DNA of 63,749 bases, filler included, from Pelomyxa schiedti (taxonomy: Eukaryota > Protista > Evosea), in NCBI GenBank assembly GCA_020536535.1. It is 6 parts of 6 records of this genome, joined end to end, with 100 filler letters (N's around TTAATTAATTAA, not from the genome) between each part and the next. Parts side by side here need not be neighbours in the genome. Positions count along the whole stretch, not along the records: positions 1 to 31,388 come from JAHLWZ010000999.1; 5 more parts are not named here. One strand, given 5' to 3'. The notes under the pieces were generated by a model. It worked only from the letters and a program-made list of their open reading frames with translations. It did not search any database and was not told the origin of the DNA. Of this stretch, positions 1 to 63,749 are shown one piece after another. The position numbers were made by a program, and so were the translations under genes. Every line of letters starts with the position of its first letter. Within the stretch, counting starts at the first letter, position 1.

Positions 1-138
1 AATGATTGTGAATTTTCAGCTAAAAGTAACCTCGCGGTCTGGTATTGAAAAAATTTAGCCATTTGTCAACCCTTCAACATGGTCGGCAATCCGCTTTATC
101 TGTGTCGGGTTACTTTTAGCTGAAAATTCACAATCATT
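1..138. repeat. Perfect 31-bp inverted repeat (1-31 / 108-138), running to the window edge
   Basis: aatgattgtgaattttcagctaaaagtaacc at 1-31 is the exact reverse complement of 108-138. Confidence 0.9.
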
Positions 139-2951
139 ACCTGGAAGTCTGAAACATGATGAACCAAACTTCTGTAAATATCCATAGCACTGTTAGCCTC
201 TGATATCGGTTGGACAAGGGAAAATAGTTCCTTGTCTGAGGGGATCAGAGTTTCAAGGGAGGCCACAAATCTTGATTCTGGCCCATATTCAAGGGCAATG
301 ACCAAGTCTGCTAATCTGCTCACAAATGAATCGGTGTCAGGGGACTGTATGGGTGCTGTGGTGGCACCCGAGTTCCGCGCATCTTTTTCCATTTAGTTCA
401 ATTATAGTAAATCTCTCCATACTTGGTATTTCTTCTGATGATGAGAGTATATCTTCTCTGGTGCTGGAGAAGATATCAGGCCCTGAAATAATCTTGAAGC
501 ACGTAAAAACATCACAACCATTGGGATGTTTCTGCTGAAAATGAGTTTTTAACTATGTAAACGTAGCAACAACATCCGACTTCCTGATTTAAAAAAGCAT
601 CGACATCTCGGCTTGTTGAAAACCTATGCTCACTCAAAAAGGCAAATATCCCTATTGGTGATCAATCGTTTTCCTCTCAGATATAAAATTGTTACCAGGG
701 ATGTTCCTCTGTTTTTGTAGTCTGAAAAAGTGTAAACACGATTCAAGCAGTTTCTGTTCATTAGAGATGGAAGTCACCCGGCAGACAACTTTGGCCAAAA
801 CAGAGTTATATTGTTTAAAAATTGAGCATTGCTATTAACCCATGATGCTATCGGGATTCTCCGAGCAGCAATTGTTGCCGTCTTCAATACCATAGTAGAT
901 GAAGTCAAAGCTTTCATGTGGATCCCCACATCTTATTGTTCCCATATGGGTCTCTAAAAGTATGGCACCATTCAATGGTGCATCTTTATGGTATATCGCC
1001 AAAGAAAACTGCAAGTCTACAATTGAAAGTTGATTCCAGAAAAAGATGCTACTAATTTACTTGAGTCACAGTGGTAGCCTGTTTGTTCAAAGACATAAAA
1101 CTGGAGCGGGGACCAGAACTTGGCCAAGTCTAGAGCAACTCGTTTTTCAAATTCACCTTCAAAGATATTTTCCCTATGTCTACATGAAGAGTGAAGTACG
1201 GAGAGTGCCTGAGCAAAGGTGAGTGTGAATGGAATCACAATTCTATTGAGATAACAACTTACAGATGGGTGGTTGGCTATACTTTGGCACATAGCTGATA
1301 GGGCACAAGGGCAAGGATCAAGTACGATTAGTGTGCTTTGGTTTTCGCCATCAAATGAGACCTCAATTAAGCCAGTCTTATTCAACATCATTCCATAAGT
1401 GAAGACTGTATTAAAATCTGAAGATGTCAACAATGCATATGAAACTATTTTACACTACCTTGGGGGTTTGTTTTCTTGGATATTTTGTATACTAGCCCAT
1501 TTTCATTGCGGCATGTCATGTTCTGTGGGTGTGACAAGGTGATAGTAAACTCCTCGAGAAATGATTGTTTCATATTATCAATGCATTCATGGGTACGGTA
1601 CCTAAAGTAAAATTGAGGATTTGAATTCCATATCTTAGGTAACCACTGTTTCAAGATCTGACTGAAGGTAGCAGTCAGACATTCATGAGAGGTGCTCCCT
1701 CTGCTTGTTGACTGAAATACTCTTAAAAGCACAGTAAACAACAAACTTGGTTCAATATCACTTACTGGGACAAAAACTCTGAACAAATTGCAACTGGACC
1801 TCGTATAAAGCTGGCAACCTGGATTTTTTGAGTGGTACTTAGAGATGCCTACTTCCTACTTTCTCCAGGTTTTGATTGCTCCTCTTTAGTGGGCTTTCAT
1901 TTGGTATGTGCTTCTGTAAAATCGCGTAGGCTTCACTAAATGGGACACTAGATACCTAAGTATAATGTAATGGTATTTTTAGGAGAGATGCAGCATACAA
2001 GTTGTGAGGCATCAAAGGTTTTAAAGTGAGTTACAATCTCTGGGAGGAGTAGTTTATTGCATCCCGTAAACACTATAGTAATGCCCAACTTATTTAATAA
2101 AGCAATAAGTTCCTTTAGCACTTTGAATAGCTGTGTAACTTTGCCATATGCTTGCTTTTTATAGAAAGAGTTTAATAAAGAATAGGGAGAAAAGAGGGGT
2201 TAACTTCCATCATCTGGTCAATGTTTTCAAAATAGAGTGTCAAAGGTATGGTTTGGCCATCTTTTAGTCTGCTTTGTAAGTTTTCCTTGACTCTAGCGCT
2301 ATTCTCCATTTCAGTTTTGCTCATGGGAATCCCAATATTAAAGATAGATGTTGAGCTTTCAATTTGTCAAGATAAGCTAGTATTTACCCAAAAAAGTATA
2401 CATACTTCGCTAGTATGATTTTCCCAAGAATAAAAAGGATCCATTGCTCAAAATCCTCCTCTGGTGTTTTGAGGTATGAGTATTCACAGTTATGTAGATT
2501 TTAGTTACTTATTTTTACCCTGGATGACAGCTACCCCGTTGGCAAACGTCTGAGATAAAGAACAGCATAACCTATTGCTCTTCTTATGTATGAAGTCTAT
2601 TACAGTCCTCTTTCCGCAGCCTGAATTTAAAGGTATAGGCACAGTAAAAAGAAAGTCATGCAAACTACCTGGAGCCCCAAAGAGTGTAATAACATAGCCT
2701 GCCGTGCTTTGCGGGTTGTTCACCAGTTCTATTGTACGTGAGAGCACATCCGCCGGATATTCACGAAGCATCATGCTGGAAGTGGTGGAAGTAATGCTTG
2801 GAGATGTTTCGAGCGCGGCCTCGCGCTGAACATTGGAAGCGGAGACAGTATCGCCGGGAGTCGATAAGGCCGCGCCACTGGGTGCATCTGCTCCTATTCG
2901 TGCGCTTGTAAGTCTACGACGAGACCGAGGCCCACGTCCGGCTCGGCGCAT
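96..2951 (-). CDS. Multi-exon P-loop NTPase-domain protein (AAA+/STAND-like N-terminal half, uncharacterised C-terminal half)
   Basis: Removing the 48-nt GT-AG intron at 2668-2621 gives VITLFGAPGCGKRT (Walker A-like). A later exon gives TLYFENID (Walker B-like). Junctions checked near 2400, 2180 and 1040 keep the frame using GT..AG introns. The 3' end is uncertain. Confidence 0.6.
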
Positions 2952-4700
2952 GGTCACCGATGAACAGCCAATATTAAGAGGGAGTAAAAGACAAAGGAAA
3001 AAAAATTATTTAACCGATCCCTAGAGATTCGGTTAACTTAGAGATCCCGAAAATTTAGTTCGTTCTAGAACGAGCATGCGGAGCAAAAAGCGCCTAAGGT
3101 TTTTTATTAAAATGCCCCAGCGATGGCCCGGAACGGCCAATCACAGACGCAAGTGCTCGACCGGCGGTGACGTAGTGGTTGTGGTCTGAGCTGGCGGTCC
3201 AGCCCTCTAGTGGTGTCTTGGCTTACGAGTCCGCTTGTGGTTCCTGGGGATTGCCTCACTCCGAGTGAGGTTAGAATGACTTGGTGGTTCTAAAGCTATA
3301 CTGTTAGGCTCCTGGTTATCATATTGTCACTCTGGCCTTTGTATAGTGTTTAATGCAGGAAAAGCGCTGGTCTTCGTTTCAAACAACAAAAAAATCATTC
3401 TAATAAACAAAGCGTCAGCCGACGCTATGGCATTGGTGATTTATGGTGTGACAGTGTTGGTGATGCGCATTGCGGTGTTTGGTTGTTGACTTCTGTTCCG
3501 GTATTGTTCTCTTTGCTTTTTTTATTCTATGGTCACTTATTTATTGACTTTTTTCCCCTTACTTTGTATTAACAGTTTGTTTTTTAAATTTCGTTTTGTT
3601 ATGTAGTTGGATTTCTTTGTCTTTACCCTAACTTTGTCTTTATTTCGTTTAGTGTACTTAAGTTTTTGGCACAGCGGTACGTTTCCATTTGTGTTTTAAG
3701 TCTCCCTCACTCCAACATAGGGCCTCCATGCAGTGACTCAGTCCAACTTCAATGGACCAAGCCGGAACTACATGTATTTTCTCCGCTTTTTCTTAGTACC
3801 GGGCCCGGTACTCCATGCACTCATCTCCCCTTTGGGTAAGTAATGTTGAATAGGTGGTGGACTGGCCTGGCTGAGATGACAGCCTGTCACGAAAGTGGGG
3901 TAAGTCCCTCCTTTTTAATCATCACTCAAACATAATAGGTACCCCCAGACTGATAGGCAGGCCTGGGAGAATATGTGCAGCTCTGACCAACTCTCATGCA
4001 TGGTATGTGGCTCCTTTTTTTCTTTTTTCCAGTAATATATTAATCAGGTGGGACTGGCTGGCTTCGGAGCTGAGGTCTATCATCAAGGTAATTCCCTCTC
4101 CATTTTTATCATCACCCCACTCAACAATAACAAGTTAACAGATGCCAGGAGCTTCCCTTCATCCATTCCCCTATGCCCACACTACCTGAAGTCGAAAATT
4201 GACTTCAGGTGAAAAAAAAAAAATCATTTACTTCCAGAAAGTACTTGGGCTTTTTTTGTTTTAGCTCCACTCCAGGAGCCAGTGTTTTTTTTTTTTCGGA
4301 CTGCAACCCAGAGGAGAATGTAAGGTGGGAACAGGAAATGTTGGCTGATAAACCAAAACAGCTCTTTAGCACCACCCCTGATGCAATCCCTCACCATTCT
4401 TTTTTTTATTATGTTTGCCCTCCTTCTGGAAGCATCAAGCTTATGCTTGCTGCACTTTGTCTACATTGTGTGACACATTCTCTGGTTCTGTATCCAGGAT
4501 TGTGTGCCCCCTTTTCATTAAAACAAGCCCAGAGTTTAAAAAATTACTTGACCTTGATTTTTAGTTTCTTGTTTCCTTTGAAAAGATGTAACCTGACACA
4601 CAACTTTCACTGCAATCAGCAAGTTTAAGGAAAAATGGTATGTGAGGTTTACTTAGCACACATGGCTCAAAAGGTGGTGACTCATTTAAACACTGTAACA

Positions 4701-4832
4701 GACAATATATCAAAGCTTTCAGCCACACAAGAGTTATCATTATTGAATCTGGGGCACTGTGAATTTAAATTCATAATACCCCAATATCAGCAATGATAAC
4801 TCCTGTGTGGCTGAAAGCTTTGATATATTGTC
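4701..4832. repeat. 132-bp imperfect palindrome (66-bp arms, no spacer)
   Basis: Arms 4701-4766 and 4767-4832 are reverse complements with 9 mismatches; the outer 40 bp have only 1. Confidence 0.9.
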
Positions 4833-4847
4833 CATTGCATACAGTAC

Positions 4848-4981
4848 AAAATGTGAAGGGATAGTTGTTTGAATCTAGGTTTAGTACAGAGATAGCACTT
4901 TTGTACACACTCATCCAGAAGTGTACAAAAGCGCTATCTCTGTACTAAACCTAGATTCAAACAACTATCCCTTCACATTTT
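4848..4981. repeat. Hairpin with 61-bp arms and 12-nt loop
   Basis: 4848-4908 and 4921-4981 are reverse complements with one mismatch; loop actcatccagaa. Confidence 0.92.
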
Positions 4982-5206
4982 TGGTTGTACACATTAGTGC
5001 TGCTTCACAATAATGTACTAGAGAGGGTAAGTCAACATATAAAAAGGAAATTCTAAAAGAATAAGGTGTTGCTTGGTTACTGTGGGATAGGCAGACAAAT
5101 AGTGGATTGCCTCAAGTGCACAAGGGCAAGGATTATATACAATCAAGACATCTTCATTATCCCCATCAAAGGTAACATTTATCAGTCCTGATTTATTCAG
5201 CTTCAT
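4921..5206 (-). pseudogene. Decayed paralogue fragment of the P-loop NTPase gene
   Basis: MKLNKSGLINVTFDGDNEDVLIVYNPCPCAL aligns with MLNKTGLIEVSFDGENQSTLIVLDPCPCAL (ORF 1017-1433). Further on, after stops, KG*LFESRFSTEIAL resembles RENIFEGEFEKRVAL. Confidence 0.7.
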
Positions 5207-5410
5207 AACTCATGACTTCCTTGATGTAGAGAAAATATTTATTCTTTTGTTAATTATTCATCTTGGGATTTGGTGGGAAAAAGCGCTTGTTTGCTCAGCC
5301 AGGGATTCTGGGTCAAATCTAACGAATAGCTCGAATTCCTGGGGTAGCCCAAATTTCTAACCTCGGTTTTGTGCCACAAAAAGCAAGAAAAAAATAAAGA
5401 AAAGTTTTCG

Positions 5411-6325
5411 ATGGCGAGCCGGGTGATCAACGTCGTTGTGTACTCAGACATAATTTGACCTTGGTGTTACGTCGGGGAAGTTGTTACTTTTGGGCTCAGC
5501 TTTTGTGGTATGTAACTCGAAAATAGGCTCGCTTGAAAAAAGCAATTGAAGTTTTCAAGCTAGAGCGCCCTGATGTGGGCATTAACGTGGAATGGGCCAC
5601 TTTTTTATTGCAACCCTCAATTCCTTCTCCTTCTATTGATTGGAAATTGGCCTATGGGTACTTTTTTTTCCCTGAAGTTCTCACTATTCAACAATTATTT
5701 TGGAGGCTCTATGCTGGTTGGACAAGATATGAGCAACACCCTGCCTATAAACAAGATGGACTTCCATTTGCAAATTGGCCCTACGTTCCAAATACAGTAT
5801 CCAAATTGGAGTTTTTCTTTCACCTGACCTGCTACATTTATATATTAACAGGTAAATGCTCACCGTTTAATCTACCACCTCCCAAAAGAAAAGAAGAATA
5901 AAGCCGTTTCACTATTGTTCTTCAAAAACTATGAAGTGCGTCCCTGTTTTGCATCAATACACGCCTAAGTTATGATACAGACAGGTGAAAATATTGGTGA
6001 AATAGAGACTCTGGTTCGTGTTGCTTCAGAACTAGGTGAGGATCCTGCAGCAACAAGAAACTATCTGCAATCTTCAGCCGATCGCGATACCGTCATGCAA
6101 CTGGCCTCAAATGCAACATCCCGAGGTATCGCTCCCATTTCCTTTCCCATCACCATCCCAGAACATATATATATACCTTGGAATCATACAGCAATCCTAA
6201 CCACCTACCACCCAAAAGGTGTTGATGGGGTTCCCCATTTTGTAATTTCCTCCCGAACCACAGTTGAATTCTCCGGAGCGCAGAATCCACAGGCACTAGT
6301 GAGCTCCTTCTACAAGGTTCTGTGA
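5411..6325 (+). CDS. DsbA-like/FrnE-family thioredoxin-fold oxidoreductase, predicted selenoprotein (UxxC)
   Basis: ATG at 5411 gives MASRVINVVVYSDII-TGA(5456-58)-PWCYVGE. Introns 5480-5526, 5797-5851, 5936-5980, 6126-6218 (and possibly 5658-5705) give ARLKKAI...PNTVNAHRL...NYETGENIGEIETL...GVDGVPHFVI...FSGAQ, the FrnE hallmark motifs. Confidence 0.92.
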
Positions 6326-6371
6326 TTTTCCACCCCAAACACCACCAGCACACCCAATCAAAATCGCCGGT

Positions 6372-6450
6372 CCCATAACCCAGTGTGATGGGTGTTGGCT
6401 TCCAAGTCGCACCAGACAATCCAACATCCTGATGTTGTATGGGTTGTGGG
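6372..6450 (+). promoter_or_regulatory. Eukaryotic type II SECIS element in the 3' UTR
   Basis: Helix I 6372-6382/6440-6450 (11 bp); core GUGAU 6385-89 / UGAU 6430-33; helix II 6390-6401/6418-6429 (12 positions, one C-U mismatch); unpaired CCAA; mini-helix GUC/GAC with a 6-nt loop. Confidence 0.88.
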
Positions 6451-6607
6451 GCTGAGGCTGAGACTGGTGTTTGGTGATGGCAGGGGAGGAACTTCACCTC
6501 AATGTTAATTCAACACAGGGACATTTCTATCTACTTCAAATTTGAAGCGTTCGCCTGCCTAAAAGACAGGAACAAACTTCTCAATAAATTCGGGTACGTA
6601 GGGAGCG

Positions 6608-11741
<5,134 letters not shown>

Positions 11742-11821
11742 TTGACAACAAGAAATTTGGAAAAAAAAAACAAAGTTTGCTTATTTAATATTCATTATCA
11801 TTCACTGATTGATGGGTACCT

Positions 11822-12985
11822 CTACTCCTGGTGCTCAGAAGGAACAGGAGTTGTCATAGGTGCCTCGGTGGGAATAGTTGTGGCTGGGGTTGTTTCAGTA
11901 GTAGGAGGGAGAGTTGGAGGGGCAGTGGATGTGATTGGGGGTGGGGGTGTTGTTTCAGCGGTTGCTGTTGCTAGAGAGGTGACAACAGTTGCTTGGGCAG
12001 CGGGGTTCTGGGGACCCACGATTGCTGGGACTACAGTGTCAGTGACGAGGCTCACACCTTGGTTGAACCAACCCCAGAGAGCATTGATGCTAGTGGATGC
12101 GGCACCGCTGACTCGCTCGTGAACTTTGTACTGCTGGTCGAACTCTTTTACCTTGGTGAAGCTGGTGTTGGCCACAGACCCTACTTTCTCAGTGATGTGG
12201 TAGTTCTGGTTGATTTGGGATGCAGAGTTGGTAATAGTAGAGGCGGCGCCAGTAATAGTTTCTTGGATGTGATACTCCTTGTTCAAGTTTTTCACCTTAT
12301 CAAGAGCTGTGTGTTTGTTGTTGAATAAAAGTGAGAAAGAAGCAATTATATACCACTGTGAAGAACCACGGGTACGGCGCCAGTTGGTGCCGTTCCGGTA
12401 GCTTCTGGCTGAGGTTCAGTAGTAGCAGGTGCAGAAGCTGGTTCTGTGGTAGTAGCAGCAGTTTGTTCAGTTGTCATTGCCATTCCAGTGGGTGCTTTAC
12501 CAAGATAGCCAGCCAGTACCTTTTCGTAAAAGAAAAGAAGGAAATAGCGTGAACCTAGGTAAGTACACGGGAAAAGGGCTACATATTCCCTAATAACAAG
12601 TAGTACTTATCTTCTTCTTATTATAAAACATAAAAGGTATAATATAACAACACAACCAACTACTACAGCAAGTCCGGCAATGGCACACCTCAGCGCGCTG
12701 GGAGTACTGCGAGACTTTAGCGGAAATGAGCTGGGACCTCTGTGGGTCGGACTCGAACTCAAGCACCCTGGAGAGCAGCCCCGCAGCGCGCCGGTACGCG
12801 TCCACGGCCCCGGGGTAGTCGTGCGCCGTGTCGAGCTGGACGCCGAGGCCCGCCGCCTGCCCCGCGTCGCGGAGCAGCCCCTCGATCAGTTGTGGGTCGG
12901 GCACTGTGGGCGGCGCTGGCTGGGGCGCCGTCGCGGCTGTGGCCTCGACTGGGGGTGATGGTAGTGCAGGCTCGGTGGATGCCAT
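11822..12985 (-). CDS. MIT-domain protein with Thr/Pro-rich linkers and repeated K..Y.I.E modules
   Basis: AGQAAGLGVQLDTAHDYPGAVDAYRRAAGLLSRVLEFESDPQRSQLISAKVSQYSQRAE is MIT-like. The last exon has three repeats (KEYHIQET / QNYHITEK / QQYKVHER). Confidence 0.75.
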
Positions 12986-13156
12986 TGTTGTTGTTGTTGT
13001 TGTTTGTTGGGTTGTCACGGGGGATGAGCTTGTATGTTGGTTTTTCTTTTGTTTGTTGTCTGGTTTTTTTTTTTTTAATCTGTTTAGTGTTGTTTGCGAT
13101 TTCTGATTTTTGTTCTTCAATTTTGTTCTCTTCTCTGGGGTATTTTTAGCCTGGGG

Positions 13157-14290
13157 TTAACTGCTCGGTACGTCACTGTGGGCATTCCCCAAAAAATCAG
13201 ATCGTTCCCTCGTATTGGTAGTGACATTACGGCTCGATGCGGAGGGCAGAGGAACATATGACAAAGTTGGCTTCTTGCTCATCTGGTTGCTAGTTAAGAA
13301 AGGAGACGGGGTAGGAGTATAACAAACCAGCTGTGTGGAACCAATAGCACAAGAATGATACATTGTCTCCTTGGGTCTGGGGTTTCCCAATGAGGCGTAA
13401 TGCAGCGCCCTCTTCAATAGTATTGCACTCACCCTCCTCTTGTTCCTGAAAGTATTGGCAAAGGGTTTGTGGAAAGTGGTTACTTCACCCAATATTCTGT
13501 CTGTAAAGAGCTATCTGGGCATGAAGCATCTTGTATACAAAACTCACATTTTGGTGACAGTGAAGTTGGTTTACATCGCACTTGCGAAACTGAGGCTGTC
13601 GCGCGTGAGAAAAAGAAGTCACAAAGGTGGGGAGTCACCAAATAGCTCGACGACACATAAATCCGGAATACTAAAGATCGCCCTACCTAATATGTTCTCC
13701 ACATTCACAGTGAGTATCTTTCGATCTGTAAACTGAAAAGACTGCTTGGAGAATGTTGGAGTCGCAATAGGTGAAGGCTTGACTACTGAAACCGGAGTGG
13801 CAGAAAGGAATGGTTGTGGATAAGTAGGCATTTTGGCATATGGAAGGGTTGTAGCGGTGGTAGAAGTAAATTGAGGTATTGTGGGGAGGGTATCATGTAT
13901 ATTTAAAGGAAGTGCGGCAGGAGCCTTGACACCACTAAACTGATAATTATGCCTCGTTTGAATCGGCAGAAAATAAGACGGGGAGGGAGAAGGACTGCTA
14001 TTCTGCACAAAGAGCGGTTTTTGTGGCGCCGTCTTCTTGAGTAAGATATTATCGTAGCGAAACCGCTCCAAATTGCTGGTAATCTCAGGACGCGGCGCTA
14101 CAGGTGGAAGACGAGATGGCAGCGCACAGGTCATTACGCAGGCAGACGCATTGACACGCATAGGAGGTACCGGAATCATGGGGCGTAAGGCGTGTCCTCG
14201 TCCGCCTGGAGTACAGGGTCGCTTTGATTGCGGTGGTTGAATACAGTGAGTAAGGGAGTTCTCTTGCAAACGACTAGTGGCAGATCTCAT
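13157..14290 (-). CDS. Hypothetical multi-exon protein, Pro/Ser/Thr-rich
   Basis: 223-aa ORF followed by several short exons with GT-AG boundaries; no domain recognised and downstream phases are ambiguous. Confidence 0.45.
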
Positions 14291-14505
14291 CTCACAGTTT
14301 GGTGTTTATTTCAGAAACTAAGGTGTCACTGGAATGCCAAACGCAATATGTCAAAGTGTGACATATAATTTCCCTGCACGCCAAAATGTGACATGCCTAC
14401 CCCAGCACCACCTCCGTTCAAACGCATTCGAATAGTTTTCTTCGAATTTCCAAGATCTCTGAAATACCGAAACATCCAATTTGGCCGCCAGCAATAATCA
14501 ACACG

Positions 14506-17500
14506 ATGCTGTCAGTAGCCCCCATCAGCATAACATCGCCACCAATAGCACCAACAACCACAACTCTCAGCAGCGAAGAGGACGCCGTCAGAACGACTAC
14601 GCTCTCGCCCTCCTCGGTCCTCCCCACGTCTACCCCGTCGCCCGAGGCCGAGCCCCGCGCTGCCGTCCTCAGCGACTCCAGCGGCGCCGCCCCAAGCTAC
14701 GTCGACCAAAACCGAAACCAACACCAACAACCACAGCAACAGCAACAGCAACCCCAACAGAAGCAGCAGCAGCAGCACCTACAGCCGGCGGTCGTCATGG
14801 ACGCGGCCGTCGCGTTAGGCACCCCACCCACATCCGCAGCGAGAGCCCACCCAAGCGGCGGGGCGCCCCCGCACATCCACGCGCCGCCCGAGGGCGAGAC
14901 CCCGCGGCAGCAGCACAGCCCGGAGCGGCAGCAAGAGCCAGAGCAGCAGCACCAGCAGCAGGAGCAGCAGCACCAACAGCAGCACAAGGCCGACGGCGAC
15001 GAGGAGTACGAGGACAAGGGCACGGCGGAGGACCGTTCCAGCCAGCGGGCGGCGGCGGCCTCCTCCTGCGCCGGCGGCGTCGGGGAGCGCGGCGGCGCCT
15101 CGGTTGCGGCGACGGGCACGGCGGCGGCGGGGGCGACGGTGCTGCAGGGCGAGGTGGAGGAGGAGGAGGAGACCGAGGTCGGAGATACCGGCGGAATCTC
15201 GCCTCCACACTCGCCGTCGATAAGAAATGGACCGAATTCGGGGAGTGGCCCATGCGTGACTTCTGTGGAATCAACCAAAAGACAACCGGCTGTGCAGGAA
15301 CCAGAACAACAACGGGAACAAGTTCGATCCCAGCAAGCTGTGGCACGGAGCGATTTTGCCCAAAGCAATTGCACAACTGCGCAGAAAGCTGACGTTACTG
15401 CGCTTCATATTAGGTCGTCTGATGAGGGACTACTGCCGTCAACCAAAAACCCACAGCTCATTGGGATTGTACAAACTGAACCTCTTGGGCGGGACTGGGT
15501 ACTCATTCCTGAGAGCACACCACTGAAACCAACTGCATCGGATTCAAAAGCAGCAGTAAAACCGAAAAAAAGCACCACTGTGTCAAGTAAATCGCACACT
15601 ACTCGTCCTGTGGCTGTAGCCTCACCCATTATCGAATCCGCTGCAGCTGCTTCTTCACCTTTGGTTTCAGCTGCAATCACTTCTAAGCCACCAGATGTAA
15701 ATGTTGACGGGCAAACATTCTGTCGTTGCTGTTGCCCCAAGGAATCAGTGATGCGAGAAAAATATGATTCCACACATGCACATAAGAGCAAACTTGTCGA
15801 ATATTGGTGTCGAAACTATTTCTTGCTCCCGAACGTATCAACCTCCCAATTACTCGGATTGAGTTAACTTCGGTTTTTTTTTTTATCTCACAAAGGCGAG
15901 GGAAAGCTTACGTGAATTAGCATTCACGAGAGGAGGATTTGTAACATGCCCATTAAGAAAAGAAGCCTGGTCACTTCTCCTTGGTGTTGACAACCATCAT
16001 GTATTGGCTCATCAAAAATGTAAGTACTGTCTACGAAGAAGCCACTATACTAAACTCATAAATTACTCTTATTAATTCTCATTACTAAGTATAGCGTTTG
16101 AGAGAGAAACATATGATCCTGAAATTGAAAAAGATGTGAGTAGGGCACTGCACAACCCACACCTACGTTATCAACGGTATTTTGGGTGTTAGTGTGGGAT
16201 GAGAGTGATATTGGAATTTCTAATGAAGAAAAACCGCCAGGGATCACAAAGTTCAAGAACTCAGAGCTATGCTCAATGCACTGACTGAGTCCCCCTTGCA
16301 TGTATCATACTTTCAGGTGGACTCATGAAATTTTTCATCGGGTATTGATGGTGCATACAGGGATGTCATGATGTTGCTTCCACATTTCTTCTGGTATCAG
16401 GAATTCAGATAGGATATGCACAACTTGAGCAAGCTTTTTCAAAAATTCTAAGGTAGTCCCGTCCCAAATAAAAGCTTGGTTCTCACATTTCTACAGAGTG
16501 TTATCGGAGCCTCTACAGGAGATAATGTCACTTATGCAGTATTTGCCATATGTACTTAGATGTGGGGATCTGGAAGTTGCTCAATTTGTGGAGAAAAATT
16601 ATAAGTCTCCCCCTCATTTCCTCATGGAGTGGTTTTTGACTCTGTTTTATCGGATGTCAGATGATATAACAGTAGGTACATTCTCACGGTGATAAAACTC
16701 TTATATCCACGCAGATTGTGTCGCGATTCTATGATGTAATCCTTGCCTCTGACACATCTATGATTTTGTTCCTTTGTGCGAGTATTATTATTCAAGTCAA
16801 AAGAAAACTACTAAGGGTAACGTTTGCAAACCGCCATATCCAATAATTTCTCTAGGTTAGACCCAAAACAGAAGATATACACCACTTTTTGAGCAAGGAA
16901 ACCAACCTTATTTTAAACTTGGAAGTTGGTGCGTATGATTTGCATTGCCTGCACGCCCTAACAAAGCACAACAACAAAAAAAAAAAAAAATCAAGAGGAG
17001 GCAGGAGAACCCAAACTCGAAATGATCATCAAAAGAGCAATACAAATGTACCGCAGCTGCCCATTTTACACCGACCAGTCCCATTGGCAGTATGTCCTTT
17101 TCCCCCTACACCTCACACTATATTTACCCTCACCCAAACCCCCGCAGGCCTCTGCTGCCAATACTCAAGCCCCCTGCTCCCAAAACACGCCGCGAGCGTG
17201 TGCAACAGTGGGTGGAGCAGAGCAGCATGATGGCCACCATGATCCCGCTGCACCACCCCTACTTGTGCTCCAACTGTGTGCAGCACAGGGCATGTCCCCT
17301 TCAAGAGTGGGCTGTTCTCAAGCAACACCGGCTGCTGCAGCAAGGCCAGGCATCACGGCGGCCGAGTGCCCAGCACAACTACCTCAAGACCGTCAACACG
17401 TGGGAGGAAGGGGGACTGGCTCCTCCAGAGTCCTGCCCGGACTGCTGCAATGTAACTTGCTACGAATGCCTGTTGTGCAACTGTGTGCATTGTGTGCAGT

Positions 17501-17523
17501 GCTTGCAGCAACAGCAGCACTGA
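14506..17523 (+). CDS. TBC1D20: Rab-GAP TBC-domain protein, TBC1D20/Gyp8-like, with long Q-rich N-terminus and Cys-rich C-terminus
   Basis: LRELAFTRGGFVTCPLRKEAWSLLLGV; spliced YFQGCHDVASTFLLV; HFLMEWFLTLF; RFYDVILASD; last exon CPDCCNVTCYECLLCNCVHCVQC. Confidence 0.75.
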
Positions 17524-17588
17524 AGTGTTGGATAAATATAAGAAAGAAGAAGGAAATAAAAGGGGCAAGTGGGTGAATTTTCTCTTGG

Positions 17589-18921
17589 TTACCATGACAG
17601 GCAGTGTGTGATGTTTGGGTCTGCAGCTAGGCAGTTGCCGCAGTGGATGCAGCCTGGGTGCTGTAAGAGCTGTTCTTTGTTAATCGAGTCTTCAGTGACT
17701 GTGTGGTTGCATCCAACAGGGCACACGTTGGAGAGTAGGGCATTGAATTTATCGTGGTGTCCCTTTTGGCACTTAATGGATAATACCTATTAACACTAGT
17801 GAGTAAAATTTGTGAAAACCGGTTGCAGAGTATACCTTGAAAGGCATCACAAATTCCATTAAAGCAGCCAGTGGGCAGACAAACCGACAGAAGAAGCGGG
17901 GAACAACAATGCATGATGCTACACATGCTACGAACACTCCTATCTTCAACCAAGCAACAAGACCTAGTGAAGTTTGCTTGTGTAAGGATATCAAGTGAAA
18001 TGAACCTGCAACCGCAAGTACGTTTGTTGCTGTCCAGACAACGAAATTGGGAAGATAGCAGAAGAGCGTGCATGATGGTGAAATGACTCCAAAAGGTGCA
18101 TCAGAGAAAACCTAGATTAGGTAAAGGCGAAGTTGGTGTTTGTTGTGAAAGTACTCCAATAGGGGCCTCAGCATAAGCCTTGGCAGCAGCCAATTGCACA
18201 GCGTTGTCTTCGGGTACGTCTGGGATAGACGATCGGCGCCATGCTGCCAAGCCACAGCAAAGCACACTGAAAGCCAGGACACCCCACTTAATATCCTTTA
18301 GGGAGGAAGCCGTGTTGGGAGAGAGCTTTGAACGAGGATAGGGAATATAAGAAATAAGGTCTTGCGCAAAACCCATTGGACACGCCCAGCCACACAAGAA
18401 TTTCCCCACTAGAATTGCTGTGAGGAAAGTCACTCTATTACAAGGTGTTAAGGTAAAAGGTCAATAAAAGGTAATATGGCAAAATTTATGACAGGCCGTC
18501 TTACCCTAAAGAAAGGATTGGAACAACAGCGTGTGACAAAGAATATTCAATGGCATCAAAAGTCCCCACAGCAATACTGAATGGGCTCTTTGTGCAATGG
18601 AGAATAGGGACCATGAGCCCTAAACGAAACGTTGGAGAGTTAAATCTGGTGGAAGGAAGCTTACATGGTAGTACAGGTACGCCAAAAATGCTCGAATTAA
18701 GTGCCACGAGCACGATAGATTGCACGACGTGTCTCGCTATTCTACACACAATTACATCATTCATACAACAAACGGATGAACACACGTCAATTTCCCAACG
18801 GCCTTGAATGACAGTGAAACATCGTTAGTCAAGCGCGTAATGGACATGATACGATACGAAACACAAGCACACTACATAACACAGCAGATCTGTCGTTGTT
18901 TGGGAGTTGTTGCCGTACCAT
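17589..18921 (-). CDS. Membrane 4Fe-4S-binding protein (NapH/NosR/YccM-type polyferredoxin family) with spliceosomal introns
   Basis: GKFLCGWACPMGFAQDL and RFFCRFVCPLAA (two CxxxCP motifs), hydrophobic helices, and C-terminal CPVG...CIHCGNC. The start is uncertain. Confidence 0.85.
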
Positions 18922-19123
18922 GTCCTCTGACGCAGCACGAGTTTTTTTTTTCCTTTTGATTTGGCTTTTCGGTCAAAGACAGCGCAGGGAAATGCTTCAC
19001 GAAAAAAAAAATCAGTCGACACGCTGTTCTATGTTTTTTGAAAATTTTTCGTTTTCTATTTTCTATTATCCTGAAAAGTACAACACTCAAAGAGGTGATG
19101 ATACAGACACAGTCAAACACGTT

Positions 19124-22100
19124 TCAACTGGAACTCTTGCGGGGTTCCAGTTGAAGACTTAGTGTGTACAACTGGTCATCATCACAGGACGGTAAGTCCT
19201 GCAGGAGAGTATAGAGAGGCTCCTGCGGGGTGAATGTGCAATTCGTTACTTGGAACAGCTGCATTTCGGCAATCACACTGTACTCTAGCTCTCGTTTCTT
19301 GATGTTGATAAGCGGAACTTCCTCGGTGCTGTCCACAAAGTCTGGGTTGCCATCACCTGTGTTGTGGTTTCGTTAGTAATGCCTGTGTTGAAATAAACGG
19401 GATACGAGGTACATATGAATGTGAGGTCAGAAAGGTATGTGCCGAGATAAGGAATTACAAATGAAGTGTTCTTATGGAGACACTCTCGGTACGTTTTAAA
19501 TGACATAGTAGGTGACATTAACTGATGCAACTTCTCAAGTAACTTGGAAAAATGAGAAACTACGAGCGAGCATGAAATACACACTGCCAAAGCTGACTTA
19601 TTAACCGCTTGCTTTGTGAGAGTCAAACGTGAGACTGGGCTTGTTGTCAGACCTGCCAGAATGCTCATTACAGAACTATAATTCCCAATGCGTCGTAAGT
19701 GCTTTGTTTTTATATCAGACAGATAGCGAAATTGACGTTTTAAGACCTCAGCGATCATAATAAACTTTGTATAATACCGGGCCCGAACTGAAGCAGTGGT
19801 CCCAGAAAGAATAGTTAAAGTCACCTTTTTCATTGTTTAAGCACTTGAGCAAAAGACAAGAAAAATACCCAAAATGCAACTTGATTTGATCTTGCTATCA
19901 TACGGTGAACATTAACAGATTTATATCTCGTTTTCTTTTTTGTCCAATTCTGATCAAGGAGCTCAGAGGCCTGAAGAAAGCATTTTTTGAGAATATTTTG
20001 CAACAGGTAGAAAAATTACATTTATACTCTGAAAAAGGGACGATTCTATGAGAGTTAGTTGCTGTGCAATGTCGATTTCAGGTGCTGACTCCCAAATTTC
20101 CAGCAATGAATAGGAGGGAATCTTGGTGTGATTTTATTGTTTTGTAATGTTCTGTGCACGATGCATACCTCTATGGGAGTCTCCTTTGTTGTCAACTGCT
20201 GCTGGACTTTGGCTTCTTCCTCTTTTTTTGCAAGTTCTGATTGTAGGGAGGTTGCTAATCTTGTGTGACCATCTCTCTTGAGAAGTTCGATAAATTCATT
20301 CAACATCTGGTACTATATTTAGCTTTTGGGAGAAAACAGGGATTGGAATCTCACTGATATGGTGCGTTTGTCGAAATCTTGAAATTGGTTTTCTATCCAG
20401 TACTTAATTACTACCCCCACTTTGAGCTGTATCGCTGTTGCTTTGGCGGGCTGAAGAGCTCCTTCGGGAATTTGATATCTAAAGGTTTTAGTGCTCCAGC
20501 ACTCCCAGGAAAGTACAAAACCGTTGTCGAAGCTTATCAAGCAGTTCATATGGAGTACAGAAGCTCTGATATGTGGTGATGCAACTTTTTAATAATTTTG
20601 TATCTATAAGGGGGTTAATCTAAATCCAAGTCGTGACGGTCTGTGATGCAGTACTATAAAATTCATCAGAAGTGAGATAAGAAACGATGTTGTTCAATGT
20701 TCCCGCTCTCAATGTTCCATTGGAATCCGGTACAGGGAGTACTTTCTCTTGCCATGGCGAAACTGATGTTGGAACCTGCAAGAAAATGTCATCGGAGAAA
20801 AAAAAAGGCAGAAGGAACCTCGGATGAGACCATCTGAAGGGCTGCAGCTACAGATGATGAAACAGTGCCAGAATCTCCTATACAAACTGTGAATGCACAA
20901 TTAAAATCGAAAATCACGGTACGGTTGGAGATATAGTTATAAGTCCCTACATGACCTAGCAAAGTGTGGCAAAAAGACATCATGTATTGGCATGTTGCCA
21001 CAAAGTGCACCACTGCGGATACAAGAATCGGGGAGCCATTCAAAGACTCTGTAATAAACATACGAGAAAGGCCAAGTAGCTGTAATGTTAATACCCTGGA
21101 ATTCATGTTACAACGTTACCTGGGTTGATTACTTAAATAACGTACCGCAAAGAATTTGAGTAGCAATAAATTTGATTCATCAGGACAGACTCGACTTTCC
21201 TCAGGTCTTTCCCGGGAGATGCCCCCAGACTATCTGTAATTACAGATTCTTCTATCCTATATCGGTGTAAGAAATATTGCCGGACTGGGAAAGGCGACAG
21301 ACTGAGGTGGTTCTGATTTTATGTTTCCTGTTATCTGCAAAGCTGAGGAAAGAAGCTGACATAGAAACATATCAGTGCGGATAACTGTACTGCTGCTATC
21401 ACCACTGTCAGAAATTTGAGTTGGTAGTTTCTTCCATCCAGATAGTGACACAGAGTCCAGCATACTCGAAATTCTTTCCATGAGTTCCTCGACTGCTCTG
21501 GAGAAGTCGAGGCGCTCTATATTCTGTGCAGAAAAAAAAGAGACATCGATAAGTTTTAAAGGCTAAAATAAGGAGTTACACCTGACCAAGGAGAATTTTA
21601 TTGGAGTGCTTCAGTACTAAAACTAATGACGCAGATAAACTGGCAGTCAAATCTGCCAAAGAACTTGAGTCTTGCGTGATAGAACTCACGTCGCGCTGAT
21701 GAGACTTAATGAAAATCACTTGCTGTCAGTTACAACTTACTGGTGTTGGAGGAATGGCAATAGGAGCATCTGGAACCAAACTTTGCATCTGCAAAACTTC
21801 ATCTACTCCTCGTTTGACAGCTGGTGTGGGGGACTGCTTCTTTGATGAATACTGCTCTAAAATGAGAATTTTATGTGAACATTTGTCATACCTTCTTTAA
21901 AAAAGATATTCCACCAATGCCTTTCCTAACAAGAATTAAAAATCACATAAAATGGTAAGTTTTGGCAACTTCTGTGAATTTTGTTTTTCCACAGATACCA
22001 GCTTCTCTATTGAGGCAAGAACGTTCTCTGATATTGAGGGACTAGTTGACTCCCACTCTCGCTGAAAGCCAGGAAACGTTTTGGTCAAAAGGGAAATTAT

Positions 22101-23812
22101 TTGCTTGGAAATTGGAAGTGGTTCCTTCTTGTTTGGTTGGGCAAGTGATCCACTAGAAACAGACTCTGAATTGGGAATAGTTGGAAACTCAGTAAGGATT
22201 AATGGGAAGTACTTTGCAGAATGTGGGAGTCCGGAACAGGTTCAGGGGCAAATAATTGTTTAGTAGACGTCAATATCTCAACTGCCTCATTTGTTTCAAT
22301 ATTTGATGCAGCATGGGCTGATGCCATAAGATCCTTTCATAAACTGAGTCGGTGAGGTTATATATACGCTTATGAAGTGCGTGCTGAAACCACGCCAAGT
22401 AGAGTAGAAAAGTGGCAATTACAATGAGGGTGACCAGAGAATTTTCTACACCACTGTAAAATTCCTTTTGGTACACAGGATCTCTGGGAAACCGGAAAGC
22501 TGACTTGGCAAGTTGCCCAATCATTACTGCATTGTTCCGCAGTCTCTGAGAACTTCTAGTTAATCTTATGGTAAAGATCAGTATTCATACTTGCTCGTGA
22601 TTTGATTTATGTACATGAGAGAAGGCAATATATTTATTAAACTCTTGCACAATTTGCTTGACTCCTTCAATGAAATTTGGTTCGTTTTGTTCCTGGATGA
22701 AATTGTGTTATTTGGATGTGGAAGAGCTCTTTTGGTAATACAGATATTGCAGTTTTCACAAGACTGAATGACTTTGCTGTTTCTTGTGCGAGAATAGTCC
22801 ACTCACTTTTTGCAGGCTAATACCGAATTAAAATGGGGGTCACCTTCATTCACATACTTTGACTGTTGAAAGCAAACTTGGTTGTGAGATAGATTTTCCT
22901 AAAGCCAAAGAAGCTTGTATTGGCTGAGGATGAGGTGCTGCTTCCAAAGCAGAAATGGATGTAATGAGCTACGAAAGTTAATACAGATTTATCAAACACT
23001 AGTGCACCTTTTTTACATCATGGGCAATGCTCTTGCAGGATGCTGCTACATCTTGTGAAGCCTGCATGTCATAGGGATTTATGAAAGCAGCCTTGACAGA
23101 GGAGATTAGGCCCAAAACTGACTCTTGTAGCTTGTGTGCGAGTCAGAAGACCCATAGAAAGTACTGTAGTTATACCGAATTGACCAACTCTTTTAAGTGC
23201 GACATGGAAGTGCCAGGTTTATTAGTGTAATATGTGACAAGCTCCTCAATGGAGCGAACTTGTAGTGCAGCTTCCTTGGCCAAAGAAATTATTACAGTTT
23301 CATCAGTGGATCTATCCTAAAGGTGGGGAAAAAAATATGAATGCACTTTTATAGTCAATTTCTAACAATAAAAAATCATAATAATCAGGCCAGTTTATAG
23401 CTGCTAGTTTCACAATTATGGGTTGCAAAAAATTTTTTTAAAAAATAAAAAGTACTTCAGATGTCACAGCCCTTGCCAGCCTCTGGCTGGCCAAAACAAG
23501 CTCCTTTGCCAGAGGCACCACGCTCTCCTGCAGCGACGCCCCCCTGCTTATGCGAAACTTGGCCGCCGCGGCCGCAGCCGCCGTGGCGGCGGGGTGCGGC
23601 GCCGGGTGGGAGGGAGGCGGCAGCGCCTTGAGCCCCGCCCCCGCCCCTGTGCTCGTGCCTGTGCCTGGGCTGGCCCCTGGGCCCTCCGGCGTCGCCCTTC
23701 CCGGCTGTGCCGCGACGGGGACGAGCGATGATAACAAAGACGGCGATGATTGTGAGGGGGACAGGGCACGCGTTCGCTGCAGTGCAGCGCTGTTGTTTGG
23801 TGCTCCCGACAT
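19124..23812 (-). CDS. RasGEF (REM + CDC25 domain) with long helical N-terminal region
   Basis: KFIMIAE...GNYSSVMSILAGLTTSPVSRL...SFKTYRECL...IPYLGTYLSDLTFI..DGNPD..INIKKR; REM-like GVVIKYWIENQFQDF. Confidence 0.9.
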
Positions 23813-24016
23813 TGGACGATTTGTACTTTTGTCTCTTGGAAGAGCAGATTCGCAGTTGGATTCGCAAAAACACTTGAAAATCAACACAGCGCGGAAACGA
23901 CAACGTTAGTGGTGGCCACCTCGGAAGTTTTTGACAGCCTTTTGCGAGTTCTGTGCGAGGACTTGCCATCACAGACCTGAAGCTGTTGAATTAGACCCCC
24001 CAATGCACGACAAATC

Positions 24017-24676
24017 ATGGCCAATGTGACACGAAGAAATGAGATGCTCAATCAAGCCAGGGGTGATCGGGTTACTTGCCCTGTAGTATTTCCTGATGTC
24101 GCCTGGTCGTTCTCCGCTGAGAAAACACCAATGAACTGCCCGGGGATCCCATCAGAAACTGGGTCATTGTTCGTTGTCTCATTGTTGCAGAGGGCAAATT
24201 ATGTACTGTGGATCAGTGACCAACAGCACAGAATTTGTCCTCTCCAGCCAGGGTTAGCTGTCCAACCAACTAACTCGTAGCCACACACACAGAGTGACTT
24301 GGCTTAAACACGGAAAAAGTTGGTGGCGGTTTTTTCCTTTCTTATGACTTGTGTGCAGATGTTCTTGTACGAGTCACACAGAAAGAAAAGGCTAATACAT
24401 ACAAATGCGTCTTTCCAGGTACTCCTGGACAGACTCACACTGTATGCTTCACGACAAGCACAATATCAGGAACGCCCACTAGATGTATACCGCTTTTTGC
24501 CGGAGAGCGGCTACCTCATACACGCGTGTATGAGAATTGCACTCAGTTCTGGAACACAGAGATTGTTGAATTGGCCAAAATGCGTCAGCTTTGGGAAGGG
24601 GGAGTCACCCTCTCTTGTTGACCTATTTTCATACTTAAAGTGTGTTCATTGGCCAGCTTTTTTTACCAAATTATAA
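24017..24676 (+). CDS. Possible hypothetical protein exons
   Basis: Short ORFs of 87 and 118 aa with no recognisable motif; the structure was not resolved. Confidence 0.2.
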
Positions 24677-25008
24677 CCCATTAATAGGGCAGAGTGTTGG
24701 ATGTGGAGAACAAGAATCACAAACCTTGAAAAGGACATGTGAGCACAAAACTCAACCTCTTTAAAGTGTTGCCCCTGTATTGCAACCAAACCCCAGACAC
24801 TCTAACTTGGTTTGGGGAAAGGTTGGTGATACCACTCCCTTTGAGATCCCTTCAACCTTGGTGAGCAGTTTGCCTCACAGCGAATATTACCTTATCGGAA
24901 ATTGCTCTTTTTTTGAAGTGTTTACGTCACCAAGGCTTTTACAGTTGTTGAAGACCAATACAAATCAAAAATCTTTTTTTTAATCCTGTCTCGAGTTGTA
25001 TTGTGACA

Positions 25009-26137
25009 ATGGTCGTCTCTCCGGCAACAACTCTGGATGACGGGTTGCAGGTGGGCGAGGGTTGTTATTGGTGTTTTATTGAGTGTTTTCCGGTGTCTGT
25101 TTCGTGTGCTCGTGTTGTTAGTGCTAACTTGGATTTATACATCGCAGATGCTGCACATAAGGGATGTAGCCGAGATGGGAGCGGAAGCACAAGAAAATAT
25201 CACCCGGCGTATCCCAGACGATGAATTCGAACACCTTAAACAGGGAACCAGTCTGATGACAAAATACCTGCCAAGGGTAGTGGCAAGCAGCCCTCTGATG
25301 AAGCAAAAGCTTGTGGATGTCATATTGACAATGAACCTGCTTCCACACCACTCGGTGAGTAAACTTTTGTTCTAGTCAAAGTGAGTCCTTACTGGCAGCA
25401 GGAGCACTTACGTTTGATGCAAAGGAGGCAATTCACAGCAGAAAAAGATTCTTTCTTTGGAGTTATGGAATTCTCCATGTGCAGTGTCAAAGATCAAGAC
25501 ATTATCCCTTTGTGCATACTGTGGTTTGATATTGATCTTCGATAACACTTGCTCCTCCAAATAATTTGTTGTAGCAATGTGCGGTCGTCATTGGACAACA
25601 TGACTGGACAACTACTTGCATTAGCAAAGGAGATGGATTCAAAGAACTTGGGGAATGGATACAACCTACCTAACTTATATGTGGTTGGAACAACCGGTGA
25701 CCTCTGGCAGTTCTACTTAGGTATGAAGTAAGTAAAGGGAAATGTTCATATGCCTGACCAAAATACATTAGTCACCACAAAGAACAACGGGTGGGAAGTT
25801 GTCTCAACCAATCCTCTTTACTGGGGAAACGAGAGTGACAGTGTGAAAACCCTGGGTCTTCTCAATGGGTACGTACATAAGATAGCTGACTCAAATACAT
25901 GAGAAATAACGCGGTGTGTTAAACAGATTCCTGGAAAAGGCATGTGAGATCGTCACAACAATTAGGAAGGGTGAGAATTCAGATACATTTCGCGCCAGGG
26001 AGGAGCCCCGCCCAGAGCAGACAATAACAGCAGTGTTCGCTGACAAAGCCGAAAAGTTCCTCCTTCTTCCTGGTGAAACAGTTGAAAATATTCAAGTGTG
26101 CAGAGACCCAAATCAATCACCCTCTTCTGTGTACTAA
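25009..26137 (+). CDS. Hypothetical spliced protein with restriction-endonuclease-fold-like motif
   Basis: Spliced MVVSPATTLDDGLQ|MLHIRDV...; later GQLLALAKEM...LYVVGTTGDLWQFY resembles the GQL.A....yGivTtG..W.F pattern of eukaryotic PD-(D/E)xK-like families. Confidence 0.5.
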
Positions 26138-26271
26138 AATTCAGTACTTAATATATATTAAAATCCTTGGCACATACCCCTTCGCTCGCCGTCGCGTCGC
26201 CATTTCACTGACAAGCCAGAAATAACCACACTCAATTCGCTCCTCCATCTCATTGCGCGCCACAAACTGAA

Positions 26272-28914
26272 CTAATCACGCACGCACAGGATGAACTCCT
26301 CAAAGGCGTCGATGCACGTGAATACGGGTGCTACAGCGCTGCTACTGGTGGCCACAGAATAACAACCCACGACAAGCTGGAGGCGCTCAAGTTGACCACG
26401 ATCTACTTCCGCAAAGTGGTGCACGAGACCGGCCGCAGGCACAGCATCTACAGCTAGATCTACCCCACATGAATAAAATGATAATAAAAAAAAGAGCAGG
26501 CAACTAACGCCTCTCACGTGATTGATTAGAAGAAGAGAATGTTTTTTTTTTTTTGAACAGGAAATAACAAAATAGAAAAGGGTGTGGGGATACGGTGAGT
26601 AGATTAATTACACTTTGCCTCCAAAGTACTTGATTGTTTCAGTTGTGGAGCGTAGCAATAGCTTTAGGCTAACGCTATCGGGGCCTGACGGGTCAGCATT
26701 TTGCTTTTTCAAGCACTCAGCTTCAATACTAGTATACTTGATGTTAGGAATTGGGAGGAAAAAGCTGATCAGGAGAACAAACCACTCAAGAGAGCGCAGT
26801 AATCCATCCCGGCATTCCTTGTTCTTCTCGTCGAACAGAAGTGCTCTTTTGTAATCGTTGGCAGCCTGAACGTGCTGACCTAATTCAGCTCTTGCTGCAG
26901 CTCGGTGTCTGTATCCCTATACGTACAGTCATTTGATTGTGATTAATGGTAGTGATATACTTTAATGGAAGGCTGTCTTTCTATTGAAATTGTTCCATCA
27001 GTTATTGCCTCGGCATATCTTCCAAGTTTCAAAAAGACTAACGCACGATTTGTGTAATAAACATATTCCCTATCACAGGTAAAACTCATGAGTGTACTGC
27101 TGCAAAGCCGTACTCTGGGTCGTAGCTAATTGCCATAGAGTAATGACTTAGTGCATCCTGCCATTCTCCTTTCTGGAATGCTTGGTTACCCTGCATATAT
27201 GTTTCCTTACGGGCCAAAAAGGGTAAACACAGTCATACTAGAGCACGTTCCCGCTGAGCAAGTTGAATGCATTCTTCTGGAGGCGTATTTGGAGTTGGCT
27301 CTAGGACAGTCTTCATATCTTCTAGCATTCTTTCCTTGGCAGCTGAAAGACTATCCCCAATTGGCACCAAAGGAGGGCACTCGTCACAGGCTAAAATAGA
27401 AGGCTGGTCAGCAGTGAATTCATCACTCATCTTGGTATTAGAGGGATAAAATACCCACATCCTCGACTAGAGAGCAACGTTTTGACTGGTAAGATGTCTA
27501 CAAAAACACTTGAGGGAAATTGCTATTGAAGAAGTCAATGTACCTGTTCCCCTTCACCTGTGTAAAGAAGTGCGAAGTCGTGCATCCAATCTAAGTCTGG
27601 AAAGCGTGGTGGCTTGCCTCTTTTGTAGAGTTTTGACTAGTAAATTAATGGATTTACCAGATAAGTAAGAGATACGATTTGAGATCATTGAGCAAAGTTG
27701 ATTTTGCAGAAAGTAATCGGCCATGTGGAGAGTGTACAGCAGTGTTTTGTGGTAAAATTTGTAGTAAAGTATCGTAATCATTGAGTGCCTAAGGAGTTGT
27801 TATAGATAAGTTAATGATGTGCCATCGAGTACTTGAGCAAAGAGTTGTAGGTGAATATAAGAAAAAGCTCGACAAAACAAGGCTTTTATGTGACGCGGAA
27901 AAGAGTTCAGAATATCATTACAATCATCTATAGCTAGATCGCAAACCTAACATCAATAAGTTATTAAAAGAAAAACCTTAACTCCAGGAGCTTTAAAGTA
28001 ATCCTTTTTGTGCTCTATGAACTAATACTTGCCTTTGTCGCCAAATATGCAGAAGCCCTGCACAGCCGCATTGGAAGTCTAATTCTGTCAGCCATTGACT
28101 GTGACACAATTGCCTCCAAGCCCCTACTATACCAAGCAATAGCCGCGGGAAAGTTGAGCGCTGCGAATTCCGAGTTCCCCTTTGTGTACGCCGCGAGTGC
28201 CTCAGCATCCCTCGCCGCCTGATGTTCCGTTCCTTCCCCACCCCCAGTTTGATTCTGTTGCTGATTCTGTTGATTCTGCTGCTGTGGTTGTGCCTGAATG
28301 TTGCTGTTGTTGGTGTTGGTGTTGCTATTGCTGTTGTTGGCCTGAATGTGCTGCTGGTGCAGTTGCACGCACTGGGATTGGTGCAGTTGCTCAATCTGGG
28401 CTCTGAGCTGCGCGCACTCGGACTGGCACGCCAGCGGCTTGGACGCAGCCCGAGGCGCCACCTTGTGCCGCAGTATGCGCCTGTGTATCGGCGGCGACGC
28501 GCCTCGCCCGCCGCCCTGCTGCTGTTGTTGTTGCTGCTGCTGGGGCATCTGCTGCTGCTGTCCGTTTTGAGGCATCTGCTGTTGGGTCGATGTGGTCGTG
28601 GTCGTAGTGCCAGTGGTGGTTGTGGTTGTTGTTGTAGACGTGGAGCTGGTTGTTGCTGTTGTTGACGACGTTGTTGTGGGTGTGGGGAGCGAGGGGTCGA
28701 GGTTGGTGGCGGATTGGGGCGGCGGCGGCTGCTGCTGGCGCATGGAGGTAGGGGGCGGGAACATGTCGATGTCCTCGAAGCGGAGCTGCGGGGAGTTGCT
28801 GCCGGCCGGGTTGTTCTTGCGCCGACTGCTGTTGTGGTTGGAGGCTCCCCCCTTGGAGGAGTGCTTGTGGCTCTTGCCTTGCTTCTTGGGTTTGCCGCCT
28901 CCCTTGCCTGGCAT
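26272..28914 (-). CDS. TPR-containing protein with Q/T/N-rich N-terminus
   Basis: YTKGNSEFAALNFPAAIAWYSRGL and RHRAAARAELGQHVQAANDYKRALLFD are TPR-like helical hairpins; multiple introns. Confidence 0.65.
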
Positions 28915-29380
28915 GGTCTTCGTGGATTTTAATTTATTGAACCCCAGTGATTAAGGTCGACACTGGAGACTCTTCCATGGCCAAGGTGGGCATTCTACTA
29001 CGTAGTGCGACTTGTGGGTGTGGTATCACTCCGGAAGACCCAGCTCCTGGGGGTGTGCTTCGATCTGCTTGATCACTAACTGTCCACCCCTTCACCGGCC
29101 AAGCGCCCGCGTTACAACGACGTTGCCCGTGTCGATCCCGTCCCAGTATTACCAACTGCGGATCCTCATGATTATGACGTTGTTGTAGTCAAAACTGAAG
29201 TCACGACCTCTTCCGAGCCGGAGCAGCCACAACAACCAACACTGCTTTCTACTGAATCCTCCACCGCAACGACGGCGACAACTACTGCTACTGAAACAAG
29301 TGACGAGGCTCAACAAAGTACCAACGGTAACTCCCAAGAATCCAGCACACTAGCAACAACTCCCAGTAGCAAATTCGACG

Positions 29381-31388
29381 ATGACTGCCGATTCACCAGA
29401 AGCATCGACTGGCGCACCACCCCCACCACCACCAAACTACCTGCCACCCAACTGCAAGTGGTGCAACAAGAAATTACTGTCGAAAGCGAAAATCCGCCCG
29501 CCCGGTTCTGCTCACGCCATGTGGTCACACTGTGTGCTCCGACTGCTGGTCCGGCATACAGAGCCACGACGCGCGGTCGTGCCCAATCTGCAGGGTCTCA
29601 GTGACACATGGCACCCCCAACAGTCGAATTGCTTCGTTGCTCCAGGCCATGGAGGACGCGGGATGTGCAGTTCCGGGAGATCATTCCTCAGGCAGCTCAG
29701 AAGACCCTCTTATGTGCGCAGAGTGCTCAACCAACGAGGCCACTGTGTGGTGCCAGAAGGAGGAAATTGCGTTGTGTGCTCAGTGTGACACTGTGATTCA
29801 CCAGCTGAAAATAAACAAAACGCACGAGAGGGTCCCGATCGGGCCTTCAATGAAGCCAAAGAGGAGTTGGGCGGAACCCAAGTGCCCAGTGCACCCTAAC
29901 AAGGACCTTGACATTTGGTGTGAGGATGACAAAGTATGTATTTCACTTATTCTCTCCGAAATCCACTATTATTAATAATATTATTTTAAAGACACTTTGC
30001 TGCCTTCTTTGCAAGGAAGAGAGCCACAAAGGGCACAACGTCTCATTCCGTGATGATGCACATAGCACCGCGGTGAAGGCAATGCTCGAATCATATTCCA
30101 ACATAAAGGCAATCGTTCAAGCAGGTTCCTCCAAGGTTGAGGAAGAGCAAAAAGCACAAGACCAGTTGAATGATGACGCAAAAAGAACGAGAGAGTACAT
30201 TGAAACCGAGTTTGTCACCTTTCATCAGGCACTGGACCAACAAAAGGCACATCTCCTTTCGCAACGGGCGAAGCACAAGAAACGTTGCCATGGCCCTCGC
30301 CAAATCCACAGGTCCTTTTTCTTTACAAATCACTCAATCGAAATAACAACAAAATAAGAGACAAAAGTGGCTGAGATGTACTACTACCAGCAAATAAGTG
30401 CTGCAATTGAGCATCTTCAAAAATGTGATGACACCTTTGCAGTTTTGCAGACGCTCTCCCTGCTCAAAAAAGAGGAAAATGTCAGTGGTGGCCTTGTCAG
30501 TGACTTATTTGGAGAGCAACCACCATCCATTACAACGGCATTGGCATTGGGAAGTTTGACCTTTGTGGGCCAGTATGCATCTCTGATAGGCCAAACAAAT
30601 GTCGCGGTTCGGGTCTGTCTTCCAGTTTCCTGTGTTGGATGTGCAATGCACTGTTACAGACATGGAAACCACAATCACATGGGAGGAGAGAGAGCCCCTT
30701 TTAGACAACCCAGGACTAAAATATTCTTACCAGGGGGTGCTACTGCTGAATGATGTACTTGTCCAAAGTTGGGTCACCCCACACAAATATTATGTTCTAC
30801 ACTTGCCTCCAGGTATCACATATGTGGTGAAAGTGAGAGGACTTTATGGGAATGAAAAGCGTGTGAGACAACAGCCACACAATGTTTCTGCGTGGTTTGA
30901 GAGGTCTTTCACCACTCATCCCCGCCAAGTATTCTCAAGGCCGGGCAGATACACTTTCACCATTCCAGCAGCGTGACATCAATAAACACAATTGCTATGG
31001 AGGCGGTGGTGCTGGTGGCTCATGGGGCAAAGGAAAACAACAAAGAGGAACCGATGGAGGCGATTCAATGATTGAAGGTTGTCAGAGCCCGTGGTGGCAA
31101 GGCTGGAAGCCCAGCGCGCGGCGATCGCGAGGGTGGCCGTGGAACAACTGCCAACGGCGGAAAGGGGTCGCATCCCTAACAACGGCGCTCAAAGCGCACG
31201 TGCCAGTGGTGGTGGCGCCGGTGCCAATTGTGGAGAGCGGGTTGTAGGCGCGGCGAGAAGGCCATATCACTGTGATTTCGAATCACACCCAGAGTGGGTT
31301 CCAAGCTGTTCCCAAAGGGTGGTCTCAAAATGTGAAAAAACACTACCCAAGTGGAGAAGGTGGAGGTAAAATCACAATGGGCTCGATG
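29381..31388 (+). pseudogene. TRIM-like gene (RING, two B-boxes, coiled coil, FN3-like, Gly-rich domain) with many frameshifts: pseudogene or sequence error
   Basis: CKWC lies in one frame and PVLLTPCGHTVCSDC..CPIC in another; B-boxes CAEC..VWC..LCAQCD..H and CPVH..LDIWCEDD..CCLLC..H; further shifts near 30270, 30600, 30970, 31000, 31080 and 31170. Confidence 0.7.
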
Positions 31389-31488
31389 NNNNNNNNNNNN
31401 NNNNNNNNNNNNNNNNNNNNNNNNNNNNNNNNTTAATTAATTAANNNNNNNNNNNNNNNNNNNNNNNNNNNNNNNNNNNNNNNNNNNN
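31389..31488. other. Artificial contig linker (44N-TTAATTAATTAA-44N)
   Basis: Six-frame stop linker at 31433-31444 flanked by Ns. Confidence 0.97.
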
Positions 31489-32174
31489 ACCCTCCACACA
31501 ATCAACTTCTTCACAGTTGCCAGGGGCTCAACCCTCACAAGCCACTTCTTGTTGCTGACCCAGAACCCAAACAAGTCGCACTGAGTGTCACCTTCCAGTT
31601 CCGCCACCAGTTCCGCCACCACTTCCCCCTCGCTATTTACGATGCATGGGCACACCGAGAAGGATCCTTCCACAAACCTGTCATCACCCACACACCCCTG
31701 AACAAAGCCAAACCTACCGTAACTTCTTGGCTTCTTGAACTGCAACTCTCCAAAACATTTGCATGACACAACACCAAGTGTTGCACTCAAGCCCATGAAC
31801 ACGTGAAAATACACTGTTGTTTTCCCGTTCAGCACCTTGGTATCACTTCCCACAAGTCGAAGTATGAGGGTGGCTCCGATCCACCTGGAGCAACCGACGA
31901 CCCAGTCGCGGCCGAACTGCTCGCACAGTGCGCGATTGTGGGACAGCAGCCTCGCTGGGCTCCCTCTCCCACACCTGGTCAAGCCCGAACTCCCAAAACC
32001 ACCAACAAACTGTGATCGTGCCTCGATCACTGCCCGAATCGTCGGTGTTCGTTTTATCTTACCCTTCGTGTTGAGGGTCCCCATAGATGCGAAAAAACTA
32101 AACGATGTTTCTCTTGTTTTGAAAAAAAGTGATGGCATGAAACCATCAAAAATTAAGTGAATGGCCCTGCTCAC
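31489..32174 (-). CDS. Beta-rich family, subtype C copy 1 (3' end cut by the gap)
   Basis: ARSQFVGG...RCGRGSPARLL...EQFGRDWVV...GLSATLGVV...SNKKWLV. Confidence 0.65.
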
Positions 32175-32410
32175 GTGCGTGGATACGGATGCCCCATGAA
32201 GGGTCCTTCGACAAACCTGTCATCCCCCATACACTCCTGCACCGCAACTTTCCAAGACGCTTGCACTCAAGCCAATGAACAAGTGAAAAGTCACTGGTTG
32301 TTTTCCGGTTCGAACGGAAGCGGCCGAATTGCTCTCACAGAGGGACAGCGATGTAATCACTCGTGAAACGGGTATGGGACACCCCTTACAAAAGAAAATC
32401 CCGTATGTAA

Positions 32411-33874
32411 TCAGAGGAAACAAGGAGGCAGCACACGTGGGGACTTGAATGGGAATGGAGTGATCAACTGTGGGAAGATTCCCTGAGCAAGTGACATTGT
32501 GAACAATGAGGCACCTGTCAAAGCATCTCTGAACGTGTGAATTGACCTCAAAATGGTCTCCCGTGGGCCCTGGTATGGCACTTTGGCAAGCCTCCTTTCT
32601 GAGAAGGATCCGAATTCAGAACTGAGCACCCACACTCTCACAATTGTGCTGGACACCAACAGACCACAGCCAGCAACAACGGACTGAGTTCCTTCCGGGT
32701 GCTGGTGTGTGATGCATGGTGCAATCTGTGGATGTGGCTGGTCAACTCTGCGCCTCTTTGGAGTCGAACAACTGCTGGGGGGGTGGCACAGTGCAGACAA
32801 GGAATAAACTGAGGTGGAGGACAGGTCGCTGGTTGTTGTGCACACGTGTGAACTGTCAACTGCCTTCACCTCAAGTTCCTTGTTGTCCTCCAACCACGTG
32901 ATGGAGATTCCAGTTCTCAAGTCCAGGAGCCTCTCAGATTGCTTCCCTGATGGTTTTTGTGTTTCAGTGAACGTCAAGTAGAACCTCATTTCAGTCCTGT
33001 CAACAAGTGGGGTGCACAGATTGTCGGGCGAGATTCCTGCTTTTGTCAAGTTGCAAGTTGACACCCAAACTGGGTCTTTGATTTCACCTTCCTTCCACAC
33101 AGTGTTCAGATCAATGTGAAACCCAAGCAGAACCACTTCTGAATCTCTCTGGCCTGCCTGTTGAAACTCGAGGAAGAACACCTCCAGTGTGTCAGACTCG
33201 AAGTCATACTCGTTTCTCAGTGAAAAGAACCGCAGTGATTGGAGGCCCCGCATCCACGAGCAGTTCACCACAACGGGCTCAGGCAGTGGCAAACCATCCA
33301 CAACCTTCCACACCTCAAACAAGCACGGAACCGTTGGCGACATCACAATCCACCTCCTGTTGCACGCAGATATCTGGCTCTGTCCGTTTGCAGGAAATTG
33401 GAGTGGGCCCATAACAGCAGTATCATGGGGTCCATCAAGGATCGAGAATGTCCAGAGAGGGGCAGGGACGTCATCAGGTTCGTCTAAGTACACTGTCCTG
33501 TCTGGCCCAATCCAGCCGAGTGTGTTGTAGTGGGTCACAACTGTTGGCGGCTGCACAATCCCCAGGGTGTGTGACACACTGAACAGCACCTCGTAGCCCT
33601 GCGTGGCCAAGCTCATGGGACCAGGGAAGAACTTGGCCATCACCACTCTGTCGACGGCCATCACCCACCTCTTCCCAATGCACTCGACCAACACCCACCG
33701 AGGCAGCATCCAAACGCGGCTGCGAGTGGGAATTGTGGGACCACCGGGCGACGACGGCGGCGGCGGGGGGGCACAGCGGCCAGAGGCCAGGGCCAAGAAC
33801 TGACGCTCGGCGACGTTGCACGCATTGACGTTCAGAATGGATCTCCGCCTGCCAAAGTAGCGGGCGATCATCAC
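32411..33874 (-). CDS. Beta-rich family, subtype A copy 1 (487 aa, intronless)
   Basis: ERQFLALASG...CIGKRWVM...SVSHTLGIV...CNRRWIV...FRDALTGASLF. Confidence 0.75.
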   Translation of the reverse strand: MMIARYFGRRRSILNVNACNVAERQFLALASGRCAPPPPPSSPGGPTIPTRSRVWMLPRWVLVECIGKRWVMAVDRVVMAKFFPGPMSLATQGYEVLFSVSHTLGIVQPPTVVTHYNTLGWIGPDRTVYLDEPDDVPAPLWTFSILDGPHDTAVMGPLQFPANGQSQISACNRRWIVMSPTVPCLFEVWKVVDGLPLPEPVVVNCSWMRGLQSLRFFSLRNEYDFESDTLEVFFLEFQQAGQRDSEVVLLGFHIDLNTVWKEGEIKDPVWVSTCNLTKAGISPDNLCTPLVDRTEMRFYLTFTETQKPSGKQSERLLDLRTGISITWLEDNKELEVKAVDSSHVCTTTSDLSSTSVYSLSALCHPPSSCSTPKRRRVDQPHPQIAPCITHQHPEGTQSVVAGCGLLVSSTIVRVWVLSSEFGSFSERRLAKVPYQGPRETILRSIHTFRDALTGASLFTMSLAQGIFPQLITPFPFKSPRVLPPCFL

Positions 33875-33963
33875 TTCAGCAGGTTTTTTTTTTTTTTTTG
33901 TTGTTGTCGTTTTTTAGACCTCCTGGCGCCATAATTGGATGGATGGGATTGGGCCAAACCCTG

Positions 33964-35238
33964 TCACAAGGCACGAAGGGACAACTTGTGGATTGCACTG
34001 TGTGATGGTTGGTGCAGCAAAAAAGTGCCAGTGAGTGCATCGAAAACATCAAAGTGATCCTCATCCCAGAGCACAATGAAGCCGTTCCCACCCAGTACCT
34101 TGATGTTGTGCCTCAGTGGGAATACGTGAACAGGGTGACCAAAGTCAGCAGTTGAGAAAACGGTAAGGGTCTCACTGGCTCTATCCCCCTCCGCGAAGTG
34201 AGTGGGATCCACCATGTCTACTGGGCAATGAGACGTGTGAAGAATGACGGACTGCGATGGGGAGACTGCCTTCCACCGCGTGGTGGTGCCATCTTCATTT
34301 GTCAAGGGCAAAATTACGTTGTGCTCCTTTGAGTGATAAACAGCCCTGCAAACCGTCTCAGACAAGGTTGAAAACCCACAGAAGGTTCCAGTGACAGCAA
34401 GTTCTCCTGATTCAAACGACCTTTTCAAATCCACTCGCCACATGTCCAGCTTCGCCGCAGAACCATCTCTTACCACAAATGAACCTTCGTCGTCATCTTC
34501 GGTGTTCATCAAAACATTCGCCAGAAATGCCTTCCTTCCCACGTTCACATGCCTCCAATAACTTTCTCTCTCACTCTCCTGAGACTGCTGCTGCGGGAGG
34601 ACCTTCATGGCACTCACAGAAAGCACCACAATGTGCTCTGATTTCACACCTTCCCAGATCACCACCCACTTTCTGCCATTGCTCACCCTGTGGGTCCAAG
34701 CTCCAACGAACCCTGGGTCATCCACGTCCCTCACCTCACGTGACACCAGGTTTACAATCCCAATCTTTCCACCCCTCGTTCCTTCCACCACAGCATGCTT
34801 GTCACCAAAGAGCCCTGCAGGAGTGACGTGAATGCAGGTCCAATTGAACTGCGCATTCTTCCTGCAGGCCCAGCGACCAACAACGCCGAGGGTATGTGAC
34901 ACGTCAACAAACACAAAATGGCGGGTCATTTCGTTTCTGTGATCGACAGAGGGGTCAGGAAGCAAGTGGTCGCCCATAATCGCGACCCTCCTGTCGACGT
35001 GCATGACCCACCTGGATCCGATTTCATCGGCTACAACGTGGGCCGGGAGCAGCCTGGCTGGGCTGCGTGTCCCACAACGTGGAAATGCCACGCACGCAAG
35101 CAGTGCGACGAGTTGGTCCCGCGCCATCACAACGTGGCTTGCTGACGGCAGAGTCCCAGGAACCATCTCTTCAAGCTTTCGAGGGACAACAACACGTTGT
35201 GGTGCCCGGGTGTGGGGGACCGTAACGTCAGCTGCCAT
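33964..35238 (-). CDS. Beta-rich family, subtype B copy 1
   Basis: ARDQLVAL...RCGTRSPARLL...EIGSRWVM...DVSHTLGVV...SNGRKWVV...FDALTGTFLL. Likely ATG at 35238; the longer listed ORF extends into the neighbouring gene out of frame. Confidence 0.75.
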   Translation of the reverse strand: MAADVTVPHTRAPQRVVVPRKLEEMVPGTLPSASHVVMARDQLVALLACVAFPRCGTRSPARLLPAHVVADEIGSRWVMHVDRRVAIMGDHLLPDPSVDHRNEMTRHFVFVDVSHTLGVVGRWACRKNAQFNWTCIHVTPAGLFGDKHAVVEGTRGGKIGIVNLVSREVRDVDDPGFVGAWTHRVSNGRKWVVIWEGVKSEHIVVLSVSAMKVLPQQQSQESERESYWRHVNVGRKAFLANVLMNTEDDDEGSFVVRDGSAAKLDMWRVDLKRSFESGELAVTGTFCGFSTLSETVCRAVYHSKEHNVILPLTNEDGTTTRWKAVSPSQSVILHTSHCPVDMVDPTHFAEGDRASETLTVFSTADFGHPVHVFPLRHNIKVLGGNGFIVLWDEDHFDVFDALTGTFLLHQPSHSAIHKLSLRAL

Positions 35239-35357
35239 TTTCGTGGGAGTAACTCTTGGGATTGATGAAACCGGTGTGTTGATGAAACAACCATCAAAAA
35301 CCGAATTCAAATGTATGTATCGCGTATGTAATTCAGTACAAACAAGGAGGCCTCCAT

Positions 35358-36989
35358 TCAGTGGTGCAGCACACGTGGGGACTTGAATGGGAATGGAGTG
35401 ATCAACTGTGGGAAGATTCCCTGAGCAAGGGACATCGTGAACAATGAGGCACCTGTCAAAGCATCTCTGAACGTGTGAATTGACGTTAAAATGGTCTCCC
35501 ATGGGCCCTGGTATGGCACTGTGGCAAGCCTCCTTTCCGGGAAGGAATCGAATTCGGCACTGTGCATCCACGCTCTCACAATTGTGCTGGACACCAACAG
35601 ACCACAGCCAGCAACAACGTGTGTGATGCATGGCGCAATCTGTGGATGTGGCTGGTCAACTCTGCGCCTCTTTGGAGTCAAGGTGGTGGCAAGGTTGCAC
35701 AGTGCAGACAAGGAATAAACTGAGGTGGAGGACAGGTCGCTGGTTGTTGTGCACACGTGTGAACTGTCAACTGCCTTCACCTCAAGTTCCTTGTTGTCCT
35801 CCAACCACGTGATGGCGATTCCAGTTCTCAAGTCCAGGAGCCTCTCAGATTGCTTCCCTGATGTTTTTTGTGTTTCAGTGAACGGCAAGTAGTACCTCAT
35901 TTCCGTCCTGTCAACAAGTGGGGTGCACAGATTGTCGGGCGAGATTCCTGCTTTTGTCAAGTTGCAAGTTGACACCCAAACTGGGTCTTTGATTTCACCT
36001 TCCTTCCACACAGTGTTCAGGTCAATGTGAAACCCAGACAGAACCACTTCGGAGTCTCTCTGGCCTGGCTGTTGATGCCCAAGGAAGAACACCTCCAGTG
36101 TGTCAGACTCGAAGTCGTACTCGTTTCTCAGTGAAAAGAACCGCAGCGATTGGAGGCATGGCATCCACGAGCAGTTCACCACAACGGGCTCAGGCAGTGG
36201 CAAACCATCCACGACTTTCCACACCTCCAACAGGCACAGAACCATTTGTGACATCACAATCCACCTCCTGTTGCACGCAGATACGTGGCTCTGTCTGTTC
36301 CCAGGAAACTGAAGTGGGCCCATTACCACAGCACCATGGAGATGGGGTCCGTCGATGATGGAGAAGGTCCAGTGGGCATGAGGCACAGCAGGCGGGTCCA
36401 AGCGCAGTGTCCTGTCTGGCCCAATCCAGCCGAGTGTGTTGTAGTGGATCACATCCGTAGGCAGTTGCACAATCCCCAGGGTGTGCGACACACTGAACAG
36501 CACCTCGTAGTCCCTGATGGCATTCCGCGGGCGGACAAAAAAAGCAGCCACCACGACCCTGTCGACGGCCACCACCCACCTCTTCCCAATGCACTCTACC
36601 AGCACCCAACGAGGCAGCATCCAAACGTGGCAGCTGCCACGCCCGCGAGTGGGAATTATGGGACCACCAGGCGATGGTGGTGTGGTGCTGTATGAGGAGG
36701 AGGACGATGATGGGACAGGACGGCTGCCAGAGGCAAGGGCCAAGAACTGACGCTCAGCGACGTTGCACGCATCGACGTCCAGATTTGATTGTTGCAGGCA
36801 AAAGAAAGGGATGGGAGGCGAAAAACGTGCGTCGCTGTGCGAAGAGTGCCGGGCCAAGATCCACAAGTACAAGGGCGACATGAAAGAGAGATCTAGATCT
36901 AGCGGGCGACACGTCGGCGACGTGATTGATGATCCAATGAAGCCACGGTGGGACGCTGTAATGGTGTGTGCGGCAACGCCGCTTTGCAT
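35358..36989 (-). CDS. Beta-rich family, subtype A copy 2 (native start region missing, open into upstream spacer)
   Basis: Near-identical to 41521-43005; lacks the QHPEGTQS segment and the MIDGGRR start. Confidence 0.65.
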   Translation of the reverse strand: MQSGVAAHTITASHRGFIGSSITSPTCRPLDLDLSFMSPLYLWILARHSSHSDARFSPPIPFFCLQQSNLDVDACNVAERQFLALASGSRPVPSSSSSSYSTTPPSPGGPIIPTRGRGSCHVWMLPRWVLVECIGKRWVVAVDRVVVAAFFVRPRNAIRDYEVLFSVSHTLGIVQLPTDVIHYNTLGWIGPDRTLRLDPPAVPHAHWTFSIIDGPHLHGAVVMGPLQFPGNRQSHVSACNRRWIVMSQMVLCLLEVWKVVDGLPLPEPVVVNCSWMPCLQSLRFFSLRNEYDFESDTLEVFFLGHQQPGQRDSEVVLSGFHIDLNTVWKEGEIKDPVWVSTCNLTKAGISPDNLCTPLVDRTEMRYYLPFTETQKTSGKQSERLLDLRTGIAITWLEDNKELEVKAVDSSHVCTTTSDLSSTSVYSLSALCNLATTLTPKRRRVDQPHPQIAPCITHVVAGCGLLVSSTIVRAWMHSAEFDSFPERRLATVPYQGPWETILTSIHTFRDALTGASLFTMSLAQGIFPQLITPFPFKSPRVLHH

Positions 36990-37444
36990 TAGTTTGTGTG
37001 GCGCCTCGAAAAGGCGATGTGTCTCTCTTAGTCTGTTGTTATTGTCATTAATTTTTAACGCGTTTTGTTGGTGTATGTTTTGTTGTATTTTTGTTTTTTT
37101 TACTTTTATTGTTGGTTTTTTGTTTAATGATGAATAATGGTATAGGATGAGTTTACTCTGTGTGGGGAATGCACGGACTTGGTGAAGAAGAATTGGGACC
37201 CTTATCGACTGGCTCTGCCGTTTTATTCAGGCTGCTTCGTTTTGTTGTCTGTTGTTCTGGCTGCTTATATTTTCTGTAAGTTCGCGGCCATTCTGTAAGC
37301 CTTCAGAATCCCATTTTATCACTGACACACTGTGTGCTGTTGTTNNNNNNNNNNNNNNNNNNNNNNNNNNNNNNNNNNNNNNNNNNNNNNNNNNNNNNNN
37401 NNNNNNNNNNNNNNNNNNNNNNNNNNNNNNNNNNNNNNNNNNNN

Positions 37445-38115
37445 ACCCTCCACACAATCAACTTCTTCACAGTTGCCAGGGGCTCAACCCTCACAAGCCA
37501 CTTCTTGTTGCTGACCCAGAACCCAAACAAGTCGCACTGAGTGTCACCTTCCAGTTCCGCCACCACTTCCCCCTCGCTATTCACGATGCATGAGCACCCC
37601 GAGAAGGATCCTTCCACAAACCTGTCATCACCCACACACCCCTGAACAAAGCCAAACCTACAGTCACTTCTTGGCTTCTTGAACTGCAACTCTCCAAAGC
37701 ACTTGCATGACACAACACCAAGTGTTGCACTCAAGCCCATGAACACGTGAAAATACACTGTTGTTTTCCCGTTCGGCACCTTAGTATCATCCACAAGTGG
37801 AAGTATGAGGGTGGCTCCGATCCACCTGGAGCAGCCGACGACCCAGTCGCGGCCGAACTGCTCGCACAGCGCGCGATTGTGGGACAGCAGCCTCGCTGGG
37901 CTCCCTCTCCCGCACCTGGTCAAGCCCGAACTCCCAAAACCACCAACAAACTGTGATCGTGCCTCGATCGCTGCCCGAATCGTCGCTGTTGGTTTTATCT
38001 TACCCTTCGTGTTGAGGGTCCCCATAGCTGCGAAAAAACTAAACAATGTTTCTCGTGTTTTGGGAAAAAGTGATGGGATGAAACCATCAAAAAATAAGTG
38101 AATGGCCCTGATCAC
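37445..38115 (-). CDS. Beta-rich family, subtype C copy 2 (3' end cut by the gap)
   Basis: Paralogue or allele of 31489-32174. Confidence 0.65.
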
Positions 38116-38394
38116 GTGCGTGGATACGGATGCCCCATGAAGGGTCCTTCCACAAACCTGTCATCCCACACACTCCTGAACCGCAACTTTCCAAGACGCT
38201 TGCACGACGTGTGAGACAATGAACAAGTGAAAATTCACTTGTTGTTTTCCCGTTCGAACGGCCGCGGCTGAATTCCTCGCACAGTGCGCGATTGTGGGAC
38301 AGCGATGTAATCACTCGTGAAACGGAAATGGCACACCCCTTACAAAAGAAATCGCGTATGTAATCGTAATCAGTACAAACAAGGAGGCCTCCAT

Positions 38395-40046
38395 TCAGTG
38401 GTGCAGCACACGTGGGGACTTGAATGGGAATGGAGTGATCAACTGTGGGAAGATTCCCTGAGCAAGTGACATTGTGAACAATGAGGCACCTGTCAAAGCA
38501 TCTCTGAACGTGTGAATTGACCTCAAAATGGTCTCCCGTGGGCCCTGGTATGGCACTTTGGCAAGCCTCCTTTCCGGGAAGGATCCGAATTCAGAACTGT
38601 GCATCCACACTCTCACAATTGTGCTGGACACCAACAGACCACAGCCAGCAACAACGGACTGGCTAAACTGAGGTGGATGAGAGGTCGCTGGTTGTTGTGC
38701 ACACGTGTGAACTGTCCACTGCCTTCACCTCAAGTTCCTTGTTGTCCTCCAACCATGTGATGGCGATTCCAGTTCTCAAGTCCAGGAGCCTCTCAGATTG
38801 CTTCCCTGATGGTTTTTGTGTTTCAGTGAATGGCAAGTAGTACTTCATTTCACTCCTGTCAACAAGTGGGGTGCACAGTGTGTGATTCTGCGAACACACA
38901 GGCAAACTGTGCGCAAGGCGCACTCGCAAGACTCGAGACTGGAGACTCGGAGGCTGAGTCATCACTTACCAAGTTCGGAAATCAAGTTCACAGAAAGATC
39001 ATCGAGATACCCAAGACCTTTCCCTTGACTTTGGAATCCTTTATAAACGCACACCAAGTCACCTCATTTCTATACAAAAAATACCAAGAATCCCAACAAA
39101 TATACGAAAACACAAATACAAAATCCCAACACAAATACCTACACCCAAATGTATCCATCCATTCCAAGATGCATAAAATACTTTGTGCCTCTTTGTTCTC
39201 CTTTGGTGCAGTTTCCTTCCCACCCACTGAAGGAAACAACAGATTTACAAGGGAGATTCCTGCTTTTGTCAAGTTGCAAGTTGACACCCAAAGTGGGTCT
39301 TTGATTTCACCTTCCTTCCACACAGTGTTCAGATCAATGTGAAACCCAAGCAGAACCACTTCTGAATCTCTCTGGCCTGGCTGTTTATGCTCGAGGAAGA
39401 ACACCTCCAGTGTGTCAGACTCGAAGTCATACTCGTTTCTCAGTGAAAAGAACCGCAGTGATTGGAGGCCTCGCATCCACGAGCAGTTCACCACAACGGG
39501 CTCAGGCAGTGGCAAACCATCCACAACTTTCCACACCTCAAACAAGCACGGAACCATTGGCGACATCACAATCCACCTCCTGTTGCACGCAGATACCTGG
39601 CACTGTCCGTTTGCAGGAAATTGGAGTGGGCCCATAACAGCAGTATGACGGGGTTCAATGATCGAGAACGTCCAGAGAGGGGCATGGAGGTCCTCCGGCA
39701 CGTTCACGTACACTGTCCTGTCTGGCCCAATCCACCCAAGCGTATTGCCGTAGTGGTGCACAACTGTTGGCGGCTGCACAATCCCCAGGGTGTGTGACAC
39801 ACTGAACAGCACCTCGTAGTCCTGCGTGGAGCTCATGGGACCGGCAAAGAACTCGGCCACCACGACCCTGTCGACGGCCATCACCCACCTCTTCCCAATG
39901 CACTCGACCAACACCCAACGAGGCAACATCCAAACGTAGCTGTGACGGCAGAGGCCAGAGGCCAGGGCCAAGAACTGACGCTCAGCGACGTTGCACGCTT
40001 CGACTCCCACGTTGGATCTCCTGCCAAAGTAGCGGGTAATCATCAC
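38395..40046 (-). pseudogene. Beta-rich family, subtype A copy 3, disrupted
   Basis: 360-bp insertion at 38879-39238, plus a deletion that creates TAG at 38663-38665 before the QSVVAG segment. Confidence 0.75.
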
Positions 40047-40118
40047 ACAGCATTTTTTTTTGTTTTTTAGACCTCCTGGCGCTAAAATTGGATGGATGGG
40101 ATTGGGCCAAACCCTGTC

Positions 40119-41390
40119 TCACAAGGCACGAAGGGATAACTTGTGGATTGCACTGTGTGATGGTTGGTGCAGCAAAAAAGTGCCAGTCAGCGCATCAATA
40201 AGATCAAAGTGATCCTCATCCCAGAGCACAATGAAGCCATTCCCACCCAGTACCTTGATGTTGTGCCTCAGTGGGAACACGTGAACAGGGTGACCAAAGT
40301 CATCAGTCGAGAAAACGGTCAGGGTCTCACTGGCTCTATCCCCCTCTGCGAAGTGAGTGGGATCCACCATGTCAACTGGGCAATGAGACGTGTGAAGAAT
40401 GATGGACTGTGATGGGGAGACTGCCTTCCACCGCGTCGTGTGATCGTCATTTGTCAAGGGCAAAATTACATTGTGCTCCTTTGAGTGATAAACCGCCCTG
40501 CAAACCGTCTCAGACAAGGTTGAAAACCCACAGAAGGTTCCAGTGACAGCAAGTTCTCCTGATTCAAACGACCTTTTCAAATCCACTCGCCACATGTCCA
40601 GCTTCGCCGCAGAACCATCTCTTACCACAAATGAACCTTCGTCGTCATCTTCGGTGTTCATCAAAACATTCGCCAGAAATGCCTTCCTTCCCACGTTCAC
40701 ATGCCTCCAATAACTTTCTCTCTCACTCTCCTGAGACTGCTGCTGCGGGAGGACCTTCATGGCACTCACAGAAAGCACCACAATGTGCTCTGATTTCACA
40801 CCTTCCCAGATCACCACCCACTTTCTGCCATTGCTCACCCTGTGGGTCCAAGCTCCAACGAACCCTGGGTCATCCACGTCCCTCACCTCACGTGACACCA
40901 GGTTTACAATCCCAATCTTTCCACCCCTCGTTCCTTCCACCACAGCATGCTTGTCACCAAAGAGCCCTGCAGGAGTGACGTGAATGCAGGTCCAATTGAA
41001 CTGCGCATTCTTCCTGCAGGCCCAGCGACCAACAACGCCGAGGGTATGTGACACGTCAACAAACACAAAATGGCGGGTCATTTCGTTTCTGTGATCGACA
41101 GAGGGGTCAGGAAGCAAGTGGTCGCCCATAATCGCGACCCTCCTGTCGACGTGCATGACCCACCTGGATCCGATTTCATCGGCTACAACGTGGGCCGGGA
41201 GCAGCCTGGCTGGGCTGCGTGTCCCACAACGTGGAAATGCCACGCACGCAAGCAGTGCGACGAGTTGGTCCCGCGCCATCACAACGTGGCTTGCTGACGG
41301 CAGAGTCCCAGGAACCATCTCTTCAAGCTTTCGAGGGACAACAACACGTTGTGGTGCCCGGGTGTGGGGGACCGTAACGTCAGCTGCCAT
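40119..41390 (-). CDS. Beta-rich family, subtype B copy 2
   Basis: Almost identical to 33964-35238. Confidence 0.75.
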   Translation of the reverse strand: MAADVTVPHTRAPQRVVVPRKLEEMVPGTLPSASHVVMARDQLVALLACVAFPRCGTRSPARLLPAHVVADEIGSRWVMHVDRRVAIMGDHLLPDPSVDHRNEMTRHFVFVDVSHTLGVVGRWACRKNAQFNWTCIHVTPAGLFGDKHAVVEGTRGGKIGIVNLVSREVRDVDDPGFVGAWTHRVSNGRKWVVIWEGVKSEHIVVLSVSAMKVLPQQQSQESERESYWRHVNVGRKAFLANVLMNTEDDDEGSFVVRDGSAAKLDMWRVDLKRSFESGELAVTGTFCGFSTLSETVCRAVYHSKEHNVILPLTNDDHTTRWKAVSPSQSIILHTSHCPVDMVDPTHFAEGDRASETLTVFSTDDFGHPVHVFPLRHNIKVLGGNGFIVLWDEDHFDLIDALTGTFLLHQPSHSAIHKLSLRAL

Positions 41391-41520
41391 TTTCGTGGGA
41401 GTAACTCTTGGGATTGATGAAACCGGTGTGTTGATGAAACAACCATCAAAAACCGAATTCAAAAAAAATTTGGTTGTATGTATCGCGTAGGTAATTCAGT
41501 ACAAACAAGGAGGCCTCCAT

Positions 41521-43005
41521 TCAGTGGTGCAGCACACGTGGGGACTTGAATGGGAATGGAGTGATCAACTGTGGGAAGATTCCTTGAGCAAGTGACATTG
41601 TGAACAATGAGGCACCCGTCAAAGCATCTCTGAACGTGTGAATTGACGTTAAAATGGTCTCCCGTGGGCCCTGGTATGGCACTTTGGCAAGCCTCCTTTC
41701 CGGGAAGGATCCAAATTCAGCACTGTGCATCCACGCTCTCACAATTGTGCTGGACACCAACAGACCACAGCCAGCAACAACGGACTGAGTTCCTTCTGGG
41801 TGCTCGTGTGTGATGCATGGTGCAATCTGTGGATGTGGCTGCTCAACTCTGCGCCTCTTTGGAGTCAAGGTGGTGGCAATGTTGCACAGTGAGGACAAGG
41901 AATAAACTGAGGTGGAGGAGAGGTCGCTGGTTGTTGTGCACACGTGTGAACTGTCCACTGCCTTCACCTCAAGTTCCTTGTTGTCCTCCAACCACGTGAT
42001 GGCGATTCCAGTTCTCAAGTCCAGGAGCCTCTCAGATTGCTTCCCTGATGGTTTTTGTGTTTCAGTGAACGGCAAGTAGTACCTCATTTCCGTCCTGTCA
42101 ACAAGTGGGGTGCACAGATTGTCGGGCGAGATTCCTGCCTTTGTCAAGTTGCAAGTTGACACCCAAAGTGGGTCTTTGATTTCACCTTCCTTCCACACAG
42201 TGTTCAGATCAATGTGAAACCCAGACAGAACCACTTCGGAGTCTCTCTGGCCTGGCTGTTTATACTCGAGGAAGAACACCTCCAGTGTGTCAGACTCGAA
42301 GTCATACTCGTTTCTCAGTGAAAAGAACCGCAGTGATTGGAGGCCTCGCATCCACGAGCAGTTCACCACAACGGGCTCAGGCAGTGGCAAACCATCCACA
42401 ACCTTCCACACCTCAAACAAGCACGGAACCATTGGCGACATCACAATCCACCTCCTGTTGCACGCCGATACCTGGCTCTGTCCGTTTGCAGGAAATTGGA
42501 GTGGGCCCATAACAGCAGTACCATGGGGTCCATCAAGGATCGAGAAGGTCCAGTGGGCATGAGGCACAGCAGGCGGGTCCAAGCGCAGTGTCCTGTCTGG
42601 CCCAATCCAGCCGAGTGTGTTGTAGTGGATCACATCCCTAGGCAGTTGCACAATCCCCAGGGTGTGCGACACACTGAACAGCACCTCGTAGTCCCTGATG
42701 GCATTCCGCGGGCGGGTAAAAAAAGCAGCCACCACGACCCTGTCGACGGCCGTCACCCACCTCTTCCCAATGCACTCGACCAGCACCCAACGAGGCAGCA
42801 TCCAAACGTGGCAGCTGCCACGCCCGCGAGTGGGAATTATGGGACCACCAGGCGATGGTGGTGTTGTGCTGGAGGAGGAGGAGGAGGAGGAGGAGGAGGA
42901 CGATGATGGGACAGGACGGCTGCCAGAGGCCAGGGCCAAGAACTGACGCTCAGCGACGTTGCACGCTTCGAGGTTCACAATGGCTCTCCTGCCACCGTCG
43001 ATCAT
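41521..43005 (-). CDS. Beta-rich family, subtype A copy 4 (494 aa)
   Basis: Complete ORF with the same motifs as A1 and a poly-Ser insert. Confidence 0.75.
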   Translation of the reverse strand: MIDGGRRAIVNLEACNVAERQFLALASGSRPVPSSSSSSSSSSSSSTTPPSPGGPIIPTRGRGSCHVWMLPRWVLVECIGKRWVTAVDRVVVAAFFTRPRNAIRDYEVLFSVSHTLGIVQLPRDVIHYNTLGWIGPDRTLRLDPPAVPHAHWTFSILDGPHGTAVMGPLQFPANGQSQVSACNRRWIVMSPMVPCLFEVWKVVDGLPLPEPVVVNCSWMRGLQSLRFFSLRNEYDFESDTLEVFFLEYKQPGQRDSEVVLSGFHIDLNTVWKEGEIKDPLWVSTCNLTKAGISPDNLCTPLVDRTEMRYYLPFTETQKPSGKQSERLLDLRTGIAITWLEDNKELEVKAVDSSHVCTTTSDLSSTSVYSLSSLCNIATTLTPKRRRVEQPHPQIAPCITHEHPEGTQSVVAGCGLLVSSTIVRAWMHSAEFGSFPERRLAKVPYQGPRETILTSIHTFRDALTGASLFTMSLAQGIFPQLITPFPFKSPRVLHH

Positions 43006-44371
43006 TACTGCTGTCGTGTGTGGGCAATTTCTTTTGGTTTAATCGGGTCATTGTGACTGCTTGCGTTGTTTGCGCCCTTGGGTTTGTTTTTCTGTGACAT
43101 TTGATTGTTGCAAACAAAAAGAAAGGGATGGGAGGCGAAAAACGTGCGTCGCTGTGCGAAGAGTGCCGGGCCAAGATCCACAAGTACAAGGGCGACATGA
43201 AAGAGAGATCTAGATCTAGCGGGCGACAGGTCGGCGACGTGATCGATGATCCAATGAAGTCGCGGTGGGACGCTGTAATGGTGTGTGCGGCAACGCCGCT
43301 TTGCATTAGTTTGTGTGGCGCCTCGAAAAAGCGATGTGTCTCTCTTAGTCTGTTGTTATTGTCATTAATTTCTAACGCGCGTTTTGTTGGTGTATGTTTT
43401 GTTGTATTTTTTTTTTTTTCTTTTATAGTTGGTTTTTTGTTTAATGATGAATAATGGTATAGGATGAGTTTACTCTGTGTGGGGAATGCACGGACTTGGT
43501 GAAGAAGAATTGGGACCCTTATCGACTGGCTCTGCCGTTGTATTCAGGCTGCTTCGTTTTGTTGTCTGTTGTTCTGGCTGCTTATATTTTCTGTAAGTTC
43601 GCGGCCATTCTGTAAGCCTTCAGAATCCCATTTTATCACTGACACACTGTGTGCTGTTGTTGTGTTGTTGGTTTTTATGCCGTGTGCAGACTTCAACCCA
43701 CCAAGCATGTTTGGGTTGGGATACTTCTTGCGGCGCAGTCTTGTTGTCATTAATGCTTTCGCCGTTTGTGGATTTCTTACACGGTTAATGTACTCAAAAG
43801 TAAATATCTGGACTTTGATCCAAGCCTTTTTCCCTGGAATGCTTATTGTGAGTTCTATCCTCCTTGTATTCGATTTTCCTAACCACACAAATACTAAGGT
43901 TTCTTCCCTTGTTCACCAAATACAGTCGTTGGTGGCTTTTACGCCTGAGTACCGGTGCATCCCTGACTGGCGATCACTTCTTTGCTGCCTAATTGTATGT
44001 ACTACCACTACTAATAAGAACCCGAACAACAACGAAAAACTCTAACACTACCACCCAGGCATTGGCTTTCCCCTGGTTCTTGGTTGCCTCAAGATACTCC
44101 CAGAAGAAGAAGCTCCGCTCGGGACCGCACCTTGACTGATGGCTCACCACCCGCTGTAGTAGTTAATCATCACCATCCACAGCCAGGCACCACCTCCATG
44201 GCAGCGGCAGTCATGACTTCGGACATAAACAAATAGAACGAGTAAACGCACCAGCACAGTAATTGTGTTGTTGTTCCCTCGCCGAGGGAATCCCCCCCAC
44301 CAACCCAGTGATCCGATCTGCTAAAGTCCTTACGACTAGATCCAAGTAAGAATTTTTAGAGGGGCAAGGAA

Positions 44372-44926
44372 GTGATGGACGGTGATACAACCCAACAGCA
44401 ACCACAACACACCGACGACCACCCCGTGGACAGCATACAACAACATCATCATCATCATCAACAGGACCAAGAAGGCATCGACAACAGCAACCGGCAGCCA
44501 CAGGAGGAGGAGGAGGAGGCGATGCCCACGATATTGCCTGCTGTGCCGACGCACCCACACGCACCCACACGCCAACCCAACAGCGACGGGAACGGCGCCA
44601 AGGCGGCAGGTCCCCCGCCACCGCCCCCGCCACCAACGCACGCCGATCCCGATCCCGATCTCGATGGTGATGCACACGCCCAAGACCCAGCAGACCACCA
44701 CCACCACCAACGCAACGGCGAACAACAAGAACGACGACAAGGACAGGACCAGGACCAAGACCGCGGCGGCGGCGGCGGCGCCCAGCGGCAGCAAATGGGC
44801 GAGGGGGAGGATGCGGTGGGTGAGGCCACCCGAGGCGGCGGCGGCTGTGCGGAAGCGGAGGCGGAGGCGCCGGCGGAAGGAGGACGTGCGGCCGAGCGTG
44901 ATCCCGAGGGAGTGGGCGTGGGCGTG
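44372..44926 (+). CDS. Low-complexity (Q/D/H/P) N-terminal portion of a gene cut by the linker
   Basis: Open frame with the same GC-rich low-complexity style as other N-termini in the window. Confidence 0.45.
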
Positions 44927-45026
44927 NNNNNNNNNNNNNNNNNNNNNNNNNNNNNNNNNNNNNNNNNNNNTTAATTAATTAANNNNNNNNNNNNNNNNNN
45001 NNNNNNNNNNNNNNNNNNNNNNNNNN
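44927..45026. other. Artificial contig linker
   Basis: TTAATTAATTAA at 44971-44982 within Ns. Confidence 0.97.
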
Positions 45027-45467
45027 TGGGAAGCACATTGGTGTGTCTGTTGGCCGTTGGCGTGCTGCAAACTGTGTGCACACTGTTTTCCCAGAAAAAC
45101 GCTCGTTTTTTGATCGTGTGCACACCGAAAAAGTTTGGGCAGTCCCATTGACAATACCCCCACCGCCGCCGAGTGGTTCATCATCCGCGGTCACGGTGAG
45201 AACCACGTCGCGGCACCCGCACACGACCCACTCGCGGCCGAACTGGGCGAGCAGCGACGGCGACGCGGCGAGGAGCCTCGCCGGCGACCGCGCCCTCGTC
45301 CTGGCCACGGCCGACCCGCACGCGAACGCGACGAACTGGTCCGCGGCCGACAGAGCAACGTCGAGGGTTACGGGGATGGCGATGGGGACGGGTACGGGGA
45401 CGGGTGCTGGCGACGACGCGGTGGCGGTGGCGGTGGGCGACGGGGCTTTGTTGTTGGTGCTGCCCAT
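45027..45467 (-). CDS. Beta-rich family, subtype D, N-terminal part (cut by the linker)
   Basis: AADQFVAFACG...RARSPARLL...AQFGREWVV header. Confidence 0.6.
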
Positions 45468-45653
45468 GCTGGGTTTTTTCCTGAAGGATTAACAGAAGCT
45501 TGTGTGCTGGATGAAAACAACATCTGCTTTATCACCTTCCTAGACTTTCTTTGGCCCAATCTAAAAGTGTTTTTTCTCTTCCGCGACAGTTCAGAAAACT
45601 TGTTTGATTGTTTTGTTTTTTTCCGCTCTATGGACAATGTTGTTGAACTTCCC

Positions 45654-46661
45654 TCAAAGGAACCACATCGATACAGTCGATGGAGGGGAAACAGATAGTA
45701 TGGACTGTGGTTGGGTTGGTGGTGAGTTGGTTGTTATTGCGGTTTGCTGTGACGGGAACACAGGGGGCGGCGACACCGACGGTGGGGGTGTCACAGAAGA
45801 AGTAGGATACTTCCTTGGTGATGAGAAGCAAACACCCCCTAGAAGTGAAGAGCTGGAAGAAGAAAAGCCTCCTGTGTAGCAGCCAATTGAGGGAGAAGGG
45901 AACAACATCGGGGCACTGCTGTAGGGTGACATGAATCCCCCGCCGGTAAGGAGGGAGTGAGGGGAGGCTGTAGGGGGATTAATGGGATTGAGCGGAGGGG
46001 ACATGGAGAGCAGGCCGAGTTCGGCTCCGCTTCCGCTGGGGCCGGTGCAGGACCGGGCCGAATCGAGGAGTGACTTGTTCTTGGGGCTGCTGAGTACGTC
46101 CTCAAACACCTGGGGTAGTGGGTTTAGGGACCGGCGGGGAGGGGATACACTGCAGAGGAAGAACTGGTGCGCAATCGGACTGCTTTCGGCGTCCTGGAAC
46201 TCGGTTACTCCTCCACCAAAGGGCGTGAATTCATCCTCCTCTTGATGCTCGGAAGCTCCGTCCTCATTATCCTTGTGGAGTATGGCCGGGGAATTTGCCA
46301 TGGGAATCTTGGCAGCTGGGTGAGGAATTTGGTGGGAGCGATCGGCGCACCGCGGGGGCACAGTGGCTACGACTACTTCCTCTTCTCCATCAACTATACA
46401 CCCATCATATCTATCCACAACGCCAGGCAGAGTAACACCCTCCTGGTCATCATCAGGAGCGGTATAGCTGTGCCTTGCCAGAGAAGAAGTAGAAGCGGAA
46501 GAATTAGCAGAAGAAGTATTAGAGGGGCCTGTTCCCACAATAGACGGGCTGTGCGACATCATTATAGCCTGCAGCTCCTCGTCCATATCAGCAACCTCGG
46601 TGCCGGACCCAAACAGAGGGCGCCCAGAAGACTCTATCACAGGGGCAGGAACAACACCCAC
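45654..46661 (-). CDS. Ser/Pro-rich, probably disordered protein with S-P-x-K/R sites
   Basis: 335-aa ORF with SPPR and SPRK motifs; no globular domain recognised; a small 3' exon is possible. Confidence 0.55.
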   Translation of the reverse strand: MGVVPAPVIESSGRPLFGSGTEVADMDEELQAIMMSHSPSIVGTGPSNTSSANSSASTSSLARHSYTAPDDDQEGVTLPGVVDRYDGCIVDGEEEVVVATVPPRCADRSHQIPHPAAKIPMANSPAILHKDNEDGASEHQEEDEFTPFGGGVTEFQDAESSPIAHQFFLCSVSPPRRSLNPLPQVFEDVLSSPKNKSLLDSARSCTGPSGSGAELGLLSMSPPLNPINPPTASPHSLLTGGGFMSPYSSAPMLFPSPSIGCYTGGFSSSSSSLLGGVCFSSPRKYPTSSVTPPPSVSPPPVFPSQQTAITTNSPPTQPQSILSVSPPSTVSMWFL

Positions 46662-47314
46662 AATTATTCCGCTGCTTACTGCGGAGCTTGACCCTTCGGC
46701 CTTGGCACCGAATCCCCATATTCCACTGTTTCCGAGGGGGTTTTCGCTCCTACCATGTGACCCTCTTTTTGTTTTTGTAAAAAGAAAAATAAATAAAGTG
46801 ACCAGGACAATTAATACTTATAGTAACACACATGAGAGAAATCGGGAGGGGGAAAACAAAAAAAAACCGCACAACGTCAAGATTAAATTAATAAAAAAAA
46901 ATACCGAGATGAGGAGGAGGAAGGGAGGGTCGGGGTCCCAAAACGCATCGGCGTCGGTGCTACGATCATCGTTGTGTGTTCGTGTACGAACGCGATTTCC
47001 GGGTATTAAAAATCAAGGCAGTTTTCTGCGCATGTGAACAAGTTGTACTTGCTCGAGGTTTGCAAGCAGATCTCAGATCTCCACATGGGATTCACGGTCA
47101 CAATGTTCACTGCTGAAGGTGGTCGGTCCAGCAGAGTTGTTCAGTCTCAAAGACTGACTGGTTCATTCACCGAGATACGAAGAAAAAACGCAGGGAAGTG
47201 GTGTGCGGAATGGAAGGGAAGCCCTCGAAGGGCGGAAGATCTTAGAAAGCTATTTAAATGGGCGAGAGGTGTGGGCTGTTAATACGTTAGTTACGGTACT
47301 GGAACGACAACGGC

Positions 47315-48219
47315 ATGGACGAGTCACAGGCACGTCATCACCTCACTCAGATGAGAAACTTCATTTTGAGGGTAATATGGTGTTTTGTTTTTGTTGTTGC
47401 TTGTTTGCTGTTTGTTTTCGGTTTTCATTGATTTTATTGTCCTCACACTGCGTTGTAGGAGGCCGAGGAAAATTCCGAAATGATTCGTTCTAAAGCTATG
47501 GAGGAATATCACATCGAAAAAGCCACGATCGTGGTAGCCGCGAAGAAGAAAATAGCTCTCGACTACGAGAAAAAGGAGAAGCTAGCCTCCGTGCAAAAGA
47601 GAACGTACGCAACATCTTGTCCTCAGTATTCGGTGAGATACACTCATCACCACCATAGAACTATTTCACAGGAGTTCAATCACTCCCGTATCGAGATACT
47701 CCAAGCGCAAGACGATTGCATACTTCAAGTGTCCGAGCGTGCCCGTTCTCAACTGTCTCTTGTGTCCCGGAATACTGAGAAATACAGACTTCTCCTCCAA
47801 AAATTAATTATACAGTGCTTGGAAATCATGCGGGAACCCGATGTCTTGGTATGACAAGCCTTTTCTTCCAAATTTTGCAATAACTGGGAAAAAGGTTATT
47901 TGCCGTGAGCAAGACCGCGCTCTTATAGAATCCGTTCTTGTGCCTGCAAAGCAAGCCTACGAGGCTTCCACGGCTATTACCCTTTCGTCCATTTCCCTAA
48001 ACCCAAGGCGGCCGCTTCCTCCCGATTGGTAAGTTTCGATAATCCCTCAGTATTTCTATCCACTAACTTAACCACAGCTGTGGGGGAGTGGTACTCACAG
48101 CAAACGGCGGCCGCGTGTCGTGCAACAACACCCTTGAAACAAGACTACAGCTGGCCGTCGAGAAGAAGCTCCCTGAAATCCGGCATACCCTCTTCCCCAA
48201 TGCCCTCCACAAAGAATGA
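47315..48219 (+). CDS. ATP6V1E: V-type proton ATPase subunit E
   Basis: MDESQARHHLTQMRNFILR|EAEENSEMIRSKAMEEYHIEK...KYRLLLQKLIIQCL...CREQD...CGGVVL...CNNTLETRL...LPEIRHTLF. Confidence 0.95.
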
Positions 48220-48473
48220 CCAACCTGCAACAATGCAACTAAGGATGGCATCAGAGGCAAGCAATCCCTTCACAACCCATCTCCAACCCCAAAACTCATC
48301 ATCAGTTGGCAATCAAATGTGTTCGGCAAAAAAAAAAAAAACAAAACAAAACGAAAAAGACAAAGGATGTACAAGGATTTGAATTTAAAGGATGTAACCT
48401 ACGAGCTAGGCAAGGTATTAATTCATTAAATTACGAATGTGGTAAATTCATTAAATCAAATTCGATTGGCATT

Positions 48474-49607
48474 ATGTTGGTTCGGTTGTTAGGCCCGTTG
48501 ACGTGCCTTATTTAATTTTTGTATTGCTGGGTTTGACACGGAAACAGAAGTTCAATGTAGTGAAGTGGATAACGATAGTTGGATGTGGGCTGCTTTTTGT
48601 ATGCAAAATACTCCCGTGGAACATTTTTGTTTCGGATTGTTTATTTTCCTGTTCACTTGCTTACTGTTGGTAAGGTTCTGGGACTATCATCGTTATCTGT
48701 TGGAATAGCTTCGTTGGTGTCAGACACCTTTGCGGCTTTTTTGGCAGTACCCGGCCTTGATCAGCTGGCCTACTTTATGATAAGTGTTGGAGGTCTTGTC
48801 ATTTTAGCATCTGCCGTGGGAGCCATTGGGGCATTTGCTCATAAGCGCGCATTACTGTTGGTGGTATGTCTGCCAATTTATTATCTACTACACTTTTAGT
48901 TGTTCTTAGAAACATTTCACTAGCTAGTTATTGTTCTTGGCCTCTTGGTTGTGGCTCAACTTTTTGTTGGAATTGCTGGCATGATTCACCGTGATGATAT
49001 GGACCAGGTGCTCGAAATTGCCTGGGATACCTCCACAAATGAAACAAAGAAATATGTCCAAGATGACGTATGGCACCTAGTATTCCTTCCGTAATTGTCC
49101 CTTACATACTTACAGTTGACTTGTTGCGGATATCAAAATTCCACCGACGCACCTTATCTTCCCTGGTAATTCATTAATCAGTTTGTTAATTGCGGGAGAA
49201 TCTAAACTCACGAGTGCAGTCCCACTGTACCAGGTGGTGGAAACATAACTGGCTGTCAGGACCCATTGAATGCTAAATACGATGTATTTTTCCCTTTACA
49301 AAACCCATTTAACCATTTAATTAGGATTTGCTTACAGAACTCTCGGCAGCATGCCTTGCCATCAGCGTTTTAGAATTTATAGGTTCCGATATTTATTTAA
49401 CGTTGGATAAATATCTATCTCACCGCACATTGCGCAATTATTATGATAATAAACAAAATTACACAATGCATACCCCACAATTTACTTTCCCATACAGGAG
49501 CCCTTATGTGTGTAGCACTAATGTACAAAATACAAAAAATACTCCGGAATCAAAGACAACGTGCCGAGGACCTCCAAGGCCTCCTCGGTGCCCCTGATTC
49601 ATTGTAA
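48474..49607 (+). CDS. Tetraspanin-family protein
   Basis: Four hydrophobic helices, GAIGAF..KR.LL, large extracellular loop with CCG and further Cys, spliced TM4 AISVLEFIGALMCVALMY. The start is uncertain. Confidence 0.85.
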
Positions 49608-49706
49608 TTGTATCTTCTATAATTCTGAAAAATTCGAAACAGAGTTCCTTTTTTTCATTCGATCACAACCTCTTCCCATAACTTCCCTTTGAAATCAACG
49701 CTGCGC

Positions 49707-52018
49707 ATGCATCAACCAGCAGAGAACAAGCAACAGCGGATATTGGTGCTGTCGAGGGTGGTGTGGGAGCAAGTTGTGGTGCCGTGGGTGCTGCGGCCCG
49801 CGGTGGCCCGGCGCAAGTGGGCCCGCGAGCTCCCGCGCCCCGCGACGTCGTGCGTGCTCGCCACGGCGGAGGCCATGTTCCCCCTCGTGGCCCTGGCCTC
49901 CCGTGCCCTGCCCTCCTCGCTGTCGTCGGGCACGGGCCTGCACGGGTCGCGGCACTACCGCACCGTCGAGAACGCGGCCATGGCGCTGAGCCCGAGGTGC
50001 GTGGCGTGGATGATTTCTAACAGAACCACACTCGCCTGCTGGGATTATGGGGACGGGGTCGGGAGCGGGAGCAGGAGGAAGGCCAAGGAGCAGATCGCGG
50101 TGCTGAGGGGGCTGTGCATGGGGGGGCACCTGGTGATGGCGCAGAGGTTTGTGGATTATGGGTGCGAGTGCTGGCCAGTGGAGGTGGCTGAAGAGGGACC
50201 GAGGAAGGGAAGCGTGAGATTTTGGCCATTGGCGCAGGCAGATACTGTCATGCCTGATACTGGAAGTGTGGGTGGTGCTGATTCTGTGGTGTGCTGTCTC
50301 TGTGACCATTCTGTTTTAACTGTGTGTGAATAGGTTGATGTAGCATTGCTGCCCTCCAAGAAGAGTACTCTGGAGCAGGGAACAGAACTGGGTGACGAAT
50401 TCTGGAGTGAGAGGGGGCTATGGAGCATCATGTATGGAGTTTGCAAATATGGCCACTTGGATGTGTTGAAGTGGCTTCTTTCCATCAGCTGTCTCCAGGT
50501 CAATGAGGGAACCAAATCACTTATGCAAGGATTCATGCATTTAGCATCATTCAATGGCCACTGTCACATGCTCCCCTGGTTGCTGGACACTTATGATATA
50601 GAAGCACCTAAAAACATTGTACTGACTCACAAGAATGCAGTCTCTGACTTGAAATGCCTGTTGGAGAAACGCCCAGACTTGCACCGTCTCTTCCTAACAT
50701 CAGTGGCATACTCCAGAAGGTCCTCTGAAGAGGAGATCCTTGAAGTGTGCCAGTGGCTCAAAAATCGCTTTGCAGTGGATGGGGTGTCTTTATTATCTTT
50801 ATATATGAAGTTGCCAAGAAACACCAAAGTCATCCAGTTTGCACTCTCTGATGTTACTGACAAAGACACACTGAGTGATACCTGGTCGAATTCATGCTCT
50901 GATTGTGGTGATGTTGGGTTGGGAAAGTGGTTCATTGAGGAAAAAGGTGTCACCCCCACACCACATGATGTCATTGGAGCATGTTCAGGTAGGCATGACA
51001 ATGCGGCATTTGTTGAGTGGCTGTTCAAGAAGGTGGGTGATTCCCTGACCAGTGACCAATTGCTTGAGTGTCTTCACAGGGCTTTGGCCAATCAGTCCCG
51101 CAACTCAATTGCCTTGTGGTTGGAGCAACTACTGATGACTTCAACTGGGAGAATGCCAAAGATTTCCTTGTCAAAGCTGGTGGAGTACCACAATGATCCA
51201 CGCGACACCTGGCTTGAGTGGGTGTTGGCACATTCATCCTACTGTGTCATTGAATGCAGCCCAACTGAGGCTGCCAATGTAATAGATTCCATTGTGGCCA
51301 AACTGGCCGGCTCTCTCAAAGTAGATGTTGCCATTTCCATTTGGAAGAAATTTTCACTGTCCCCTGTTCTCAACCATGATGTGTTATTCAAATTGCTCCG
51401 TGTAACTGTGATGTATGGCACATTTTTTCAATTCAAAGATGTTGCCTCCCTTGGTGACTTCTCACTGGATGAATTGCAACAATGCATGCGAATCAAGGGC
51501 CGTTACTTCCAGTCCAGCAAAATCGTGAAGCTGTTGGTCAATGAGGCAATGAGAAAGGCTGGCACCAGCACTCCCATCACATGTAACTTCCCAGGAGTAC
51601 ATGGAATTTTTTCTGGATTAGTTTTCAACAACAAACGGTCAGCTGCCCAGTGGTTGTTCAACATGTTCAGAATCTCACTCAAAGATGTATGATCTTCTCT
51701 CTCAAGCACAGCCATACAAACCCAAAACAGGTGCTTTTTTACTTTGACAACACCCCTATTGGACTCCGTGTCTATTTAGCCACATGGAAGATGGTGTTGG
51801 GAATGTTCCCAGGAATCACAGGGGATGTCATCAGGCAGGGCCACTGTGTCGAAATGGCACTCAAAACGCCTCTCAACGCACAGTTCACAATGTCAAAGCT
51901 CGGCCTCACACTCTACAACGTCGAGGCACTATGCAACAACACCAAGTATTCACTTTGTGAAACCGCCAATTGGCTGACACATCAGGCGAAACCTCCTCAT
52001 GATTCAACAACAGAATGA
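49707..52018 (+). CDS. Degenerate ankyrin-like repeat family, copy 1 (3 exons)
   Basis: Header QRILVLSRVVWEQVVVPWVL...VLATAEAMFPLVALA; repeats GLCMGGHLVMAQRFV, VCKYGHLDVLKWLL, ASFNGHCHMLPWLL. Confidence 0.7.
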
Positions 52019-52073
52019 GTGATTTAACAAAGAAGCATTGCAAGAAAGAAAGAATTGTTCTTTCGCTAAAAAA

Positions 52074-53844
52074 ATGATGGAGGTTGTGCCCGGCAGAGCC
52101 GCCGATACTTTCCCGACACCATCCGCAACTGCAATACAATTGGAGACAGAGAAACAACGGATCTTGGGGATCTCGCGAGTCGTGTGGGAGCAAGTTGTGG
52201 TGCCGTGGGTGCTGCGGCCCGCCCTCGCCCGACGCAAGTGGGACCGCACGCTCCGGCCCGCCGCGGCGTCGTGCGTGCTCGCCACCGCCGAGGCCATGTT
52301 CCCCCTCGTGGCCCTGGCCTCCCGCGCCCTGCTGGCCTCGCTGTCGTGGGGCACCAGGCTGTGCGCTTCCCCGCACTACCGCACGATCCAGGACGCCGCG
52401 GCGGCGCTGAGCCCGAGGTGCGTGGCGTGGATAATCGCGAGCAGAACCAAGACCCACAATGGCGGTGGCGAGGGGGGTGTGGCACAGATCTGGGGCGTAG
52501 GCAGGAAAAAGGCGAGGGAGCAGGTTGCTGTGCTGAGGGGGCTGTGCATGGGCGGGCACTTGGTTATGGCGCAGAGGTTTGTGGATTATGGGTGTGAGTT
52601 CTGGCCTGAGGACAAAAGGAGCCTCTCGTTTTGGCCCTTGGTGGAAGAAATTGGAGGAAGCACAGAGGTGAGCTACGATTGTTTGTTTATTTTTTATTTT
52701 TTATTGTTTGACAAGTATTAACTGTTGGTTGGGCAACATGCTGAAGTATCATCCTAGGGTGGTAATGACAACAAAAGAAACCCTTTGGATCAGGGAACAG
52801 AACTGGGCGACGAATTCTGGAGTGAGAGGGGGCTTTTGCTTATCATGCAGGTGGTTTGTAAACATGGGCACTTGGACGTGCTGAAGTGGCTTGTTTCCCG
52901 TTTTCCCCTGTTCAATGGGGGAACAGGACTGCTGATACAAGGATGTTTCGATCAGGCATCATCGAATGGCCACTGTCACATTCTCAGTTGGTTGCTGGCC
53001 ACATTTAATTTAGTCCCTGGCGACATTAAGCTTAAGCCAACCCACAAGAGCGCAGCCTCTGATCTGAAATGCCTGATAGACAGATTTCCATACCTCCACT
53101 GTCTAGTAGCACCATCAATTGGATACTCCAGAAGGTCGTCTGAAGAGGAAATCCTCACAGTCTGCCAGCAGGTCAAAAATTGCTTCCCGTCTCTGAGTAG
53201 AAGGGATTTCCTCCCTACAATCAGGCTTCCAAGGAACACTAAAGTGATACAGTGGGCACTCTCTGATGTTACTGACGAAGCTAAACTGCACTTTATCTGG
53301 AATTTCTCATGCAGGGAGGGTGGTGATGTTGATCTGGGAAAGTGGTTCATTGAAGAAAAGGGTGTAACCCTCAAACCCTGGGATGTCAATGAAGCGTGTT
53401 CAGGGACACATGGAAATGTGGCATTTGTTGAGTGGTTGGTCAAGGAGATGGGTGGTTCTGTGAGCAGTGACCGATTGCTTGAGTGTCTCCACATGGCATT
53501 GTCCAATCAATCCCAAAATTCAGTTGCCCTGTGGTTGGAGGAACTGCTGATCGCTTCCACTGGGAGAAGGCCAAAGATTTCTTTGTCTACACTGGTTAAG
53601 TGGCAAAATGATGCGTATCCAAACTGGCTTGAGTGGGTTTTGAACCACACACTCTTCTGTGACATTGACTGCAGCCAAGATGAAGTTGTCAAGGCTGTGG
53701 GTTGCATTGTGGGAGAGAAGGTGTGTGCTTTACCCAATTCTCTCAAATCAAACCTTGCCATTTCGTGAAACCGCCGACTGGCTACACCAACTTTCCAAAC
53801 CACCTCATCTCCCAACAATCTTCTTAACGAAGGATCTTTTTTGA
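52074..53844 (+). pseudogene. Ankyrin-like family copy 2, internally deleted and frameshifted
   Basis: Parallels copy 1 up to about EVVKAVGCIV, then jumps out of frame to RETADWLHQLSKPPH (copy 1 C-terminus is CETANWLTHQAKPPH). Confidence 0.65.
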
Positions 53845-53965
53845 TGAAAGGAGGATTACGAGAACAACGTCGGCACACTCGCCGCAAGTGGGCCCGCTCC
53901 GGCGCCCCGTGACTGTCACGCGTGCTCGCCGTGGCGGAGGCCATGTTCCCCCTCGTGGCCCTGGC
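53830..53965 (+). pseudogene. Ankyrin-like family header fragment abutting the retroelement
   Basis: RRKWARSGAP*LSRVLAVAEAMFPLVALA ends abruptly at TGATG (53966). Confidence 0.65.
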
Positions 53966-55190
53966 TGATGTAAAACGTATCGTGGAGACCAATCCTGTAC
54001 GGTCCTGGCGTAAGTATGTCTAATTTAATTTACTAGTTACTAATTGGCATCGACTTTGAAATTCTTTGGAATGGGCTTTCATACTTGCGTCATCGAAAAT
54101 TCTGCACGCAAATATCATGGGATCCTTTACTGCCTCAACGTCAGTGACTGAATCAGAATTCTCCGAGTTCGTTGGTGCTCGCGAACGTGCGTCGGGAACT
54201 ACGTTTGTATTCCCCTTTATGTACAACTTTCGTAGGTAAACAAATTTGTAGAGATATACCATCTCCATACTCTACTGTTAGGCGGACATGTATCGTTTAA
54301 CCTTACCAATGCTGCATGATCGCAATAAAGTATCCATGGGTGATTTTCCAGGTATTCTTTGAACCGAACAATTCCACAAACAACAGCTAATGCTTCCAAT
54401 TCCGTAATAGGGTAATTCTGTTCGTACTTCTTTAGCTTCCTGCTCCAGCAGCCAATGATTACGTATTCTTTGGAACAATATAGCAGCGATTCCAGCTTTG
54501 GATGCGTCATTTTCTAAGTTAAATGGTAAATTCCAGTTTGGATGTCCTAACATCAATTCTTTGCACAGAGTTTGCTTCAAATCGTTGAATACAATTCTTT
54601 CTTTTCTGCCCCATTTCCAATCTCCAGATTCTCTTGACCAGAGTATTGGCTCTGATGGCGTAGTCTTTGATGAACATTCTGTGGTATCCAGTCATACCAA
54701 GAAATCTTCGTAACTCATCAGTGTTTCTAGGTTCACAGTCACGAATTGCAGACATTTTCTCCGGATCTGGTTGTAGTGACGGGCTTATCATTGACTTTTC
54801 CCATCAAAGTGGACAACCAAGTGCCCAACTTACTACCAAATGCGTGTGTGCCTGCCTTGGCGTCGAAGCTGTATGTGAAGGAATTGCCTTTCCTCCACGG
54901 TTACGTAGGCTACAAGTTTTGGCAGAACCTGTGCCGCTACCAGAGCTTTCATTCACGTCGGTTTGTTCTTCTTCATCGTTATCCCAATCCATATACTCTA
55001 GGCTTAGTGGAGGAATGGTCAATGAGATGTCTGTGACGATGAATCGGTGTGCTTGGTTGATGGATAGTGGTGATTCCTGAGGTGTACTAGTAGACGAACA
55101 CAGAAATCACAATTGATTGGTGTTCCTTCCCCAATCCGATTTGGGTAACAACCCTCATCAATCTTTGTTTCAAAGAAGCTTGTCGCCAAG
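53966..55190 (-). mobile_element. Degenerate Ty3/gypsy LTR-retrotransposon remnant (RT thumb, RNase H, gag tail, PBS); no integrase seen
   Basis: PDPEKMSAIR...ELRRFLGMTGYHRMFI; LENDASKAGIAAILFQ; SRKLKKYEQNYPITELEALAVV...DHAAL; YIKGNTNVVPDARSR; several frameshifts. Confidence 0.88.
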
Positions 55191-55193
55191 GTG

Positions 55194-55998
55194 ATGCACC
55201 ACAACCAACCAAACGTCGTTACCACCATTACCCTCGCTGGTGGTGGTAGTAGTAACACCCACGTCGCGAACGACGAGGCACCACAACCACCCCCACCAAC
55301 ACATCACAACAACCACCCCCCCTCCGCCGTCTCTGAGACAGAGAAACAACGGATCCTGGGGATGTCGCGAGTAGTGTGGGAGCAAGTCATCGTGCCGTGG
55401 GTGCTGCAGCCCACCCTCGCCCGGCGCCACAAGTGGGCGCGCCCGCTGCGGCGCCCCGGGGCCAGGCAGCTCGCCACGGTGTCGTGCGTGCTGGCCACCG
55501 CCGAGGCCATGTTCCCCCTCGTCGCCCTGGCCTCCCGCGCCGCGGCGCTGAGCCCCAAGTTGGTGGGGTCGTCGCCTGGGCACTACCTCCGGGTCGAGTG
55601 CGCCGCTGCGGCGCTGAGCCCCAAGTGCGTGGCGTGGATAATCGCCGACAACGCGAAGAGCCGCCGAGAGCTGCGTTGCGTGGCGGCGAGAATGGTTGCT
55701 GTGAGGGAGGGGGTGCCGCAGATCTCGGCGGAGCTAGGCGTGCAAAACAACACTACAACTGGTGGTGGTGGTGGGGGCGAGGTGGCGAGTGACGATGTGG
55801 ATAATAATAAGAGAGACGATGATGATGATGAGATGGAGGAGGAGAGGAGGATGAGGAGGGAGAGGGAGTGGGTGGCGGTGCTGACGGGGCTGTGCTGTGG
55901 GGGTCACCTGGAGATGGCAAAGAGGTTCGTGGAGACAAGAAGCTGGAATGAAGAGGGCAGTGGTGGTGATGGTTGTGGTGGTGTGGTGTGGCCGAAAG
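55194..55998 (+). CDS. Ankyrin-like family copy 3, N-terminal part (cut by N gap 55999-56098)
   Basis: SETEKQRILGMSRVVWEQVIVPWVL...VLATAEAMFPLVALASR...GLCCGGHLEMAKRFV. Confidence 0.65.
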
Positions 55999-56098
55999 NN
56001 NNNNNNNNNNNNNNNNNNNNNNNNNNNNNNNNNNNNNNNNNNNNNNNNNNNNNNNNNNNNNNNNNNNNNNNNNNNNNNNNNNNNNNNNNNNNNNNNNN

Positions 56099-57285
56099 TC
56101 CACGGTTACGTAGGCTACAAGTTTTGGCAGAACCTGTGCCGCTACCAGAGCTTTCATTCACGTCGGTTTGTTCTTCTTCATCGTTATCCCAATCCATATA
56201 CTCTAGGCTTAGTGGAGGATATGGTCAAGATCCAGAATGAGATGTCTGTGACGATGAATCGGTGTGCTTGGTTGATGGATAGTGGTGATTCCTGAGGTGT
56301 ACTAGTAGTGGTAGTTGCGGGAGAATGGTGAGATGTGCTTCCATGTGACTGGTTTGAACAGTGCTCGTTATGGCGATTGTTCTGATGGTAATATCCCTGA
56401 TCATTGTATGTCGAGTGAATTCGTTTGTCATGATCCTCAACCTCTTGTAGTGTCTGGATCAACGTTGTAATCGTTGTAACTTGGCATGTCGCTGCCGTGC
56501 GGTAATACTTCCCATACAATGCATTTACGAACATCTTCACTCTTGTATCTTCATCCGGTGGAGTTCTCAATCTTGCCGCTTCTTTCTGAAATTTACTTCC
56601 AAAGTATACAATCTTCTCACCACGTTTTTGTCTCATATTCGTCAGGTGATGTAACTGTTTACCTTCATTGAGGTGTACAGTTAGTTTTTCAAGTTTATCA
56701 AAAAGCTTCATCAATATCTCTGTCTGACAAATGTTCTTCCCAGAAATATGATTGCATCGTTTCCGGTAAACTCCGACAAATACTAATCATTGCCTGACCT
56801 TTTGTCCAGCCAGTTTCGTAAATGATCTCTTTCACAAGCGTGGACCATAACCTGAATGGTGATGAAAGCGGTATGCGGGAATACTTGTCTTGAACATAGG
56901 TTCTAACAGATGGCGCAGCCGCGGATTCTGTCTTGTTCAAAGGCCGCGAAGCTGTATCTTCCTCATTCTGCTCATTAGGTACCTTATCTTCCGCTGCTGG
57001 GGTATCCTCATGTCCTCCCAGAGTTTCGCTACGTGCGTCAATGATGTGATTAATTAATTTTCTCCATGTTTTACTGTTTTCGTTAACAGTTTTCTGAAGG
57101 TTAGCGATTTGCTCCGTCTGCTGTTATCATTTCAAACAAACTCTTGAGCGTTCGCGCATCATGGTCATTTCATCTGTCGGGGCCTATTATCCCCGTATCA
57201 CGGGATTGATTGGTGTTCCTTCCCCAATCCGATTTGGGTAACAACCCTCATCAATCTTTGTTTCAAAGAAGCTTGTCGCCAAGGT
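56099..57285 (-). mobile_element. Second copy of the retroelement 5' region with frameshifted gag
   Basis: Gag-like LWSTLVKEI...LTNMRQKRGEKIVYFGSKFQ...MFVNAL; frameshift in a T-run near 56706; 56099-56300 repeats about 54895-55085 and 57205-57325 repeats about 55112-55233. Confidence 0.75.
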
Positions 57286-57325
57286 GATGCACCACAACCA
57301 ACCAAACGTCGTTACCACCATTACC

Positions 57326-57425
57326 NNNNNNNNNNNNNNNNNNNNNNNNNNNNNNNNNNNNNNNNNNNNTTAATTAATTAANNNNNNNNNNNNNNNNNNN
57401 NNNNNNNNNNNNNNNNNNNNNNNNN
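57326..57425. other. Artificial contig linker
   Basis: TTAATTAATTAA at 57370-57381 within Ns. Confidence 0.97.
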
Positions 57426-57584
57426 ACACCCACCACCCTCTTGCCCTTGCACACCCCACTCTATCTCACATCTGTGCTCTGTGCCATTGCCGTGCTCCTC
57501 CACACTCCTCTACCCTCACCTCTGTGCCCTGGCCTGATGTCCATTTTGGACCAGGCAAAAAAAAAAATTTTTTTTTAAAGTTCC

Positions 57585-59074
57585 ATGAGTACCACGAGCT
57601 CCGTAAGGATTGAGGCGACCAACAGCCACGTTCTGGCATGGTGTGGTACCCCACGGACCCCAGAAGGAAGAAAATAATTAAGAGATTAGAAGGAAAAAAT
57701 TGTCAAACGACCGCCCTCAAAACGATGGGGCGGTCATTTTACAATTTTCCTGTGGTTTTTCCTCTATGTAAAATGATCGCCCCTGGGCTCCAGATATGCA
57801 CTCCTACAGTCTTGAAATTTCTCAGTCTTCCCAGGTGCCTAACTTTTAGTAATCAAAAGAAAAGATACCAAAACCACAGACAGCACCACCTACGACAACC
57901 ATGCCGGAGATCTCGTTTCTTGTTAGGTTGTCAACCTGGCGGCCCTCGAAGGTTGGTATCTAACGTCGTTTTGTCCTCCCATAACATTGTAATCAGCTCT
58001 GTTCGGCCTCCCCCCCGCGTTCAAACTGGTGACAGTCGCGATGACGTATGAGAATATCACAGTTTGGTCATCCGACCAGGGAGTTTCTGCTTGGGGCCAA
58101 AGTAAAATGGTTGTTTTTAGTTTCGGAAATAACTCTTTTTCTTACTGTTATCCTATGCTATGTACTTTTTTCAGAGCACCATATTTGAGATAAAGGAATT
58201 CGACCAGGACGCCACCGCAATAATATTTGAAATTGAACCCCAACATCTTACACGAGCCATACAGCACTATGAAACGGTACAACGTCATCCAAAAAATCTG
58301 CCTCTGTAACTTCTTTCATACAGGCGAAACAAGCAGTATCTCTTTGTATTGTAGGGCGGAACCATCTCCATCACCTGACACTCATGTGTAAAGCTGACAC
58401 CTCCAAGAAAGAACGTCCCCTAGATATACTCAAGTTCCACCTGGCAAATGATACCCTTGAAGTTGCAAGAGAAATTGATACTCAAAGTGCTGAGGTTTTA
58501 CTACTTATTTCATTTTCCATCCCTTAAATACCATACATTAGATTTCTCTTAAAATTGACAGTCAATACCTTCTGAACAGAGTTGTTGAATTTAAAAATAT
58601 GGCGCACTCGGATGCGTGCACTCTCACTGTAACGCCAAATGTAGGATTGTGCGTCTCTTCATTCAAAGTGGGAAGGAACTCTTCTACCAACTTAGCAATA
58701 AGTGGTATTCTATGTAGTCATTCAACCCAAAACCACCAACAACAATAGAACTGAGGGCGAAGGGTTAAGGTTGCTCTTCTGTTATTTCCAGAAGTCATCT
58801 TGAAGCTTGCTCTTCCTGCAGTGCTGGCATTTCTACCCTCAGTAAGTGTAAATGCTCCTCACCTAAGTCTCATAAAATCTTAGCACTGTCCCCTAACAGA
58901 ATCACGCTTTCATCCAATCCTTTTCCAAGTCTTGTGAAAACATTTGCACTGCCAGTTGTTGAAGTGTCTGAACCTAGTACAAAGAGGAACCGGTCAAATG
59001 ATTACAATGGCAGTGCCAGCCCGGTACCAATTCAGCCTCTACTTCCATCAACCTCCAGTGCCAAAGGCAGTTGA
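57585..59074 (+). CDS. Candidate PCNA-fold 9-1-1 checkpoint clamp subunit (HUS1-like), many small exons
   Basis: IIFEIEPQHLTRAIQ resembles HUS1 IYLELTSENLSRALK; LLNRVVEFKNM resembles MKSVVEKMKNI; EVILKLALPAVLAFL and SLVKTFALPVV resemble the HUS1 C-terminus. Compared from memory, and some splice choices are ambiguous. Confidence 0.45.
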
Positions 59075-60138
59075 GGCCACCCCCCAAAGTCCAACAACCA
59101 CCCCGCCGCCGGTAACGTCGCCGTCACCCTCCCAGCTTGTTGTGGACCAAACTACAGAACCAGAACAAGGGGAACCCATAACCCAGCCGCCCGTATCTAC
59201 AACAACAAAGCCCGCCGCGGCGGCTGCCGGTGCAGGCGACGGCGGCCCGTGCAGCTACAACACAATCACCCCCCACCCAGACTTTATCGTTGGTAACCTC
59301 CTCATGGATGCTAGGGTTCCGTGTGTTGCCGCAGAGCAAACGCCTGGCCCAAGCCAAACAGAGGTATGTGTGTCTTGTTACCTCCCTTGACTAATTACTT
59401 TCTCTTTCCATGTGGCAGATTATCAAACTCGAAATAAGAAACAACTCTGTGAACCTGCTTAAGAGTATGGTTTCGTGTGCAAACGCAGTGAGGAAATTGC
59501 AGAGGCGCATCAAAGTGGAGGTAGAGCAAAGGCAGTGGTCAATCAAGCTCTGGGGGTTGATGCCGAGTGCATGGGTTGAGATATTACAAATGGCTCAGGA
59601 TACGCAAGGTTGGTTGCAGCTTGTGTGTACTTTCATTGATCATATGGGAGAGTGGTTTGAGGAGGCTGCCACAGCCCTCAGCAACAGCAGCCGCTGCCCA
59701 ACAGCTTCTTCTCACAGCAGTGTGCAACTGGCACCATCGTTTGTTGATGAAGTCGTGGATGCCCCGGAAATGGTTCAGGGCGTTCCAGTCTCCGTTTGCA
59801 GGCATCTCTCACATGTGGTCAATCCAACAACAGGAGCATCTTCTGTGAAGTACACAGAGGATCAAGTTAAGAGGATGCGTGGTGCCGTGAACCCCATGCT
59901 TACTATCCTTCCGGAATCACTTGATGGGTTGGAAGTACTTTGCAACAATGCAACCGAATCCATAAAGAGCGTTGCCTATCCTGAAGGCAGAGAAATCATT
60001 ATTGAGGAGCTCGTATCCACTGTATTGAAGCACTCCAAAGAGCTCAGAACAAAGCTGCAGTCCCTCGTTCAGGTATACACACAAGTGGAAGTCTTGCAAC
60101 AGATCAACCAAACATTGAACAACAAGCCGAGCACATGA
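58998..60138 (+). CDS. Hypothetical protein, P/T-rich N-terminus plus helical domain
   Basis: ORF 58944-59390 spliced to the 242-aa exon 59410-60138; start at 58998 or 59304. Confidence 0.55.
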
Positions 60139-61119
60139 GAATGACTTCTACAAAGCCACCCCTTTCAAAGTAGAGTAATAGTAAATAGTAGTATTTTTAT
60201 TCCACACCAAGGCTGTTGAGATCAAAAAGCACAGCCCACACATTGTCCAGTTGTCCATCATCCCTCCTCTTTGTACCAACCACCCCACCACATCCAGCTA
60301 CTGCGAGAAGCGACGGCAACTGGGAAGAAAACGACAGTCGACAATGCACGCGTCGGTGAAAATGATGACATCATCTCAACTGCATAAGCGCGATGCGTGC
60401 CGCCCACGCAAGGAGAAAAGTTTTGGTTCTAGTCACTGATTCGGGAATCTGCGAAGCAACCAAACCCAATCTACCGGCACCATAAACGGACATGCCTCGT
60501 CGTTCGTGTACCAAATTAATCCGCCGTTTTCAGCCACGTGTGCGGTTGCTGCTATGTGCCGTTCTGTTGAAGTGCTTTACAAACAAAATAAACTAGAAAA
60601 TAGCAATTTATATATCTCTTTGCCTACCCCAAAACAAAATTGCGACAGACAACAAACAACTGCTGCACAAAACACCCAACAACAAGGGTAACTGTAAAAA
60701 TGGGGTTTTGGTGCCAGCAATGATTCCTCACTGAACTCGTGCACCGTCAGTCCACTGGAAAGACGTTACAAGAAACTTTTTGATGGTGGGCCAGATCAGG
60801 CCTAGCTCAGGAGCTGGGTTATCAGGGAGGGGAGCAGACGACTCCAGTACTCCTAGGCTTGGCCAAGCCTCGGTGTACTGTATACAAACAGCCATCACCG
60901 ACCAAGTTCCCCTGTAACTTGCGAGGTGGTGTTTTTTATTTTTATAGCACAAATTGGTCTTTTTAAACGAAGTTTGTTTTATTTAATAATAAGAGAATAT
61001 TGGAACAAAGTCTAGTTTTTGGGGTACGACTTCGGTGGAGACCCAATAAATCGAGTTTTCCCCTGATAACTCGAGTTATTTCTGCATGAATTCGTTTTCC
61101 ACATCGAGTTTACCCCTGA

Positions 61120-61219
61120 NNNNNNNNNNNNNNNNNNNNNNNNNNNNNNNNNNNNNNNNNNNNTTAATTAATTAANNNNNNNNNNNNNNNNNNNNNNNNN
61201 NNNNNNNNNNNNNNNNNNN
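61120..61219. other. Artificial contig linker
   Basis: TTAATTAATTAA at 61164-61175 within Ns. Confidence 0.97.
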
Positions 61220-62314
61220 GGGGTGTTGATGAGCCAGATTGGACGTGACTGGATTGTAGGAACTGCAAAGAGGTTCGTTGTGAGGCTGTTATACTGTGGC
61301 GGCAAAAACGAGCACTCAGAGTACTTCCTAGTGGGTGTTTCCCACACTTTGGGTGTGACTGACGGCCCAAGGGAGGTGTTTTACGAAATGGGTGAGAAAA
61401 ACCCACTCGTGTTCCTGTCTGACAAGGTGGTGATGAAGCGCATTGGATTCTCCAGAATGCAGGCCACCAGCCTGGAGGACTGTGGGGAGCCACCAGAGAA
61501 GTTGCGGAGTCTACATGTTGGTGATAAGCTTTGTATGGATAGCTCAAATTGCTCTGTCAGAAGTAATTGCAAGTGGGCAGTGGGGGTCGACTACTCTGGA
61601 AATATCACTGTGTGGAAGCTGCAGCAGGATCAGCGCTTTCCCTCTGACTCACTCCAGGTGTCTCTCCCAAGACAACCAAGGCTGATTTGGCAAGGTCTAA
61701 CGGCAATGACTTGGTCAAAGAGGTCAATGATTTCCCAGGGCGACGAGTTCTGCGTTGTGACACCAAGTACCTCGGTGAAATCAAACTGGGAAGTTAGAAT
61801 CGTTGACCTGAAAAGGACGCTAGACACTGGTGCACTCTCTGTTGTTGAGCTCCACACCATTGTGAGAGATGAGAACGTTGTGAGTGAACCTGTGGCTGTG
61901 ATGAGCAGCTTCTCTGATGGCAGCCTGTTTTTGCCATTCAAGTACCCCAAGTGCCAAGCGTGGATTGACTCCCCAAGTGAATTGATTGACAGGATTGAAC
62001 TGGTGAATGTGTTCACCGGCTCCACTGTCATGCTACCACCATCAGAAAAGTTCGTCGTTGTTGACAGCTCTCACTTTGCTGTGGGACATCAGATTTTTGA
62101 AGTGTCCAACACTCAATCTCCTGTGAGGATGGAGGCAACCATCCCTGGAATTACCTGTGCTGACCTGGACATGTCACAACACGGTCTTATTTGCAACCAC
62201 ACTTACCGTGGTGACACCATTTCTTTCCATGATGCTCTCTGTGGTCAGTTCCTTTTTTCCCTTCCTGACCACTCCCAAACGGCCAGAGTGGAAGTTCAAA
62301 TTATCAGCAACTAA
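61220..62314 (+). CDS. Beta-rich family, subtype E (5' end cut by the linker)
   Basis: LMSQIGRDWIV...VGVSHTLGVT...SNCKWAV...FHDALCGQFLF. Confidence 0.7.
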   Translation, partial: GVLMSQIGRDWIVGTAKRFVVRLLYCGGKNEHSEYFLVGVSHTLGVTDGPREVFYEMGEKNPLVFLSDKVVMKRIGFSRMQATSLEDCGEPPEKLRSLHVGDKLCMDSSNCSVRSNCKWAVGVDYSGNITVWKLQQDQRFPSDSLQVSLPRQPRLIWQGLTAMTWSKRSMISQGDEFCVVTPSTSVKSNWEVRIVDLKRTLDTGALSVVELHTIVRDENVVSEPVAVMSSFSDGSLFLPFKYPKCQAWIDSPSELIDRIELVNVFTGSTVMLPPSEKFVVVDSSHFAVGHQIFEVSNTQSPVRMEATIPGITCADLDMSQHGLICNHTYRGDTISFHDALCGQFLFSLPDHSQTARVEVQIISN

Positions 62315-62369
62315 ACCCCCCTTTGGAAAAAAAAAAGAAAAGAAACACAGTGGGTTTTTTTCACACACA

Positions 62370-62623
62370 TCAGGGCTTGCAGAGATACACCTGAGCAGTC
62401 GACTCCCCACTTACATCTATTTCTCTGACTGCAAGGCTCGTCCAGTTCATCACCCTCCAGCCACTGTTACCGGCGATGTATGCAACAACACTCTGCAGTG
62501 TGGTTGTAACTGGATCAAGTGGCATGCGGCTGAGCAGCTTTGTCAAGGCCGTGTCCGTGGGGTGCACTTGGATGTCGAATATGATCCTATCTACCGGCTG
62601 CAGACAGCACAGCGCCCTCCTTA
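62370..62623 (-). CDS. C-terminal fragment of an unknown gene
   Basis: Open frame from the contig end to a stop at 62370. Confidence 0.3.
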
Positions 62624-62723
62624 NNNNNNNNNNNNNNNNNNNNNNNNNNNNNNNNNNNNNNNNNNNNTTAATTAATTAANNNNNNNNNNNNNNNNNNNNN
62701 NNNNNNNNNNNNNNNNNNNNNNN
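62624..62723. other. Artificial contig linker
   Basis: TTAATTAATTAA at 62668-62679 within Ns. Confidence 0.97.
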
Positions 62724-62725
62724 CA

Positions 62726-63749
62726 TTTGAGTGGTTCTCTGATTCCACTCCATTAACTTTTGAAGAGCCTTCAATGAGCACACCAGCCACAGGAAAGCAA
62801 ATTGGAAGGATACCTCAACTCCTGGAAAAGATTGCCAGAGAAACTGCAAGGCCAGTTTCGCCAAGGTGGATCAGATTCTCCAAGAGGCTGAGGGTGGCCC
62901 GGGGAGGCATCATGAAGTGGATTGACTTTGTTCGACTGGCTGTTTCGTGTGGTGTTGGTGTACCACGTGGCGGTGGAATTAAATCAGAGGTTGATCTCGA
63001 GATGTGTTGTGATTTCCTGTCAGACACGGGATCCATCATCCACTTCAGGCATCCCCTCTGGTCAAACTCATCCCCCCAGAACTTGTCTCAGTTCGTTGTT
63101 ATCAATCCAGGGTGGTTCAACCAGTTGTCTTATTGTCTCACTGCATTTGTTGGTTCTCGTGGGTTAGCCGTGGACACACTCCAGAAACAACGTTACAAGG
63201 CACTGACTACCATTCCCCCTGTACAGCACCGCAATGGAATGGTGCTATGTGCCAAGGAATTCCTGAATGATCAAGGCGATTTACCAGGACTGTCTTCTTC
63301 TTGGAAGTCATCTCTTCTTCAGGGGTTGCACTTGGGGTTCACATGTGAGGACATTCCTTACCTTTCCTTCTGTCTGCTGCCTGACTGGGATAACCCCAAC
63401 TCGTCAGTTGCAAGAATGATTGCACTATGGCGACCTAACACCGTGAATCTGTCACCCAGCAAGGACAAAACCATTGTGAATGGGAGGTGCTTCCAGCTTA
63501 GCAGTATTCATGAAGGGATCCTCCCTCAACTGATGAATATGTTGCAACAGCTTCAAGGAGTTCAACCAGAGGTGTTTTGGAAGACAGGCCTGTGGGTCTC
63601 CCAGAGGGGTGATGGTATAACACAGGACCTTCTCGTCACATCTCCAAAAGACGGGCTGTCAATCGACATGTTCATGAGAACAACCTTTGATGCAGACCCT
63701 GAAGCCAGTGACTGTCCCTCGTTTGGGATCAACCTGGGAGCCCATGTGC
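62726..63749 (+). CDS. Roco-family protein, COR domain (partial, open at both ends; absent from the ORF track)
   Basis: Stop-free frame of about 340 codons: CCDFLSDTGSIIHF...LSQFVVINPGWF...FCLLP...CFQLSSIHEGILPQLM...FWKTGLWV, matching the COR pattern. Confidence 0.8.

Follow-up and report, generated by a model that had tools for sequence, protein, structure and literature searches.

A putative selenocysteine-containing DsbA/FrnE-like oxidoreductase gene in the anaerobic archamoeba Pelomyxa schiedti

Introduction

DsbA-like selenoproteins (Sec-DsbA) have been documented in Micromonas, Ciona, and Branchiostoma (PMC2874816), and they are among the most widely distributed selenoproteins of algae (PMC7539508). 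They are also found in Nematostella, Lottia, and Capitella (PMC2874816, PMC3473315, PMC7539508). The first-pass annotation of the gene described here placed Sec-containing DsbA/FrnE proteins in bacteria and some algae; the literature agrees and adds marine invertebrates, where these proteins are widespread (PMC3473315). In the eukaryotic genes, the exon that carries the selenocysteine (Sec) codon is typically mis-annotated as UTR. Deinococcus radiodurans FrnE (PDB 5cnw/5cp1), a disulfide oxidoreductase of the DsbA family located in the cytoplasm, is the best solved relative.

Among Amoebozoa the Sec trait is scattered (PMC4561486), and it is present in anaerobic metamonads (PMC10703272, PMC1805757). 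Sec use is known from Dictyostelium and Acanthamoeba and from the anaerobic Spironucleus, Monocercomonoides, and Paratrimastix (PMC2375036, PMC4561486, PMC10703272). In the literature searched we found no earlier report of a selenoprotein from Archamoebae and no paper that links Pelomyxa or Mastigamoeba with selenoproteins; the genome papers of Pelomyxa and Mastigamoeba never mention selenium. To our knowledge, Entamoeba is without Sec.

Here we analyze a stretch of 63,749 nucleotides of Pelomyxa schiedti DNA from assembly GCA_020536535.1 (the window, six joined parts with filler; all positions count along it), of which positions 1 to 31,388 come from contig JAHLWZ010000999.1. The host had been described as an apparently anaerobic amoeba, and P. 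schiedti is indeed an anaerobic archamoeba (Amoebozoa, Archamoebae, Pelomyxidae). We consider it highly likely that the contig carries a nuclear P. schiedti gene for a cytosolic DsbA/FrnE-like oxidoreductase with Sec as the N-terminal active-site residue (U-P-W-C).

The P. schiedti gene shares with the eukaryotic DsbA-like selenoproteins a DSBA domain, Sec or TGA in place of the first Cys of the CxxC motif, and a SECIS in the 3′UTR. The SECIS of Ciona DsbA is form II, and the SECIS-like element of the P. schiedti gene is form 2. Set beside the algal and animal genes by their published descriptions rather than their sequences, the P. schiedti gene differs in its host, an anaerobic archamoeba, and in its GUGA SECIS core. 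With the bacterial DsbA/FrnE-like selenoproteins (PMC1088965, PMC2398784) it shares the signature S/G-D-x-x-U-P-W-C-Y-V-G and a length of about 200-215 aa. The bacterial genes, in contrast, are mostly intron-free continuous ORFs; in bacteria the SECIS directly follows the UGA and SelB is the factor used, whereas the P. schiedti gene has five introns and a eukaryote-type 3′ SECIS. D. radiodurans FrnE has Cys in the active site where the P. schiedti gene has TGA, and it is 260 aa long with a C-terminal extension that is absent from the 208-aa Pelomyxa protein. In the type II SECIS elements of Dictyostelium discoideum (PMC2375036), a U-U mismatch adjoins the core and the apical bulge has unpaired A's. 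The elements of Pelomyxa resemble those of this amoebozoan in having a U.U beside the G.A tandem and a mini-stem. None of the five Dictyostelium selenoproteins (SPS2, SelK, Sep15, MSP, and a deiodinase-like protein) is a DsbA.

Gene structure and reading frame

The gene starts with an ATG at 5411-5413 (+) and has an in-frame TGA at codon 16 (5456-5458), the proposed Sec codon; its translated N-terminus reads M-A-S-R-V-I-N-V-V-V-Y-S-D-I-I-[TGA]-P-W-C-Y-V-G-E. We joined the exons across GT-AG introns by reading frame and homology. The spliced CDS has 627 nt in six exons, separated by five GT-AG introns of 45-93 nt, and encodes 208 residues, close to the length of about 210 aa first proposed. All features lie on the plus strand.

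Exon 1 (5411-5479) has 23 codons and contains the ATG, the beta-1 strand, and the active site U-P-W-C-Y-V-G-E. Intron 1 (5480-5526; 47 nt, GT..AG, phase 0) ends at an acceptor that is also used by the public gene model, P0001. Exon 2 (5527-5657) is identical to P0001 and is followed by intron 2 (5658-5705; 48 nt, phase 2). Exons 3 (5706-5796) and 4 (5852-5935) match P0001 as well; introns 3 (5797-5851; 55 nt) and 4 (5936-5980; 45 nt) are both in phase 0. Exon 5 (5981-6125) falls within the Pfam DSBA match, and intron 5 (6126-6218; 93 nt) is in phase 1. Exon 6 (6219-6325) encodes the G-V-P cis-Pro loop and S-G-A-Q, and its stop codon, a second TGA (6323-6325), ends the protein at the same residue as its homologs.

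Apart from the codon-16 TGA, the 208 codons contain no premature stop or frameshift, and all 10 splice sites are intact. No in-frame ATG follows that TGA until about 150 codons further on, which leaves recoding as the only route to the conserved protein body. The first-pass annotation held that ordinary gene callers truncate the gene, and this is the case: the mechanical ORF list breaks at 5458, and the public model is without exon 1.

Family membership

By its sequence, the predicted protein is a member of the DsbA/FrnE-like thiol-disulfide oxidoreductase family, in the FrnE-like branch, as had been proposed. Exons 2-6 (residues 114-298 of P0001) match Pfam DSBA (PF01323) with 55.6 bits (E = 7.5e-15, cut-off 25.6); single exons give only a sub-threshold DSBA match. 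Among solved structures, D. radiodurans FrnE (5cnw, E = 7e-11) is the closest; the alignment with it extends over the helical insertion, the cis-Pro loop with G-V-P, and S-G-A-Q.

The claim that the in-frame TGA sits at the first Cys of the FrnE motif holds in an alignment with Cys-form homologs of 30-34% identity, where residues 16-19, [TGA]-P-W-C, fall opposite the C-P-W-C or C-P-F-C motifs of P0005, P0007, and P0008. The motifs G-V-D-G-V-P-H-F and S-G-A-Q are aligned and invariant. With these hallmarks kept and no other stop or frameshift, we agree with the earlier judgment that this is not a decayed gene.

A profile search returned thousands of matches to "DsbA family oxidoreductase", most of them nameless. 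The best 120 named matches are bacterial DsbA oxidoreductases (26-34% identity), with no named eukaryotic relative among them. A word-indexed search with the exon 2-3 ORF as query gave no match. We also considered the Rcas_1661 family thioredoxin-like (seleno)lipoprotein (NCBIfam NF041057); the protein scores 19.6 bits against a cut-off of 190 and is not a member.

The protein begins directly at the beta-1 strand, like bacterial FrnE-like proteins, and has no signal peptide; on these grounds we predict that it is cytosolic. Its family membership points to a probable redox function.

Relatives with the same in-frame TGA

Two truncated matches of an exhaustive HMMER search led to the DNA of two relatives that have the same TGA. 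The first is L002, a Logan contig of 903 nt (run SRR23919873) with 57% identity to the window protein. It reads V-Y-S-D-V-I-[TGA]-P-W-C-Y-V-G-E-A-R and continues through the rest of the protein. L002 is a cDNA from which four of the five introns have already been removed, and the exon-1 sequence is joined directly to exon 2 at the same junction (E|A-R-L). It keeps one 107-nt GT-AG intron (201-307) at the position of intron 2 of the window gene and is thus a partially processed transcript. No ATG precedes the TGA, so the contig is 5′-truncated; its first 12 nt resemble what we take to be the tail of a template-switch oligo. This one cDNA holds both the TGA and a SECIS.

Runs SRR23919866-SRR23919877 are modified Smart-seq2 single-cell transcriptomes of P. 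schiedti (PMC10579272). Since L002 comes from one of them, it is most likely an expressed P. schiedti paralog with the TGA in its mRNA, although it may derive from a co-cultured eukaryote. We found no transcript of the window gene's own copy; the cDNA seen is that of L002. At least two diverged copies of the putative Sec-DsbA gene, the window gene and L002, are linked to P. schiedti data.

The second relative was recovered as one sequence from two sources, a 283-kb ENA metagenome contig (L003; ERZ21831265 ctg81688l, gene at 3422-4264, SECIS at 4288-4354) and a Logan run (L004). It comes from an AT-richer eukaryote and encodes a 212-aa protein with 53% identity to the window protein. Like the window gene it begins M-A-S, has its TGA at codon 16, and keeps the 15 residues before it. 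Its five introns are shorter (36-50 nt) and agree with those of the window gene in all positions and phases, including the intron-1 junction and intron 2. Genes near it on the contig include UQ_con, EMP70, and a protein kinase.

The TGA is invariant in the three genes. Around it, synonymous differences occur in Ser and Asp codons on the upstream side and in Val, Gly, and Glu codons on the downstream side, which indicates that both flanks are translated and under selection.

The public gene model

The exhaustive HMMER search with the C-terminal piece also recovered P0001, a 298-aa protein annotated on JAHLWZ010000999.1 as "DsbA family protein [Pelomyxa schiedti]". Residues 114-298 of P0001 are identical to our exons 2-6, and this annotation is independent of our model. 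The public model bypasses the TGA exon. Its first 113 residues come from exons in 3815-5225 (+), spliced to 5527, and because exon 1 is skipped it is without the CxxC motif. The first 113 residues match no Pfam family, and DSBA is the sole match on record for the product.

If the TGA were a genuine stop, the real protein would be the 298-aa public model, or a product of a downstream start without the active site. The existence of P0001, which ends with the same exons 2-6, speaks for this explanation, but we regard it as very unlikely. The added N-terminal part belongs to no known Pfam family, its last exon overlaps a diverged duplicated repeat fragment, and the upstream stretch concerned also contains palindromic repeats. 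Such a protein would also lack the motif that defines its family. The protein encoded by exon 1, on the other hand, is conserved with synonymous changes in two relatives, and the L002 cDNA links the exon-1 sequence straight to exon 2. The N-terminal part of P0001 looks like a gene-caller artefact, and the public annotation of the gene is wrong.

SECIS-like element

The first-pass annotation stated that a SECIS follows the gene, and we found a form-2 SECIS-like stem-loop in the 3′UTR at 6366-6458 (+), supported by the minimum free energy fold, a scanner, and an architecture shared with the relatives. The end first assigned to the feature, 6450, falls inside this stem-loop. The element starts about 40 nt past the stop codon, and its core lies about 60 nt past it. 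Helix 1 pairs 6366-6382 with 6440-6458 (14-17 bp). The 5′ core G-U-G-A (6385-6388) and the 3′ core U-G-A-U (6430-6433) lie in an internal loop. Helix 2, formed by 6390-6398 and 6421-6429, has 9 bp and is lengthened by two U-A pairs. The apical part has an unpaired C-C-A-A (6402-6405) and a 3-bp mini-stem (6406-6408 with 6415-6417). The 3′UTR folds with a minimum free energy of -43.7 kcal/mol, z = -3.2 relative to shuffles. The core is GUGA, not AUGA. Its distance to the AA, 14-15 nt, is toward the upper limit of what is usual.

The 3′UTRs of L002 and L003 fold independently into the same layout. All three genes have RUGAN, 38-40 nt, and UGAU in a stem-loop that lies 32-67 nt after the stop. 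Alignments of the three elements with MAFFT and RNAalifold were too poor for a consensus, as were those of four elements from the sister clade described below, and a core-anchored comparison was used in their place. It identified compensatory changes at seven of the nine helix-2 positions among the three genes.

A SECISearch-style scanner picks out the elements of the window gene, L002, and L003. By chance it gives 0.32 matches per dinucleotide-shuffled window (both strands), and none of 60 shuffles produced a match as strong as the one observed. The strict scanner found 0 matches in 633 kb of metagenomic DNA. A second, weaker match in the window, at 30852-30899 (+), has a helix 2 of 8 bp and a helix 1 of 10 bp and lies in coding-like sequence; since about 0.3 matches are expected by chance, it is probably fortuitous. 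A relaxed version of the scanner gave further matches at 10285 and 12156. With about 0.012 matches expected per UTR, the relaxed version is too unspecific for the 120 metagenomic loci considered below, and so we left it out of the evidence.

The Rfam model SECIS_1 (RF00031) did not report the window element even at E <= 10, whether it was run on the window piece or on the 3′UTR alone, and it did not report the L002 element at that threshold either. The AUGA-type element of L003 was matched over its full length with 25.8 bits (E = 0.005), where the gathering score is 35. We assume that the model fails on the GUGA-type elements of the window gene and L002 because it is biased toward animals. This non-recognition is the main weakness of the case.

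The three elements also bear on whether the TGA is an error. The gene could be a pseudogene, or a Cys codon (TGT or TGC) could have been misread in assembly or amplification or have mutated to TGA. The genome was assembled from single-cell, whole-genome-amplified DNA (PMC8887013), and TGA is one substitution away from either Cys codon. We give this explanation very little credence, because the same TGA occurs in two independent sequences of 53-57% identity from other data sets, because the remaining codons and splice sites are intact, and because a structured SECIS is maintained by compensatory changes.

A further explanation accepts recoding of the UGA, not as Sec but through near-cognate readthrough (as Trp or Cys) or a lineage-wide reassignment. 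In its favor, the case for Sec machinery in P. schiedti is an inferential one. Plain readthrough, however, needs no SECIS, and a SECIS-type structure is present in all three 3′UTRs. A general reassignment is opposed by the second TGA, which ends the gene exactly where its homologs end, so that UGA still acts as a stop. We judge non-Sec recoding to be highly improbable and retain Sec as the preferred reading of codon 16.

Relationship to other Sec-DsbA genes

We searched metagenomic DNA for the pattern D-x-x-TGA-P-W-C-Y-V-G and found it on at least 120 contigs (L005-L124; from JGI, ENA, and others). A metagenome scan by peptide patterns returned no relative. The pattern loci are full-length DsbA/FrnE-like genes, and in most of them the ORF runs on uninterrupted for about 190-210 codons past the TGA. 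All can be aligned with the Pelomyxa protein over a stretch that spans the TGA, with 20-46% identity. The genes with continuous ORFs are probably bacterial. The loci are consistent with the DsbA-like selenoproteins described in marine metagenomes (PMC1088965, PMC2398784).

A quick maximum likelihood tree places the three intron-bearing genes together in one clade (SH-aLRT 99). This clade is sister to the metagenomic Sec forms L041, L029, L039, and L010 with a support of 89, a placement that comes with a long-branch warning. The 3′ regions of these four loci have in common GGAAUGAC (G-G-A-A-U-G-A-C), a helix of 6-12 bp, and (C/U)-G-A-A, and are consistent with eukaryote-type SECIS elements; Rfam reported nothing in the four loci. 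This suggests that they are intron-less eukaryotic, perhaps algal, Sec-DsbA genes, and their sister position suggests that the Pelomyxa genes belong to a eukaryotic Sec-DsbA lineage.

P. schiedti has three prokaryotic endosymbionts (PMC10579272) and Sec-DsbA is common in prokaryotes, as the mostly intron-less genes on at least 120 metagenomic contigs illustrate, but an origin from a bacterial or archaeal endosymbiont or contaminant has almost no probability given five spliceosomal introns, a eukaryote-type 3′ SECIS, and a eukaryote-specific tubulin chaperone gene that starts about 150 nt further along the contig.

Proposed use of selenocysteine in Pelomyxa

We propose that the P. schiedti mRNA carries a UGA at codon 16 and that the form-2 SECIS in its 3′UTR would recruit SBP2, eEFSec, and Sec-tRNA. 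The codon-16 UGA would be read as Sec, and this residue would be the nucleophile of U-P-W-C. The second UGA would terminate translation.

We infer Sec insertion at the UGA and the presence of Sec machinery from sequence. A working Sec pathway, which the first-pass annotation had taken the gene to imply, is strongly suggested because three diverged genes share the TGA and the SECIS, and one of the three was detected as mRNA in a P. schiedti run. The genes suggest that the Pelomyxa lineage still uses selenocysteine. ARAGORN found no tRNA, and hence no tRNA-Sec, on the 31-kb contig.

It is also likely, with somewhat less confidence than we place in the gene itself, that Archamoebae are not uniformly Sec-less and that the obligately anaerobic, methanogen-hosting P. 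schiedti decodes UGA as Sec and has kept two or more diverged Sec-DsbA genes. Their products would be the first reported selenoproteins of Archamoebae. Entamoeba belongs to the same clade, and its absence of Sec would then be a later loss. The patchy eukaryotic map of Sec use would gain an archamoeba that lives without oxygen.

Very probably the gene is a mis-annotated representative of a selenoprotein family that was already known. Sec-DsbA proteins and the use of Sec by amoebozoans and anaerobic protists have been described before, and the Pelomyxa gene thus adds to a known family; it represents neither a new mechanism nor a new selenoprotein family. The analysis corrects a public gene model, in which a 298-aa "DsbA family protein" is annotated without its own active site. 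The conserved TGA and SECIS may serve as a handle for the rest of the Pelomyxa selenoproteome and its Sec machinery, and may help to date when Sec was lost on the line toward Entamoeba.

Neighboring sequence

Two adjacent palindromic elements (4694-4839 and 4848-4981) lie about 430-720 nt upstream of the DsbA ATG. In one, the arms are 73 nt long, 84% complementary, and not separated by a spacer; in the other they are 61 nt long, 98% complementary, and 12 nt apart. Both may represent foldback or MITE-like repeats. Rfam miRNA and sRNA matches at 4850-4980 were rejected as hairpin false positives on the palindromic repeat.

A coding-like segment beside the DsbA gene, at 5021-5206 (-), has 53% identity over 45 aa (E = 1e-16) to one at 1020-1433 (-) and looks like a duplicated fragment. 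The copy at 1020-1433 sits within a minus-strand gene of 707 aa.

Downstream, a gene for tubulin-specific chaperone D starts at 6608 (+), about 150 nt past the SECIS, and encodes 1205 aa with TBCD ARM/HEAT domains. The intergenic spacer between the two genes is very short and contains a possible AATAAA at 6583-6588.
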